NCBI GenBank assembly: GCA_029856365.1
Contig: JAHQWW010000001.1
Location: 81,548 to 145,547 of the forward strand
Origin: Candidatus Hodarchaeota archaeon
GTDB lineage: Archaea > Asgardarchaeota > Heimdallarchaeia > Hodarchaeales > Hodarchaeaceae
Length of the DNA: 64,000 bases
Reading direction: 5' to 3'
In this document: piece after piece, positions 1 through 64,000 of the stretch
Position numbering within the stretch: position 1 is the stretch's first letter
Layout of the letters: each line of letters opens with the position of its first letter
Translations under genes and position numbers: made by a program
Notes under the pieces: model-generated
What the model saw: only the letters and a program-made list of their open reading frames with translations
The model's database searches: none
What the model was told of the DNA's origin: nothing

Positions 1-2
1 AA

Positions 3-209
3 CCCAAACAGAATTATCAATGTTCTTATCCTCCTAACCACCAATTCAGGGCATTTTGTTGGGAATATACTCATGTATTGCATGAATCTTTTGGAAATAG
101 TAATCAATGGGAGATGATTTTTAGTCTTCGAAAACCTAAATATGGTGTGGAAATCTTGAAACAACAAGCAAGATTATTAGGCATCAGTATTGAAATGGAG
201 GCAATTTAA
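3..209 (+). CDS. 3' end of a CDS cut by the window edge (last 68 aa, function unknown)
   Basis: Frame 3 is open from the window edge to TAA at 207-209 (...CSYPPNHQFRAFCWEYTHVLHESFGNSNQWEMIFSLRKPKYGVEILKQQARLLGISIEMEAI*). Composition is protein-like. No family recognised. Confidence 0.4.
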   Translation, partial: PKQNYQCSYPPNHQFRAFCWEYTHVLHESFGNSNQWEMIFSLRKPKYGVEILKQQARLLGISIEMEAI

Positions 210-1404
210 TGTGTCATCTGCTCATAGACTCCTCCTTTGGTATCCTATAATAATCTGTTTATTACTGGGAGCTATGATCCCTAGAAACACCTTTGGTTCC
301 ATAAATCCTACTATTCAATGGAACCTTATAGAAGTAGGAACTGAGAAAGCGTGGAATTATACACAAGGTAACCCCAATATCGTTGTAGCTGTGATCGATA
401 GTGGAATTGATTTTACTCATCAAGATTTAGAGAATCAATCGTGGAGTAACCCTAATGAGATTCCTGGGAATGGAAAGGATGACGATAACAATGGGTATGT
501 TGATGACATTGTTGGATGGGATTTCCGAGATAATGACAATGATCCATCTCCAGGACATGAACATGGGACTTTTGTGGCAGGTTTAATTGCTGCAGATGAT
601 GATAATCAAATAAGTGTGGGTATTGCCCCAAATATTCAGTTAATGTCACTAAGATTTCTCGATGACCTAAATCGCTTTGGAGGAGATGATTGGGATATTT
701 TTGAAGAAGCAATCAGATATGCAACTCAAAATGAAGCAGATATTATACACATGTCTATTCAAGCGTGTGGAGTACCTCCAAATCCATTTTATGAAGCTAT
801 AAAAGATGCTTATGATTTGGGGATTCCTATAGTAAGCGTCACTGGCAATATACCTGCATGCGGAAAAACTTCAGTTCATTACCCGGGAAATTACTCAGAA
901 GTCATTGCTGTTTCTGCAACGAACCAAACCCGGGGTATAGCGACTTTCTCGTGCTATGGAGAACAAAATGAGATTTGTGCGCCTGGCGATAAGGTTTCTT
1001 CTATATACCCTGACACTTGGACACCTCAAACTGGATCAGGAACATCTTTTTCAGCCCCCTTAGTTTCTGGAGCCATAGCTTTAATATTATCTCTAAACGA
1101 CACTTTATCAATTGAAACAATTAGGTCTATACTTCATGAGACAAGTACTGATTTAGGAGCCAGTGGAAAGGATCCTTTTTTCGGATATGGGTTACTTAAC
1201 GTATCTGCAGCGCTTGAAAAGGTTGTGATTGAGTATAATAATGGGAGAATTCCAAATGTCTCCAATGAAACAATGTCTTCGACATCATCGGCAACAACTA
1301 CATCCTCAACTGTTAATGGGTCAACACTCAATATTATTATTGGGATTCTTACTCTAACAATTCTTTTTCAGAAGAGAAAATTGAAAAAATTGAGGAAAAG
1401 ATAG
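190..1404 (+). CDS. Secreted subtilisin-like serine protease (peptidase S8) with C-terminal membrane anchor
   Basis: Asp/His/Ser triad motifs VAVIDSGID, HGTFVAGLIA and GTSFSAPLVSGAIAL. N-terminal hydrophobic signal/TM. Ser/Thr-rich linker, then a TM helix and a KRKLKKLRKR tail. TTG start, so the exact start is uncertain. Confidence 0.9.
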   Translation: MKWRQFNVSSAHRLLLWYPIIICLLLGAMIPRNTFGSINPTIQWNLIEVGTEKAWNYTQGNPNIVVAVIDSGIDFTHQDLENQSWSNPNEIPGNGKDDDNNGYVDDIVGWDFRDNDNDPSPGHEHGTFVAGLIAADDDNQISVGIAPNIQLMSLRFLDDLNRFGGDDWDIFEEAIRYATQNEADIIHMSIQACGVPPNPFYEAIKDAYDLGIPIVSVTGNIPACGKTSVHYPGNYSEVIAVSATNQTRGIATFSCYGEQNEICAPGDKVSSIYPDTWTPQTGSGTSFSAPLVSGAIALILSLNDTLSIETIRSILHETSTDLGASGKDPFFGYGLLNVSAALEKVVIEYNNGRIPNVSNETMSSTSSATTTSSTVNGSTLNIIIGILTLTILFQKRKLKKLRKR

Positions 1405-1452
1405 ATTAACTAAAAACTAGTTATCTTAAAAATTCTATATGCAAATACTGTG

Positions 1453-3615
1453 TCAGTTTGATCTCAGAGTTTTATCCCTTTGTTTTAATGTACCAAAAGT
1501 TTTATCAAGAAGAACATAAATTTCACTGAGGAGTTTTTTTTCTACTTTTTCTGATAAATATATGCTTTGGATGATTGCTAGGTCAAGAGCTTTTCTTTGG
1601 GGTAATTGTAATTGTTCGGGAATTGGGGGTAGGTTTAACTTTCTCATTGTATCAAATTCTTCAAATATTTGGTTTCTTTGTGATGTTAAAATCTTTGAAG
1701 CATCAAGAAATAAAGGTTCTTTCATGTAATCAATAATTTGAAGTCTTCCGTAAGAACCCCCAATTTCACGTCGACTTAATAGATAGAGAATAATAAAAAA
1801 AGTTGAATTCAACCATGCAGCAAGTAATTTTGCTTGATCAGGAGAGCTATTTCGGAGTACATAGAAATTTTTTGAACAGATTAATTTTGACTCAAAGAAA
1901 TGTCCCATAACACTTGTTGTAGAGATCCCAAATTTGTCAATGAAGAACATTTGTCCCCAGGGTTTTTTTGTTTTTATTTGGTTATGAATGTGAGATATCC
2001 ATTCTGATCCAAATTTCCGTTTGGCTGGTGAAGCAAAATGCTTTGAGGTACTTATATAATCTTCTAACCATTTTGGAAATTCTTTGCAGGAATCGGGGAT
2101 TGATAATGCAAAATCTGACACACCAGGTGATATACATCGGTTATATTTTCCCGCTTTTCTTAAAGATCGAACTAAGAATTCTTTTGGAATAGTAAGAGTT
2201 CTGTCTTTAGACCTTAAGATGATTTTTTCCTTTTCTTCTGAAATAATCCTCCAATTTTGATTTGGGATAAAAAAGAAGTTTGGACCATACATTTCAACTC
2301 CCCGAGTAATATCTAAGTTTAGATCTGATCCATTCTTAAGAAGACCTGACTGGAGAAAAATGTCACGGATTCTTAGAAGCTTAGGATCTTTCAGAAATAT
2401 TGTCCAATTCCATTCGTTGATAAGAATTTCCTCTGGAATCCTTAGAGCTGGGGAAATGTTCCATTGATTACTTTTATATGGCTCTGAAATGCGGATAAAT
2501 TTGACATCTTCCTCCTTCTTAGTTCTTTTACGTTTTGCAATTAGAAATATTTCTCGAAAGCTACTACCCTCAGAACAAGATTTTACATCCTCGGAAGCTG
2601 CAATAATTTCTAATTGATAATTATTAAGAAGTAATTTTTGGATACCACCAGAATATTGGGATAGAATAGTAGCAGCAGGCAGAACGGTTCCCAATACCCC
2701 ATTCTCTTTGATTAACATATCAGTTAATAGGATTGCATAAATGTGAAGTCCTACTTGCCCACTTAGATATTTTTTATATTTACGTTCAAGTTTTAATAAG
2801 CTTTTTCTCTGATCACTATTTATACGGTGTGTACGTGTAAAAGGGGGATTCATTAAAATTAAATCATAATTTTCAAGCTCTTTCGGTTGGCTATTGACAT
2901 CTGATGCAAAGACTGCAAATGTGTCACCAATAGATGCTTGTAATAAACCGTAATCTTGATTTTTTTCCGATAATATTAGTATAATCCGACAATAAGCAAT
3001 AAGAACTGCTGAAGCCATTAGATCATTGATTCTTATGCGTGGAAATCGTGTGTTTGGGGTTAAAATTCTCAGATACGCTGAAACTAACCTTCCTGAGCCA
3101 CAGAAAGGATCTATGATTGATGAAGGAGTGTTTGATTTCAGTAATTCAACAAGAATTCTTGCTGAACTCACCGTAGTATAATTTGCAGCTAGCTTCTTCC
3201 GTTCATCTGAGGATAACGAGTTTTGTAACATTGTCCCCAAAACATCATTAGAGAGAGCTTCGTGTAAATCTGGAAATTTTATTAGTAGAAGTGAATCCAA
3301 AATTAATTTTTCATTCAGGTTATTGAAAAGTTCATCAAGAAAAGTCCAGAGAGAATTTGATTGAGAAAATTTACTTTTTAGATCTTCTAGCTTTTTAAAA
3401 ATCTTGGCTGAAGATTTGAAAGCTTTTTTCTGATTTAAAAATTGTAATAACCATAATCCAGCTAGAAGTGATAATAAAAACTCGTTTTGATTATAGATCA
3501 TTACTGGTGGGTGGTTAAAATTAAAAATGGATTTACAATTTTCCATCCATTCAGAAATTTCAATTATACCCTCATTTTGTGATGTTAATGTTGATTTTCT
3601 TATAAGAGGTGTCAC
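1453..3615 (-). CDS. N6-adenine DNA methyltransferase, gamma-class (Eco57I/HsdM-like) with long C-terminal target-recognition region
   Basis: Motif I IIDPFCGSGRL, then motif IV LILMNPPFTR. An upstream YTT...ARILVELL segment resembles the YTP...iv motif. 720 aa. GTG start. Confidence 0.8.
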   Translation of the reverse strand: MTPLIRKSTLTSQNEGIIEISEWMENCKSIFNFNHPPVMIYNQNEFLLSLLAGLWLLQFLNQKKAFKSSAKIFKKLEDLKSKFSQSNSLWTFLDELFNNLNEKLILDSLLLIKFPDLHEALSNDVLGTMLQNSLSSDERKKLAANYTTVSSARILVELLKSNTPSSIIDPFCGSGRLVSAYLRILTPNTRFPRIRINDLMASAVLIAYCRIILILSEKNQDYGLLQASIGDTFAVFASDVNSQPKELENYDLILMNPPFTRTHRINSDQRKSLLKLERKYKKYLSGQVGLHIYAILLTDMLIKENGVLGTVLPAATILSQYSGGIQKLLLNNYQLEIIAASEDVKSCSEGSSFREIFLIAKRKRTKKEEDVKFIRISEPYKSNQWNISPALRIPEEILINEWNWTIFLKDPKLLRIRDIFLQSGLLKNGSDLNLDITRGVEMYGPNFFFIPNQNWRIISEEKEKIILRSKDRTLTIPKEFLVRSLRKAGKYNRCISPGVSDFALSIPDSCKEFPKWLEDYISTSKHFASPAKRKFGSEWISHIHNQIKTKKPWGQMFFIDKFGISTTSVMGHFFESKLICSKNFYVLRNSSPDQAKLLAAWLNSTFFIILYLLSRREIGGSYGRLQIIDYMKEPLFLDASKILTSQRNQIFEEFDTMRKLNLPPIPEQLQLPQRKALDLAIIQSIYLSEKVEKKLLSEIYVLLDKTFGTLKQRDKTLRSN

Positions 3616-3688
3616 AAAATACCCTTAAGATGATCTTCTTATAATTCTTGAGAAATATAATTTCAGTTTTTACTTTTCACTATTGATA

Positions 3689-5473
3689 TCAACACTTAAG
3701 TAAGCGAGAAATCAGTTCATTGATTTTGGAAATCTTAGAAATATCTTCAAGTTGTCTTTTTTGGATTTCTTGAACTAAAAACTTAATTCTATCATGAATT
3801 TGACGTTCACTTGATGAGTCCCAATTGATAAGACGAAATGGGATGTTCTTTAATGGTTCTTCAGAAAACTCTGCAACTCCACCACGAATGAGACCTTTAT
3901 TTATGATCCAATTAAATATTTCCTTGCTATTTAGAAAAGCAGTGATATATTCGGGTGATTCTTTAACCCAATCAAATTTCACTAAAACAGTAACATCCTG
4001 TGTGGTAAAAATTCCTTGGTCACAGAGAGCAAAGCGTACAAATCCTCGTTTATCAAACCGATCCTTACAAGGAACACAGATTAATGCTTCTGCAGTTTTC
4101 ATAAGATTATAGTTTCTAATGAATACCCATTCCCAATAAGGTATCTCTCTGTTGTATTGATAACGTCTTTCTAATGCATTTCGATAAGGCATAAGCTGTT
4201 CATACAAAGAGGGATATTCTTCTCTTAGGATATCTTCTGATGGAATATCTCCTGGTTTGACAAGAAAATAGTTGGTCAAAAATTCAACATAAAATCTACG
4301 TATAGCTTTTGCCTTAACTACAGGAATAACAAGATTGTTTTCATTTTTAGTAAGTGTTACATTTGGACCCAGTCGAAATGCTTTATCAAGACCACTAACC
4401 ATACCATTCCCTATCTCTACTATATCACCAACTCTCACAAAACGTGGTAGGGGAGAAGTTGGAGGTTTTAAATCCTTGGTTAAGTATTCGGTTAACTGTT
4501 TCATTCTAGGGACAATGAAATAAATTTTATTATCAAATTTCACTTTTTTACAAAAGATTACAGGATAATCTAACATTACAAGATCATCAGCAGAAAAGAG
4601 ATAAGATAAGCGAGTTGTTTCTCCATTAATTTCTAATTTTGGAGAAAATTGACAAGCTTGCTCAAGGCGTGTTAATTTTTCTTCTATATCACAAGGAAGG
4701 AACCACCATGGCATTGAGTTGTAAGGTTGATGGGTCTCAAAAAACTCTAGATTTCCATCTCTTTGAGAAAAAGTTTCCCAAGATGATGATTCTAGAAGAA
4801 GCCAACGGATACGTTCAAGGACATTTGGTTTCAATTTTCCTTTTTGCCAATAATTAATAACTTTCAAGGGTTGATTTTGCTTAGACTTAAGATATTTGAA
4901 AATAACGAGGTTGAGGCTTGCTTTTGGAAAAATTTGTATTTCATGAAAATTAAGAATCAATTCTAGAGAGCCATTTTCTAATAAAAATCGTCTTAATGGC
5001 TCTGCATGTAGCGTCTGCATCCAGAAAATAGGCGTGATAAAGATTAATTCTCCACCAGAGTTTAAATGATCCACACTTTTAAAGATAAAAGGTTGTAATA
5101 TGTCAGTTAAACCATTCATACGTTTTTGCCAGAATGATGCCGAGCTGAAATATTCTCGTTGGACTAGAGAGAGATTTTTCCACCGAATATACGGTGGGTT
5201 TCCAATTACAACCTCAAATTTCTCTGAGTTTGGAAAATCGAAAAAATTCTGGTTATATATTGGAATAGCAGATCGTTTTACTAGAGTTGGATCAATTTCT
5301 ATTCCAGTAAGATTTTGATATCCCATATTGGTTAATATTTTAAGAAATACGCCTTTACCAGCACTAGGTTCAAGAATTTTTCGTGTTTTGAGACCTTTGG
5401 AGATTAAATCAGCCATTAGTTGAGCAATATTAGCTGGTGTAAAATATTGACCCAAAGATTTTTCTTTTGACAC
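3689..5473 (-). CDS. N6-adenine DNA methyltransferase, gamma-class (TaqI/Eco57I-like)
   Basis: LGQYFTPANIAQLM, motif I EPSAGKGVFL, motif IV VIGNPPYIRW. Long C-terminal TRD-like region. GTG start preceded by GAGGT. Confidence 0.85.
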   Translation of the reverse strand: MSKEKSLGQYFTPANIAQLMADLISKGLKTRKILEPSAGKGVFLKILTNMGYQNLTGIEIDPTLVKRSAIPIYNQNFFDFPNSEKFEVVIGNPPYIRWKNLSLVQREYFSSASFWQKRMNGLTDILQPFIFKSVDHLNSGGELIFITPIFWMQTLHAEPLRRFLLENGSLELILNFHEIQIFPKASLNLVIFKYLKSKQNQPLKVINYWQKGKLKPNVLERIRWLLLESSSWETFSQRDGNLEFFETHQPYNSMPWWFLPCDIEEKLTRLEQACQFSPKLEINGETTRLSYLFSADDLVMLDYPVIFCKKVKFDNKIYFIVPRMKQLTEYLTKDLKPPTSPLPRFVRVGDIVEIGNGMVSGLDKAFRLGPNVTLTKNENNLVIPVVKAKAIRRFYVEFLTNYFLVKPGDIPSEDILREEYPSLYEQLMPYRNALERRYQYNREIPYWEWVFIRNYNLMKTAEALICVPCKDRFDKRGFVRFALCDQGIFTTQDVTVLVKFDWVKESPEYITAFLNSKEIFNWIINKGLIRGGVAEFSEEPLKNIPFRLINWDSSSERQIHDRIKFLVQEIQKRQLEDISKISKINELISRLLKC

Positions 5474-5497
5474 TACATAACCTCAGAGCATCAGCGT

Positions 5498-6670
5498 TTA
5501 TCTTCTGCTCTCATATTTTACCTTTGTTATTAAATTACATAGTTCAAACAAATCTGAGTTCAGTGGAATGGTCTTCTTTTGCGTTCCTTCTGCAAGCGGA
5601 ACTGTTTGAATATTCTCTCCACGAAGACAAACCATTAATCCATAACGTTCTTCTAGTACTAGTTGTGCCGCATGGATCCCTAATCGTAATCCAAGAATAC
5701 GATCAAAAGAGCTTGGTGTTCCTGCTCGTATAGTGTGACCAAGAACAACATCACGGACTTCAAATTCAGCGTTACATTCCTGGAAGATATCCTTTAAATC
5801 ATTTCTGAGGTTCAACTCTTCAACAATAACTTTAGATAGATTTAATTTCGAAAGTAATGGATTTCCAAATTCATCTTTCGGAAGTTTGTCAATTTTCACC
5901 TGGGATATTGTTTGAAAGTCTCGTTGTAACGATTCTACGGTAGGTACTGCTCCCTCACTGCAAGCGATAATATGATATTTACATCCCGCTTTAACTCGTT
6001 CTCTTAATACATTTACAATATCTTTATTAAAATCAAAAGGTCTTTCGGGGATTAAAATAATGTCCGCCCCAGTGGAAATTCCACTAACCAGCGTTAACCA
6101 CCCTGCATCACGACCCATAACCTGTACGACGAAAATTCGTTGGTGAGATCGCGCTGTTGTTGTTATGTTATCCATTGTGTTAGATGCTAACTGAATGGCA
6201 GACCAAAACCCAAAAGTATAATCTGTACTTGAAAGATCATTATCTATCGTCTTTGGAACACCTATTACTTTTGCTCCAGCATATTGATGCATTGCTGCTG
6301 CAACACCAAGAGTATCATCACCACCAATTGCAATCAATGCATCAATCCCCATAATATTAAATTGAGAAGCCATCTTTTTTGCCATTTCTTCGATCATTTT
6401 TTGTTTTTTAGCAGGATCTTTTATTTTTTTGGCATTTTTATAAGGATTAGTTCGTGATGTGTAGAGTATAGTACCTCCAATAGTGTGTAAATCGTCTAAT
6501 TTCGATATATCCAATTCTCTAGTAATGTTTTCTAGAAATCCTTTCCACCCCTTCTCGATACCAACAACTTTAGATCCAGCATCCATGGCTTTCAGAAGTA
6601 TTCCATATAACACACTATTTAAGCCTGGGCAATCTCCACCACCTGTTAAAACACCAATAGTTTTCTTCAT
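5498..6670 (-). CDS. pfk: 6-phosphofructokinase, PfkA family, with PPi-type specificity residues
   Basis: IGVLTGGGDCPGLN, IGGDDTLG, VPKTIDNDL and MGRDAGWL motifs. Confidence 0.9.
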   Translation of the reverse strand: MKKTIGVLTGGGDCPGLNSVLYGILLKAMDAGSKVVGIEKGWKGFLENITRELDISKLDDLHTIGGTILYTSRTNPYKNAKKIKDPAKKQKMIEEMAKKMASQFNIMGIDALIAIGGDDTLGVAAAMHQYAGAKVIGVPKTIDNDLSSTDYTFGFWSAIQLASNTMDNITTTARSHQRIFVVQVMGRDAGWLTLVSGISTGADIILIPERPFDFNKDIVNVLRERVKAGCKYHIIACSEGAVPTVESLQRDFQTISQVKIDKLPKDEFGNPLLSKLNLSKVIVEELNLRNDLKDIFQECNAEFEVRDVVLGHTIRAGTPSSFDRILGLRLGIHAAQLVLEERYGLMVCLRGENIQTVPLAEGTQKKTIPLNSDLFELCNLITKVKYESRR

Positions 6671-6819
6671 TATCTTTCACCAGAAATAATTTCTTTGTTA
6701 TTCTGATCACGAAAAATTCAATATCCTCCCACGATTATGGAACATAAAAGAGAACGTCTCACTTAGATTTGAACAGTAAAAGGAGATCATGTTCCCTTTT
6801 ACACTTAAGCTTTAATTAT

Positions 6820-7638
6820 TTAGCGTAACTTACCATAACAGTGGGGACAGAAAAACGCTGAAGCAGGAACTGGCTTCCCACAGAATTTACAGGCTTGTTG
6901 AGCTCCAGCTGCGGGGGTAGCTTTTTTAACGACCTTCTTAGTTTTTTTCGGAGCTGCAGTAGATTTTATTGCCATCTTAGGTTGCTTGGCAGCTCCACCA
7001 CCCCATTGTAAAGTTGGCTCCCCCCCTCCTGGTGCAGGTTTCGCTTTAGGAACTTTTGGCCCACGGGTAGTAATAAAACCCACGATCGTTAAAATTAATC
7101 CAACGATCCCAATGATTAAAGGTAAAATCTGGGCTAAAAGTGTATAGGAGATATCTACTCGACTGGCGACGAGATTAATAGTACTAGCACCGTTGTTTTC
7201 AATTCTAACTATAATATTAAAGACTTGTGATGAATAGCCAGCTGAAAGTGATGTAAAGATTGTAGCCAATACCGGATCTTCTCCATCACCACTATAAAAT
7301 TTGGTAGTACTTGGTATATCAGTTGTATCACCATCAACTTCATGAATAAGGCTTACATTACACTCCCAATCAATGTTAGAATCAAGATAAAATGATGCTT
7401 TTATTTGAACTCCCATAATAGGAATTGGAGTTCTGGGAATACCTTCTACTAAAGCTATCTCGCTTTCTCTATGTGAAATAATAGAATTATTTCGATCTTG
7501 ACTCCCTGTGGTAACATAAAACGGGTAAAGGGACGCTCCAATCGTTGGGAATAGCAATGAAAATAACACAAATAAAAAGCCACCTAGTACTACTACTGCT
7601 ATTCCCGCAACCATAAGTTTCGATGCCATCTTACTCAC
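6820..7638 (-). CDS. Membrane protein: two TM helices, extracytoplasmic domain, Lys/Ala/Pro-rich tail, C-terminal zinc ribbon
   Basis: N-terminal TM (IAVVVLGGFLFVLFSLLF) and a second TM (LLAQILPLIIGIVGLILTIVGFI). C-terminal CKFCGKPVPASAFFCPHCYGKL. No family recognised. Confidence 0.6.
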   Translation of the reverse strand: MSKMASKLMVAGIAVVVLGGFLFVLFSLLFPTIGASLYPFYVTTGSQDRNNSIISHRESEIALVEGIPRTPIPIMGVQIKASFYLDSNIDWECNVSLIHEVDGDTTDIPSTTKFYSGDGEDPVLATIFTSLSAGYSSQVFNIIVRIENNGASTINLVASRVDISYTLLAQILPLIIGIVGLILTIVGFITTRGPKVPKAKPAPGGGEPTLQWGGGAAKQPKMAIKSTAAPKKTKKVVKKATPAAGAQQACKFCGKPVPASAFFCPHCYGKLR

Positions 7639-7654
7639 TCTTTTTTTGTTTTAA

Positions 7655-7672
7655 CACGATTTGATAATCGTG
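7655..7672. promoter_or_regulatory. 7-bp perfect inverted repeat in a divergent intergenic region
   Basis: CACGATT-tgat-AATCGTG, 17 nt upstream of the 7638 start codon, in the spacer shared with the ferredoxin gene. Function unknown. Confidence 0.15.
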
Positions 7673-7797
7673 GATCGCGCTTAATGTATAAACAAGACTC
7701 CGCGCATGTCTTAATAAACTTTCGAATTTTGATAGATTGAAAGAATATGTATTCTAAATTACCTCTTACCATCTGAATAGAGTCATAAGTTTAATAG

Positions 7798-7980
7798 GTG
7801 TTACTAATTATTGAGATAAACCGTCAGAAATGTATGGGTTGCGCATATTGTTCAATAATCTGCCCTGTTACAAGTTTTGAAGTACTTGGAATTTCGACTT
7901 TTTTATATAAATGTATTAAATGTGGTTTATGTATTATGATCTGCCCTGTTTCTGCAATAACCCCCTTATGGGAGGAATAG
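7798..7980 (+). CDS. 2x[4Fe-4S] ferredoxin
   Basis: Two CxxCxxCxxxCP motifs (CMGCAYCSIICP and CIKCGLCIMICP). 60 aa. GTG start. Confidence 0.85.
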   Translation: MLLIIEINRQKCMGCAYCSIICPVTSFEVLGISTFLYKCIKCGLCIMICPVSAITPLWEE

Positions 7981-7983
7981 AAA

Positions 7984-9273
7984 TTGACAGAACGATATGA
8001 CCAGTTCATTGCAGGTGGAGGATTAGGTGGATTGCTATCAGCGGCAATATTAGCACACCAGGGTCGGAAAAGTTATCTAGTCGAAAAATTGCCTTTTTTT
8101 GGTGGAAGATTCACATCAATGAGATATCAAGAGTTTGAAATCCCAACAGGAGCAGTTCATATGATACCACATTCCAGTAACGGGCCTTTGGGGCAGATAC
8201 TCTTGAAGGATTTGAACCTTCCTCTCAAAATCGTCGAAAATGAATATTTTACAGCATGGTATTGGTCTCATCACAAACCAATAATACATCGGAACTTTTG
8301 GGGGATTTTGAAAACACTCCCAAGAATGAATCAACGTTTGTTTATGTTCCGTAAGCTGCTTTCAGATGCACGTCATTCTGACCGTCATTCTGAATCCTTT
8401 CTTGAGTATTTGAAAGCTTGTACTGAAGACTCACAAATTTTTCAGTTTTTTAATGCTCTTATTGGCTTTGCTCTGAGCATTGATATTTCTCAATTATCCG
8501 CAGCTGCGATGTTTCGTGTTTTTAAGCGATTACACCAAAAAGGGCGCCCGGGAGTACCTATAGGTGGCTGCAAAGCGGTTACAACCGCATTAACAGATTA
8601 TATAAGGGGAAAAGGATCAAAACTTCAAAAAAACTGTGAATTGATTAAATTAGAGATGAATGGTTCTCTAATCGAATGTGCAATCTGCAGGAATCGAAAA
8701 ACAAATGAGGAAATTAGTATTCGAGCAAATCATTTCATTCTCAACCTTGGAAATCCCCAAATAAATGAGGTATTAACGAAGAGTAATTTATCTTATCGCT
8801 TACCTCATGTTCCAACTGCACAAGGTGGGGGGTTTGCTTATCGATCCAAGGAATCTACTCTCAGAAATTCTGTTGTAGCATACTTTCCTGAAAATAAATA
8901 TGTAAAAGGAGCAGTAGAACCTACAATATTGTCACCTAATCTTGCACCTCCAGGTGAACATCTCTTATTGACTCATCAGGTGTTCCATTCTACTGATATT
9001 ATCCGTGACACTCGTCGTGCTCGAGATGAGCTATTAGAAACATTCCCCCAACTGAAGGAAGAGGATGAATTATGTATCCATACATTTTATAAAGATTGGC
9101 CAGTGAACTATGCTTGTCAGGGAAGTGACCTTTCTAATTTCTCATCCATAATTCCCAACCTTTTCTTTGTGGGAGACGGTCATAAAGGTAACGATGGTTG
9201 GATGATGACTGAAGGTGTCGCCCACGGTGTGAAGCAAGTGGTTGAGAAAATCAATGAACAGAGGTCTGATTAG
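7984..9273 (+). CDS. FAD/NAD(P)-dependent oxidoreductase (phytoene-desaturase/COG1233-like)
   Basis: N-terminal dinucleotide fold FIAGGGLGGLLSAAILAHQGRKSYLVEK and C-terminal FFVGDG. TTG start 8 nt after GGGAGG. Confidence 0.7.
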   Translation: MTERYDQFIAGGGLGGLLSAAILAHQGRKSYLVEKLPFFGGRFTSMRYQEFEIPTGAVHMIPHSSNGPLGQILLKDLNLPLKIVENEYFTAWYWSHHKPIIHRNFWGILKTLPRMNQRLFMFRKLLSDARHSDRHSESFLEYLKACTEDSQIFQFFNALIGFALSIDISQLSAAAMFRVFKRLHQKGRPGVPIGGCKAVTTALTDYIRGKGSKLQKNCELIKLEMNGSLIECAICRNRKTNEEISIRANHFILNLGNPQINEVLTKSNLSYRLPHVPTAQGGGFAYRSKESTLRNSVVAYFPENKYVKGAVEPTILSPNLAPPGEHLLLTHQVFHSTDIIRDTRRARDELLETFPQLKEEDELCIHTFYKDWPVNYACQGSDLSNFSSIIPNLFFVGDGHKGNDGWMMTEGVAHGVKQVVEKINEQRSD

Positions 9274-9461
9274 GTTTTGCAGCCCAGTTATAATTTTTAC
9301 GATCTTATAGTGATATAGAATACTGTTCATGATTAAAATATACTAGATTTAGATTCATATTATTAATGAGCCATTAATCCAAAAACATTAAATTAAAAGA
9401 AATTATTTTTATAGCGAAAGAAAGATCACTCTTACAATCTAAGTCTTATCGGGGTTTGTAA

Positions 9462-10748
9462 ATGAAATTCCAACTCAAGAAGATATTATTAATACTTATT
9501 CTGCTTTTCTGCTCTGCATCAACTAACTCTCTCTTTATCCTCTCTAATCGAGGAATAGCTAGTAGTAACCAGTCAATTCAAAGAATTGCTTTAATCTTGG
9601 ATTCTTCTGAGTTTTATGATTCTTATTTTATCAATGATGTCTTAAATGGATTTGATCTAGTTAACCAAACCTACAATATTGATTATGACGTATACCAACT
9701 TACAAACTATACCTCACCATCAACATCTGGAGATGAGACAATAAATCGGTATCCGTATCGTGCAACCTATTACTACAATAACAGTGCTACTAATCATACC
9801 GAGTTGGCAAACGAGCTTGTGGGAACAGCCCAATATGATCTAATTGTTTTTATAGGTTATGAGCTAAGACGGGAGAAAAAGGAGAATTACCTCCCAGTTC
9901 GTTATCCTGATACAAAATTCCTTTATTATGATTTGTCTGGTGATCTTCCTTCTCATCCAGGAGACAAACTAGGAACTAATGTTGCAGTTGTAAGTTTCAA
10001 TGAAAGTCATGTTGGGTTCATAGCGGGAACTCTGGCAGCAGCAATGTCTCCTCTACCACAAAAAATTGCTATGATCGGTACCTATCGAAATAGTGTAGGA
10101 ATAGAATTGGATGATCCAGATGATCCTAAAAGTTTACCACCAGACCCTCGCTCGTGGCAACTTATCACAGGGTTCCAAAGTGGTTTTTTACGTAAATCTG
10201 CTGATGTGGAGTTTTATATCTCCTTTATAGATTATTACTGGAAAAATTGGTCTAGTTATACCAAAGCAAGAGGATTGGTTGAAGAGCTAGATGACCAAGG
10301 ATATGAATTGGTTTTCGCAGCATTACAAAATAACAATACTTTAGGAGTAATTGATGGATTTACAGGATCAGTTGTTGCTGTGGATTCTGATCGAATTATC
10401 ACTGATGAATTGGAACCATTAAAAGTTGTGAAAAATAATACTAAAACAATATTGACCATATTCGAAGCATTTAATCAGAGTCAGAATGGATTTCTTTCAG
10501 GAGAATTCACTTTTGGGCTAGCAGATAACATATTTTATCCAAGTGGTTGGGAAAGGAATGATTTTGATAGTGAAGACATTAATAAAATTATGGGAGAAAT
10601 TTACACTGATGTGGTAATAAGTAAAGTTAAAATTCCTACAAGTATCAAACATGCAGAGAACACCCCCAGTTTCGAAATATTGACTATTTCTGGGTTAATA
10701 TTATACTTATCAGCAACTAGATATAATCGTAAGAAGAGAAAAAGGTGA
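9462..10748 (+). CDS. Extracellular BMP-family (PnrA-like) substrate-binding protein with C-terminal membrane anchor
   Basis: Signal peptide. BMP-like segments (YDLIVFIGYE, RYPDTKFLYYD, VAVVSFNESHVGFIAGTLAAAMS). Many N-x-S/T sequons. C-terminal TM plus RYNRKKRKR. Confidence 0.6.
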   Translation: MKFQLKKILLILILLFCSASTNSLFILSNRGIASSNQSIQRIALILDSSEFYDSYFINDVLNGFDLVNQTYNIDYDVYQLTNYTSPSTSGDETINRYPYRATYYYNNSATNHTELANELVGTAQYDLIVFIGYELRREKKENYLPVRYPDTKFLYYDLSGDLPSHPGDKLGTNVAVVSFNESHVGFIAGTLAAAMSPLPQKIAMIGTYRNSVGIELDDPDDPKSLPPDPRSWQLITGFQSGFLRKSADVEFYISFIDYYWKNWSSYTKARGLVEELDDQGYELVFAALQNNNTLGVIDGFTGSVVAVDSDRIITDELEPLKVVKNNTKTILTIFEAFNQSQNGFLSGEFTFGLADNIFYPSGWERNDFDSEDINKIMGEIYTDVVISKVKIPTSIKHAENTPSFEILTISGLILYLSATRYNRKKRKR

Positions 10749-10757
10749 ATAATTAGT

Positions 10758-11582
10758 TTGGATATTGAACCCTCTTCTAATGATGGTAATAACAGCATTG
10801 CTGTCATTGGAGGGTCGGGTTTCTATGATTTTTTAGAAGAACCATCAAAAATCTCCGTTACAACCCCTTTTGATTCTAAACCAGTGGTTATTTATCGTCA
10901 AGATCATAAAGGAAAGTTACTATATTTTTTACCTCGTCATGGGAGAAATCATTCCATTCCTCCTCATAAAATTAATTTTAAGGCAAATATTTTTGCGATA
11001 CACTCACTATCGGTTCCTCGAGTTATTGCAACAAGTGCTGTTGGTAGCTTACATACCTTGATAAAACCTGGAGATTATGTACTCCTCGATCAATTTATTG
11101 ACTTAGTTAGGCCAATAACTTTTTTTGATGGAGATTTCAGTGTAGAATTGACGCAAGGAACCAAAATTTCTGGAGTTGTCCACCTGGATATGACTGAGCC
11201 GTACTGCCCCGAGATACGCAAAATTCTTTCAGTTATTCTCAAAGATGATCGAAGTACACATATCAAAGGAACTTATATGACAGCAATGGGCCCTCGTTTC
11301 GAAACGCCAGCAGAAATTAAAGCATTTCAGCATATGGGTGCTGATGTCGTTGGCATGACTAATTCTTCAGAAGCAATACTCTGTCGGGAACTTGGTATCT
11401 GTTATGCTGTTATAGCAGTAGTTACAAATATGGCAGCAGGCCTTCAAAAAGAAGTGAGTCACAAGGAAGTTATAGATATTTTCAAATCCCGCTCTGCTAA
11501 TCTTAAACAAATTTTTCATAAGACTATAGCACAATTACCAAAATACAGGGGTTGTTCTTGCGCCTGGTACGTCAAAAGATAG
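10758..11582 (+). CDS. mtnP: S-methyl-5'-thioadenosine phosphorylase
   Basis: IAVIGGSGFYDF, LPRHGRNHSIPPHKINFKANI, GPRFETPAEI and GADVVGMTNSSEA. TTG start after GGTGA. Confidence 0.9.
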   Translation: MDIEPSSNDGNNSIAVIGGSGFYDFLEEPSKISVTTPFDSKPVVIYRQDHKGKLLYFLPRHGRNHSIPPHKINFKANIFAIHSLSVPRVIATSAVGSLHTLIKPGDYVLLDQFIDLVRPITFFDGDFSVELTQGTKISGVVHLDMTEPYCPEIRKILSVILKDDRSTHIKGTYMTAMGPRFETPAEIKAFQHMGADVVGMTNSSEAILCRELGICYAVIAVVTNMAAGLQKEVSHKEVIDIFKSRSANLKQIFHKTIAQLPKYRGCSCAWYVKR

Positions 11583-11595
11583 CATAAACTTTTTA

Positions 11596-11632
11596 GATCT
11601 TGATGTGGAAGTCATAAGATCGAAAAATTTTT
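11596..11632 (+). terminator. Hairpin plus T5 tract downstream of mtnP
   Basis: GATCTT(g)ATG-tggaagt-CATAAGATC stem with a one-nt bulge, then gaaaaaTTTTT. Archaeal termination needs only oligo-T, so the hairpin's role is uncertain. Confidence 0.3.
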
Positions 11633-11761
11633 CTCCAGTTATATTACTAATAGAAAACAACAACTTAAAATTCACAGATTAATTCTAAAAAATGACGCTT
11701 TCTTTTAAAGGAATCTGTTAAATCAATTTCTCAAGAGAAAGAACAATGAAGGAATGTAACT

Positions 11762-12925
11762 ATGGTTAGTACACGGCATTTATTCACCTCAGAATCAGTT
11801 ACTGAAGGCCATCCTGATAAAATGGCTGATCAGATATCAGATGCAATCCTAGATGCAATTTTGACAGAAGATCCTGATGCCCATGTGGCTTGTGAGACGT
11901 ATTTGACTACAGGAATGGCTTTGATCGGTGGAGAGTTCTCAACGACGGCATACGTTGATATTCAAAATGTTGTCAGAGAAAAAATCAGAGACATTGGATA
12001 TACTGACTCAAAAATGGGTTTTGATCACAATTCTGTTGCAGTTTTAAATGCTATCCATGAACAAAGCTCGGATATAGCACAGGGTGTCGAAAGACCTCAA
12101 CCAGAAGATCAAGGAGCAGGGGATCAAGGTATGATGTTTGGATACGCTTGTAGAGAAACTGATTCATATATGCCCCTTCCAATTGTGCTGGCTCATGGCC
12201 TCACAAAACAACTAGCTAATGCACGAAAGAAGGGGGAAATTTCTTGGTTACGGCCTGATGGTAAGTCTCAAGTTACAGTAGATTATAGCAATGGCAAACC
12301 TTCTAGTGTGACCACCGTTGTAATTGCCGCTCAACATACTGAAGAAGTCACCCATGACGAAATCAAGGAAGAAATCATGACCAAAGTAATTAAAAAGGTA
12401 ATTCCTCCAAAATACTTGACTGACGATACTGAATACTTTATTAATGAAACAGGACGTTTTGTTATTGGGGGCCCTCATGGTGATACCGGATTGACTGGAC
12501 GTAAGATCATTGTGGACACATACGGAGGTGTTGGTTCGCATGGTGGTGGTTGTTTCTCTGGGAAAGACCCCTCGAAAGTAGACCGTTCGTGTTCTTATGT
12601 TGCCCGCTGGGCAGCTAAAAATGTGGTAGCAGCTGGGTTAGCTGATGAATGTGAAATTCAGATTGCTTATGCTATCGGTGTGGCGAAACCTCTATGTATC
12701 AACTTAGATACAAAGGGAACGAATAAAATTCCTGAAATAGATATTTTACATTTGATCAAGAAGCATTTTGATTTTCGACCTGGAATGGTGATAAACAATC
12801 TAAAGCTCAAACGGCCTATTTACACTAAAACAGCTGCTTATGGTCACTTTGGTCGTGATGATCCCGATTTTACCTGGGAACAGACAGATGTAGCTCAGAT
12901 TTTGCGTGAAGACGCAGGATTGTGA
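11762..12925 (+). CDS. metK: S-adenosylmethionine synthetase, bacterial/eukaryotic MetK type
   Basis: [58 protein letters not shown] and [16 protein letters not shown]. Confidence 0.95.
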
Positions 12926-13301
12926 TTGTTACCAAAAATAATCCTCTTTTCAATAGAACTCTGGGTTATCAATTCCCATCCCAATTTGATCTAGTTTTAT
13001 GATATTTTGAGTAATATTTTATGTGAATCTTCAATCATAGAAGATTAAGAGGATTATCAATCCTATTTACGAATTCATTTGCAAAATGTTTTTTATAGAA
13101 AACAAAATAATTTGTTTAATGAGTACTAAACTCACATTATTTGGGATAATTCATTTTCTTAACCTTTTGATTTTTTGGTACATAAATCCTTCAGATATGA
13201 AAAATCATGAATAATTAGAATGATTAAATAATACAGATTGAAGAATGACTAATTTCTTGAAAATAAAGATATAAACATGAGAAAACGAAGAATAACCAAT
13301 T

Positions 13302-13505
13302 ATGGTGATATTAATGTCGGAAATGTTAAAATGTCAAGTGTGTGATTATACAGAACCAATACCCATACACTGTAATCAACCAATGCATGTAGAATCAGTT
13401 GAGGGTGTAGAAAAATTAGTTTGTTGGATGGGTCCAGATTGCGGAGTGAAGGTACTCCCTTCCCACCATGAAAAAACAATGAAAATTATATCAATAGATG
13501 AATAA
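13302..13505 (+). CDS. Small Cys/His-rich protein, paralogue of the CopA N-terminal extension (candidate metal-binding protein)
   Basis: [50 protein letters not shown] aligns residue-for-residue with CopA residues 4-53. The start could be ATG 13302, 13314 or 13323. Confidence 0.65.
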   Translation: MVILMSEMLKCQVCDYTEPIPIHCNQPMHVESVEGVEKLVCWMGPDCGVKVLPSHHEKTMKIISIDE

Positions 13506-13522
13506 AAATTAGGTAATTTTCA

Positions 13523-16369
13523 ATGCCAGAATTGTTGAAATGTCAAGAATGTGATTTCACAGAAGCAGTACCAATACACTGCAAACAACCGATGCATGTG
13601 GAATCAGTTGAGGGTGAGGAACTATTAGTCTGCTGGATGGGCCCTTCTTGTGGGGTACAAAAGATTCCAACTCATCATGAGAAACCAATGCTAATGGTAG
13701 ATGATTCAGGATTACCAGAGCAGGAAAGTGTTGTTCAGGAATCTGACTTACTTCATCTTACAACAGACCCTCATGGGGAAGAGAATCTTTTGACGACTCC
13801 AATACCACCCTCTAAAGAATCTCAGGTGGCAAATCTAGGAATTACAGGTATGACTTGTGCTTCCTGTGTATCCACAGTTGAAAAAGGATTAAGCAAAGCT
13901 GAAGGAGTTTTGAACGCTTCGGTCAATTTAATAACAGAGAAAGCTGCCGTTCAATACGATCCTACAATTACTAACATTGATAAATTAATTCAAGCTGTGA
14001 AAAGTGTTGGATATGGAGCCAAAGATATATCTTCTCCTCCAATAAGTGGATTAAAGACCATTGATCTAGATATTACAGGAATGACTTGCGCAAGCTGTGT
14101 TAATACTGTTGAATCCGCCTTAAACAAGCAAAGTGGTATAGCAGAAGTTGTCGTCAACCTAGCGACAGAAAAAGCTCGTATTACGTTTGATACTAAATCT
14201 ATTACAGCAAATAAAATAATTGATACCATAAAAAGTGTTGGTTATGGTGCTAAGAAGATATCTTCATATCGAATCACCTCTGAAGATAGAGAGAGTCTTG
14301 AACGAGCTCGAGAGTTACGAATTCTACAATTAAGGTTATTAACTGCAATTTTTTTTAGTATACCAATTTTAATTTTTAGTATGGGTCCAATGATCGGATT
14401 ATCAATTGACCTCCCCATCCCTGATAAAATTATACTTGGAATCAATAATAATACCTTGATAGTCCTGTTTCTAACTATTCCAGTTATGTTTGTCTCAGGT
14501 TGGCAGTTTCATTATGGAGCTCTGAAGGTTCTTCGTCGTGGACAATTTAATATGGACGTTCTTGTGTTTTTAGGAACAAATGCTGCTTTTTGGTATTCTA
14601 TGATAAATATGCTTATTCTTGGCGGTGAAGAAATATTTTTTGAGACTGCAGCGCTATTAATTGCTTTTCTCCTCTTAGGAAAATATCTAGAAGCAAGAGC
14701 TAAAGGACAAACGTCAAAAGCGATTCGTAAACTTATTGATTTACAAGCAAAGGAAGCAAGTATTATTCGTAATGGTGAAGAAGAAAGTATTCCAATTGAG
14801 GAAGTAATTGTCGGAGATTTGCTTCTAGTTCGTCCTGGAGAGAAAATTCCTACAGATGGAATAATTCTTGAGGGTTCTTCCAGTGTTGATGAATCAATGA
14901 TCACTGGGGAGTCTATGCCAGTTAAAAAAACAATTAACAACAATGTTATTGGAGCAACGTTGAATAAAACTGGATTACTTAAAATAAAAGCCACAAAAGT
15001 GGGTTCTGAGACCGCCCTAGCCCAAATTATTAAATTAGTAGAGGATGCCCAAGCCTCTAGAGCTCCAATTCAAAGACTTGCTGACGTTGTCGCAGGTCGT
15101 TTTGTTCCAGTAGTCATATTGGTTTCATTGATCACATTCATCTTTTGGTATGGTGGTGTCTCAATTAATATCCTACCAACTTCTTTATGGGGACAACAGC
15201 TTACCCATTTTATCTTTCCTTTTAAGCTCATGATAGCAGTATTAGTAATTGCTTGTCCATGTGCTTTAGGATTAGCTACACCAACTGCTATTATGGTTGG
15301 GACAGGAAAGGGCGCGGAACAAGGAATTCTTATTAAAAACGCAGAAGCTCTAGAAGGAGCTCATAAAATCAATACCATAATTTTCGATAAGACTGGTACA
15401 TTAACTAAAGGGAAACCAAAAGTAACAGATATTGTTGTCATAACAGATAACAGAGAAGAAGATGAAGTTTTGAGATTAGTCGCTTCAGTAGAAAAAGGTT
15501 CAGAGCATCCTCTTGCACAAGCGATCATTGAATCAGCAGAAGACAAAGAAATTGAATTATATGAACCAAAAGACTTCGAGGCAATTCCTGGTCATGGGAT
15601 TCGGGCCAGAATTAATGGTGACATTATTACAGTGGGTAATCGACGATTATTTGAAAAACACGGAATTCCAATAAATGATATAGAAAATAACATTAAAGCA
15701 CTAGAGGAACAAGCAAAAACAGTAGTTATCTCCGCAATAAATCAGAGACTACTTGGAATATTAGCTATTGCTGATCCCCTTAAAGAAACCAGTAAAAATG
15801 TAATTGAACAACTAAAACGAATGGATATAGAAATTTACCTTGTTACAGGTGATAACGAACGTACTGCAACAGCAATTGCGTCTCAAGTAGGCATCACTAA
15901 TATCATGGCTGAAGTTTTACCTGAAAATAAAGCAGATATTGTCCAAAAATTACAAGAAGAAGGAAAAATTGTAGGTATGGTTGGAGACGGAATAAATGAT
16001 GCTCCAGCTTTAGCCCAGGCTGATATTGGTATTGCTATCGGAAGTGGAACAGATATTGCAATAGAAACAGGTGATATTGTACTCATTAAAGAGGATTTAA
16101 GAGATGTCGTTGCTAGTATCCAGCTAAGCCGGAAAACTATTTCAAAAATAAAACAAAACCTTTTCTGGGCATTTTTCTATAATATGATCAGTATTCCTAT
16201 CGCAGCTGGGATTTTATTCATTCCATTCGGTATAACACTCGTTCCAGAGATTGCTGCCGCAGCCATGGCGTTTAGTTCGGTGTCTGTAGTGACGAATAGC
16301 TTATTGTTAAGGTTTTACACTCCAGAGATCAAACGAAAAACACAAGGTTCGGTCAATCAAGGATTTTAA
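13523..16369 (+). CDS. copA: Copper-translocating P1B-type ATPase
   Basis: Two HMA domains (GMTCASCV twice), TM CPC motif, DKTGTLT phosphorylation site, GDGINDAP. An extra ~55-aa Cys/His N-terminal domain is present. Confidence 0.95.
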
Positions 16370-16381
16370 TAGATTTCATAG

Positions 16382-16412
16382 CCTGTACTATACAGGAGGG
16401 AAAATCATTTTT
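16382..16412 (+). terminator. Hairpin plus T5 tract downstream of copA
   Basis: CCTGTA-cta-TACAGG lies 13 nt after the copA stop, followed by ...TCATTTTT. Confidence 0.3.
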
Positions 16413-16560
16413 CGCATTCCGGGAAATAAACGATAGAATTATAAATTCCAAGGCTATTGAAATCACTTGATCAGAAAATTATTCTCCCTTAAATTTCCTC
16501 TAAAATAACTAGTCAGCACTTTTTAAGATGGTTTTCTGACTTGCAGGAATGGACTAAACT

Positions 16561-17565
16561 ATGTATGAAGCTGATCCGATCCAAAGTTTAGCCAATGTAG
16601 ATTATTCTAGGGCTGAAACCTTTGGGGAAAGAGCTTGCTCACTTTCTCGACTAATATCTAAAGGTTACAACGTTCCTAACGGGGTAGTGGTGAGTACCAA
16701 GGTGTTTAAGCGTTTCTTAAATCTACTTCCTGGGGCGAAGAGAATAGATCAGTTAATAAGCGAAGTAACCCCAGCTAATTTGGAAGAAACTGCTCGGGAA
16801 ATTCAAGAAATCATTATGTATTCCCCCGTTCCTATGTCAATGGCCAACCCAATTGCAGAAGAAATCTATAAACTATTAAACGAAATAAAATCTGATTCTG
16901 TTGTGATCAGAACATCAGCACATGTTGAGGATTCCTCTAGGCATGTATGTTTTGGTCGTGGGGTTTACTTTCATTTAAAAGAAATTAGAGACATTATACA
17001 AGTGATGAAAAATTGCTGGGCTTCAGCATTCACAGTTGATGTTCTAAACGATTTGATACAGGCAGGGCTCCCTCCTGATAATGTGAATATAGCAATAATC
17101 GTTGAAGAGATGGTTTCAGCTAAAGTTAGCGGCATAATGTCTATAAAAAATGATATAAAAGATGTTCACATTCGGGCTAATTGGGGGACGTTAGTCCATG
17201 AAGGGGAGAATGGAGTCTGTTGTGATCACGTTATTGTAGATGAAGAGAAAATTGGTGAACCTGTTGAGACTTTCACTTCTTACAAGGAAAGGATTTCTAA
17301 TATTCCCCCCAATAATCGCTATGCTGTAATAATTGAAAACAAACCAGAACAAAAGAGAGAGTTGTCGTTAAAACAACAAGATATTACAACTCTCGTGCAA
17401 TTAGCAAAGAAGATGCGCCGTGATTTTGAGGTAGATTATGATATTGAGTTTGTTTTTGATCATGATGGCTCATTATGGTTACTCGATGCCATTCCACGGG
17501 CAGCTCATCGTAATTTCTATCGTATAGGCACCTCCGTTGTATCGCGTGAATCATCTAGGCGATAG
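16561..17565 (+). CDS. Stand-alone PEP/pyruvate-binding (PPDK N-terminal, ATP-grasp) domain protein
   Basis: FGERACSLSRLISKGYNVPNGVVVSTKVFKRF and VVIRTSAHVEDS resemble the N-terminal nucleotide-binding domain of PEP synthase/PPDK. No phosphohistidine or PEP-utilising domains follow. Confidence 0.6.
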   Translation: MYEADPIQSLANVDYSRAETFGERACSLSRLISKGYNVPNGVVVSTKVFKRFLNLLPGAKRIDQLISEVTPANLEETAREIQEIIMYSPVPMSMANPIAEEIYKLLNEIKSDSVVIRTSAHVEDSSRHVCFGRGVYFHLKEIRDIIQVMKNCWASAFTVDVLNDLIQAGLPPDNVNIAIIVEEMVSAKVSGIMSIKNDIKDVHIRANWGTLVHEGENGVCCDHVIVDEEKIGEPVETFTSYKERISNIPPNNRYAVIIENKPEQKRELSLKQQDITTLVQLAKKMRRDFEVDYDIEFVFDHDGSLWLLDAIPRAAHRNFYRIGTSVVSRESSRR

Positions 17566-17700
17566 AGATTATTCACTATTTTTAGAATTTGTCACTCAAT
17601 TTGAAAAGAATCATGCAGCACTTTTTATCAGATTATCTGGAATCTGTTCTACTAAAGTGTTCCAATTTGGGAAGAATGGATTGGAGAAATTTTGGAGTAA

Positions 17701-19044
17701 TCAACTACCAAATAATGCTAGTTCTAAAGCTTCCTTGACAGGTGTTCGTAATTGATAAAACACTTCCCGTCCAGTTTTTGAATAAGTAACAATTTTTTCT
17801 TTTACTAGAGTTTGACATTGATAGGTGAGAGAGGATTCTTTGATACCAGTTCGTTCTTGAAGTTCTGAACGTTTGATAATATTATTTTGTTGTGCTATAA
17901 GGAGTAATTCTTCAAGTAATGGTTTCCAAGATAATGTAACACCTTTTAATTGCTTGAGAGATTGCATCAATGGAGAATTCCTGTTTTCAAGTACAGATTG
18001 AAGAACTGGCCATACTTTATTACTAATTTCATGGTCGGTTTGATGCAATGAGTGGAAATCATGTTTGTATATAATTTTTAGTGCTGGACTAAATCCTAAA
18101 TATTGTGCAATACTGTGAATAAGTTCTGGGGTGACTTTTTGCCATGTTTCCTGATTTTCTAAGTTTGAAATTAAGTTCCTAACAAGCCATAGTGCTAATC
18201 CTGGTAATCCTAAGGAAAGCTCTCCAATTGCTTTCAATACTTCAGATGGTAATAGACTTGGTTTTCCTATGGATTCAGCTCTTCGTTTGATAATGTTTTC
18301 AATTTCAAGAGCAGAGGGCCGTTTAAAATGGAATTCAAATGGTTCTGTCTCAAAAATCTTAATTCTAGAGGTTTTTTGAGAAAGTCGTAGCCATTGATGT
18401 TCTATACAATTTAGAATAGTCACAATTAATATTTTATCATGGCTTGAGCGATTGATAAGATCTTCATAAGATTGACGTGTAAAATAGCTCCAAATTGGAT
18501 ATATGTTGTCGAAAAAAAAGATTTTAGTTGAATTAAAGTCAGCTTCTTCCCACCAACTCCAGAAATTGGAATCATAAGCTCTATATTGTGTATAATCTTT
18601 CCCCCTATGTTGATTAAGTTCTGTAGCTATTTGTCGAACTGTTGTAGTTTTTCCACTCCGTTGAGGCCCGACTATTATAATTTGTGGGCATATTTCTTCT
18701 TCTAAAGAAGAAGCTTTCAGGATTTGGCCTAGCCTTTCACTTAATCTTAGCCCCTCTTTCGTGAAAACGAACGAATCTGGAGACTTTAAAACGAAGTTGT
18801 CTTTGAAAGCGTTGGCTATAGAGCGTGTTTCTTTGAAATGCTGCTTCCAGTCTTTTGCTTGCGATTCACCTTTTTTAAAGGCGTCATAAATGGAAGGCAG
18901 GATTATATTTCTCCTTAAGTATGGCGATTTGTGAAATTTAAGTTCTTTGAGACAATAGTTGGAAAGAGAGCTTACATTAATCATGATACTTGAATCTTTT
19001 AAAATATTTGAAATTTGAAATATCCGACAATATTCCATATCCAC
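17701..19044 (-). CDS. P-loop ATPase (Arch_ATPase/AAA-like) with C-terminal winged-helix DNA-binding domain
   Basis: Walker A IIIVGPQRSGKTT and Walker B-like IFFFDN. C-terminal wHTH-like IIKRSELQERTGIKESSLTYQCQTLVKEKIV. GTG start (ATG two codons later). Confidence 0.6.
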   Translation of the reverse strand: MDMEYCRIFQISNILKDSSIMINVSSLSNYCLKELKFHKSPYLRRNIILPSIYDAFKKGESQAKDWKQHFKETRSIANAFKDNFVLKSPDSFVFTKEGLRLSERLGQILKASSLEEEICPQIIIVGPQRSGKTTTVRQIATELNQHRGKDYTQYRAYDSNFWSWWEEADFNSTKIFFFDNIYPIWSYFTRQSYEDLINRSSHDKILIVTILNCIEHQWLRLSQKTSRIKIFETEPFEFHFKRPSALEIENIIKRRAESIGKPSLLPSEVLKAIGELSLGLPGLALWLVRNLISNLENQETWQKVTPELIHSIAQYLGFSPALKIIYKHDFHSLHQTDHEISNKVWPVLQSVLENRNSPLMQSLKQLKGVTLSWKPLLEELLLIAQQNNIIKRSELQERTGIKESSLTYQCQTLVKEKIVTYSKTGREVFYQLRTPVKEALELALFGS

Positions 19045-19320
19045 ATAATATGCCTTAACAATAAGAAAACTGGTGCGTTATCATGGGATTTAACTAGTAA
19101 GAATCATTCTAAAAATCAAAAATGATTTCATACAGCTAATAGGAAGTTTAATTTACTCTTTTTTCTATTTTTAAAGAGGTATGATAATGTAAGGATCCTT
19201 TAGGAGTTACAGAGGAGGATAAATCGAAAATGATCGAAAATATAATCCTGAGGGATAAATTCTTTTAGATCGCTAGTTCTTTTGTGATGATTGCATTTAA
19301 TCACCTTGGAATATTGTACA

Positions 19321-20493
19321 ATGCATGACTCAAATCTTTCATTCTGGTTTCGGTGTTATTATCATATATTGGCTGTAATGAACGCTTTGGGCTCCTTAAA
19401 GTGGCTTCTTCCATTTCTATTCTTGCTCCATTTTCTCATAGGAGCTTTTATTCCTCCGTTAGTGACTACAGATTTCCAAAGAAATCTCTTTTATGGGAAA
19501 GCCTTCTGGGAATATGGTTTTAGTGTTTATGACATGACCCCATTAGAGATAGATAATCTGTACGACGTTCGTGATCCTCTCACAGGGGAATATTCTTATC
19601 CCAATACCACTTATGATTATCCTACATTACAGTTGCTTTTCTGGGCAGGATTATCTCCTCTCCCCTTTTCGTCGATAATATCAAAGTGGATTTTATCATG
19701 TATTGATATCTTGAATTTCTTCCTAATTTATTCTTTAATATGGCGTCGACAAAATGAAGAAACAAAGCGGCCGTTTTTTGAAAATGGTTTTGCTCTTTCT
19801 TACCTATTTTTCTCTATCCCATTCTCAGCTATTGAGGGACAATCAACTGCAATAACTATTTTATTTCTCTTACTCCCTCTAAGTTTACATAGTCAGAGTC
19901 AAATTTGTGGGTACTTAAGCATTGGCTTTGGATTTCATTGGAAATATGTATCAGTCCTCGTTCTTCCTTATCTCCTGATATTAGATCGAGGTGTAATTAA
20001 AAAGGCATTATTGGGGCTGTCAACCGTAGTAATTAGCATAATATTACTTTCATTTCCAATTCTCTTTTCTAACTTCATATTACGTTTTTTCAGTTCTTTC
20101 GGTAATCTAGGGACGTACTCCGGTCAACTCCCTTCAAATCCTCTTTTTATATTTTATCCAAGTATTTCATCATTACTCTCGTCAGGAGTCCTGATTCTTG
20201 CATTCTTGTATTGGATAGGTATTTTTCCAAGAGACAGGTCTATTAAAATAAGTGTTGATGGGGTTGCTGAGCGTATATATTGGCTACCATTACTATTATT
20301 TCTTGGATTTTTGAAAATCTATATCACAGCGTTTCCTTGGTACTGGCTCTGGTTTTTTCCCTGTTTAGCTATCCTCCCACAGGCGGATCGGCGTTTATTC
20401 ACTACTCTACTGGGATCCACGATCGCCATCGGGCTGATTGATTTCATTCAGATGACAGTGGGGCTATCAACTTTTATAGGATTCTTTTCTTAA
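19321..20493 (+). CDS. Polytopic integral membrane protein (possible GT-C-type glycosyltransferase)
   Basis: About 10 hydrophobic segments with an aromatic-rich loop after TM1. Family assignment is only by general resemblance. An alternative TTG start lies at 19291. Confidence 0.4.
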   Translation: MHDSNLSFWFRCYYHILAVMNALGSLKWLLPFLFLLHFLIGAFIPPLVTTDFQRNLFYGKAFWEYGFSVYDMTPLEIDNLYDVRDPLTGEYSYPNTTYDYPTLQLLFWAGLSPLPFSSIISKWILSCIDILNFFLIYSLIWRRQNEETKRPFFENGFALSYLFFSIPFSAIEGQSTAITILFLLLPLSLHSQSQICGYLSIGFGFHWKYVSVLVLPYLLILDRGVIKKALLGLSTVVISIILLSFPILFSNFILRFFSSFGNLGTYSGQLPSNPLFIFYPSISSLLSSGVLILAFLYWIGIFPRDRSIKISVDGVAERIYWLPLLLFLGFLKIYITAFPWYWLWFFPCLAILPQADRRLFTTLLGSTIAIGLIDFIQMTVGLSTFIGFFS

Positions 20494-30261: not shown

Positions 30262-30429
30262 TTAATGCTTCAAACCCAAGAAACGGTCGATTTCATCATG
30301 GTAGCGCCGCTGTCTTTCCCTCTCTTTCTGTTGTTCGTTAGATGTTGTATCCATCCAGCTCTCCTTTAAGATCTGATAATACATCGCTATCCGCTTATTA
30401 AAGCTCTCTGGAAATTCTTGGTTACTCAT
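30262..30429 (-). CDS. Possible small basic helical protein (55 aa), absent from the ORF track
   Basis: ATG at 30429 sits 9 nt after GAGG. Product is MSNQEFPESFNKRIAMYYQILKESWMDTTSNEQQKERERQRRYHDEIDRFLGLKH*. It competes with the less protein-like plus-strand ORF 30133-30369. Confidence 0.3.
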   Translation of the reverse strand: MSNQEFPESFNKRIAMYYQILKESWMDTTSNEQQKERERQRRYHDEIDRFLGLKH

Positions 30430-30784
30430 GATTTTCAACCTCTTCTTAGCTTCCTACTTGATAAGTTTCCAAGTTAGTTAATAAACTAGATTGAAACAAT
30501 TTTCAGCAGGGCAAAGGAGACATGTCATACAACTTTATAAGATGTTAAAATTGTAATCTTACTGAGCCTTCTGAGGCTAAAATAGAAAAAAATTCATTAT
30601 CTTTCTAAAAATATGATCTAAGGTTCTCAAAACTGTTTTACAGGAATATGTGCACAGAGGATTTTACTCTTCAGTCAATAATGATTTTATAATAGTTTTA
30701 GTTCTTACAAAATGCACCAAATGTTATACATATAAAAAGTAGAAGTTACGGTCAGAGATAGCCACCTTATAGTGGTGAGAATAG

Positions 30785-31738
30785 ATGAACATCCGTTTTG
30801 GTATTCAGATTGAACCTCAATTGGGATATGATTATAGAACCGTTGAAAAAATAGCATTAAACGCTGAAAAAGTTGGTTATGATTCGATATGGGTAAGTGA
30901 TCATTTTTTTCTTGATAATAAGTCAGAGGAAAGAAATTGCATGGAAGCTTGGACCTTACTCACAGCCTTAGCCTCAAAAACGAGAACTTTGCGGCTTGGT
31001 ACCCTAGTTACAAGTAACAATTACCGATACCCCGCAGTCCTCGCAAAAATAGCTGCATGTGTAGATATTATTTCAAATGGACGATTAGAATTTGGGATTG
31101 GTGCTGGATGGAAAGAGATTGAATACAACGCTTATGGTATTCCATTTCCCTCAATTAAAGATAGAATGGATCAGCTTGAAGAATCAATCCAAATAATCAA
31201 AAAATTATGGATCGAACCTAAAGTTACCTTTGAAGGAAAGCATTATCAAATCAAGAACGCTTTTTCAGCTCCAAAACCAATCCAACAATTACCTCCTATT
31301 TTTATTGGAGGAACTGGGAAAAAAAGAATCCTTAATATGGTTGCTAAATATGCAGATTATTGTAATTTTAGCTGGCCTCGAGATCAGAGTGAAATTCCTG
31401 AATTATTGAACATTCTGAAAAATCATTGTAAAAAAATAAATAGAAATTATGATACTGTTGGAAAATCGTTTTTTGCTTTTGTTATGATTGCAGAAACAGA
31501 AGAAAAGCTGGAGAAACTTTTGAATGAGCTAGCCAAATTACAAAATATGAGTTTCGAAGAATATCGCAAAAGTCTTGGTAAAGGAGTATTCTGTGGAACT
31601 CCTGATTTAATCGAAGAAAGATTATATGATAGAATTAATCAAGGTTTTGATTATTTTCAGATTGAGTTTCCTTATCCTCTTATCTTGGAGCAAAGTAATA
31701 AATTTGCGAAGCTAATTTTTTCCAGATTTCGAACTTGA
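30785..31738 (+). CDS. Luciferase-like (LLM-class) flavin/F420-dependent oxidoreductase
   Basis: MNIRFGIQIEP...GYDSIWVSDHFF...GRLEFGIGAGW pattern typical of LLM oxidoreductases. Confidence 0.8.
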   Translation: MNIRFGIQIEPQLGYDYRTVEKIALNAEKVGYDSIWVSDHFFLDNKSEERNCMEAWTLLTALASKTRTLRLGTLVTSNNYRYPAVLAKIAACVDIISNGRLEFGIGAGWKEIEYNAYGIPFPSIKDRMDQLEESIQIIKKLWIEPKVTFEGKHYQIKNAFSAPKPIQQLPPIFIGGTGKKRILNMVAKYADYCNFSWPRDQSEIPELLNILKNHCKKINRNYDTVGKSFFAFVMIAETEEKLEKLLNELAKLQNMSFEEYRKSLGKGVFCGTPDLIEERLYDRINQGFDYFQIEFPYPLILEQSNKFAKLIFSRFRT

Positions 31739-32106
31739 TGAGTTATTTAAGCATTTACATAACAAATGTGTATTAACCAACGACATATTGACGTATTAAA
31801 TTTAAAATAAATAAAAATTAAAGAAAAATTAAAGAAATTAACAAATATAACTGTAAGAAACAGGTGAACTTGGAATCCTTAATTATTCGCGCTATCCAAC
31901 TCACAAGAAATTCATAAGATAAACAACTTATTGTTGGGATTCTTATCGAAATGAATCTGACTTAATTTTCTTAATAAACTTAGGAGGAGGTATGAAAAAA
32001 TGGGAGAAATAATGGAATTATCAAGAATAATCCAAAATTATTACATGATAGTCCTCAACCTTTCGTCTTTTATATTATCATCTATAGGAAATAACTTATT
32101 ATATGA

Positions 32107-32403
32107 TTACTCCGGTAATTCTTTGGAAATAGAAACATAATCCTCCACTGGTATAGTGACTAATGTTTCCGTCCGTACTTCTCCAGATCTTGCGATTCTA
32201 AGCACAGCTTTCATCATGGTGTTATTATCAGGAAATTCTGTAATTGCTACAAAATCATATCGTCCAAATGTATAGAAAAGGTGCTTGATTTCTCCTTGAT
32301 ATTCTTTAACCCAATCATGAGTTGTTTTGAGTTTTTCATCTGTTTCTTTTACTTCTTCTATTCCTTTTTGTGTATAATTTCCTAAAACAATATAAATTGG
32401 CAT
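32107..32403 (-). CDS. GYD-domain protein
   Basis: MPIYIVLGNYTQKGIEEVKET...FGRYDFVAITEFPDNNTMMKAVLRIARSGEVRTETL. AAGGAGG sits upstream of the ATG. Confidence 0.75.
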   Translation of the reverse strand: MPIYIVLGNYTQKGIEEVKETDEKLKTTHDWVKEYQGEIKHLFYTFGRYDFVAITEFPDNNTMMKAVLRIARSGEVRTETLVTIPVEDYVSISKELPE

Positions 32404-32620
32404 AGCTTTTCCTCCTTATGAGTTTCTTAGTTCTTTTTGAGATTTTTCTGAACTATATTGAAAGAATTTCAATCAGTACCTGTAATTTCGAGCTTTTATC
32501 TTTTTAAGTTTTATCTGTAAAACCTCTTCTCATTAAATTTACTTATTCAATAGTATTACCTAAAAAATAGTACAAATTTTCTTTCAATATAATTAATAAA
32601 GGATGCTTTATTTAGAATGA

Positions 32621-32877
32621 GATCTTAGGATTCAGATTGGGAGCCATGATACCAAATCATCATCAAGATTATCCAAAATCTTTGGTTATGCTGCAGGAAG
32701 GATTGCTGATGCTCTGAAAAGACAAGGGGGATCCTTATAGCACAACCAGAAGGATTTTTTGTTAAAGAAATAAAAGGTCAGCTAAGAGAAGGAGAATTAG
32801 AGCGTGCTGAAAGCTGGGCGAAAGATATTGTTGAGAATAAACAGAAATATCAAATATTACTATTATACTGTTTTTGA
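32621..32877 (+). pseudogene. Remnant of a flavodoxin-like gene (no start codon, one frameshift)
   Basis: Two open segments in different frames: ...SKIFGYAAGRIADALKRQGGSL* (to 32740) and ...IAQPEGFFVKEIKGQLREGELERAESWAKDIVENKQKYQ...* (32710-32877). Neither has a start. The family call is by resemblance only. Confidence 0.3.
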
Positions 32878-33336
32878 TTGTATTGTAAAGCAGTTGTATT
32901 ACTTTTGTTAATCTAACCAACGCTATTTTTGTAATTCATATAAGAATAGATAACTCATGAAAAACCTTACATTTGCTTCATATACTTGAATAACAATGAG
33001 AGGGATTAGTAGATACAAAAAGTCAAACGTCATTTTGACTAGCTTTAGCAATGGCTAATGCATTCAATAAGTAGTCCTGAATCTGACTTTGTTTAATTCT
33101 TTGCCTCAATGTTGCATTTTTTTTGGAGAAATTCCTCCCATTCCTCAAATTTACTCTTTATACCTTCTTCTTGAAGTATTATGAACGAGTACTTACAGTA
33201 CTTACAAGAAAGAAACGATTAGGTAAAAAACTCCCCCATAATATTAAACCTTCAAAGGTAAATTAGTTGGTCATTCAACTGATGAACTATCCATTGATAT
33301 ATTACTTTTTATATAACGTTTTATATAAAAAACTAG

Positions 33337-33480
33337 ATATACCCAACGTTAAACGACATTATACGTATCAATATACGGATATTCGGTAACTTATCCAACG
33401 TTAAAAGACATTATTCGTATACGTATATTTAGTAACATATCCAACGATAAAAGACATTTTACGTGTGTCTTTACGTAAGT
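33337..33480. repeat. Three tandem direct repeats (54, 46 and 44 bp) with a conserved ~27-bp core
   Basis: Units start at 33337, 33391 and 33437. Core is (a/t)TAT(a)CCAACG(T/A)TAAA(A)(C/A)GACATT(A/T)T(A/T/C)CGT. Each unit has an AACGTT/AACGAT box and a TACGTA-type box. A degenerate fourth copy lies near 33488. Confidence 0.75.
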
Positions 33481-33765
33481 TCATTGCCATATTCAACGAA
33501 TTGTTCTGAACAAAGTTATAGCTTTGTAGATGGCTTTTTACATTACTTTTCTTTTTTAATTTCAAGACAAGGAGCTTAGTTGAATATGTATTTAATGCGA
33601 TGTTTATTGATGCTGCTCGGACACGACTCTCATAAAAGGAGTGGTTACTAAAATCCATCAGATCTGTGTGCTGGAACAATCCTAGAACAAAGTATTACTG
33701 AATTATGACACCAATTCTAATACTAGTACTCTGTAGGATTCGAAAAAAAAAACTTGGGATTTACA

Positions 33766-34233
33766 ATGAAAGGTTTAACTCATGTTTTTTTCGGTGTGGG
33801 GTTTGTTAGTCTATTGCTAGGTATCTTCAGGATTCCAATCATTATGTGGGGAGTTGGTACATTTTTAATTGCACCATTTTTTTCTCGATTACCCGATCAG
33901 GATCAAAAAATCGCACGAATCACCTTCAATCAGATTGTACCTCACCGAGGAAAAGGGACACACAATCTTTTGTATGGGATACCTCTATTAGGGCTTATTC
34001 TAATTGTAAATTGGCCTATTATAGGCCATCTTCTGATATTGTTTGTTGGGTCAATTTTTGGGTCACTTTTTGCTCATGCATTCATCGATGCGTTTAATTA
34101 TGGCGGAGTATGGATTGGGATTTTTCGAGTGAAAGGATTTCTTGATTGGGATTCTTTCTGGGGAAATCTTGGTTTCAAAATAGGGGGGATCATATTAATT
34201 CTATTATCTTTACTCTGTTACATAGATATATGA
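33766..34233 (+). CDS. Membrane-bound metal-dependent hydrolase-like protein (DUF457/YdjM-like)
   Basis: N-terminal LTHVFFG, PHRGKGTHNLL, about four TM segments. Start set to ATG 33766. Confidence 0.5.
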   Translation: MKGLTHVFFGVGFVSLLLGIFRIPIIMWGVGTFLIAPFFSRLPDQDQKIARITFNQIVPHRGKGTHNLLYGIPLLGLILIVNWPIIGHLLILFVGSIFGSLFAHAFIDAFNYGGVWIGIFRVKGFLDWDSFWGNLGFKIGGIILILLSLLCYIDI

Positions 34234-34316
34234 TGAGTACGTGCAAGGGAAATGATATTTGTAACTAATAAATTAACCCAGAAAATTGAGATTGGAAAGA
34301 ATTTTTGGGAAATCTT

Positions 34317-34886
34317 ATGAAAAAAGAACGATTCAAAGGGTTTGTAAAACTTTCTTTAGCCCATCATCCGTTGTGTTGGCAATTCAGACCCCATACCATC
34401 CATATTGATGGGATCGTTCTTTGTTTGGGATGTACTGGATTTTACAGTGGAATATTAATTGGCACCTTAATTATTATATTTGGAAGCTTCTTTCAATTCG
34501 ATTGGTTTAGTTTGGTCAGTATTGCAACGATTTTCGCGCTTCCTACAATTTTTCGTTTACTAAAAATTCCGTTGTTTGTTTCTGCAAAAAAGAGTCTTAG
34601 ATTTTTATTTCGATGGTTACTCGGAATTGGTGTTTCTATTGGACTAATTTCTGTAATTAGGGCCCCGAATCTAGTAATTGGCTTAGTTCAATTTGTTTTG
34701 GGCTTCGGATTGTACTTAGGTATAGCATTTAATCGAATCCGATCAAAAGACATGTGGACTGAATGTCAGAATTGTTCTCACACCATGTCACTTGATTGTC
34801 CAGGGTTTGCACCCTTTTATCCTAGAAACGAGTCGAGAGAGGAAATTAAAAATCAATATAAATTAAATGAGAATATGACAAGTTGA
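34317..34886 (+). CDS. DUF2085-like membrane protein with Cys motifs
   Basis: HHPLCWQFRPH...VLCLGCTGFYSG matches the C.Q...C.RCtG.Y.G rhythm. About four TM segments. C-terminal CQNCSH...DCPGF. Start set to ATG 34317. Confidence 0.5.
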   Translation: MKKERFKGFVKLSLAHHPLCWQFRPHTIHIDGIVLCLGCTGFYSGILIGTLIIIFGSFFQFDWFSLVSIATIFALPTIFRLLKIPLFVSAKKSLRFLFRWLLGIGVSIGLISVIRAPNLVIGLVQFVLGFGLYLGIAFNRIRSKDMWTECQNCSHTMSLDCPGFAPFYPRNESREEIKNQYKLNENMTS

Positions 34887-34905
34887 TCACCGAAGTGAAA
34901 GTAAA

Positions 34906-35616
34906 ATGGCTAAAGCACTCTATTTAGAAGATATGTTGCTAAAAGAATTTGACGCAGAAGTTGTTTCTGTAAAGGATGGGAAATATGTAGTTTTAGATCA
35001 AACTGCGTTTTATCCTAAATCCGGTGGTATCGCAAACGATGAGGGAACTCTTACTAGAGGGTCTGATATTTTTAATGTTGTATATGTTGGTAAGTTTGGA
35101 GGAGAGATATCCCATGAGGTTGACAAAGAAGGACTTATCCCTGGTGATAAGGTGACCGGGAAATTGGATTGGGATCGACGGTATCATCTGATGAGGTATC
35201 ACACAGCAGCTCACGTTTTAAGCGGCGCTTTCTATAAGAATCTAGGAGCTAAGATCACAGGAAACGATATTGCTAGCCTTGATCAAGGACGTATAGATTT
35301 TAACTTGGAACAATTCGATCGTTCATTAATCGAGGAACAGGTAGAGAATAGTAATAAAATCATCCAAGAAGATCACCCTGTAGAAGTTTATTACCTCGAT
35401 CGATCAGAAGTAGAAAAGGACCCTGATTTAATAAAGCTAGCTATGGGGATTCCTAAAGGTATTAAGACCATTAGGATTGTCGATATTAAGAATTTTGATC
35501 GTCAACCTGACGGAGGGTGCCACATTCAATCATTGAAAGAAATTGGTAAAATAAGCGTTATAAAACTCGTGAATAAGGGAAAGAACAATAGGAGACTCTA
35601 CTTCACTATAGAATAA
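34906..35616 (+). CDS. alaX: Alanyl-tRNA editing protein AlaX (AlaX-M type)
   Basis: TAFYPKSGGIANDEGTL, HTAAHVLSGAF (HxxxH) and GGCHIQSLKEIG (CxxxH). Confidence 0.85.
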   Translation: MAKALYLEDMLLKEFDAEVVSVKDGKYVVLDQTAFYPKSGGIANDEGTLTRGSDIFNVVYVGKFGGEISHEVDKEGLIPGDKVTGKLDWDRRYHLMRYHTAAHVLSGAFYKNLGAKITGNDIASLDQGRIDFNLEQFDRSLIEEQVENSNKIIQEDHPVEVYYLDRSEVEKDPDLIKLAMGIPKGIKTIRIVDIKNFDRQPDGGCHIQSLKEIGKISVIKLVNKGKNNRRLYFTIE

Positions 35617-35641
35617 AAACTATAATCTGCTTGATGATTCA

Positions 35642-36361
35642 ATGAAAGTGTGTATTTTTGGTGATCTGCACGGAGAACCGTTAAAAATCCCAGTAGCGAA
35701 TACTTACCTATTAGTAGGAGATTTTTCAGAATATTTCGATACTAGTGATTCTATATGGAAATTTTTTGTGAAAGCGCTTTTATCACGTTCAACTAAAGAG
35801 AAAAATCAGATGTTTTCTTCGGATAAAATGGCTAAAGCTATTCATTTATCAATAGAATCATGCATTAAGACTTTATAGGTTTTTGATGATCTCGAGAAAC
35901 CTGTTTATTATGTTACTGGTAATCGTGAGTTTTTTCCTGACTTTATTATAAAACAATTTAATTTTAATGTTTCTTTTTTCTTAGAAAGATCAGAGGAATT
36001 AAACAATTGTGTATGCATTGACTTAAAAAAAATAAATCTTGGTAAAAAGAGCGTCTTTGGTATCCCCTATATTCCAACTGGATTTCATAGCGAAGACTGG
36101 AATTTGCCTGGGTTTAAAAAAATCTGGGATCACAATGCAGAAGAAACAAAAGAATTCTTGCAAAAATCTCCATTTTCAGATATTGTTCTAGCTCATAATC
36201 CTCCTCTGGGAGTTCTTGATGCTCATCATGATAATACACATCTTGGCATTGATTTCTTAGCAGAATATGTTTTAAATAAGAAACCCGAACTGTATATCTG
36301 CGGTCATGCTCATGGTTATTATGGAGAACAAATTTTTGGTGAAACACTAATTAAGAATTAA
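35642..36361 (+). pseudogene. Calcineurin-like metallophosphoesterase interrupted by one in-frame TAG (35876-35878): pseudogene or recoded gene
   Basis: The track ORFs 35642-35878 and 36104-36361 share one frame, open throughout except for the TAG. Motifs span the stop: FGDLHG and LLVGDF before it; YYVTGNREF, LAHNPP and CGHAHG after it. No start codon lies between the TAG and TTG 36104. Confidence 0.75.
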
Positions 36362-36435
36362 GGATTTAGAAATTTTGAGATTATAGAATTATAATTTCGG
36401 TTATAAAAGTAAAAAAAGGAGGAAGTTTCAATCTT

Positions 36436-37173
36436 TCATTTTTTCTTAAAGGCTTCAATTATCAAAAATGAATCTCTCTCCTTGAAGGGTGAAAAATAAT
36501 AATCACCATATTCATTCTTAATTGAAAAGCCTGTTTCTTGTAACAATTCGTGGACTTTTTCTCGTGAAGTAGTAACTGCCGCTGATGGTTGTTCAATTTT
36601 CTCAATTAGTTTTCCTTGTTTGTAAGTCTTATAGACAAGCAGTACTTCTATTGTTTTATCTGGGAGAGTTTTGGTACCAATGAACCGTTGGTATTCATAA
36701 TCCCCTCTTTTAATAGTATCAATAAGTGATAACGGAGAATCTTTCATACCTCCAATATAAACATCAAAGATAAGCTTCCCTTCAAGTTTTAAATGACGAT
36801 TAATGTTTTGAAGTGATGCAATTCTCTCATTAGAAGGAATATGATCAAAACTACCAGAAAGAAATGCAGCTGGGAAAGTTTCGGTCAGTTTGAAAGATTG
36901 AACGTCTCCAGCTATCAGAGTAATTTTATCAGAGAGATCAGGTTGGAGTTTAAATTTTTGAGAAAATTCATTTCTCATAGCTGGAGAAGGTTCAATACAG
37001 ATAACTTTTACTCCTCTCTTTGCTAAGGGGATTGCAATTCTCCCCGTACCTGCTCCTATATCTAGGATCAGACCAGCTTCTTTCCCATACCGATAGAAAA
37101 AGTCAATGTTATCTTTGTTATCAAATATGTCATACAAATGAGCAGCTTTTTCGTAACCTTTATTCACTACCAT
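36436..37173 (-). CDS. Class I SAM-dependent methyltransferase (small-molecule type)
   Basis: ILDIGAGTGRIAIPLAKRGVKVICIEPS motif I/II. 245 aa. Confidence 0.8.
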   Translation of the reverse strand: MVVNKGYEKAAHLYDIFDNKDNIDFFYRYGKEAGLILDIGAGTGRIAIPLAKRGVKVICIEPSPAMRNEFSQKFKLQPDLSDKITLIAGDVQSFKLTETFPAAFLSGSFDHIPSNERIASLQNINRHLKLEGKLIFDVYIGGMKDSPLSLIDTIKRGDYEYQRFIGTKTLPDKTIEVLLVYKTYKQGKLIEKIEQPSAAVTTSREKVHELLQETGFSIKNEYGDYYFSPFKERDSFLIIEAFKKK

Positions 37174-37420
37174 ATTTCCTCAATTTCCTTCGATTTATAT
37201 ATCAGAGAAAGGACAAATAATAATGAATTAGAAGAGAAAAATTAAATCATGCAATTGAGAATGTTTGGTTAAATATAAATTTAGATTAAGGCAATGAATT
37301 GTATTTCCGTTGACGTATTGTTCAAATAATCATCTTTATTGTTCCCTTAATAGTCTTTTTTGAAAATTTCAAACTAAAAAAAATGTAGTTCTTAAAACAA
37401 ACTATTTGGTCTGCTTTATT

Positions 37421-38536
37421 ATGCTATCTAGAGAAGGTATTATCCAATTTCTCGCAAATTTGGCGACTCTCTCGGTCTTTACATACATTCCTTATTGGGG
37501 GCACCGAATTGGCCTTTCTAATCCAGAGATTGCCCTTACTGCGTTAATCTATGGCATAATTGCATTCAGTTCCGGTATTCTTTCAGGGAGGCTATCAGAT
37601 TTAGTCGGAGTTAGGAAAATTTTTGTTATCATAGGTTCACTCTCTGCGGCAGCGGCTATTATTGGATTAATTATCCCCTATAAATTCGAATTTGTACTTT
37701 TCAGAGGCCTCAGCGGTATTGGAATGGGGATGTTTGCTCCTGCACTTGTTGCTTTGGTTTCAGACAAAGGGGATAAGATTGGTAACTTTTCAGCATACGG
37801 ATCATTTGGTTGGGCTGTTGGAGTTCTTGTCAGTGGTATCATAGGCTTATTCTGTATTGAGGGAATTTTCATTTTTGCTTCTCTTTCGTTCATTGGAGCA
37901 GCATTAATAGCATTTACCCTCATCGAAGAGAAGTCAATCTCTAAAAAGTACAAAGATTCTGTTCTTGTGGTTTTTTGGGAACGGAAGGAAGTCTTTTTAA
38001 CTTTGACCATAAGACACAGCTTTGCTTCAGCAATATGGGTTTTTTGGTCATTATTTCTTATAATCGAATTGGGAGCTGATACATTTTGGGTTGGAATTAT
38101 ACAATGCTGCAATGGTTTAACCCAAGCCATCGTTATGAATACTCTTACTGATAAATTGAACAGTCGAAGAATGATTTCTTTGGGTTTGATTTTATCAAGC
38201 ATTTCATTTATTTCTTTTACGATCCCACAAACTTTCTGGGGAATCATTCCTCTCCAAGTCATTCTTGGCTTTTCTTGGGCTTTTCTTTATGTGGGAACGT
38301 TACGCTCTTCTATTGAACAGAGTAGTTTTGATAAATCAACAGCTGCAGGGATAATTACTAGCATATTACCTGTAGCAAGTCTCATAGGCTCATTCATTGC
38401 ATTAATCATAACTGCCATTGGTGGGAGTTACATTGACATAATGCTAGTAGCAACAATTGCTACTCTCATAACTTTAAGCGGATTTCTCTTCACTGAGAGG
38501 AGGTCTCAGATCAGTGCTGAAAAGACGTTAGAATAG
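37421..38536 (+). CDS. MFS transporter
   Basis: About 10-12 TM segments. MFS signature-like GRLSDLVGVRK between TM2 and TM3. Start set to ATG 37421. Confidence 0.7.
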   Translation: MLSREGIIQFLANLATLSVFTYIPYWGHRIGLSNPEIALTALIYGIIAFSSGILSGRLSDLVGVRKIFVIIGSLSAAAAIIGLIIPYKFEFVLFRGLSGIGMGMFAPALVALVSDKGDKIGNFSAYGSFGWAVGVLVSGIIGLFCIEGIFIFASLSFIGAALIAFTLIEEKSISKKYKDSVLVVFWERKEVFLTLTIRHSFASAIWVFWSLFLIIELGADTFWVGIIQCCNGLTQAIVMNTLTDKLNSRRMISLGLILSSISFISFTIPQTFWGIIPLQVILGFSWAFLYVGTLRSSIEQSSFDKSTAAGIITSILPVASLIGSFIALIITAIGGSYIDIMLVATIATLITLSGFLFTERRSQISAEKTLE

Positions 38537-38537
38537 G

Positions 38538-40418
38538 TTAATTTCCTTCCTTTACAGTTGTTACGAATTCTTTTGCCTTTTCAATGTATTCAAGTGACTG
38601 ATGACGGAAATATGTGTCATACAACTTGGCATAATGCCCCTTTAATTGTATCAATTCATCATGATTTCCTTCTTCGACGATTTTACCATGGTCCAACACT
38701 ATGATGCGATCAACATGACGGACTGTCCAAAGTCGATGGGCGATGATAATACTTGTTCTCCCCTTAATTGTCTTTTCAAGAGCTTCCTGAATTCTTGTTT
38801 CGGTGAAGGGGTCGACAGAAGCCGTGGCTTCATCAAGTATAAGAATTGATGGATTTTCTAATAGTGTTCTTGCGAATACTACTAGCTGTCGCTGACCCAT
38901 TGACAAGAGAGTTCCTCTTTCACGAATGTTAGTTTCCAATCCATTAGGTAAATCATCAACCCAATCAGCTCCTCCAGCCTGTTCAAGAGCCCACAGTACT
39001 TCCTCTTTCGTAGCTGATGGCTTGGAATATTTAATATTGTTCTCAAGGGTGTCAGCCCAAAGAAATGGAGTCTGGGGAATGATGCCTATATGCTTACGAT
39101 AAAACTTTAGATTGAAGTTCCTGATACTGATTCCATCAATTGTTATATCTCCGTCCTGAAATTCATAAAATCGTGCTAATAACTTCGCTAAACTTGATTT
39201 ACCTGCTCCTGTATGACCAACAATTGCTAAAGATTCACCAGAGTTTATTTTTAACGAAAAATTGCTGAAAACTTTTGCTCGAGCTATTTCAGGAAGAATA
39301 TCTTGTTTTCCTCGATCAAGAACATCCGCACTTACCACATAGGAAAATCCCAAGTTCATGAACTCGATTTTTCCTCTTATCTTTTCAAGAACGAGATCCT
39401 CATCTTGTAAAACTGTCGGAGGAGTATCAACTAACGCAAAAATCCGTTCTGAGGCTGCTAAACCAGCTTGAAATGAGGGCCAAAATGATGCAATGGAGAG
39501 TAATGGAAAGAAAAATAACCATAGACTCTGTAAAAATAGATAAAAGTCACCTGCTTTGAGTTGTCCTCCTAAGGCACCTTCTCCTCCAATCCACATAATG
39601 AGAACTAAAGCAATCCCCTGCACAATGCTTAAGGCAGGAAAAACAAAATTGAAGACGTAGGCTCTTCGTAGATTAGCACGATAAGACTGCTCATTGACGC
39701 CATTAAACTTATTATACAGCTTTTGTTCTTGTCTAAATGTCTTAGCAATACTAATTCCAGAGACAGTTTCTTGAACAAAGCTATTAACAGTAGCGAGTGC
39801 TCGTTGTCCCTCTAATGTTCTTTTTCTGGCCACTTTTCTAAAAGCTAGCGCTATAATAAAAATAAAGGGTACCATGCCCAAAACCGTAATGGTTAATGGA
39901 ATATTGATAGTCAACAGTACTCCTAGGACTACAAAAACGATAAGAAAAGAAGAAATAAGCTGCATTGAGAGCTCTGCGGTCTGACCAAAATCCTGGCTAT
40001 CTGTATTGATTCGAGATACAATTTTCCCTGTTGGGTACTTATCATAGAAGGAAAGGTCATGGTTCAAGACGGCAGCATTAACATCTTGACGGAGTTTAAG
40101 GACTACATCTCCAATAACAAGTGAGGAATTTCTTTGTCTGAAATAATTAAAAATCCATCCAAATCCATTTAATGTGAAAGTAAGTAGGATTAAAAGTAAC
40201 AAGTAACTCCAATCTCTGGTCGATTCTAACTCATTGATAGCTTCACGCGATAGTAAAGGGCTAAGAGAATTAACAAAAGAAGTAAGCGTTAGAAAGATAA
40301 TTACCACAGACATCTGGAGTTTATGATCAACAAAATAGGAGACAATTCTACGAACGAGATCTCGATCCCTATAGATCCGATCGTACTCCTCGGAGCCCAA
40401 ACCTAATCCAAATCCCAC
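38538..40418 (-). CDS. ABC exporter, fused permease/ATPase subunit (type I exporter half-transporter)
   Basis: N-terminal 6-TM domain. GHTGAGKSS (Walker A), LSMGQRQ (signature), ILILDEATAS (Walker B). GTG start overlaps the upstream TAG by one nt. Confidence 0.9.
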   Translation of the reverse strand: MGFGLGLGSEEYDRIYRDRDLVRRIVSYFVDHKLQMSVVIIFLTLTSFVNSLSPLLSREAINELESTRDWSYLLLLILLTFTLNGFGWIFNYFRQRNSSLVIGDVVLKLRQDVNAAVLNHDLSFYDKYPTGKIVSRINTDSQDFGQTAELSMQLISSFLIVFVVLGVLLTINIPLTITVLGMVPFIFIIALAFRKVARKRTLEGQRALATVNSFVQETVSGISIAKTFRQEQKLYNKFNGVNEQSYRANLRRAYVFNFVFPALSIVQGIALVLIMWIGGEGALGGQLKAGDFYLFLQSLWLFFFPLLSIASFWPSFQAGLAASERIFALVDTPPTVLQDEDLVLEKIRGKIEFMNLGFSYVVSADVLDRGKQDILPEIARAKVFSNFSLKINSGESLAIVGHTGAGKSSLAKLLARFYEFQDGDITIDGISIRNFNLKFYRKHIGIIPQTPFLWADTLENNIKYSKPSATKEEVLWALEQAGGADWVDDLPNGLETNIRERGTLLSMGQRQLVVFARTLLENPSILILDEATASVDPFTETRIQEALEKTIKGRTSIIIAHRLWTVRHVDRIIVLDHGKIVEEGNHDELIQLKGHYAKLYDTYFRHQSLEYIEKAKEFVTTVKEGN

Positions 40419-42256
40419 TATGTCACCCCCATTTCTTTGAGTAGCTGTTCCTCTCTGAGATCAAAACGTTTTACGAAGATCTTTCGATATTCTTCACTTG
40501 TTTTGATTAATTCTTCATGAGTCCCTTGAGCAATGATGGTCCCTCGTTTCATAACCAAGATTAAATCTGCCCATCGGATCTGTGATAATCTATGAGTAAT
40601 TAAAAAAGTGGTTCTCCCCTTCAGAATATTTGATATCGCATACTGAATTTTGTCTTCTGTTTCAGAATCAATTGCACTTGTGCTATCATCAAGAATCAAA
40701 ATCTTCGGATCAGCCAAAAAAGCTCGAGCTATCGCCACACGTTGTCTTTCCCCACCACTAAGTTGAACTCCACGTTCCCCGACTTCCGTGTAATAACCTT
40801 TTGGGAATTTTGAAATGAAGTCATGGGCTTGGGCTTCCTTAGCTACTTTAATAACCTGATCAATTGAACCTGTTTTTCCAAAAGAGATATTCTCGAAGAC
40901 TGAAGAAGAAAATAAAAACACATCTTGTTCAATATAGGAGATTTGTGATCGTAAGGATTCAAGATGATAATCCTTGACGTCAACGCCATCAATAAGCACC
41001 TGGCCCTCTATAACATCATATAATCTAGAGATTAATTTAGTTAAAGTCGTTTTTCCTGCACCTGTTGTCCCGACGATTGCAACAGTCTGCCCAGGTTGGA
41101 CTTCAAAACCGATGTTGTGGAGTACTGGTTGAGACGAACCAGGATAGCTAAAAGTGACATTTCTAAACGAGATGCCTCCAACAATCTCTGCTGTACGTCC
41201 TTGAATGTTCTCATCAATATCAGATTCTGTGTTCATCACTTCCAATAATCTTTCTGATCCGGATATAGCAAGTCGTACTATGGAAAAAACCCAAATCGAG
41301 ATAAAAGTTGGAAATCGCAGGTTACCTAACAACCCTACATATGCAATTATCTGACCGATCTCCATTGATGGAACACCCTGAAGATTGAGAAAAATAGCAT
41401 GCCCAAGGCCAAAAGTAACAGCAAATGCAATCAATAAAAGTGGGAGGTAACGAGCCATAATGTAGCCTTGTTCGACAAACGCGTTTCGAAAGAGTTGGGC
41501 GTTTTTCAAATATTTTTTCGACTCATATTCTTCATTACTACTCCCCTTGACAACCTCGATGCCACTGAGTGTTTCATTGAGGATGGCATTCATTTGTCCA
41601 AATTCGCCTCTTAATCTAGCAGCGACTGGCCCTAATTTTCTTATGTAACTTCTCAAGGTGATCACAAAAAGAACAGTAAAGACGAGAGGTGCTAATAGTA
41701 ATTCCGTTGGGTAAAATAAGAAAATAAAGAGAATTGGAATGACAAGGGCAGAGAAGGATTCAAAAATTAATGATAAAGCGGGTGATATTAAAAAGTTGAG
41801 CATACGGACGTCGTTTGTAGTTCTTGCCATAATGTCTCCAATTTTCTGCTGGTCGTGGAAGCTCTGACTTTTTCCTAAAAGGTTGGTATAAAATTCCTGT
41901 CTCGTATCTCTCTCCATCCGTTGCGCCAGTGTCTCCCTGAGAAGATTGTTGACGAGATTCAGAAATGGACTGCCAACACCAATTATAAAAATTACTACAA
42001 CATATTGAAAAAGACGGTCTCCCATTCCCGCCATAAATTCATCAATAGCTACTCCTATGATAACCATCAAAGCAGAGTTTAATATAGAAGTGAGAATCGT
42101 GCCAAAAAAGATGATTAACACAAAAAATTTATTGGTTCCATGAAATATATGAGCAATGATCCAGCGTTTAGCCCCTTTTGACCTGATGTCACCAAAGGGG
42201 TCTTCTTTTGCTGTGAATTCCATTTTGTGGTTTTGTACTCTAGTCCCTGTAGCCAT
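40418..42256 (-). CDS. ABC exporter, fused permease/ATPase subunit (partner of the previous gene)
   Basis: 6-TM domain. GTTGAGKTT, LSGGERQR and ILILDDSTSA. Confidence 0.9.
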   Translation of the reverse strand: MATGTRVQNHKMEFTAKEDPFGDIRSKGAKRWIIAHIFHGTNKFFVLIIFFGTILTSILNSALMVIIGVAIDEFMAGMGDRLFQYVVVIFIIGVGSPFLNLVNNLLRETLAQRMERDTRQEFYTNLLGKSQSFHDQQKIGDIMARTTNDVRMLNFLISPALSLIFESFSALVIPILFIFLFYPTELLLAPLVFTVLFVITLRSYIRKLGPVAARLRGEFGQMNAILNETLSGIEVVKGSSNEEYESKKYLKNAQLFRNAFVEQGYIMARYLPLLLIAFAVTFGLGHAIFLNLQGVPSMEIGQIIAYVGLLGNLRFPTFISIWVFSIVRLAISGSERLLEVMNTESDIDENIQGRTAEIVGGISFRNVTFSYPGSSQPVLHNIGFEVQPGQTVAIVGTTGAGKTTLTKLISRLYDVIEGQVLIDGVDVKDYHLESLRSQISYIEQDVFLFSSSVFENISFGKTGSIDQVIKVAKEAQAHDFISKFPKGYYTEVGERGVQLSGGERQRVAIARAFLADPKILILDDSTSAIDSETEDKIQYAISNILKGRTTFLITHRLSQIRWADLILVMKRGTIIAQGTHEELIKTSEEYRKIFVKRFDLREEQLLKEMGVT

Positions 42257-42359
42257 GGAAGCTGTATCCTAATTAGTTCTGGAAGTGATATGCATTAAAT
42301 CCTAATATTATTGAAAAGCTTTGTAGGTATAGGCTTTTTCAATTTAAAAATAAAATTAG

Positions 42360-43100
42360 TCATGTTCTCAAATTCCAATTAATTTTCCTTGGATTATATC
42401 TAGGTTTGATAATAATCTCTGCAGTGTTTACATTTTCTGATTCAGAAATTAGATAGTAGCATGCATGAGCTACATCTTCAGGTTCCATACTCCAGTCTAC
42501 TTTTTCAGGTTTCTTTCCTCCGAAACCTGTGACCACACTGCCTGGACACACAACTGATACTTTTATCTTGTATTCCTTGAGATCCTCTCTTAATGACCAT
42601 GTATAGCCTACTACGGCATGTTTAGATGCAGCATACAATGTTCCTGTTTTAAATCCATTTTTACCTGCAATACTTGCAATATTGATGATTTGACCTGATT
42701 CTCGTGCCACCATATGGGGAACAACATATTTAGTAACGAGAAAAACTCCCTTGACATTGACATCAAACATATAATGGTAATCATCTAATGTAAATTCATC
42801 AGCTCGTTTGAATCGTGCTACTCCCGCGTTATTTATTAAAATATCAACTTTTCCAAACTGGTCAATTGTTTTATGGACTAAAGCTTTCACCTGTTCTTCA
42901 TTAGTAACATCGGTTGGAATAATCAAAGATTGTACATTGAATTCATCAATTTCTCTTTGTACCCGTTCTAATTGAGTTTTGTCCCTCGCAGCTAAAATCA
43001 AGCTTATATTATTATTTTTTGCAGCAAATTTTAAACTGATGGCCTTTCCAATACCCTTGGAAGCTCCTGTAATAATTGCGGTTTTTATCTTATCATTCAT
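42360..43100 (-). CDS. Short-chain dehydrogenase/reductase (SDR)
   Basis: TGASKGIGKA, NNAG and YAASK catalytic motif. Confidence 0.9.
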   Translation of the reverse strand: MNDKIKTAIITGASKGIGKAISLKFAAKNNNISLILAARDKTQLERVQREIDEFNVQSLIIPTDVTNEEQVKALVHKTIDQFGKVDILINNAGVARFKRADEFTLDDYHYMFDVNVKGVFLVTKYVVPHMVARESGQIINIASIAGKNGFKTGTLYAASKHAVVGYTWSLREDLKEYKIKVSVVCPGSVVTGFGGKKPEKVDWSMEPEDVAHACYYLISESENVNTAEIIIKPRYNPRKINWNLRT

Positions 43101-43196
43101 TAGTTTTCCTCCAGAATAGTAACAACTTACTTAATCAAAGTTAGAAATTTATTTGAGAAAAAAGTCGCGATAACAAAATCGTTATCCGTTATTCTT

Positions 43197-43658
43197 ATGA
43201 CGTTAATTAATTGGAGGAACCGACAAGTGGGTGATTCATTCACAATCAATATAGAAAAAACTGGCCCAATACAGTTCACAACTACATTCGATAAAGCTTT
43301 CCCTGAATTATTGTTTGATGAGGATAAAACAGTCGGGGGGGAAGATAAATACCCCAATCCTTCCAGAGTTTTAACTGCTGCAGTCGCCAGCTGTCTTTCA
43401 GCCTCTCTTACCTTATGTTTAAACAAATCGAGAATTCCAGTAGACCATATGAAAACTATAGCAACATGTTCAATAACAAACAATGCAGAAGGATATCAAA
43501 GAATAGCACAAATTGATGTGAAAATAATCCCAAAGTGGGATTCAGATATTAATATGAAAAAGAAAACTCGTTGTGCTAAGATTTTCAAAAATTTATGTGT
43601 GGCAACCAATGCAATAATTAATGAAGTTCCCGTCAATGTTGATGTCCAATTAGAGTGA
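43197..43658 (+). CDS. OsmC/Ohr-family protein
   Basis: YPNPSRVLTAAVASCLSASL and a second conserved Cys in FKNLCVATNAI. Confidence 0.7.
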   Translation: MTLINWRNRQVGDSFTINIEKTGPIQFTTTFDKAFPELLFDEDKTVGGEDKYPNPSRVLTAAVASCLSASLTLCLNKSRIPVDHMKTIATCSITNNAEGYQRIAQIDVKIIPKWDSDINMKKKTRCAKIFKNLCVATNAIINEVPVNVDVQLE

Positions 43659-43706
43659 GGATCATCACATACGATACAAGTTATCTTGTATATTCTATAA
43701 TTGTAA

Positions 43707-44576
43707 TTAAACTTCTTTCATTTCCACTTTTTTACCTATTGCAGCGTCATAATAAATTTTCCTTGGAGTACTTTCAAAGACTCCATTTGGGCAACGTTCA
43801 ACGCAAAGATTACATCCAATGCATTTTTCTTGTTCTATACTAGTAATTTGATTGCCAGGCTTCTTATCAATGGCTTTCGCATAACACGTTTGCAGACATA
43901 TATCACAATCTGGATCGCACCTGTCAGGATTAACCACCTGACTTATTGAAAAGGATGGTAAAAGGCCCCATCTAATTTCTGGGGTGTAAAGGCCAGCACA
44001 ATATTGATCACAGTTACAGATGCAATCAACTTTTGGTCTTAATCCCCATAATACAGTTCCGTAATGCCCGAGTTTTCGTTTCTCAATTATCATTTCTCTT
44101 GCTTCATCCAGATCTATGTATCTACCCTGTCCTTTGTCTTTCATGTGCTTTTTTCGATTGAATGTAGCATTATGATTAAGAAAGATACATCGTAAATCCT
44201 CTCCTCCTCCTGCTGACTTCTTACAAGAGCAATAGGAAAGATAAACATCCTGTGCATTATCTAATACTTGCATCATTTCATCAAGCGAAGTAACCACTTG
44301 CCCTCCGAGAAAATTTCGAGTAAAATAGTTATAGAAAGCTTTTTTCAAGCCAGTAAAAGGTTTTCTATTTACACCTCCTGACTCTGCAATATCTGTTGTT
44401 GCTCCATCTACAAATCCTTGCAATTTCGGAGAATAAAAATCGTACCAAAGTTCACGGAATCGTCCAGGAAGAATCTTTAGAAATCTTCCAGATCGAATAT
44501 CATAGGATTCCTTTTGAAGATACCAAGCCTTTCGAGTATGTTCAAAACAGTATTTACACATAGTGAAGCCATCCAT
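43707..44576 (-). CDS. Cys-rich Fe-S protein with C-terminal 4Fe-4S ferredoxin-type motifs
   Basis: CIGCNLCVERCP and CDPDCDICLQTC, plus CICNCDQYC and SYCSC clusters. No precise family recognised. Confidence 0.55.
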   Translation of the reverse strand: MDGFTMCKYCFEHTRKAWYLQKESYDIRSGRFLKILPGRFRELWYDFYSPKLQGFVDGATTDIAESGGVNRKPFTGLKKAFYNYFTRNFLGGQVVTSLDEMMQVLDNAQDVYLSYCSCKKSAGGGEDLRCIFLNHNATFNRKKHMKDKGQGRYIDLDEAREMIIEKRKLGHYGTVLWGLRPKVDCICNCDQYCAGLYTPEIRWGLLPSFSISQVVNPDRCDPDCDICLQTCYAKAIDKKPGNQITSIEQEKCIGCNLCVERCPNGVFESTPRKIYYDAAIGKKVEMKEV

Positions 44577-44605
44577 ACATCTAGAATTTCATTATCTTTT
44601 TCAAT

Positions 44606-45358
44606 CTATCGACTGGCTAATCCTCCTGCAATCTCACCTCCATCAATCACAAAACATTGCCCAGTAATGAACTTTGCTTCGTCAGAAGCGAGAAATGCAA
44701 AGAGAGATGCCACTTCTTCTGGTTGGCCAAGCCTACCTAAGGGAATTTTACTTTCACATTCAGGCAGCGTATCAGGTGTGTATTCTGCTTCCTGCATTGG
44801 TGTTAGAATGTAACCAGGGCAGATAACGTTTACACGTACTGTAGGGGCTAATTCTAGTGCCATTGAACGAGTTAATTCAATAACACCTGCTTTTGAAGCA
44901 TTATAATCAGCATAATAAGGATATCCCATAATACCATTAGTTGAACCCATGTTTAAAATAACTCCACCCCCATTTTCTAACATTCTTCGTGCTGCCTGTT
45001 GGGCTACAAAGAACATACCATTCAGGTTAACGTCCATTATGCTTAGCCATTCTTCAGGGGTTATTTCCATAAAGGGATGTCTGATACTGATTCCAGCATT
45101 GTTAATCAAAATGTCTAATCCTTCCAGCATATTATCTAATTCTTCGAATGCATGGGCTACAGCTTTGTAATTCGAGACATCGGCCCCAATGGTGCCGCTT
45201 AGTGCAGGTAATTTTTCCTCAATTTGCTGACGAGTCTCATCATTAATATCCAATACAACAACACAGGCTTCTTCTTCTAAAAAACGCGTTGCTGTTGCTG
45301 CACCGATACCCCTCGCTCCACCAGTAATGAGAACCCGTTTATCTTTTAATCCACGCAT
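44606..45358 (-). CDS. Short-chain dehydrogenase/reductase (SDR)
   Basis: ITGGARGIGAAT, NNAG, YNASK. Trimmed to ATG 45358 (MRGLKDKRVL, preceded by AAGGAG). The longer track ORF to 45565 would overlap the upstream gene. Confidence 0.9.
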   Translation of the reverse strand: MRGLKDKRVLITGGARGIGAATATRFLEEEACVVVLDINDETRQQIEEKLPALSGTIGADVSNYKAVAHAFEELDNMLEGLDILINNAGISIRHPFMEITPEEWLSIMDVNLNGMFFVAQQAARRMLENGGGVILNMGSTNGIMGYPYYADYNASKAGVIELTRSMALELAPTVRVNVICPGYILTPMQEAEYTPDTLPECESKIPLGRLGQPEEVASLFAFLASDEAKFITGQCFVIDGGEIAGGLASR

Positions 45359-45374
45359 GATTTTCTCCTTATCC

Positions 45375-47240
45375 TTATGATTTATTTTCAAGTTTAGGAA
45401 AGAACAGTCCTTCTGTAAAAAAAGACTGGAAATTTGGAAATCTTGTGAGTTCGAGGCGTTCCACGCTTGTCGCAATAGTATTTGCTGTCTTACGAGCATC
45501 CATGGACAATAAGAAGGTTCTTCCTCCTTTTTCTGCAGTGTTCCCTTGAATAATGAAACATTCATTGGGTAAATTAGGTAATAAACCGATAGTTTTTACA
45601 CTGTTAATATTTAAATTAGAACCAAATACACCAGCAATATTAACCGAGTCAATCTCTTCAATCCCTATGTTTAGATGAGTAGTTAATGTTCGGATAGCTG
45701 CTAGTGTTGCTGCTTTTGCTTTCTGGATTGCCTCAACATCTTTTCGGGTCAGATAAATCGCCTGATTTGTTGAAGTTTTTTGAGCTGGAACAAGAATAAT
45801 TTTCTTTATTAGTTCACCTGATTCAGTAAAGAGCCGCCCTCGGTAATCTAATTGGCCATTGACTAAAAGTTCCGCAAGAATGTCAACAATTCCAGTTCCA
45901 CAAATTCCTTTAGGTTTTGTTAACTGTATGGTTTGATATTGATAATCAGTATTCACAATTTTGAATTTTTCAATAGCTCCTGCCACTCCTCGCATACCAC
46001 AAGCAATATGTTGTCCTTCAAAAGCACCCCCTGCTGCTACTGATGCAGCATATAGATTACTATCTTTCGAAAGGATTATCTCTGAATTCGTTCCGAAATC
46101 AATGAGTAAATGGATTCCTTCTTTTTGATTGAAACCTGTATAAAGAATATCTACTACAGCATCTGATCCGATAAATCCACCTATTAAAGGGGGCATGGTA
46201 ATAATAGCATTAGGTAACTTGGATAGGTTTTTCTCTTTATCTATGTCTGTACTGAAAAACGACAATTCCTTGGAGATGACAGGAACAAATGGGGCACGAG
46301 ATAATCCTGTAACTGGCAGATTTAGGAATAAATGGTGCATTGCAGAGTTACCAACGACGATTACCTCGTAAATATTAGTAGGAGAAGAGTCTGACGATGA
46401 AGTCAGACTTATTAACAGCTCTGAAATACCACTAAGGACTTTATTTTGTAACTGTTGTTGCTTAAAGGGCGAAGCTAAAGCATAAGTTAACCGAGACATA
46501 ATGTCTCTTCCAAACTCAATCTGTGGATTAATGATAGAATCTGCACCAAGAATGATTCCTTTTTCAAGATCAATTAAAGTAGCTACAATAGATGTTGTTC
46601 CCACATCAATAACAGCACCGAGAAGTTGAGGTTTCTGCTTATTTATTTCAATCAGTTTGCTATCTTGTCTATCAATAACAGTGAAGACTTCTCCATTCTC
46701 ACCTCGTAGTGTATGAGCTATTCGAGAGAGAATTTCAGGATTGATAACTGGTGGTGGCTTTGTTGTTAGTTCTTCATTAGCACTTAATAAACGTGAAAAG
46801 TCATCCTGAGCATTTTCCAATGTAGAAAGTGGTACTGATAAATTTTGAACGAATAATCTAGGGTGAAACGGAAAATTCAGCTGATAATTACTGTAAGAAT
46901 CTTGAATTTTGAATATATTGTCTTGATACTCGCTTAAATCCAAAATTGTGATCTTTAAATCTACATCTCCTGGAATTACCTGACACGCTAAACGAATATC
47001 TTTGAAAATAGCATCTCCTAATAACTGTTTTTCAACATTAGTTGGAGGATTCATTTTTCTAGCTGCTGCTGAATCAAGTGTTAATTCACCTGAAATATGA
47101 ATCCGACACTTACCACATTTTCCATTCCCTTTACATAATGAACTGATAACATTCTTCTTGATTCCATCATGAATAATGGTTAGGAGGTTATTTCCATTTG
47201 GTGAGAAATGAAGAATTTGGTTTAAATTAGTGATTTCCAA
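45375..47240 (-). CDS. RACo-like corrinoid reductive activase (2Fe-2S ferredoxin domain plus ASKHA/DUF4445 ATPase)
   Basis: N-terminal CKGNGKCGKCRIHI...RLACQV (plant-type 2Fe-2S). IDVGTTSIV and IDFGTNSEI phosphate-binding motifs of an ASKHA fold. TTG start. Confidence 0.7.
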   Translation of the reverse strand: MEITNLNQILHFSPNGNNLLTIIHDGIKKNVISSLCKGNGKCGKCRIHISGELTLDSAAARKMNPPTNVEKQLLGDAIFKDIRLACQVIPGDVDLKITILDLSEYQDNIFKIQDSYSNYQLNFPFHPRLFVQNLSVPLSTLENAQDDFSRLLSANEELTTKPPPVINPEILSRIAHTLRGENGEVFTVIDRQDSKLIEINKQKPQLLGAVIDVGTTSIVATLIDLEKGIILGADSIINPQIEFGRDIMSRLTYALASPFKQQQLQNKVLSGISELLISLTSSSDSSPTNIYEVIVVGNSAMHHLFLNLPVTGLSRAPFVPVISKELSFFSTDIDKEKNLSKLPNAIITMPPLIGGFIGSDAVVDILYTGFNQKEGIHLLIDFGTNSEIILSKDSNLYAASVAAGGAFEGQHIACGMRGVAGAIEKFKIVNTDYQYQTIQLTKPKGICGTGIVDILAELLVNGQLDYRGRLFTESGELIKKIILVPAQKTSTNQAIYLTRKDVEAIQKAKAATLAAIRTLTTHLNIGIEEIDSVNIAGVFGSNLNINSVKTIGLLPNLPNECFIIQGNTAEKGGRTFLLSMDARKTANTIATSVERLELTRFPNFQSFFTEGLFFPKLENKS

Positions 47241-47422
47241 GCGTGGAATGGTTATTCCCTTCTATAAATAGTACGGATTAACTCCAAATTACAACAACAC
47301 TTCTTCTGAATGTTTATAGTTGCCCCATTCTCTAGGCTTATTAATCCCTGTTTGTTACTCAACTATGAAGTAAGTTTTCGCATTTTGATATGTCACCTTT
47401 TGCTAAAACAGCAGACGAGAGT

Positions 47423-47454
47423 GGGATGAATCGTCCTCTGGACATATTCATCCC
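47423..47454. promoter_or_regulatory. 9-bp perfect inverted repeat with 14-nt spacer in a divergent intergenic region
   Basis: GGGATGAAT-n14-ATTCATCCC, between the RACo-like gene (start 47240) and the DUF504 gene (start 47549). Confidence 0.2.
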
Positions 47455-47548
47455 CTAAGGTTTTCTTGAAAATAGAATATTAACGAATCAGTTATTAAAT
47501 TATTTTTTATTTTGCTGTTTGCTACTGAATAAAAAGGATTAATGAGAG

Positions 47549-47833
47549 ATGACGAAGAAAGGGGAAATTAAAGAATGGCTGTCACGTATTCAATATGGTT
47601 CGAAGAACTCTCAAGATTTTACAATTATTTTCCGTGATTTCAATGAATACATCGAACTTTCCTTTGAAGAATTTATGGAACGGCGCCGAATAGATAGTAT
47701 ACCTTTACATAGAATCTCTCAGGTACGTGAGCAAGGGGTTCCAGTTTTCACCAGACCAAATTTCTGCTCGAGTTGTGGTAACCCTCTAGAAGCGAATAAA
47801 TGTCGAAACTCTCAATGTCCAAAGCCTGTATGA
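47549..47833 (+). CDS. DUF504/UPF0248-like protein with C-terminal Zn-ribbon
   Basis: DFTIIFRDFNEYIELSFEEF...IPLHRISQVREQGVPVF resembles the UPF0248 pattern (IPxHRI). C-terminal CSSCGN...CRNSQC. Confidence 0.5.
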   Translation: MTKKGEIKEWLSRIQYGSKNSQDFTIIFRDFNEYIELSFEEFMERRRIDSIPLHRISQVREQGVPVFTRPNFCSSCGNPLEANKCRNSQCPKPV

Positions 47834-48035
47834 AATAGCAAGAACTTTATCATAACAATTCAAAAATTATGTGATCAAAATTCCTCTTAATCCAGCGAAA
47901 GTAAATTATTACTGGAATTCAACTTCCACTATCTTTATGTTTAAAAAATTGGATGAAATTATCGTACATATTACGTTATACTCTTTGGTGAACGTTAATC
48001 ATCACTAAAATTCTTAACAAAAGAGTGACTCTAAG

Positions 48036-48968
48036 ATGGAAACTGAAATTATTGTCACGGATTCTCTGACAAAGTTTTATGGAAAAATTCGAGGTATTGA
48101 AGATATTTCGGTGAAAATTCCCAGTGGAGGTGTTGGATTTCTCGGGCCGAATGCAGCAGGGAAAACTACCCTCATTCGGACGTTACTCGGTATTATTCGG
48201 CCGACACGGGGTAGTGCACAGGTGCTAGGATACGACATTCGCCATGAAATCAATGAGGTTCGAGACCGAATTGGATATGTGCCAGAATTTAACACTTCTT
48301 TCATTCCTGATACAACCGCTATGAGTTTTGTGGCATTTTGCGGCCGAATGAATGGTTTATCCTATCCTGAAAGTAAACAACGAGCAAGTGATAGCTTATT
48401 CTACGTTGGGTTGGGCGAAGAGCGTTACAGAAAATTTGACACCTTTTCTCTTGGAATGAAACAAAAGGTAAAATTAGCTGTTGCCTTGGTGCATGATCCA
48501 GAAATTATTATTTGTGACGAACCAACCAATGGATTAGATCCATCTGGACGTGTCCAGATGCTAGAATTAATTCGAAATTTACAGATTGATGAAGGGAAAA
48601 ATGTTATTCTTAGTTCCCATCTCCTTCGTGACGTCGAAAAAACCACTGATTATGCATTGGTCATATCAGAGGGAGAAATTCTTGCTAAAGGGAATATTAG
48701 GGAGTTAACAGCTAATAAGCGTTCAACAGTGAGTGTAAAAGTGAAATCAAAGTATAATGATCTCCTAGAAGCACTTGAAGTTAACGGATTGAATGTATGG
48801 ACTGATGGAGCGTTTATTGAGGTTGAAAAAACCCCTGCTGTTGAAAAGGAAATTTTCATAATCGCTAATCGGATAGGAGTTGATATCAGATATCTAGGGA
48901 GTCGGTCAAGAAGCCTGGAGGATGTATTTGTGAGCTTATTTAAAGAACAGGAGGTTCAAATTCATTGA
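48036..48968 (+). CDS. ABC transporter ATP-binding protein (ABC-2 type)
   Basis: GPNAAGKTT (Walker A), FSLGMKQK (signature variant), IIICDEPTNGLD (Walker B). Confidence 0.9.
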   Translation: METEIIVTDSLTKFYGKIRGIEDISVKIPSGGVGFLGPNAAGKTTLIRTLLGIIRPTRGSAQVLGYDIRHEINEVRDRIGYVPEFNTSFIPDTTAMSFVAFCGRMNGLSYPESKQRASDSLFYVGLGEERYRKFDTFSLGMKQKVKLAVALVHDPEIIICDEPTNGLDPSGRVQMLELIRNLQIDEGKNVILSSHLLRDVEKTTDYALVISEGEILAKGNIRELTANKRSTVSVKVKSKYNDLLEALEVNGLNVWTDGAFIEVEKTPAVEKEIFIIANRIGVDIRYLGSRSRSLEDVFVSLFKEQEVQIH

Positions 48969-49963
48969 GTGAGTCAATCAAAAGTTCAGAGGCTTACGTC
49001 AAAAAATTTGCTTTTAGACCTTTTGACGGTGTTCGCCGTGGGCGCATCTACAGATTAGGGGCTATTTCTTGGCAATGGTGGATTCATGAATGGAAACGCT
49101 CCAAAGCAGTTAAATTCCTGATAGGATTTTTGATATTTACTTTTATATTGATGAACATGTTTTTACTTTTCACTAGAGATATGATGCTTGCAATGGATCC
49201 TGATCTTACAACGAATGATCTATTAGAAGATAATCTCTTTACGATGGTTCGTGGAATAGTTTCTTTCGGAATATCTTTTGAAGTTGAAAGTGATAATGGC
49301 ATGTCAGAAGCCCAATTCAACTTTGGGGGTACCAGTATCTTTATACTCATTCTCTTAGTTATTGTAGGATCAGGGCTCATAGCTGACGATATTTCCAATC
49401 AAACAACTGAAATATATTATAGTAAGTTAGAAAAATATGAATATGTGTTGGGTAAATTTCTAGCATTCTTTATTTTTGGGAATATAGTACTTACATTACC
49501 TTATGTCTTTGAATTCTTCCTCTTAGTAGTTGGTCTAGGAAATATCGACCTAATAACTGCTTTTCCAGCTTTAGTGCACGTAATCTTATTTACCGAAATT
49601 ATTACAATTACTTATTCAGCAATAATCCTAGCCTTTTCTTCCCTTACGAATCGACGTTTATATGCTGGATTAACATCGTTTATGCTTATATTCACAGTAA
49701 ATATGATAGTTTCCTCCTTAACACTTTCAGGAGGTGAAGCTGGTTTTGAAATATTATTCGATGTGCTTACTGTTTTGTTATTAACATCCTATATATTAAC
49801 TGGAGCGACTACAGTTGAATATCGCTCTTTTAGAGGCATTCAGTCAATAAATTTGATTGATGGTGTTGGAATTGAAGGCTGGATGGTACTAGGGGCATTG
49901 GGTCTCTTCATATTGTTAGGTTTTCTTATTGTTGTTGTTCAGGTCTGGAGGCACTCAAAATGA
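48965..49963 (+). CDS. ABC-2-type permease-like membrane protein
   Basis: About 6 TM segments. TTG start overlaps the upstream stop and its stop overlaps the next ATG (ATGA). Confidence 0.6.
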   Translation: MSESIKSSEAYVKKFAFRPFDGVRRGRIYRLGAISWQWWIHEWKRSKAVKFLIGFLIFTFILMNMFLLFTRDMMLAMDPDLTTNDLLEDNLFTMVRGIVSFGISFEVESDNGMSEAQFNFGGTSIFILILLVIVGSGLIADDISNQTTEIYYSKLEKYEYVLGKFLAFFIFGNIVLTLPYVFEFFLLVVGLGNIDLITAFPALVHVILFTEIITITYSAIILAFSSLTNRRLYAGLTSFMLIFTVNMIVSSLTLSGGEAGFEILFDVLTVLLLTSYILTGATTVEYRSFRGIQSINLIDGVGIEGWMVLGALGLFILLGFLIVVVQVWRHSK

Positions 49964-50880
49964 TTGAATTACATGAAGTTTCAAAATCGTTTGGAGATGT
50001 AGTCGCTCTTTCTCGCTTAAGTATGTCAGCTACGGACGGTCACGTTACAGGTTTTCTTGGACCAAATGGAGCAGGTAAATCCACAACATTAAAACTTATT
50101 ATGGGAGAAATTCGTCCAGATACTGGAACAGTTAGAGTGTTCGATGAAAATCCTATCAATAATGCTGTGTTAAAGAGACGAATTGGATATGTATCAGAAC
50201 ATGAAGATCTATATCCTTGGATGAAAGGAAAACAATTTGTCACCTCTTTAGCCAAGCTAATTCTTCCCTTAGAACAAGCTGAAGCAGCCGCTAAGGAAGC
50301 TTTAGAGAAAGTAGGTCTCAGTGTCAAGGGAAAACGTATCAAATCTTACTCGAAAGGTATGAAACAACGTTTGAAGGTTGCAGCTGCTATCGTCCATAAT
50401 CCTGATCTTCTTATTCTGGATGAACCTTTTGGTGGACTTGATCCACTAGGTCGTCGAGAAATGAAAAGACTTGTCTCAATATTAAATAATGAAGGGGTTA
50501 CAGTCTTAATCTCAAGCCATATATTATATGAGCTAGATGAAATGAGTACAAGAATGGTTTTAATCCACAGGGGGCAAGCACTAGCAGAAGGGCCTCCTGA
50601 AGAGGTACTCAACCTTATTGATCAATTCCCACATCAAATTTTATTCCGTGCCCCGCGTAATGAATTACAAAAGCTTTCTAAACTTTTGATTGGAGAGGAT
50701 GTAGTTAAATCTATCACTTTTGCGTCAGATAAAGCAAAAAATGATCTTATAGTAATTACGGATACTCCTAGTAAGTTTTATCCTATCGTTACACAAGTGA
50801 TTGCAGAGAATGGTCTTCAAATAAATCATTTAGAAAGCCAAACCGATAATATTGAAGCAATATTTGATTTCTTAACATAA
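49960..50880 (+). CDS. ABC transporter ATP-binding protein (ABC-2 type), second copy
   Basis: GPNGAGKST, YSKGMKQR and LLILDEPFGGLD. Confidence 0.9.
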   Translation: MIELHEVSKSFGDVVALSRLSMSATDGHVTGFLGPNGAGKSTTLKLIMGEIRPDTGTVRVFDENPINNAVLKRRIGYVSEHEDLYPWMKGKQFVTSLAKLILPLEQAEAAAKEALEKVGLSVKGKRIKSYSKGMKQRLKVAAAIVHNPDLLILDEPFGGLDPLGRREMKRLVSILNNEGVTVLISSHILYELDEMSTRMVLIHRGQALAEGPPEEVLNLIDQFPHQILFRAPRNELQKLSKLLIGEDVVKSITFASDKAKNDLIVITDTPSKFYPIVTQVIAENGLQINHLESQTDNIEAIFDFLT

Positions 50881-50899
50881 TATAGTATAGGTGTAAAAA

Positions 50900-51715
50900 A
50901 TGAGTATTAATGTTATGGAAACCCCGTATTCCCCTTCCATTTTGACTAGAATCGTCTTTTTAGGGCAAATATTTCTTACTAAAATTCTATACGATAAGAA
51001 GACCTACATCTTAATCTTCGTGAGTATTCTTCCCCTCTTGCCCTACATTCATAAAACAACTGCTAGTACAAGTGACTATATGGATATAATCGTTATTGGT
51101 CAAGAAACCAACATTTTTAACTTTTTAATTCTGCCTCTAATTTGTCTAATATTAGGAATATCCGCTATTTCGGATGAGAAGGAGAATAAAACGATTAGTC
51201 AATTATTATCAAGACCAATTAGAAGAGAAGAGATAGTATTAGTTAAATGGATCTCGGTTCTTATGATTGGGGTCGCAATCGCTTGTTTAGATGTCATAAT
51301 TATTTATTTCGGGTTGTCTGTTATTGTTAATGAGTATACATTCTTATTTGAACGATTGGATGTTCTTTTGGGAGCATGGTTATTCGTAGGGTTATGGGTA
51401 GCTGTATATGGTACGATATTTTTGCTTTTAGGAGTCCTCATTGACAAAAATGCATTAGGATGGGGACTAGCTATTGCTTATTTCGAGGTTTTCTTTGCGC
51501 AATTCATCTTTGGGCCATTCGCAGGTGGTGCAAATAGTCCCTACTCTATTGCTAACCATATCTATTATGTTACAGCAGAATATTTCTTAGTGGATTATTT
51601 TAACTTTAATATTCCTGATTTTGATCCATTAAATTCTCTTATAATCTGTATCGCTTTGGTAGTTGGATTCTTGCTACTATCAATGTTTACAATACGCAGA
51701 AAAGATTTTCCATAA
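50900..51715 (+). CDS. ABC-2-type permease-like membrane protein, second copy
   Basis: About 6 TM segments. Follows the ATPase after a 19-nt gap. Confidence 0.6.
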   Translation: MSINVMETPYSPSILTRIVFLGQIFLTKILYDKKTYILIFVSILPLLPYIHKTTASTSDYMDIIVIGQETNIFNFLILPLICLILGISAISDEKENKTISQLLSRPIRREEIVLVKWISVLMIGVAIACLDVIIIYFGLSVIVNEYTFLFERLDVLLGAWLFVGLWVAVYGTIFLLLGVLIDKNALGWGLAIAYFEVFFAQFIFGPFAGGANSPYSIANHIYYVTAEYFLVDYFNFNIPDFDPLNSLIICIALVVGFLLLSMFTIRRKDFP

Positions 51716-51737
51716 GTTCAATTACCTCTTCATTCTT

Positions 51738-52505
51738 TTATTTTTTTCCTAAATAGCGAAGAGAGTTATCTATGATAATTTGCTGTAATTCATTTCTCTT
51801 TTGATTGGTTAAATTTGCAATAAGGTCAATAACTTCTGACATCATTCCAGGGTGTCCCACCCGCCCTTGATACTTGACATTCCCATCTGATTCAGTTAAC
51901 AATCTGTCGAGAGGGACCTTTTTAGGAACTTTTTGATGTTTTGAATAGCTTAAAGCTGGTCCACAGGAAAAGTAGCAATCAAGATCCACGAGTTTCTTTA
52001 AAATCTGGGTTGGACCAGAATACCAATGGATACAACAGGTCTTACCCAGAAGAGTTCTTGTTTCGATGTAATCAGCAATATCTGCCTCTGCTCCTTTAAC
52101 ATGAAGCATAAGTTGAAGCTTTCGTTTTTCCGCATGTGTAAAAAAGAAATCTAGTACTTTCTTTTGAAAAGAGTATCTTTCCTTTTGTTTTATGAAATGA
52201 TAATCTAATCCAATCTCACCTAGAATTTTAATTTCTTTGTTTTCTGAAAGTAATCGATCAAAATTATTTAGTTCAATATGTTTTTTATGAGCTTTCCAAG
52301 GATGAATTCCAACAGCTGGGATAATTTCTGCGTATTTCTTTGAAAGCTCAATAGAACGGAGTGATTCGGCATAATTTTGGCTTACTGAGACCACATACAT
52401 AATTTTCTGTTGACGCCACTGCATAATGTGAGTATTAATGTCCTTGAAGAAATAATTTTCAGGTAAATGACAGTGGACATCAATATAGAATTCAGGCTTT
52501 GTCAT
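51738..52505 (-). CDS. tatD: TatD-family metal-dependent hydrolase
   Basis: IDVHCHL, GIHPW, GEIGLDY, MLHVKGA, ESDG. Confidence 0.85.
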   Translation of the reverse strand: MTKPEFYIDVHCHLPENYFFKDINTHIMQWRQQKIMYVVSVSQNYAESLRSIELSKKYAEIIPAVGIHPWKAHKKHIELNNFDRLLSENKEIKILGEIGLDYHFIKQKERYSFQKKVLDFFFTHAEKRKLQLMLHVKGAEADIADYIETRTLLGKTCCIHWYSGPTQILKKLVDLDCYFSCGPALSYSKHQKVPKKVPLDRLLTESDGNVKYQGRVGHPGMMSEVIDLIANLTNQKRNELQQIIIDNSLRYLGKK

Positions 52506-52543
52506 TCAAAGTTGCACCTTTCTGAGACTGGAAATGATGGTTG

Positions 52544-54001
52544 ATGCGATATACAAGGAAGAATATGCTATTAAAATTCTTTGAGCTAGGAACAATAGAA
52601 CCTGTTTTACGTATCCTTGCTAACCACCTTGTTACTGCTTGTCCTCGGTGTCATAAAATCCCTATTAATGAAGTATTTGCAGAAGTACAAAGAAATCAAT
52701 CATCATTTTGTTGGCGCTGCCAACCTGACCGTATCAGCGCCAAAATATTCTTGAAGAGAGTACTCCGCCTTAAGGACAAAGAATTCCAAGAATTTACATC
52801 GAATACCTTGTATACGCGTTCTGTAATTGCATGGCTTCGAGGAGTTGGCAGATTTGGCGTGAGTAGACCTCAACCAACTCTTCCTCCAATTGCCATTGTT
52901 TGGAACTTTACTTACCGCTGTAATTTAAAGTGTTTGCATTGTTATCAAGATTCTTTTTCACATTCAGAGGTATTTAATTATTCAAAAGAACTATCTACAG
53001 CTGAAGCTCTTCAGGTTGTTGACATAATAGCGAAATCTGGTTGTGGTTCTTTAAGCTTCTCTGGTGGGGAACCATTAATCCGTGATGATTTTTTTCAAAT
53101 AGCAAGACAAACAACTAAACGTGGATTAATGTGTACTCTCTCTAGTAACGGAACAATGATCGATCATACCATTGCTGAAGAATTAGTAGCTTCAGGAGTT
53201 TCTGGGATATCAATTAGTCTTGATAGTCTTAATTCCTCTTTTCATGATGAGCTTAGGGGTGTTAAAGGGGCACATACCAAAGCTCTTCAGGGAATAGAAG
53301 CATGTGCTGAAATCGGACGATTCAAAGAGCTCATTATTGCTATGACATTGACCAATAGAAATTCGAAGGATATCTCAGGACTTATTGAATTGGCTTTTGA
53401 AGTTGGTGCTACACGCCTATATATTTCTAGGATTTTACCAGTAGGAAGGGGGAAGGCTTTACAACATTTTAATATGAAACCATCAGATAGAAAAAAGATC
53501 TTAAAAGATCTTGCGCAAGAATTCGTTAATTATTCTCGGACTGGGGAACGAATAGCAGTAATGACTCGTGGAATGACTTATTTTGCTCCTCAATGTGCTG
53601 TATTATCTAATTATGAAATATTTCCTATCAGTGAAATTGTTGTAGGGTTCGAAAAACGTCATAAAGATATTTTGGGGAGTAAAACTGCCAAGAAACTTTT
53701 CAGACAATTCGCAGAATATGCAGGAGGCTGTGCAACAGGTCTTACTTATTGCGGATTAAGTCCTGAGGGAGATATCCTACCATGTGCTCCTGCTACCGAT
53801 GTTCATCTGGGTAATATACTACGTTATGGATTAGAAGAAATCTGGGTGAACCACCCCATTTTACGCACTTTACGTAATCGCTCCCATATTAAGGGAAAAT
53901 GTGGTAGATGTGCACATAATCTTATTTGTGGTGGTTGTCGGGTAACTGCTTATGGAGAGACTGGTGATTGGCTTGCGTCTGATCCGTCATGCCCATATTG
54001 A
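52544..54001 (+). CDS. Radical SAM enzyme with SPASM domain and N-terminal CxxC...CxxC extension
   Basis: CNLKCLHCY (CxxxCxxC), GGEPLIRDD, C-terminal CGRCAHNLICGGC plus upstream Cys residues (SPASM-like). N-terminal CPRCHK...CWRCQP. Confidence 0.8.
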   Translation: MRYTRKNMLLKFFELGTIEPVLRILANHLVTACPRCHKIPINEVFAEVQRNQSSFCWRCQPDRISAKIFLKRVLRLKDKEFQEFTSNTLYTRSVIAWLRGVGRFGVSRPQPTLPPIAIVWNFTYRCNLKCLHCYQDSFSHSEVFNYSKELSTAEALQVVDIIAKSGCGSLSFSGGEPLIRDDFFQIARQTTKRGLMCTLSSNGTMIDHTIAEELVASGVSGISISLDSLNSSFHDELRGVKGAHTKALQGIEACAEIGRFKELIIAMTLTNRNSKDISGLIELAFEVGATRLYISRILPVGRGKALQHFNMKPSDRKKILKDLAQEFVNYSRTGERIAVMTRGMTYFAPQCAVLSNYEIFPISEIVVGFEKRHKDILGSKTAKKLFRQFAEYAGGCATGLTYCGLSPEGDILPCAPATDVHLGNILRYGLEEIWVNHPILRTLRNRSHIKGKCGRCAHNLICGGCRVTAYGETGDWLASDPSCPY

Positions 54002-54024
54002 TTTAACTTTCCTCTTTGGTAATA

Positions 54025-54540
54025 TCACTTCTGTAATAATAAATCACTATAGGAACTAGAGATCAGATCTTCCTCTGATACTCCAAATAGTTCAAGAAAA
54101 AAACGGCATTGTTCCTCTAGTTTTTTTATTCCAATCATCCCCTCATTATCAATAGCCTCAACTTCAACGAAAGAGCCTAAATCCTTTATAAAATCAATAT
54201 GAAACTTTACGTTTTCTATGAAAAAAATCGCTCTTTTTTTCTCTACTACTACAAGGATACCTAGAGATTTCGTTAGAATTTCTTTTAAAGAGGAATATGA
54301 ATTAAGAGGAAAAAGACTCACATTGGATTGTTTTGGCCATTTTGTGGCCTTTCGCTCATAATAAATCAAAGCATTCTCGATGTTTCCTTCCCTCAACTTC
54401 AATCTTCCTGAATTCACTTTAAAGTATGTATCTACTTGATTATCCGTACCTTGATAATTAGCATTTCTGGAGATAAGAATTTCTTTAATTTTATTGGGAT
54501 TAGCGCACTTTGCCTTGAATTCTATATTTCTATGAACCAT
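54025..54540 (-). CDS. CYTH-domain protein (class IV adenylate cyclase/triphosphate tunnel metalloenzyme)
   Basis: N-terminal IEFKAK (ExExK-like), RLKLREG and FVEVEA strands typical of the CYTH tunnel. 171 aa. Confidence 0.7.
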   Translation of the reverse strand: MVHRNIEFKAKCANPNKIKEILISRNANYQGTDNQVDTYFKVNSGRLKLREGNIENALIYYERKATKWPKQSNVSLFPLNSYSSLKEILTKSLGILVVVEKKRAIFFIENVKFHIDFIKDLGSFVEVEAIDNEGMIGIKKLEEQCRFFLELFGVSEEDLISSSYSDLLLQK

Positions 54541-54703
54541 AGCATTTCTTTCTTAAGTGTCACCAAGATTAATATAAAGAATTTTTAAGCGAGTAATCCG
54601 AAATTTCAATTAGGTTTGGTACCTAGATATCTTTTTGTAGAACAAATGAAAAGGAGTTAAAAGGAGAATAACAAGTTTAGATTATCTTATTCATCTCCAA
54701 AAG

Positions 54704-55099
54704 GTGGGGTTAGCCGTAGTAATGCTTATGGTTTACCTTAGAACGACTTCTTTACGTAGAACCTTTGCTAGATATCTTACTTTATATCCTGATCTCTTTG
54801 CAGGTAAATTAGTTGAAGGACTATTTCTTATGAAGAATACTGGAAAAAGTATGACCTTAATTTTGCCTGAAATGCAAAAACATAAGGGGAACATTGAAGT
54901 ATCAATTCTTGAACCGCTACGAATTGAAGATTTATTAGATGATTTAGAGCTAGAAAGGATGGCCTCTTGGCTGAAGGACAAAAATCGAGTTCGAAAAATA
55001 TTGCAAAATGATAAAGAGGAGCAACTTCCAAAGGAAATCGCAAAACTTCTACAACAAGTATCAAGGAAACGCTTCTCTGTTCAATGGAGACTCACTTGA
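54704..55099 (+). CDS. Hypothetical protein, first gene of the SMC-like operon
   Basis: Open frame with protein-like composition and a charged helical C-terminal half. Start is ambiguous (GTG 54704 or ATG 54721/54727, after AAGGTGG). No family recognised. Confidence 0.45.
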   Translation: MGLAVVMLMVYLRTTSLRRTFARYLTLYPDLFAGKLVEGLFLMKNTGKSMTLILPEMQKHKGNIEVSILEPLRIEDLLDDLELERMASWLKDKNRVRKILQNDKEEQLPKEIAKLLQQVSRKRFSVQWRLT

Positions 55100-55138
55100 T
55101 TTTGGAGAATAGAAATCAGAAATTTGGAGGATAATTTC

Positions 55139-55312
55139 TTGGTTAATGAAAAGGTAAGTGACAAGGAATCATTTCTTCATTTAGCTGAAACTGAGTTGAT
55201 TGACTATCTTAAACAGCTTAGCTCTTTACCAACGCAATCTTCAAAAAAAGAAGACCCCATATCAAGTATTCTGCAAAAATACGTAAAAAAATGGCGGGGG
55301 ATTAAGAAATGA
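55139..55312 (+). CDS. Small hypothetical protein (57 aa) translationally coupled to the SMC-like gene
   Basis: TTG 55139 lies 8 nt after GGAGG. The stop overlaps the next start (ATGA at 55309-55312). The track ORF begins at TTG 55124. Confidence 0.4.
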   Translation: MVNEKVSDKESFLHLAETELIDYLKQLSSLPTQSSKKEDPISSILQKYVKKWRGIKK

Positions 55313-57153
55313 CCTTGCATATAACCTTAGAAAATATTGGAGGGATTGATAAGGTCGGATTGGACTTTAAGAAAGGGAAGAATTTAATCAAAGCACCAAA
55401 TGCAACTGGGAAAAGTTCACTTGTCCGAGGAATTGAACTACTTAATTCACCAAAGGAGAGAATTGAAAATAAGCGTTATTATATCAATTTTTTCTCTGCT
55501 AAAGGGAGAGTTCAATTAAAACAAGAGGGTAAAAAGCTCTGTGAAAGAATCTTTAAAACAACTGCGAATAAAGTGAATGTAGAAGGGCCTCCGTTCTACC
55601 CAGAAGGTCAAAAAGCAAACTTATTTACTTTAGCGACCCCTGATAATGAGCTTATAGCTGCAATCACAGCTGGAAAAAAGTTAGAGAGTTTACTTACTCA
55701 GTATTCTGACGTGAGGTATTATTCCTTCTTAATTTCTCACCTTAAAAGTCTTCTGGCTAATTTGAAGAAAGATCTCCGTATATATTTGATATATGAATCT
55801 GATATTGATGATATGCAGCAAGAACATTCTCAACTAGAGAAAGAACTGGAAACCACCAAAATCGAACGTGAAACCCTTCCTGAAATTAATATGGAAGAGA
55901 TTCAATCATATTCAGAGCTAGAGAATCGGTACCATAAATTGTCTAAGGAGGTTCTCTCTCTTAAGAATGAAATAGAAACAGCATCTGATATAATTAGGCT
56001 AAATATGGCCAGAAATCGCGATACAAAGGTCCAAATCAAATCCATGGAAGAAGAGATAAAGAATTTCATGGTAGAACACCCAAGCGTTGATCAGGAAATT
56101 GCTCGGATAGCTGATGAAATCAAAGAATACCGACGATATTTAGATGAAGTAAAAAATGAAAAAACTGAAACTGAAAAGTCAATCAAAGAAGTACGTAACT
56201 GGATCTCCCTTTCTCAAAGGATGCCAGACTTGCGTAAGTGTATAGTTTGTGGAAGACCTTATACTGAAAAGCATGCTAAGACACGTGAAGATAAATTACT
56301 AGTGGACGATTCTCATCTCAGCAAGCGTGTTCGTGAATTAGAATTCCAGATTGATGATGCAGAACGTCGAAAAGAAGACTTAGAAGTATTAATTCATAAG
56401 ATCAAAAATGATAATCAAATAAGGATTAGTAAAGCGAAACAAGAAATTAGACGATTGCAAAAGGAAATAAAAGAGAAGAAGAAAGAAATAGAGGCTTCTG
56501 AGCAGAAACATGTTCAAAAAGAGTCTGAATTAAAAATTCTCGAGAAATCCATTGATCAAGGACGAGCTGACTCAATTAAACTAATCAACGAGCTTGATGC
56601 CAAGATCCAGAGAATTTTAGGGAAGATCGAGCAGCTTGATAAACAGATAGAGGAAAAATCAAAGCGAATCGATCAAATTGACCAAGTACAATCAGAATAC
56701 GATTTCTTTAGTGCATTACAAGCTCATCTCGAAGAGCGGGAAAGGATTGTGAAATTGGGTGTAATAGAGAATTTTAATCGTCAAATCAAGAAGGTATATC
56801 AATTGATGTCATATCGGGATTTTGAAGACATCCGAATTGATCCTACTTTCAAGCTAATTGTCAAACGTAAACGTAAAGGGAAGTTGATTGATCAACCGAT
56901 TGAAAGCTTAAGTGACAGTGAACGAATCACTATTGCATTGATTGTCATGTTAGCAGGTCGTGAGGAATACCTTAGCAAGTATCCACTTTTCGTATTGGAT
57001 AAAGTGACTTTAGATTACGACCCCTCACGTCTTCTGATGATTTTGGATTATCTTAGTTTACGGGAGGTTCCATACATCTTGGTAACTTTAGCCCAAAGTA
57101 TCGAAGATAGTAGTGGTCACCTAGAGGTTGAACATCTCGGAGCTGAAGTCTGA
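55309..57153 (+). CDS. SMC/Rad50-like coiled-coil ABC-type ATPase with central CxxC hook
   Basis: N-terminal APNATGKSS (Walker A variant). About 400 aa are heptad-rich and charged, with CIVCGRPY at residue ~311 of 614. C-terminal LSDSERITIALIVMLA (signature variant) and PLFVLDKVTLDYD (Walker B with Lys after Asp). Confidence 0.75.
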   Translation: MTLHITLENIGGIDKVGLDFKKGKNLIKAPNATGKSSLVRGIELLNSPKERIENKRYYINFFSAKGRVQLKQEGKKLCERIFKTTANKVNVEGPPFYPEGQKANLFTLATPDNELIAAITAGKKLESLLTQYSDVRYYSFLISHLKSLLANLKKDLRIYLIYESDIDDMQQEHSQLEKELETTKIERETLPEINMEEIQSYSELENRYHKLSKEVLSLKNEIETASDIIRLNMARNRDTKVQIKSMEEEIKNFMVEHPSVDQEIARIADEIKEYRRYLDEVKNEKTETEKSIKEVRNWISLSQRMPDLRKCIVCGRPYTEKHAKTREDKLLVDDSHLSKRVRELEFQIDDAERRKEDLEVLIHKIKNDNQIRISKAKQEIRRLQKEIKEKKKEIEASEQKHVQKESELKILEKSIDQGRADSIKLINELDAKIQRILGKIEQLDKQIEEKSKRIDQIDQVQSEYDFFSALQAHLEERERIVKLGVIENFNRQIKKVYQLMSYRDFEDIRIDPTFKLIVKRKRKGKLIDQPIESLSDSERITIALIVMLAGREEYLSKYPLFVLDKVTLDYDPSRLLMILDYLSLREVPYILVTLAQSIEDSSGHLEVEHLGAEV

Positions 57154-57155
57154 CT

Positions 57156-57515
57156 TCAATCCCTAGTAGCAATTGCCTCAATCTCTATACGAGCACCTAA
57201 TGGAAGTGCAGCTACTTGGATTGTAGCTCGAGCTGGTGGGTCAGATGGGAAAGATTTGGCATATACTTCGTTTACTGCAGCAAAATCGTTGATATCTACT
57301 AAATAAATGGTGGTTTTTACAATATCACTTAGAAAAGCATCTACTTCACCGAGAATATTTTCAATTTTTTGAATCACTTGTTCAGTTTGGGTCTTAATAT
57401 CAGCATCTAAGTCAGTAGCAATCTGACCAGAAACATAAATTTGTCTTATTCTTGATGTTTCAATCGCAGGACTATATGGTCCTACTACTTTGCCAGTTTT
57501 TATTACTCTTCTCAT
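57156..57515 (-). CDS. ridA: RidA/YjgF-family reactive intermediate deaminase
   Basis: GPYSPAI, SGQI, TTIYLVDINDFAAVNEVY, PARATIQVAALPLGARIEIEAIA. Confidence 0.9.
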   Translation of the reverse strand: MRRVIKTGKVVGPYSPAIETSRIRQIYVSGQIATDLDADIKTQTEQVIQKIENILGEVDAFLSDIVKTTIYLVDINDFAAVNEVYAKSFPSDPPARATIQVAALPLGARIEIEAIATRD

Positions 57516-57553
57516 AAGATTTCACTTCTCTATAATTAATAAAGAAGATTAAT

Positions 57554-57985
57554 TTATTCAATTACATAAGGTAACTTTAATAGCTTCAACTTCGTATGAG
57601 GATCTTCTTCCCGAATGACTTGGGGATCAAATACTGATATTTGGATTTCGCAGGTGACAGATACAATACACCCTGACATTATATGTCCACCAATACAGGA
57701 ACCATCTATTCTCCCGAAAATACCATGTAGGTGAACTATCTGATTCTGAGCAACGTTTCCCAGCAAAGATACAATCTCTAAATTTTCAGTAAAAGTATTT
57801 ACCAGATATTTTGTACCATCAAAAAATCCAATTTTCGCTGCTGAGACGGCACCAATTCCCTGTATTTGTCCAGATCCAATATCAGGGTTATGTTTACAGA
57901 ATTTTTGGAGGGATTCAAGGATATCTTCTCCCCGAAAAAGACGGAGAAGGTATTTCTTCTGACTAATTTGAGGAAGATACTTCAC
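57554..57985 (-). CDS. PPC/DUF296-domain protein
   Basis: LRLFRGEDILESLQKFC...GIGAVSAAKIGFFD...EIVSLLGNV...HLHGIFG...GGHI pattern. GTG start 12 nt after AAGGAG. Confidence 0.6.
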   Translation of the reverse strand: MKYLPQISQKKYLLRLFRGEDILESLQKFCKHNPDIGSGQIQGIGAVSAAKIGFFDGTKYLVNTFTENLEIVSLLGNVAQNQIVHLHGIFGRIDGSCIGGHIMSGCIVSVTCEIQISVFDPQVIREEDPHTKLKLLKLPYVIE

Positions 57986-58218
57986 AGCTTTATGGTCTCC
58001 TTAACACACCAATAGAGTTCACGAATAAATAAAGTTTGAGTTAATTTCAACGATTTCTTCCTTAAAGAAATATCAAAGAAAAGGTTTTTTAAGATGATTA
58101 ACTGATGTTATTTGGAATTACTTTTAAATTCTCGAATTAGAGCCTATTAAGTTGATTAAAAACAACTAACAACATAGATCTTCTTTGTTGTAGAAGTTTA
58201 ATTGTGGGGTTTTAACTC

Positions 58219-59205
58219 TTGAAAATGCACTGTGATAGTAATTGTCGGCCCTGTGTGTTAGAGGGGGGTCCTAGTCGTGATCTTAACGATTCTTCTCATA
58301 TCTTTTATGCTTATTTTTGTCCAACTTGTCGCTCCGCATTCTTTTGTGAGATAGGAGTAGTACGACAGTTTTCATCCAATAAAACTAATTATTATTGTGT
58401 GGAATGCGGTAAAACCCTAGTTACAAAATCTCTTGAAGAAATTGCTTTAGAAAAAGCTCGCTTCTTAATGGATAACCAGAAACTTAGCAGAAGTGGAAAG
58501 TTTAGACCAACTCTTGTACAAAAGAAGGGGGGTAGATCTGTTGAGTCTCTTTCAATGTTATATGACACAAAAACAACCAGTGCTTTTCATCAGTCGTTGA
58601 TCACCGAAATGACTCGAATTTCGGGTTTATCACCTCAAGTTATTAGTAATTTCGCTCTAGATTTTGGTATAGGAGAAAATGTAATTTCAAGTCTTTCTAG
58701 CGATAATGAGGCAGATAATGAGGCGATATTATTAACCCTTGCAAGTGTCTCTCCGAAATTTATTGAGATTCTTCATTCCATTCTAATTGGTCATGATCCT
58801 GAAGGGTTAGCTTTACGTTTCTCGGTATTTACAAACAATATTGCTGATATTGTGTTTATCCAACCATCTCGATCTCTAGTAGAATCAGGCCCCTACGATT
58901 TAATAGCTTATGATGGACAGGGTATGCGAATTTGGGTGTTCTGTGTCCAAGGAACAGTTGATTCTAAAGATATCGAGAAAATTGTTGGACCATTATTGAA
59001 TCAAGAGTTATCAGAATTTAGTGGAGTATCAAAAATTTGTATTGTTGCTCAAGGTTTCTCATGGGTGGCTTTACAAATATTACGAAAATATCGGGGGGTT
59101 GTAGTTAGAGGAGATAGTGGAAGAAAATCGATACCATTTGAACTATGGCAAGAAAAGATTATTGAGGATCGTCCTGAAATCATATTTGAAAATATCCGAC
59201 TTTAA
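58219..59205 (+). CDS. Zn-ribbon protein with C-terminal Mrr-like (PD-(D/E)xK-fold-like) domain, first gene of the GTPase operon
   Basis: CPTCRS...CVECGK ribbon at the N-terminus. The C-terminal YDLIAYDGQGMRIWVFCVQG...KICIVAQGFSWVALQIL has the rhythm of restriction-endonuclease-like folds, but the canonical Lys is not evident. Start is TTG 58219 or ATG 58225. Confidence 0.5.
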   Translation: MKMHCDSNCRPCVLEGGPSRDLNDSSHIFYAYFCPTCRSAFFCEIGVVRQFSSNKTNYYCVECGKTLVTKSLEEIALEKARFLMDNQKLSRSGKFRPTLVQKKGGRSVESLSMLYDTKTTSAFHQSLITEMTRISGLSPQVISNFALDFGIGENVISSLSSDNEADNEAILLTLASVSPKFIEILHSILIGHDPEGLALRFSVFTNNIADIVFIQPSRSLVESGPYDLIAYDGQGMRIWVFCVQGTVDSKDIEKIVGPLLNQELSEFSGVSKICIVAQGFSWVALQILRKYRGVVVRGDSGRKSIPFELWQEKIIEDRPEIIFENIRL

Positions 59206-59222
59206 CATTTAAGGTGTTTTCA

Positions 59223-59783
59223 ATGAGTTCTTCCTCATCAGAGACATCATTCATGGACTATTTTAGAGTTATACTTCTTGGTAGTCCAAGGGTAGGGAAA
59301 ACTTCAATAATCCATTGGATTCTTAATCTTTCCCCTTTAGACGAATATCACCCCACAATAGGCATAAAATTCTATAATCTAGACACTAATCTTAATAATA
59401 ATCAGTATTTCCTCCAGTTTTGTGATGTTTCAGGTAATGAAGTCTTTTTTAGTCTTCCTCCCTCTTTTTTAAAGACTGCTACTGTTGTTGTTCTAGTTTT
59501 TGACTACAAAAGCAAAGATTCCCAACTCGAAATTCAAAATCTATACAGTAAAGTTTGTGAGTATCTTCCTTCTACAAAAATTTTAGTCATTGGAAACAAA
59601 TTCGAGAATGAAAAGCGAGATATCCCTAAGACATTAGCTTCATGGGCTAATACCAATGATATAGCTATAATTTCTCTGTCTATTCAGGAAAATATTGGAA
59701 AATCTCTTCTCTTGCAAAATATAATTGGAATTATCACCGATATTTCTGATAAACAACTCACAGAAGCAGTTGAAGTGGAGTAG
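59223..59783 (+). CDS. Ras/Rab-like small GTPase
   Basis: G1 GSPRVGKT, G2 PTIG, G3 DVSG(NE), G4 NKFE (Glu in place of Asp), G5-like SLS. ATG 59223 lies 7 nt after AAGGTG. Confidence 0.8.
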   Translation: MSSSSSETSFMDYFRVILLGSPRVGKTSIIHWILNLSPLDEYHPTIGIKFYNLDTNLNNNQYFLQFCDVSGNEVFFSLPPSFLKTATVVVLVFDYKSKDSQLEIQNLYSKVCEYLPSTKILVIGNKFENEKRDIPKTLASWANTNDIAIISLSIQENIGKSLLLQNIIGIITDISDKQLTEAVEVE

Positions 59784-59830
59784 GCTCCCCCATATTTTGA
59801 TCAACTAGATTTTAGTATATTAAACCTGAT

Positions 59831-60232
59831 CTATTTCCATTCATCATCAGTGTTTTGACATGATACCTGGACAATTTCGCATTTCCACCATTGTGATCTC
59901 TGTTGAAAAGCGCACATATCATCAGTAATCTGACACTTGTGGTCTTCCTTTAAGTAAAGGCAAAGACTTGTCATTAGCAAGCGGAGGTTCATTTTTTCTG
60001 GCTGTTTACCAGTTTGATAGCTCTGGTATAATTGATCTCGGATTTCTTGATAATTATGCACCTGAACAGTTGTTAAAATACTTCCAGTTTTGAATGTTAT
60101 TCCTCCTGTTAAAGTAGAATCATCGAATTCTAGAAACTGAAAGAGCTGACGTTGGAGTGAATCAAGCATTTCATCGTCTATGTCTCCCACACCCATCATA
60201 TTTAATAAATCACGCAATTTTTTCCGAAACAC
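59831..60232 (-). CDS. Hypothetical Cys-rich protein
   Basis: 133-aa open frame, convergent with the GTPase gene and divergent from the large helical gene. Five Cys in the last 50 aa. No family recognised. GTG start. Confidence 0.4.
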   Translation of the reverse strand: MFRKKLRDLLNMMGVGDIDDEMLDSLQRQLFQFLEFDDSTLTGGITFKTGSILTTVQVHNYQEIRDQLYQSYQTGKQPEKMNLRLLMTSLCLYLKEDHKCQITDDMCAFQQRSQWWKCEIVQVSCQNTDDEWK

Positions 60233-60435
60233 TTACACAACGCCTTCATAACAATTTTTAGTGCCATAACAAGTGGTCTTCATAGATTTAGATGCTTCAT
60301 TCCACATTTTTAGTTTAATTAAAGTTAAATTTATATTAGTATAATTTATGCACCCTTCATATTTTTATATAACTAAACATTTTGAATAGAGCGCGCTCAA
60401 GTAGAAATAACAATAACGTTGTGGAGAATCCTTCA

Positions 60436-63330
60436 ATGACTGATTACGATTTCAATCCCGTAGTTTGGGTTAGTCTAGCTTCCGTCTCAGGTTTGAGCTT
60501 GATCAGCCTTGGTAAACCAGGATTAAGAACCGACCTTGATGAGCAGGTATACACTGGCGGGTTAACTGCCGTCCAAGCGATGCTAGGCGGAGAGGTTGGG
60601 GGTGATACTGCTAGATTTGTGGGTGGAAGTCATAGTAACAGAACTGGTAGATTCCTTGTTAAAAATGAAACAGGGGAACTTGTTGGGCAATTCTTATTGA
60701 TTTCTCCCAATAATCTTACTGTAGCTCCAGATTTAGTTGAATATTATGAAGAACTTGTCACAATTTTTGCTGAGGATACAATTCAAACTGAAGTATATGA
60801 ACGTACACAAAGAGAATTCAGAGCATTGGGAGTTAATGATGTCTTAGATCTCTTTTTTGAGAGTATCAAGAAATCACGGAAGCGGAAATCAATCCCCATG
60901 GATAAGAATAATTTTATTTCAGCGCTCAGCCGAATTGCAGTCCAATCTATCAATGATTATGAGTACTCTGCAACTCTAGTTAAGATTTCAGAATATAAAG
61001 GCAAGTATCATGACCTTCATTCTAAAGTACAAAATGAAAGAAATGATCTTATAACGGAATTAGCTAAGGATATGTTAGAATTCCTGACTAGTGAATATCC
61101 TCATGCTTTAGTAACGTTCCCTAAAGTTGATTCATTACAAAAAGATTTCTTAAAATATGTACGATCCGAAATAGATAATATTTTGAAACAGAACAAGGTA
61201 GATGAAGCCCTTGAAGAAATAATTGAAGATTTTGAAAAAAATTATTTGAATAAAGTTCTAGCAGACTTCGCACTTCATGAGGTAACTAAAACAAACCTCT
61301 ATGCACGTCTTGAAGATGAAGTTTTCACGAAGTTTCAACGAGAATTCCCCCTTCTTTTTCTTGTAGATCCCCAGATCAACGGATTTCTAAGTGCTATAGA
61401 GAAGCTTACTGAAAAAATCAACGAAGAATATGATTTAGCTGGAACATTATCTCGAATTGGGCATGATATGTTAAGAGAATATGAAAAAGAGGAAATCCTT
61501 GCTATTCCTTTCATTCGACATTTTTGTGAGCAATTTTCAACCGGATTAACCTCTACAGCGTGGAAATATATGCAAATCGTCTTTAAATTAATTACACTGG
61601 AGTCAAAGATTGAAGTGACTGATGTTCTTCCAGCTTTAGAAGGTCAAATTCCTGACTCTCACTTTTCAACAGTTCAAAAGATGATAACTAAATATAAAAT
61701 CACAAAACTTGATCCCTTATCTTTTTCGGTAAAAAAAGCAACCGACATATTACCATTTTATAGAGCTTTGTTTTCTTCTTTAGGTTATGGGATTAATTCT
61801 TTAATATGTCAAGTTGCTCTTGGAGAGGAAAATCCAGATAATTATCTCAATCATACTATTAGGAATTTTCACAAATTTAGTACTCAAATTCTTCATATTT
61901 TTGCATTATTTTCAATCTATTCTTACCTAGAAAAAGTAGGTGAACGTTTAGACTTCAATTTAGTTTATCCAAAACCAGAAATATTTGGGAAAGATGTAGA
62001 TATTGCCACGATAAATGTACAATCTTTAATCGCGGCTTTTATCAAAGCTAATACTGAATATCTTCAGAAAGAACATCAATTGGTAAAACATCGTTTGGAA
62101 GAATTTCAAGAAGCCTTTGATAAACGAATAAAGGATATTAACAAATTCTTATCACGTAATCCTATTGATATCTCAAAAGGATATTCTCTGGATCTTAAAG
62201 AGATAAAATTATTTCATTTCTCGACCAAATCCGTTAGTAGTGTTGAATCAATTCTCGAAAAGGCTCAAGATGAATATAGGAAGATAATAGAGAGAATTGA
62301 ACCAGATTTGAATAAAGCAAAGGATGCTGCCCAGCAGTTTGTCGATGGCCAAATCACTGAAAAGAATCTTGATTTAGTTCTTAGAAAACGTGGTTTTCTT
62401 GAAAAAACTCGAGATAATTTTCAAAAATTCCTTCAGAAAATCCATGAATCAATAGATAAAAGCTATTCTGGACTTCCTGGAGATGTTGAGAAAAGTCTTA
62501 ACAAATTTGAAAAAGAATTTACCAAACAATTTTCTCAGGCTTGTCCTTTCCTGAATATTGACCAAAAAGCATTTATAAAAGGTGATCAACAGTTTCTACA
62601 GGATCCATCCTCCAAGATTAGCAGAATCCAAGATTCAATCAAACAGATAATTTCAAAAGAAGAAGTCATTTCTTGGGAAAACTTGGGAATGTATTATTTT
62701 AGTTCTAAAAATCGGTCGTTACCAACCAATCTTCAATTAGATGTTTCGAATTCCTTAGTTTATAAGAAGTCATACCCCTTTTTGAAAGAAGCAATGGAAG
62801 TCTTGAAATCCAATCCACGTCAGGATATTTATAGAAGTTATACAGAAGTTCTAGAAGGTTACACTAAAGCGATAGTTGCTCAACTTTTCCATGAAACAGG
62901 AAATATCATCGACAAAGAGTACCTGAAGACAGACCTTGACATATTTTTCATAGAAAGAGACAAAAAACCTATACCAACCATTGAAATGGGAGTTCTCACG
63001 AATACTGATGCCATGAACTCTCTACGAGGTATTTTAGGATCAAAAATTGCTGTTGAGTCAGAAGAACGGGAAGAGATCACTTTTTTCCATATTTCCGCAG
63101 TAATACCAGACTTTGGTTGTGATTATACGGAATTAAAGAATGTATGGAAAAAAAGAAAAAAGGAATGGACTCTACGTAAAGTGTTACTACTCTTAAGTTG
63201 GCGTTCTCTCCTAAATTCTAACACTTTTTACATGAATTTATTAAGATATTCAAGTGGGTTTTACTCAACTCGAGTTAAAGATTCATTAGAGGATATCTTA
63301 CAAGAAATCGAAAAAGCAATTGTCTCCTGA
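60436..63330 (+). CDS. Large (~965 aa) predominantly helical protein with longin-like N-terminal domain
   Basis: ATG 60436 lies 9 nt after GTGGAG. The N-terminal ~110 aa show strand-strand-helix-strand-strand-strand-helix order (VVWVSLAS, LSLISLG, YTGGLTAVQAMLGG, ARFVGG, GRFLVKN, LVGQFLLIS). The rest is helical with no enzymatic motif. Confidence 0.6.
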   Translation: MTDYDFNPVVWVSLASVSGLSLISLGKPGLRTDLDEQVYTGGLTAVQAMLGGEVGGDTARFVGGSHSNRTGRFLVKNETGELVGQFLLISPNNLTVAPDLVEYYEELVTIFAEDTIQTEVYERTQREFRALGVNDVLDLFFESIKKSRKRKSIPMDKNNFISALSRIAVQSINDYEYSATLVKISEYKGKYHDLHSKVQNERNDLITELAKDMLEFLTSEYPHALVTFPKVDSLQKDFLKYVRSEIDNILKQNKVDEALEEIIEDFEKNYLNKVLADFALHEVTKTNLYARLEDEVFTKFQREFPLLFLVDPQINGFLSAIEKLTEKINEEYDLAGTLSRIGHDMLREYEKEEILAIPFIRHFCEQFSTGLTSTAWKYMQIVFKLITLESKIEVTDVLPALEGQIPDSHFSTVQKMITKYKITKLDPLSFSVKKATDILPFYRALFSSLGYGINSLICQVALGEENPDNYLNHTIRNFHKFSTQILHIFALFSIYSYLEKVGERLDFNLVYPKPEIFGKDVDIATINVQSLIAAFIKANTEYLQKEHQLVKHRLEEFQEAFDKRIKDINKFLSRNPIDISKGYSLDLKEIKLFHFSTKSVSSVESILEKAQDEYRKIIERIEPDLNKAKDAAQQFVDGQITEKNLDLVLRKRGFLEKTRDNFQKFLQKIHESIDKSYSGLPGDVEKSLNKFEKEFTKQFSQACPFLNIDQKAFIKGDQQFLQDPSSKISRIQDSIKQIISKEEVISWENLGMYYFSSKNRSLPTNLQLDVSNSLVYKKSYPFLKEAMEVLKSNPRQDIYRSYTEVLEGYTKAIVAQLFHETGNIIDKEYLKTDLDIFFIERDKKPIPTIEMGVLTNTDAMNSLRGILGSKIAVESEEREEITFFHISAVIPDFGCDYTELKNVWKKRKKEWTLRKVLLLLSWRSLLNSNTFYMNLLRYSSGFYSTRVKDSLEDILQEIEKAIVS

Positions 63331-63354
63331 ATAATATCTAGGAATACCTAGACC

Positions 63355-63984
63355 ATGGCTTTTCCTAATGAGCTATCTGAAGACACAAAAGTTTACTCAC
63401 CTCAAGAAGATACCTGGTTTCTCACAGATATTTTAGAATCTCAATTTATGCAACCGTTGAATCAGCTTCGTCCATTATTGGTGTGTGAGATAGGAGTGGG
63501 TAGTGGTTTTATTTCTATCTATTTAGCTAAGAAATTTCCTCAGAATCATTTCATAGGAACTGATCTTTCTCCCCATTCCGCTATTTACTGTTATAAGATC
63601 ATGTCTAAGCAACTTAAACACAATCAATTTGATGTAATGTCAATGAATCTTCTTCGTGGACTTAATCCATTAGCATTTCATCCTGATATTATATTTTTCA
63701 ATCCACCTTATGTAAGAACAAGTGAGGAAGAAATGAAGAAGGGATTCTTTGAAAGATCCTGGGCCGGTGGCCCTAGTGGGATAGTAGTAATTCAAGAGTT
63801 TCTTGAAGACCTATCAAGGTTCTCTTTCGGAAATGCATTCTTTCTTTCATCTATTCATAACAAAAACGAATTATTAGAGAAAGGCTTTCATGAGATTTTT
63901 GAGTTTCAAGTTATTGCCAAAAGAAAGATAGAGGATGAGAAACTCCTTTGTTATAAGGTTTGGCTTAAGAAAAACTCAAGATAA
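63355..63984 (+). CDS. HemK/Mtq2-like protein (glutamine-N5) methyltransferase
   Basis: VYSPQEDTWFL, EIGVGSGFISIYL (motif I), IFFNPPYV (NPPY), SWAGGPSG. The ~209 aa length is typical of the archaeal/eukaryotic Mtq2 type. Confidence 0.8.
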   Translation: MAFPNELSEDTKVYSPQEDTWFLTDILESQFMQPLNQLRPLLVCEIGVGSGFISIYLAKKFPQNHFIGTDLSPHSAIYCYKIMSKQLKHNQFDVMSMNLLRGLNPLAFHPDIIFFNPPYVRTSEEEMKKGFFERSWAGGPSGIVVIQEFLEDLSRFSFGNAFFLSSIHNKNELLEKGFHEIFEFQVIAKRKIEDEKLLCYKVWLKKNSR

Positions 63985-64000
63985 ATTGGAATCAATATGA

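What the first reader, a model, noticed from the sequence alone, without database searches (positions are those of the whole stretch)
54704..57153. Three-gene operon ending in a Rad50/SMC-like protein with a centred CxxC hook and degenerate ATPase motifs; no Mre11 or kleisin recognisable
Seen in the sequence: a 131-aa ORF, a ~57-aa ORF and a 614-aa ORF are tightly linked, with the last junction an ATGA overlap. The large protein has an ABC-type head split by about 400 aa of coiled-coil-like sequence. CIVCGRPY sits at residue ~311, essentially the midpoint, as the Rad50 zinc hook does. Several catalytic motifs deviate from the canon. Walker A is APNATGKS (first Gly replaced by Ala), the signature is LSDSE instead of LSGGE/Q, Walker B is FVLDK (Lys where the catalytic Glu is expected), and no clear H-loop His is visible near the C-terminus. 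No Mre11-type phosphoesterase, nuclease effector or recognisable kleisin/ScpAB gene is adjacent. A CYTH (class IV cyclase-like) gene is divergently transcribed 163 bp upstream. Inference: this is either a non-hydrolysing SMC-like scaffold for chromosome or plasmid organisation, or a compact Lamassu/Rad50-like sensing module whose small partners are novel.
Basis: partly seen in the sequence, partly recalled or inferred. Interest (0 to 1): 0.65.

Follow-up and report, generated by a model that had tools for sequence, protein, structure and literature searches.

The report
Archaeal SMC-like protein with two partners
The large gene belongs to an already described family of archaeal SMC-like zinc-hook proteins (ASRP, the family of ClsN and Sph), but the two small genes in front of it are real, conserved partners that have not been annotated, and they trace the trio back to a five-gene module carried on archaeal mobile elements.

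Summary
In detail: three co-directional genes, an ATGA junction, a centred CxxC, and non-canonical ATPase motifs. A profile alignment to solved Rad50 and cohesin heads confirms Lys at the catalytic-Glu position and no H-loop His.

The large protein is not new. It passes the NCBIfam 'archaea-specific SMC-related protein' model (358 bits, cutoff 300). A 74%-identical Hodarchaeales ortholog is already in the family-defining paper. LSxSE, APNAxGK[ST] and the missing His are family-wide traits. The Lys is fixed in the Hodarchaeales-type clade.

What is new is the pair of small genes.
- ORF1 (131 aa) has a ferredoxin-like N-domain.
- ORF2 (about 57 aa) is a helical microprotein.
- ORF1 lies directly upstream of the ASRP in 16 of 16 Hodarchaeales-type loci and in 13 of 16 distant (26-40% identical) relatives. 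An ORF2-like micro-ORF abuts the ASRP start in nearly every locus with upstream DNA.
- In the distant relatives the trio sits with an AAA+ ATPase and a ~286-aa protein, next to an integrase and Prim-Pol, and the catalytic Glu is kept.
- Neither small protein is related to RdfA or to any Lamassu component.

Best reading: a domesticated, hydrolysis-impaired ASRP complex that organises DNA or the cell. Moderate interest.

The parts
54541..54703 (.). Divergent intergenic region between the CYTH gene and ORF1. It presumably holds the promoters of both. An A/T-rich TTTAGATTAT box lies about 25 nt before the GTG at 54704.
   Evidence: Sequence read. The promoter assignment is inference only. The sigma-70 scan is not informative for archaea.
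54704..55099 (+). ORF1: a 131-aa small partner protein. Residues 4-73 form a ferredoxin-like beta-alpha-beta-beta-alpha-beta domain. The tail is helical and predicted with low confidence, ending in a conserved RKRFSV motif.
   Evidence: 32 homologs, all hypothetical proteins from Hodarchaeales-type contigs. Alignment A2 has 17 invariant columns. AF2 pLDDT is 78-90 over residues 10-70. ORF1 lies directly upstream of the ASRP in 16/16 D-K loci and 13/16 D-E loci. The GTG start is favoured because strand beta1 (residues 4-12) is conserved upstream of the internal ATGs.
55124..55312 (+). ORF2: a microprotein of 57-62 aa. There is no ATG; the start is TTG at 55124 or, more likely, TTG at 55139, which is preceded by GGAGG. 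The conserved C-terminal ~48 aa form two predicted helices ending in ILQKYxKKWR. The stop overlaps the ASRP start.
   Evidence: Coding signature across 17 Hodarchaeales-type loci. A micro-ORF ending within 15 nt of the ASRP start is present in nearly every locus with upstream DNA, including relatives at 24-40% identity. It can be aligned as a helix-loop-helix family.
55309..57153 (+). [quoted passage not shown]
   Evidence: NCBIfam NF045487: E 7.5e-107, 358 bits against a cutoff of 300, model positions 1-591 of 593. AF2 model has mean pLDDT 85.7, with helices 135-304 and 320-500. Best structural matches are Rad50, MukB, LmuB and Smc5/6.
55393..55416 (+). Walker A / P-loop: APNATGKS (residues 29-36). 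The Lys-Ser pair is intact.
   Evidence: It aligns to Rad50 GQNGSGKSS.
56239..56250 (+). CxxC zinc-hook motif: CIVC (residues 311-314), at the apex between the two arms.
   Evidence: C311 and C314 are invariant in A1. The region matches the Rad50 zinc-hook crystal structures 1l8d (E 7e-4) and 6zff. The helix breaks at 305-319 in the model.
56908..56922 (+). Signature motif: LSDSE (residues 534-538). This is the family-typical LSxSE form with an acidic third residue.
   Evidence: It aligns to Rad50 LSGGE. L534, S535, S537 and E538 are invariant. LSDSE is present in every D-K type locus.
56989..57003 (+). Walker B: FVLDK (residues 561-565). The Asp is kept, and Lys replaces the catalytic Glu.
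   Evidence: It aligns to Rad50 LILDE and cohesin FVLDE. PLFVLDKVTLDYD is identical in all Hodarchaeales-type loci down to 63% overall identity. All mobile-element relatives have D-E.
57088..57090 (+). Position equivalent to the H-loop histidine, here Leu594.
   Evidence: ASRP ..ivtaaq.. aligns to Rad50 ..ILVSHDE... No ASRP in the published alignment has His at this position.

Best explanation
The locus encodes a three-subunit ASRP complex of a Hodarchaeales (Heimdallarchaeia, Asgard) archaeon.

**Shown.**
- The 614-aa protein is a member of the ASRP family, the family of Sulfolobus ClsN/coalescin and haloarchaeal Sph1-4.
- It has a Rad50-type head, ~170-residue arms and a CxxC hook.
- ORF1 and ORF2 are conserved protein-coding genes. 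They travel with this ASRP subfamily across otherwise unrelated genomic contexts.
- The same trio occurs, at 26-40% ASRP identity, inside a five-gene module: a ~286-aa protein, an AAA+ ATPase, one to three ORF1 copies, ORF2 and the ASRP. That module lies on short contigs, next to a tyrosine integrase, Prim-Pol replicases and toxin-antitoxin genes.
- Those copies keep the Walker B Glu. The chromosomal Hodarchaeales-type copies have lost the AAA+ and ~286-aa genes and have Lys fixed at that position.

**Inferred.**
- Two ASRP chains dimerise through a shared zinc ion at the hooks.
- The heads still bind ATP, because the P-loop Lys/Ser, the Walker B Asp and the signature Ser are intact. They hydrolyse it very slowly or not at all, because there is no general base and no H-loop His.
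- The complex therefore acts as a long-lived clamp or bridge rather than a motor.
- ORF1 is a small, possibly dimeric, ferredoxin-like module, and ORF2 is a helical hairpin. They bind the head or neck and take the place that kleisin/KITE, Mre11 or RdfA hold in related systems.
- The trio was captured from an integrative element and domesticated.
- By analogy with ClsN it most likely bridges and compacts chromosomal DNA. An Sph3/RdfA-like role in cell architecture is the main alternative.
For: **Family membership.**
- NCBIfam ASRP: 358 bits against a cutoff of 300, full length.
- Orthologs are named ASRP by NCBI.
- The ortholog NHJ00843.1 is in the published ASRP alignment.

**Architecture.** AF2 model with pLDDT 85.7. 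Fold matches to Rad50 (7zr1, E 4.6e-15), MukB and LmuB. Sequence matches to the Rad50 hook structures.

**Motif assignment.** Profile alignment to 3qku and 6qpw.

**The partners are real.**

**The partners are linked to the ASRP.**
- A broad ORF1 HMM hits the ORF immediately upstream of distant ASRPs: L007 2.5e-18, L026 4.4e-15, L027 9.4e-10.
- The reverse test also works. A deep profile search starting from ORF1 found P0081, whose contig L030 carries AAA, ORF1, a 42-aa ORF and an ASRP.
- Counts over 39 non-redundant testable loci:
  - D-K type: 16/16 have ORF1, 0 have AAA, 0 have p286.
  - D-E type: 13/16 have ORF1, 13/16 have AAA, 11/16 have p286.

**Mobile-element context.**
- Prim-Pol plus DUF5906 (L006).
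- Integrase plus Prim-Pol (L033).
- MazE and DarT (L007).
- 124 archaeal plasmids carry ASRPs.
- A published suggestion that ASRPs derive from extrachromosomal elements (PMC11344861).

**Domestication.** The whole neighbourhood (TatD or CYTH, RidA, PCC, a 329-aa protein, a Ras-like GTPase) is syntenic across Hodarchaeales-type genomes down to 63% ASRP identity. GC content is the same as the flanks.

**Functional analogies.** ClsN is essential and organises the Sulfolobus B compartment. Sph3 and its adjacent partner RdfA are both needed for rod shape.
Against: - No experiment or co-folding shows that ORF1 or ORF2 touch the ASRP. Linkage is genomic only.
- The whole Hodarchaeales neighbourhood is syntenic. 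Within that clade, adjacency alone is weak evidence. The case rests on the roughly 15 distant loci.
- Loss of hydrolysis is inferred from motifs. Lys at the catalytic position has not been tested in any ABC/SMC ATPase that I know of, and a trans-acting acidic residue (D536) could in principle substitute.
- The cellular role (DNA versus cytoskeleton) is undetermined. The two studied family members do different things.
- The ORF1 fold assignment is generic: best PDB hit E 0.047, best BFVD hit E 0.034. Its C-terminal half is predicted with low confidence.
- ORF2 has no ATG, and its start is uncertain.
- The four most distant loci (L054, L058, L059, L060) show AAA plus ASRP but no detectable ORF1.
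Confidence: 0.62

Rival explanations
1. Cell-architecture role. Like haloarchaeal Sph3 with RdfA, or Arcadin-4 with crenactin, the ASRP and its small partners form or anchor a coiled-coil cytoskeletal element that shapes the cell rather than organising DNA.
For: - Deleting sph3 or its adjacent partner rdfA gives disk-only, non-motile Haloferax, and Sph1 over-expression induces rods (PMC10869688).
- Haloarchaeal Sph proteins also lack the catalytic Glu (D-S or D-G), and some lack the P-loop Lys, as expected for a structural protein.
- A conserved block with a Ras-like small GTPase lies 2 kb downstream in all Hodarchaeales-type loci.
Against: - ORF1 and ORF2 show no relation to RdfA (hhalign probability at most 0.3%).
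- The nearest relatives sit on integrative or replicative elements, next to primases and integrases. That context fits DNA handling better than cell shape.
- The P-loop is intact here.
Confidence: 0.2
2. Defence or anti-plasmid sensor. The trio is a reduced archaeal analogue of Lamassu or Wadjet, in which an SMC-like protein senses foreign DNA ends or small circular DNA and the small partners act as adaptor or effector.
For: - PADLOC LmuB model PDLC03859 matches over the full length (E 5.8e-19).
- The solved Lamassu LmuB chain 9hqu_A is the fourth-best fold match and has a similar length (631 aa, E 5.6e-11).
- Relatives lie near DarT, MazE and Schlafen/AlbA_2 genes.
- Their AAA+ partner resembles IetA and TRIP13 models.
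Against: - There is no nuclease, Sir2, protease or other effector domain in ORF1, ORF2 or p286.
- PADLOC gives no LmuA or LmuC hit for any partner.
- The Hodarchaeales-type copy is single, vertically conserved and syntenic among housekeeping genes rather than variable like a defence island.
- The ASRP score is about 300 bits above the LmuB score.
- The characterised family members are not defence proteins.
Confidence: 0.1
3. Rad50-like DNA-repair ATPase that works with a nuclease encoded elsewhere.
For: - Zinc hook and Rad50-type head.
- The best fold match is Rad50.
- Rad50 NCBIfam models match the coiled coil at E 1e-14.
Against: - Rad50 model scores of 30-52 bits stand against cutoffs of 700-1087.
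- The catalytic Glu and H-loop His that Rad50 needs are absent.
- The arms are about half Rad50 length.
- No Mre11 gene lies adjacent in any of about 40 loci.
- The published phylogeny places ASRPs outside Rad50 with full support, and ASRP genomes also have a true Rad50.
Confidence: 0.04
4. The small ORFs are annotation noise and only the ASRP is functional.
For: - ORF1 is not called in several public assemblies, and ORF2 has no ATG.
- The published neighbour table lists only one 'hypothetical' upstream.
Against: - ORF1 has 17 invariant columns over sequences down to 40% identity.
- ORF1 has recognisable homologs next to ASRPs of 26-40% identity.
- ORF2 shows a clear third-position substitution bias in one frame only.
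Confidence: 0.02

Closest known systems
ASRP family (archaea-specific SMC-related proteins; Yoshinaga, Nakayama and Inagaki 2022, PMC9389158), NCBIfam NF045487
   Same: The match is full-length and above cutoff. The architecture is the same: split head, about 600 aa, zinc hook. The family motifs APNAxGK[ST]S and LSxSE are shared, and there is no H-loop His. A 74%-identical ortholog is one of the 44 sequences in the published tree.
   Different: The paper reports no consensus among flanking genes and does not discuss loss of the catalytic Glu. Here two conserved upstream partners are found for this subfamily, together with a clade-fixed Glu-to-Lys change.
ClsN / coalescin of Sulfolobales
   Same: Same family, with a zinc hook and similar size. 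It is thought to have entered the chromosome from an extrachromosomal element. That parallels the mobile-element relatives found here.
   Different: ClsN keeps the canonical D-E Walker B. It replaces a lost condensin and is essential. I could not test whether the 'hypothetical' gene beside clsN is ORF1-like.
Sph3-RdfA (and Sph1-Hp24) gene pairs of haloarchaea and Methanosarcinales plasmids
   Same: An ASRP encoded next to a small conserved partner, and a Walker B without Glu. The pairing is frequent: 78-84% of genes are adjacent, as seen again.
   Different: The partner is a single ~200-aa RdfA (Pfam PF21811). It is unrelated at profile level to ORF1, ORF2 or p286. Many Sph proteins also lack the P-loop Gly-Lys (NATNRTS), which is intact here.
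Rad50-Mre11 / SbcCD
   Same: ABC head, antiparallel coiled coil and a CxxC zinc hook at the apex. It is the best structural match.
   Different: Rad50 has a catalytic Glu and an H-loop His, arms about twice as long, and an obligatory adjacent Mre11/SbcD nuclease. None of these is present here.
Lamassu LmuB-LmuC-LmuA (DdmABC)
   Same: An SMC-like protein of about 600-630 aa encoded with small partners. There is a weak full-length HMM match and a good fold match (9hqu_A).
   Different: There is no LmuA-type effector and no LmuC match. The context is chromosomal and vertically inherited. The sequence is far closer to ASRP.
SMC-ScpAB / MukBEF
   Same: The general logic of an SMC-type ATPase plus two small non-SMC subunits encoded in one operon.
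   Different: There is a zinc hook instead of a hinge domain. ORF1 is ferredoxin-like, not a winged-helix kleisin or KITE. The arms are much shorter and no catalytic Glu is present.

Membership tests
ASRP (NCBIfam NF045487; PMC9389158) | Sequence match to the family model above its curated cutoff, over the full length | tested here: met
   E 7.5e-107, 358.4 bits against a cutoff of 300. Residues 9-595 cover model positions 1-591 of 593.
ASRP (NCBIfam NF045487; PMC9389158) | Walker A at the N-terminus; signature and Walker B at the C-terminus; the two separated by a coiled coil | tested here: met
   Motifs at residues 29-36, 534-538 and 561-565. Helical arms at 135-304 and 320-500.
ASRP (NCBIfam NF045487; PMC9389158) | Zinc-hook CxxC in place of an SMC hinge | tested here: met
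   CIVC at residues 311-314, invariant in A1. It matches the Rad50 hook structures.
ASRP (NCBIfam NF045487; PMC9389158) | Placement inside the ASRP clade, apart from SMC and Rad50 | tested here: inconclusive
   No tree was built here. The 74%-identical ortholog NHJ00843.1 (= P0022) is inside the published ASRP clade, so placement follows by orthology.
Rad50 / SbcC | Catalytic Walker B Glu and H-loop His | tested here: not met
   K565 and L594 sit at those positions in the alignment to 3qku.
Rad50 / SbcC | Adjacent Mre11/SbcD phosphoesterase | tested here: not met
   None is found in the window neighbourhood or in the related loci.
Rad50 / SbcC | Family model score above cutoff | tested here: not met
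   The best Rad50 model scores 51.7 bits against a cutoff of 1087.
Lamassu (LmuA/LmuB/LmuC) | LmuB-type SMC protein | tested here: inconclusive
   PDLC03859 matches at E 5.8e-19 over the full length, and the fold match to 9hqu_A is E 5.6e-11. Both are far weaker than the ASRP match.
Lamassu (LmuA/LmuB/LmuC) | LmuA effector and LmuC partner encoded alongside | tested here: not met
   There are no PADLOC hits for ORF1, ORF2, ORF1-like proteins or p286.
Sph-RdfA pair | Adjacent RdfA-family (PF21811) gene | tested here: not met
   There is no Pfam hit for ORF1 or ORF2. hhalign of the ORF1, ORF2 and p286 alignments against six RdfA sequences gives probability 0.1-0.3%.
SMC-kleisin complexes (ScpAB, MukEF) | Winged-helix kleisin or KITE partner and a hinge domain | tested here: not met
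   The ORF1 N-domain is beta-alpha-beta-beta-alpha-beta with no winged-helix match. The apex is a CxxC hook. ORF2 was not modelled.

The most novel reading that the evidence does not exclude
ORF1 and ORF2 may be the missing non-SMC subunits of a whole branch of the ASRP family, functional counterparts of kleisin/KITE or Mre11 but with unrelated folds. On this reading the trio is the domesticated core of an undescribed five-gene SMC-like system of archaeal integrative elements: AAA+ remodeller, ~286-aa protein, ORF1, ORF2 and ASRP.

In the closest archaeal relatives of eukaryotes, the system would have lost its AAA+ partner and turned the ATPase into a non-hydrolysing latch through a paired charge change. 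Walker B changed from Glu to Lys, and signature position 3 changed from Thr to Asp, which faces it across the engaged heads.

A family-wide pattern hints that ASRPs repeatedly moved or abolished the catalytic base. Acidic residues occur at signature position 3 only in ASRPs that lack the Walker B Glu: 22 of 29 against 0 of 15 in the published alignment.
Probability: 0.3. Interest if true: 0.7.

Novelty: new variant of a known kind. Interest (0 to 1): 0.45.

Why it matters
- **Function of the family.** ASRPs are the main lineage-specific SMC-like proteins of archaea, but only ClsN and Sph3 have any functional data. No accessory subunit is known outside the haloarchaeal RdfA. Two conserved partners, and an ancestral AAA+-containing module, give concrete hypotheses for how these zinc-hook proteins are loaded, closed or released. 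They also supply testable constructs: co-expression of three small genes.
- **Origin of the family.** The link to mobile elements supports the published idea that ClsN-type organisers entered archaeal chromosomes from extrachromosomal elements.
- **Eukaryote-related lineage.** Hodarchaeales are the closest known archaeal relatives of eukaryotes, so their chromosome-organising machinery is of wider interest.
- **Annotation.** ORF1 is missing from several public annotations, where a wrong-frame extension of ORF2 is called instead.

Tried and rejected
- **ASRP in virus collections.** IMG/VR and INPHARED phages gave no relatives. The mobile elements are therefore not recognised viruses.
- **ClsN neighbourhood.** I searched with the trimmed published ClsN sequence and recovered only a 237-aa fragment on a 1-kb contig. 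Whether clsN has an ORF1-like neighbour stays open.
- **ORF1 fold search.** PDB and BFVD gave only non-significant ferredoxin-like hits (Cas2, papillomavirus E2 DNA-binding domain; E at least 0.03). I do not claim a Cas2 or E2 relationship.
- **ORF1 and ASRP against PDB sequences.** Nothing was found for ORF1, or for the ASRP as a single sequence. Only the ASRP profile reached Rad50 and SMC.
- **Annotation libraries for the partners.** Pfam, NCBIfam, PHROGs and PADLOC gave no hits for ORF1, ORF2 or p286.
- **Missing module genes in the window.** The AAA+ and p286 genes were sought in the window and in 21 Hodarchaeales-type loci by tblastn and were absent.
- **First genome scan.** The 16-sequence alignment was too divergent to scan genomes, so I repeated the scan with A4.
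- **Promoter and terminator scan.** The sigma-70 scan is uninformative for an archaeon.
- **Complex prediction.** No multimer prediction tool was available.
- **TM segment in ORF1.** I considered that ORF1's N-terminal hydrophobic stretch might be a membrane helix. I rejected this because it is a confident beta-strand in the model and aligns with beta1 of distant homologs.


Full report
**1. The observation**

- ORF1: 54704-55099, GTG start, 131 aa.
- ORF2: 55124-55312, 62 aa from TTG. From the TTG at 55139 it is 57 aa, with GGAGG 7 nt upstream. ORF2 contains no ATG.
- Large ORF: 55309-57153, 614 aa.

The ORF2 stop and the large ORF's start overlap as ATGA. A CYTH gene (Pfam E 1.6e-10) is divergent, 163 bp upstream. 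The large ORF is followed 2 bp later by a convergent RidA gene.

The motifs are at the stated places: APNATGKS 29-36, CIVC 311-314 of 614, LSDSE 534-538, FVLDK 561-565.

I tested this with a profile of 13 homologs against all PDB sequences. Against P. furiosus Rad50 (3qku) and a cohesin head (6qpw):
- LSDSE pairs with LSGGE.
- FVLDK pairs with LILDE / FVLDE.
- LDYD pairs with the D-loop.
- Leu594 falls on the H-loop His.

The deviations therefore stand. Walker A is the exception: A-x4-GKS fits the classical [AG]x4GK[ST] pattern (my own knowledge).

**2. What the large protein is**

- It matches NCBIfam NF045487 'archaea-specific SMC-related protein' over its full length, at 358 bits against a cutoff of 300.
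- Rad50 and SMC models score 25-52 bits against cutoffs of 570-1087.
- PADLOC LmuB models reach only 1e-19.
- Database homologs at 63-99% identity come from Hodarchaeales, Heimdallarchaeota and 'Promethearchaeota' MAGs. NCBI already names many of them ASRP.

The family was defined by Yoshinaga et al. 2022 (PMC9389158). It contains Sulfolobus ClsN/coalescin and Halobacterium Sph1/2, and most members have a zinc hook. Their deposited alignment includes NHJ00843.1 from contig RDOB01000002. That is my P0022/L005, 74% identical to the window protein, and it shows LSDSE and LDK.

The AF2 model (pLDDT 85.7) shows a split head, arms at 135-304 and 320-500, and an apex at the CxxC. Its best structural matches are Rad50 (7zr1, 4.6e-15), MukB, Lamassu LmuB (9hqu_A, 5.6e-11) and Smc5/6.

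**3. How unusual the motifs are**

In the published alignment, the following are family-wide: LSxSE, [AG]PNAxGK[ST]S, and a Thr/Ala-hydrophobic pair in place of Ser-His.

The residue after the Walker B Asp varies by lineage:
- Glu in ClsN, Bathyarchaeota, Korarchaeota, Archaeoglobales, one Heimdall LC3 paralog and Methanosarcinaceae.
- Ser or Gly in Sph proteins.
- Asp, Asn, Thr or Gly elsewhere.
- Lys only in the Hodarchaeales sequence.

In my own set, PLFVLDKVTLDYD is identical in every Hodarchaeales-type locus down to 63% overall identity. Every mobile-element relative has D-E.

One pattern I did not expect concerns the third signature position. It is acidic (LS[DE]xE) in 22 of 29 published ASRPs that lack the Glu, and in 0 of 15 that have it. 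Fisher's test gives 1.5e-6, but this is not corrected for phylogeny. I count at least four separate lineages.

**4. The small ORFs are genes**

ORF1:
- It has 32 homologs, all unnamed, all from Hodarchaeales-type contigs, with 17 invariant columns.
- Gene callers often start it at an internal Met. In some assemblies they miss it entirely and call an out-of-frame 80-aa extension of ORF2 instead. This is why the published neighbour table lists only one 'hypothetical' upstream of NHJ00843.1.
- Its AF2 model has a confident beta-alpha-beta-beta-alpha-beta domain (residues 4-73) and a low-confidence helical tail.
- Fold searches give only non-significant ferredoxin-like hits (Cas2, E2 DNA-binding domain). 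It is not a winged-helix kleisin.

ORF2's conserved C-terminal 48 codons show the substitution pattern of a coding region in one frame only.

**5. They are partners of the ASRP**

Within Hodarchaeales the whole neighbourhood is syntenic, so adjacency there proves little. The decisive evidence comes from distant relatives.
- Two homologs at 27-28% identity (P0034, P0035), genome-scan hits L026 and L027 and 31 metagenome loci carry ASRPs of 24-40% identity in quite different surroundings.
- A broad ORF1 profile hits the ORF immediately upstream of these ASRPs.
- A micro-ORF that aligns with ORF2 as a helix-loop-helix ends within 15 nt of the ASRP start in nearly all of them.
- Working from the other end, a profile search of 1.8 billion representatives with ORF1 found only 13 proteins at E at most 1e-3. 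One of them, P0081, lies on a contig with the order AAA, ORF1-like, 42-aa ORF, ASRP.

Over 39 non-redundant loci with at least 500 nt of upstream sequence:
- D-K type: 16/16 have ORF1, none has AAA or p286.
- D-E type: 13/16 have ORF1, 13/16 an AAA+ ATPase (Pfam PF00004; 45-66% identical among loci), and 11/16 a ~286-aa protein of no known family. That protein sits either before the AAA gene or after the ASRP.

**6. Context of the five-gene module**

- L006: Prim-Pol with DUF5906, a polB-type exonuclease and a DAC domain.
- L033: a tyrosine integrase directly upstream and a Prim-Pol downstream.
- L007: a histone-fold protein, ThyA, MazE and DarT.
- L044: Schlafen/AlbA_2 genes.
- Several loci are complete 4-6 kb contigs.

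No relative was found in IMG/VR or in GenBank phages. ASRPs occur on 124 archaeal plasmids. The published Table S1 already shows an AAA ATPase at -2 or -1 of a Bathyarchaeota and a Desulfurococcaceae ASRP, although the authors saw no consensus. This fits Bell and colleagues' suggestion that ASRPs spread from extrachromosomal elements.

The AAA and p286 genes are absent from the window and from 21 Hodarchaeales-type loci.

**7. Relation to known partners**

On haloarchaeal and Methanohalobium plasmids and chromosomes the ASRP neighbour is annotated RdfA. This matches the reported 78-84% adjacency, and the shared rod-less phenotype of the rdfA and sph3 deletions. Profile-profile comparison of ORF1, ORF2 and p286 with six RdfA sequences gives 0.1-0.3% probability. 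PADLOC finds no LmuA or LmuC among the partners. The partner families here are therefore distinct from every described SMC-accessory family that I could test.

**8. Mechanism**

Shown: family membership, architecture, motif states, partner linkage, and the mobile-element relatives.

Inferred:
- Dimerisation through the zinc hook.
- ATP binding without efficient hydrolysis. The P-loop Lys/Ser, Walker B Asp and signature Ser are present, but the general base and H-loop His are absent.
- A long-lived bridging or clamping complex follows from this. ORF1 and ORF2 would bind at the head or neck.
- Loss of the AAA+ partner coincides with the Glu-to-Lys and Thr-to-Asp changes. That would fit replacement of an ATP-driven, remodeller-assisted cycle by a static latch. 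This is one evolutionary event, so it is a correlation only.
- By analogy with ClsN I favour DNA bridging or compaction. An Sph3-like role in cell architecture is the main rival, and a defence role is a weaker one.

**9. Verdict**

- The large protein is an already described family member.
- Most 'degenerate' motifs are family traits.
- The two conserved partners and the ancestral five-gene module appear to be unreported in the literature I could search.
- This is a new variant of a known kind, of moderate interest.

Noticed in passing
L006, L007, L026, L027, L030, L031, L033, L037, L038, L042, L044, L045, L051 (whole loci): A recurrent five-gene module on short archaeal contigs and integrative elements: a ~286-aa protein of no known family, a 236-260-aa classic AAA+ ATPase, one to three ORF1-like genes, a micro-ORF, and an ASRP with a canonical D-E Walker B. 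The ~286-aa gene sits either before the AAA gene or after the ASRP. An integrase and Prim-Pol flank it in L033.
   Followed up: partly
window 56908-56922 and 56989-57003; published alignment of PMC9389158 Data_Sheet_2: Across the ASRP family, an acidic residue at the third signature position (LS[DE]xE) occurs in 22 of 29 members lacking the Walker B Glu and in none of the 15 that keep it. In the window clade the pair is Asp536 with Lys565, against Thr with Glu in the mobile-element relatives. This may be a trans charge swap across engaged heads.
   Followed up: partly
L003 3499-3885 and L005 3496-3891 (orthologs of window 54704-55099): ORF1 is not called in these public assemblies. An 80-81-aa ORF that extends ORF2 upstream and overlaps ORF1 in a different reading frame is called instead. 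ORF1 is therefore invisible in annotation-based neighbourhood surveys.
   Followed up: yes
window 58219-63330: A block that is conserved in order in all Hodarchaeales-type loci examined: a 328-aa protein with N-terminal zinc-ribbon-like Cys pairs, a Ras/Roc-type small GTPase (59214-59783), a 133-aa ORF on the opposite strand, and a 982-aa ORF with no Pfam match.
   Followed up: no
window 1453-5473, 23459-25597, 27981-29681: Four large ORFs with N6-adenine methyltransferase domains of the Eco57I / MmeI / TaqI-specificity type. They suggest several type IIG/IIL-like restriction-modification genes in this 64-kb stretch.
   Followed up: no
L006 3732-4668, L033 4045-4847, L049 3613-4915: Two or three tandem ORF1-like paralogs precede the ASRP in some mobile-element loci, whereas Hodarchaeales-type loci have one. 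L049 has ORF1, ORF2 and an ASRP with D-E, but no detectable AAA gene.
   Followed up: partly
PMC9389158 Table S1 (Sulfolobus islandicus, Metallosphaera sedula, Ca. Aramenus): In three Sulfolobales, clsN is flanked by an unannotated 'hypothetical' gene and, two or three genes away, a metallophosphoesterase. I could not test whether that hypothetical is ORF1-like.
   Followed up: no
window 57845-58012 (+): A 56-aa stop-to-stop segment antisense to the PCC-domain gene gives a weak hit to the broad ORF1 profile (E 8.6e-5 in a small database). It is probably spurious.
   Followed up: no
L054, L058, L059, L060: The most distant ASRP-like proteins (23-24% identity; 631-669 aa) keep the upstream AAA+ gene and a 119-141-aa ORF in the ORF1 position, which the ORF1 profile does not recognise. 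L054 is followed by an 843-aa protein with TFIIB repeats.
   Followed up: no

Follow-up and report, generated by a model that had tools for sequence, protein, structure and literature searches.

Small GTPases of Asgard archaea, of the Rab-, Rag-, and MglA-like types, occur with co-encoded or fused roadblock or longin domains (Tran et al., 2024, PMC10933270), and such fusions account for 26 of the 74 GTPases in one Asgard genome (PMC10933270). The locus described here resembles these pairs, and bacterial MglA/MglB, in that a GTPase gene lies beside the gene for a probably co-transcribed, non-GTPase partner; as in the Asgard pairs, a longin-like protein is also encoded nearby. The original prediction, according to which the locus has no characterized prokaryotic equivalent, had overlooked these systems. 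There are differences, however. The presumably co-transcribed partner, Zn328, belongs neither to the roadblock nor to the longin proteins but combines a zinc ribbon with a nuclease fold, and motifs G3, G4, and G5 of the GTPase are degenerate. The longin-like protein, of 964 aa, is encoded in another transcription unit, and in evolution it has stayed with a methyltransferase and not with the GTPase.

This large protein is like the eukaryotic longin-domain GTPase regulators, i.e., DENN, Mon1-Ccz1, FLCN-FNIP, C9orf72-SMCR8, and SRX of SR-alpha, in being large and mainly helical, with an N-terminal β-β-α-β-β-(β)-α-α domain that lacks an N-terminal helix. However, it does not significantly match any of them in structure or sequence, no DENN or additional longin modules were recognized in it, its central-helix region has an invariant, Gly-rich loop unique to it (GGxVGGDxxRFVGGSxSNxTGRF), and its linkage to a GTPase is not seen beyond the Hodarchaeales. 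Like the Mtq2(HemK2/N6AMT1)-Trm112 holoenzyme (PMC3152332, PMC7708063), the locus has a HemK2/Mtq2-like methyltransferase with an NPPY motif, and this enzyme has conserved, putatively associated non-catalytic neighbors, one of which, p133, is small and Cys-rich. No 964-aa partner of Mtq2 was found in the literature.

We think it probable that the locus comprises two neighboring gene sets with different evolutionary histories and, probably, separate functions. Unit A would be a bicistronic operon of the Zn328 gene followed by the GTPase gene, confined to the Hodarchaeales. Unit B would consist of the p133 gene, the divergently oriented gene for the large protein, and then the methyltransferase gene; this set is older and occurs in several Asgard lineages. 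Two units are preferred over one, since distant relatives of the large protein keep the methyltransferase, and sometimes p133, but not Zn328 or the GTPase.

Layout of the locus

The DNA analyzed (the window, 64,000 nucleotides in full) derives from a member of the Asgard order Hodarchaeales, as judged from the names of the genomes in which homologs were found. All four ORFs of the original prediction were verified in the ORF list at the positions and on the strands assigned to them (Table 1). Dozens of orthologs were found for each, and they are therefore genuine genes under selection. The largest, predicted to encode ~965 aa, gives 964 aa from the ATG at 60436, from which its orthologs (955–969 aa) were aligned. 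The p133 gene is convergent with the GTPase gene; on its other side, it and the gene for the large protein diverge. The cluster thereby falls into three transcription units, which have promoter-like regions of their own.

Table 1. Features of the locus, in positions of the window.
Feature	Position	Strand	Length	Remarks
Zn328	58219..59205	+	328 aa	ORF list
Shine-Dalgarno-like AAGGTG	59211..59216	+		Between Zn328 stop codon and GTPase ATG; bicistronic junction
Ras/Rab-like GTPase, atypical	59223..59783	+	186 aa from ATG	Alternative start 59214 (GTG)
p133	59831..60232	-	133 aa	ORF list
Putative divergent promoter region and 5' leader	60324..60435	.		Sequence and intergenic alignment
Large protein	60436..63330	+	964 aa	Listed ORF 60382-63330, 982 aa
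HemK2/Mtq2-like class I methyltransferase	63355..63984	+		NPPY motif; NCBIfam/Pfam matches

The four genes are adjacent in 17 of 17 loci of GTDB species with spanning contigs, as well as in metagenome loci. This would fit the original proposal of a single GTPase, regulator, and effector unit, in which the longin-like domain would be a GEF/GAP platform and Zn328 and p133 effector or accessory subunits. Gene order is indeed conserved among the Hodarchaeales, but it extends over a block of ~13 genes from RidA to gyrase B (from TatD onward in most genomes), and it is not maintained in distant Asgard loci. Because the ~13 flanking housekeeping genes are equally conserved, synteny inside the Hodarchaeales is uninformative, and the spread of the four genes over three transcription units also argues against a single module. 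The extent of the collinearity across the Hodarchaeales indicates that the whole region rearranges slowly.

The GTPase and its junction with Zn328

The GTPase was confirmed to be Ras/Rab-like by its matches to Pfam Ras (75.6 bits, cut-off 21.6; 4.3e-21) and to Rab6, Rab18, Rab7, and Rab21, the best among PDB sequences (~1e-12); Pfam Roc was matched at 1.5e-18. The P-loop is intact and the Thr of switch I is kept. In the alignment with PDB sequences, G3 reads DVSGN, with Asn replacing Gln61 (cdvsgne vs. wdtagqe), and G4 reads NKFE, with Glu replacing Asp119 (gnkfe vs. gnktd); G5 is SIQ. Among the orthologs, NKxD has turned into NKxE/K, and one clade has DISN, a 2-residue deletion in switch II with loss of the switch II Gly, and N(R/K/G)SK. 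Asn has taken the place of the catalytic Gln, and the Asp that confers guanine specificity has given way to Glu or Lys. With motifs so degenerate, the protein probably serves as a nucleotide-binding subunit that cycles slowly or not at all, and not as a classical fast switch.

As predicted, the Zn328 stop codon (59205) lies 8 nt before the GTG at 59214 and 17 nt before the ATG at 59223. In orthologous loci, the junction consists of the stop codon, 4–12 nt, a GGTG-type motif, 5–8 nt, and the start codon; it contains a conserved internal ribosome-binding site and is too short for a promoter. From this short gap and conserved motif, the predicted co-transcription of the two genes is almost certain. 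The likeliest direct binding partner of the GTPase would be the co-translated Zn328.

Zn328, a nuclease-fold protein

Zn328 is predicted to consist of a double zinc-binding region (residues 1–71), a helical, HTH-like linker (~118–207), and a domain of the PD-(D/E)xK (restriction-endonuclease) fold (~208–328). The mean pLDDT of the AF2 model is 71, with 85–93 in the C-terminal domain. The N-terminal zinc ribbon had been foreseen, but as a Cys4 ribbon, whereas eight cysteines are invariant in the ortholog alignment (C5, C9, C12, C34, C37, C43, C60, and C63). The Mrr-like fold that had been suspected for the C-terminal domain was borne out by Foldseek matches to PD-(D/E)xK-fold structures, the best being NucS/EndoMS (E 5e-3, probability 1.0; 84–100 residues aligned, 3.3–3.9 Å rmsd) and the others Card1, ACE1, LlaBIII, MspJI, AF1548, and VRR_NUC. 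The domain is of the same fold class as NucS/EndoMS, the Mrr-type enzymes LlaBIII and MspJI, and Card1, with which it shares a conserved Asp opening strand β2 (D227, invariant in the alignment). In contrast to these enzymes, it has no conserved (D/E)xK, the Foldseek E-value is only ~5e-3, with no family match at the sequence level (none in Pfam, NCBIfam, PDB sequences, or PADLOC), and none of them has its double zinc module at the N-terminus or is paired with a small GTPase. The 64 homologs of Zn328 are all from Hodarchaeales-type MAGs and all at E ≤ 5e-72, with none weaker.

Possibly, the GTPase controls a nuclease activity of Zn328, in a domesticated defense-like or mobile-element-derived pair that would be loosely analogous to NTPase-coupled restriction systems. 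The matches to restriction enzymes and Card1 are consistent with this, as are several restriction-modification-type methyltransferase genes within the window, but the latter are >28 kb distant. Furthermore, strand β3 (C242-V-Q244) is variable, with Q, R, E, L, K, P, or S at position 244, and no conserved catalytic (D/E)xK was found when the ortholog alignment was read against the AF2 strand positions. Because not only D227 but also Q286, K290, Y291, and E312 are invariant, Zn328 may still carry a non-canonical nuclease active site. Yet, no PADLOC model was matched and, unlike in defense islands, all Hodarchaeales genomes examined have a single copy of the pair, at a fixed position amid housekeeping genes, and we regard an active, GTPase-controlled nuclease as highly improbable. 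With two zinc sites, an HTH-like helical segment, and a nuclease-fold domain devoid of the canonical catalytic triad, Zn328 would most likely bind nucleic acid or protein rather than cleave.

The large protein

As modeled by AlphaFold2 (pLDDT 85.4), residues 1–117 of the large protein (60436–60786) form a highly conserved, longin-like α/β domain, with strands at 9–15 and 21–25, a helix at 32–50, strands at 69–76 and 81–89, a bridge at 96, and a helix at 98–116. Residues 118–830 are helical, 837–906 (~62944–63153) form a second α/β module, and a helical tail follows. The original description of an almost wholly helical protein with an N-terminal α/β domain was correct in the order of its secondary structure elements but overlooked the second module. 

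The predicted topology, which lacks an N-terminal helix, agrees with the longin label, but the best domain-sized Foldseek matches, to an archaeal longin (8yqg; E 0.9, probability 0.60, TMt 0.44) and roadblock p14/MP1 (1veu/1sko; TMt 0.41–0.46), are not significant, and no longin similarity was found at the sequence or profile level. A longin identity is, therefore, weakly supported. The large protein matched no family in Pfam, NCBIfam, or PDB sequences and, as had been anticipated, it falls outside characterized families, like Zn328 and p133.

It has 48 close homologs. In the N-terminal domain, 44% of the alignment columns are invariant vs. 3–15% elsewhere. Across the deepest split in the Hodarchaeales, this domain is 73–78% identical, whereas the GTPase is 37–40% identical, with 11% of its columns invariant and switch II the most variable. 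That all four genes form one module could be argued from the longin-like topology, since domains of the longin and roadblock types are known to act as platforms for GTPases and are fused to 26 of them in the genome mentioned above, and a GTPase without its catalytic Gln plausibly needs a partner that supplies catalysis. However, evolution of the GTPase is far faster than that of the near-invariant platform, and one clade has even lost residues of switch II. In addition, the similarity to longin is not significant, and distant large proteins keep the N-terminal domain with neither the GTPase nor Zn328 nearby. A four-gene machine is unsupported, because the longin-like protein belongs to an older, separate set with the methyltransferase as its constant partner, and we consider it unlikely, although it is a possibility that the GTPase was recruited to the longin-like platform within the Hodarchaeales. 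In the preferred arrangement of two units, the large protein is probably neither a GEF nor a GAP for the neighboring GTPase. Most likely, it would act together with the methyltransferase, and with p133 in loci that have it, as a scaffold or adaptor, and its N-terminal domain would serve as interaction platform.

The methyltransferase and distant Asgard loci

The methyltransferase gene begins 24 nt past the gene for the large protein. Its product scored 85.8 bits against NCBIfam TIGR00537 (HemK2/MTQ2 family), just under the cut-off of 87, and matched PRK14968 (6.5e-28) and Pfam MTS. In every Hodarchaeales locus, it is encoded by the next gene downstream of that for the large protein, on the same strand. 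An exhaustive hmmsearch of 1.84e9 proteins with a profile of the large protein revealed relatives of ~970 aa (E 1e-93 to 1e-50, 23–31% identity) in other Asgard MAGs. The methyltransferase gene is again directly downstream and on the same strand in six of the six subfamily loci with downstream sequence (L023, L024, L025, L026, L028, and L029), while all their other flanking genes differ. Because the taxonomic labels of these distant MAGs are unreliable, the number of independent lineages among these loci is uncertain. Neither a Zn328 homolog nor an ortholog of the degenerate GTPase was found in nine distant loci. In L028, a canonical GTPase with a roadblock-like neighbor is present, which illustrates the ordinary arrangement.

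Dandekar and colleagues reportedly found in 1998 that the products of gene pairs which remain neighbors in deeply diverged prokaryotes usually interact. Alternatively, the genes may have no functional links at all and be neighbors frozen in a slowly rearranging region, consistent with the collinearity described above, with the adjacency of large protein and methyltransferase as a relic. This is quite unlikely, as that pair persists at 23–31% identity where all other neighbors have changed; nor would it explain the conserved ribosome-binding site in a Zn328-GTPase junction that would not fit a promoter, or the narrow phyletic range common to Zn328, the GTPase ortholog, and close p133 homologs.

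p133 and the putative divergent promoter region

The predicted Cys-rich nature of p133 was confirmed: it has five invariant cysteines, C91 and the cluster C100-x6-C107-x10-C118-x6-C125, among 48 invariant columns out of 133, and an acidic C-terminal tail that ends in Trp-Lys. No family match was found in Pfam, including Trm112, and the Cx6Cx10Cx6C arrangement near the C-terminus appears to differ from the Cys pattern of Trm112. Word-based matches were confined to the Hodarchaeales. More distant homologs (E 1e-23 to 1e-27) are encoded upstream of large-protein homologs, on the opposite strand, in three of eight distant loci (L025, L029, and L037).

The gene for the large protein presumably has its own promoter in the region that separates it from p133. 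Conserved, TATA-like AT-rich blocks are located at ~60324–60374, followed by a GC palindrome, GAGCGCGCTC, at 60389–60398 and a GGAG ribosome-binding motif at 60423–60426, before the ATG. Alignment of the orthologous intergenic regions (n = 18) revealed the conserved pattern ..CCTTTATAATTGTATATAAT..AAACGCTTTGAATAGAGCGCG.

Gene content of the locus

The best reading of the locus is that it consists of two adjacent units. Unit A would be a Hodarchaeales-specific bicistron encoding Zn328, a 328-aa zinc-ribbon/nuclease-fold protein, and an atypical Ras/Rab-like small GTPase. Unit B would be an older Asgard unit, in which the gene for p133, a 133-aa Cys-rich protein, is divergent from that for a 964-aa protein (the large protein), which would be followed by an Mtq2-like methyltransferase gene. 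The original prediction had joined the first four of these genes in one GTPase module; the evidence weakens, rather than strengthens, that headline interpretation.

All four ORFs of that prediction are present in the window (see table). For the large ORF, the listed start is a TTG (982 aa), but the orthologues, which measure 955-969 aa, align from the ATG at 60436. This start gives a length of 964 aa, and a GGAG motif is located 9 nt 5' of it. The window is archaeal, since the gene upstream of the cluster encodes an archaea-specific SMC-related protein (NCBIfam, 7.5e-107), and every close homologue of the cluster proteins comes from Hodarchaeales/Heimdallarchaeia MAGs. No tRNA genes, other RNA genes or Rfam elements were found in the cluster region, and searches of Pfam, NCBIfam, PADLOC and PDB sequences assigned no family to Zn328, p133 or the large protein.

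Positions of the features discussed, in window numbering or, where a compared locus (L) is named, in the numbering of that locus
Feature	Location	Positions	Strand
Zn328 gene	window	58219-59205	+
GTPase gene	window	59223-59783	+
p133 gene	window	59831-60232	-
Large-protein gene	window	60436-63330	+
HemK2/Mtq2-like methyltransferase gene	window	63355-63984	+
Palindrome in large-gene leader	window	60389-60398 (within 60379-60408)	
Loop 50-72 of large protein	window	60583-60651	
Residues 837-906 of large protein	window	~62944-63153	
p133 C-terminal motif	window	59831-59845	
p133 homologue with C-terminal motif	L025	6912-7340	
p133 homologue with C-terminal motif	L029	6374-6781	
p133 homologue with C-terminal motif	L037	314-721	
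Extra ORF between PCC and Zn328 genes	L001	5370-5699	
Extra ORF between PCC and Zn328 genes	L003	5287-5718	
Extra ORF between PCC and Zn328 genes	L013		
Canonical Rab-like GTPase gene and 137-aa ORF	L028	5031-6006	-
DRG/Obg-type GTPase gene	L024	9955-11004	
DRG/Obg-type GTPase gene	L025	11766-12941	
DRG/Obg-type GTPase gene	L028	12178-13350	
YdjM-family gene	L029	6823-7668	
YdjM-family gene	L031	6426-7811	
YdjM-family gene	window	33754-34233	
DNA methyltransferase-type ORF (domain match)	window	1453-3615	-
DNA methyltransferase-type ORF (domain match)	window	3689-5473	-
DNA methyltransferase-type ORF (domain match)	window	23459-25597	+
DNA methyltransferase-type ORF (domain match)	window	27981-29681	-
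nSTAND3-like NTPase (domain match)	window	17701-19044	-

Zn328 and the atypical GTPase

The Zn328 stop codon is followed by a few bases, an AAGGTG motif and the ATG of the GTPase gene, and the orthologous loci repeat this layout (stop, GGTG-type motif, 5-8 nt, start codon). There is no promoter-sized space between the two genes, and from their arrangement we infer that they are co-transcribed as one operon. Upstream, three orthologous loci carry an extra ORF of 109-143 aa between the PCC and Zn328 genes, instead of which the window has a 233-nt spacer.

Homologues of Zn328 number 64, and the family has a sharp boundary, because all of them were found at E<=5e-72 and none was weaker. Eight Cys residues are invariant (C5, C9, C12, C34, C37, C43, C60 and C63), which suggests two zinc sites. 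The pairs C34-x2-C37 and C60-x2-C63 are located on the predicted strands 30-71, as in a zinc ribbon, with C5, C9, C12 and C43 outside these pairs; the Pfam profile Zn_ribbon_8 gave only a sub-threshold 13 bits. In the AlphaFold2 model (mean pLDDT 71; 85-93 in the C-terminal domain), β-hairpins (30-71) are followed by six helices (122-207) and an α/β domain (213-326). The top Foldseek matches in the PDB mostly have the PD-(D/E)xK fold; they include NucS/EndoMS (probability 1.0, rmsd 3.3-3.9 Å, E 5e-3 to 2e-2), and other matches were Card1, Cas4-like ACE1, LlaBIII, EcoO109I, SfsA, MspJI, AF1548 and VRR_NUC. With a best E of ~5e-3 and nothing at E<=1e-3, the predicted nuclease-like fold was borne out at the level of fold class, i.e., as a restriction-endonuclease α/β core.

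In the orthologue alignment and the model strands, no conserved catalytic D...(D/E)xK was found, and the canonical active site is absent. Of the putative catalytic positions, D227, where strand β2 begins, is the only invariant one; strand β3 (R237 to V247) lacks a conserved acidic-x-Lys and is variable at positions 237 and 244. A non-canonical active site might be built on the residues Q286, K290, Y291 and E312. Although the fold would suit an active nuclease controlled by the GTPase, no defence-system signature was detected by PADLOC, and we regard such an activity as highly improbable. PADLOC models matched neither Zn328 nor the GTPase nor p133, and a defence-system reading of the Zn328-GTPase pair was rejected in view of this result and of the fixed housekeeping context.

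The GTPase matches the Pfam profiles Ras (75.6 bits, cut-off 21.6, 4e-21) and Roc (67.6 bits, cut-off 27, 1.5e-18), and its closest solved relatives in a PDB sequence search are Rab6, Rab18, Rab7 and Rab21 (~1e-12). Judged by these similarities, it is a genuine Ras-superfamily protein, and its assignment as Ras/Rab-like stands. Its motifs were compared with those of 16 orthologues from related loci and with an HRas reference sequence. The G1 P-loop GxxxxGK[ST] is kept (GSPRVGKTS in the window, GK[T]S in 16/16 orthologues), and so is the switch I Thr of G2 in PT(I/L)G, with Ser instead in two orthologues. The catalytic Gln of G3 (DxxGQ) is missing: the window protein and most orthologues read DVSGN, with Asn at the position of Ras Gln61. 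Also missing from the window protein is the NKxD of G4, which reads NKFE, with Glu at the position of Ras Asp119. Both replacements are directly visible in the tool alignment to Rab6. The orthologues mostly have NKxE as G4, but NRSK, NKSK, NGSK and NNAK also occur, and NRFD is found in L004 only. In the clade L015-L021, G3 reads DISNS, so that the Gly is gone too, switch II has a 2-residue deletion, and G4 is N(R/K/G)SK. A Rab-type C-terminal Cys prenylation motif is absent from the window GTPase and its orthologues. We infer from these motifs a slow or non-cycling nucleotide-binding protein, which in one clade is possibly a pseudo-GTPase.

The large protein

The AlphaFold2 model of the large protein (pLDDT 85.4) starts with a domain of strands 9-15 and 21-25, helix 32-50, strands 69-76 and 81-89, a fifth strand represented by a single bridge residue (96), and helices 98-116 and 119-127. 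Residues 119-824 are helical and lead to a second α/β module (strands 837-841 and 844-854, helix 857-870, strands 871-878 and 881-889, helix 897-906), after which a helical tail follows. This β-β-α-β-β-α module, with a pLDDT >90, had been missed previously.

Longin domains are distinguished from roadblock domains by a β-β-α-β-β-β-α-α topology without N-terminal helix (PMC10933270). The model of the N-terminal domain agrees with this topology, with two helices at its C-terminal end but none at the N-terminus. The lack of an N-terminal helix in the model and of a Robl_LC7 match speaks against a roadblock domain. Thus, the predicted longin label holds for the modelled topology, but it found no backing in Pfam or PDB-sequence similarity, and the Foldseek matches were weak. 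The whole model retrieved nothing at E<=1e-3; with this query, the best domain-sized match was a Lokiarchaeota longin domain (8yqg_A, E 0.9, probability 0.60, TMt 0.44), the roadblock proteins p14/MP1 reached a TMt of 0.41-0.46, and PAS domains were close behind. SMC, JetC and MukB filled the top rows but were rejected as relatives, these being meaningless long-helix alignments with an rmsd of 75-120 Å. Among the N-terminal domains of 14 diverse family members, none matched the Pfam Longin profile at E<=10, and a profile search of PDB sequences with these domains gave no match. In hhalign, the N-terminal domain matched a 3-sequence longin profile with a probability of 0.07%, where a roadblock-versus-longin control also failed. 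Every such comparison, in which small roadblock and longin profiles were set against the N-terminal domain or p133, was negative, as was that control, and the tests hence had no power; the eukaryotic reference sequences in these profiles were confirmed by Pfam.

Because 44% of the columns are invariant in the N-terminal domain as compared to 3-15% in the remainder, sequence conservation clearly marks this domain as the functional core of the protein. Residues 50-63 are modelled as a low-confidence Gly-rich loop. The stretch 50-72 has the lowest confidence, yet it is the most invariant of the domain (GGEVGGDxxRFVGGSHSNxTGRF), which points to a loop that binds a ligand or a partner and would be ordered only in a complex. 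The one PADLOC match of the large protein, a helical one to ZorA (E 0.004), is below threshold. A paralogous subfamily (P0173 of L027, P0176, P0177 and P0187), with the N-terminus AWFSLALEYGL..GKAG..ADEQLLTGG, has no downstream methyltransferase gene; one MAG (locus-tag prefix ACXAC7) holds both subfamilies.

Upstream of the large gene are a conserved TATA-like block and a ribosome-binding site of its own. Just 3' of this block, the leader contains a perfect GC-rich palindrome, GAGCGCGCTC, which could be an operator or form a 5'-UTR hairpin; the motif TTTGAATAGAGCGCG is kept in L004, L005, L007, L017 and L020.

The Cys-rich protein p133

Among the small proteins of the cluster, p133 is conserved best, with 48 of its 133 columns invariant. 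It combines C91, which is invariant, with a cluster C100-x6-C107-x10-C118-x6-C125, and its acidic tail terminates in Trp-Lys. Acidic residues, then an aromatic one and Lys, form the C-terminus throughout (EEWK, EPWK, EEYK), including that of homologues without the last Cys; this ending could serve as a short linear motif for docking. p133 was considered as a Trm112 analogue serving the Mtq2-like enzyme, but membership was rejected, as there was no Trm112 Pfam match; the Cys pattern also differs from that of Trm112. A roadblock identity found no support either, given the lack of a Robl_LC7 Pfam match.

Conservation of gene order

The order Zn328-GTPase-p133-large protein was found in additional metagenome loci as well as in 17/17 GTDB species loci with contigs spanning the region. 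However, equally collinear in Hodarchaeales are RidA and PCC upstream and, downstream, the methyltransferase, two unknown genes, an RHH gene, a gene for another 133-aa protein, a metallophosphatase and gyrase B. Since these neighbours, from RidA to gyrase B, are equally conserved, the gene order within Hodarchaeales is uninformative on the four genes, and the argument from synteny to a module, within a collinear block of ~13 genes, was rejected.

Distant large-protein homologues of ~970 aa (E 1e-93 to 1e-50, 23-31% identity to the window protein) were retrieved when 1.84 billion representative proteins were searched exhaustively with a profile; they originate from other Asgard MAGs with unreliable deposited labels. 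A metagenome scan yielded mostly more Hodarchaeales orthologues and one new distant locus, L037; L041 was incomplete and uninformative. When the distant neighbourhoods were checked by profile HMMs, a HemK2/Mtq2-like methyltransferase gene was found directly 3' on the same strand in L023, L024, L025, L026, L028 and L029, i.e., in 6/6 loci of the subfamily having downstream sequence, whilst all other neighbours differ. The window methyltransferase scored 85.8 bits against TIGR00537 (cut-off 87) and 6.5e-28 against PRK14968, below its cut-off; it shares the NPPY motif with 6/6 distant partners. A p133 homologue is encoded upstream on the opposite strand in 3/8 distant loci (L025, L029 and L037; E 1e-23 to 1e-27). 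Given this persistence, a purely syntenic arrangement of the genes with no functional link, which the long collinear block could accommodate, is decidedly unlikely.

No Zn328 homologue was detected by profile HMMs near the distant large-protein homologues at any locus examined, and small GTPases were found within 8 kb only in L028 and L029. These Rab-like GTPases, 2-4 kb off, were rejected as orthologues of the window GTPase, as they have canonical DLSGQ and NKxD motifs. Their presence in 2/9 loci looks like chance, because an Asgard genome encodes roughly 70 small GTPases (PMC10933270). In L028, a 137-aa ORF that shows a roadblock-like pattern but no Pfam match begins within the GTPase gene; this looks like an ordinary Asgard pairing of a GTPase and a roadblock-type partner, in contrast to the Zn328-GTPase pair.

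Thus, the distant homologues keep the methyltransferase but never Zn328 or an orthologous GTPase, and the large gene has a TATA-like block of its own, which argues against the four-gene GTPase module. Moreover, an interface between platform and switch is unexpected, because at the deepest Hodarchaeales split the N-terminal domain is 73-78% identical where the GTPase, the fastest-evolving gene of the cluster (11% of columns invariant), is only 37-40% identical and has an altered switch II. A single four-gene module operating within Hodarchaeales, where the order is conserved, is unlikely. Probably, the atypical GTPase has Zn328 as its partner, and the methyltransferase has the large protein as its scaffold or adaptor, together with p133 where present.

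A DRG/Obg-type GTPase gene (MMR_HSR1 and TGS domains) adjoins the methyltransferase gene in L024 and L025 and lies one small gene beyond it in L028, which hints at a translation-related neighbourhood. In a broader scheme, which we consider very unlikely, the ~970-aa family would be an Asgard-wide longin-type platform acting with p133 to link a glutamine methyltransferase of the Mtq2/HemK2 type to a GTPase-bound substrate: generally a translational GTPase complex and, in Hodarchaeales, additionally the neighbouring GTPase-Zn328 pair. If so, the family would be a prokaryotic forerunner of the eukaryotic longin-domain GTPase regulators, functioning in translation or protein modification rather than membrane traffic.

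Relation to known Asgard GTPase systems

How the expanded small GTPases of Asgard archaea are wired is central to ideas on the origin of eukaryotic cell organisation. Cultured Hodarchaeales strains have reportedly been described in a bioRxiv preprint (10.1101/2025.02.26.640444), and both proposed partnerships are therefore open to experiment. The general theme is already known, since Asgard archaea are well known to have longin and roadblock domains and GTPases paired with accessory proteins (PMC10933270); 932 representative small-GTPase structures were counted in another study (PMC12962969). The zinc-ribbon/nuclease-fold partner, the degenerate GTPase and the consistent tie of the large family to a release-factor-type methyltransferase appear to be undescribed in the literature searched. 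The Zn328-GTPase pair is a lineage-specific candidate for an archaeal pseudo-GTPase or non-canonical switch with a previously undescribed partner. In the uncharacterised ~970-aa family, the longin-like domain is nearly invariant, and its genomic tie is to a release-factor-type methyltransferase and not to a GTPase; a longin-like fold encoded beside an Asgard GTPase gene is, as a caution, insufficient evidence for a trafficking-type regulator.

Two further observations concern the surroundings. A gene for a YdjM-family membrane protein is located directly upstream of the large-protein homologue in L029 and L031; the YdjM gene of the window is 26 kb away. Restriction-modification or defence-like genes are unusually concentrated in the first half of the window, where four ORFs match DNA methyltransferase domains of the N6_Mtase, Eco57I, MmeI or TaqI_C type.
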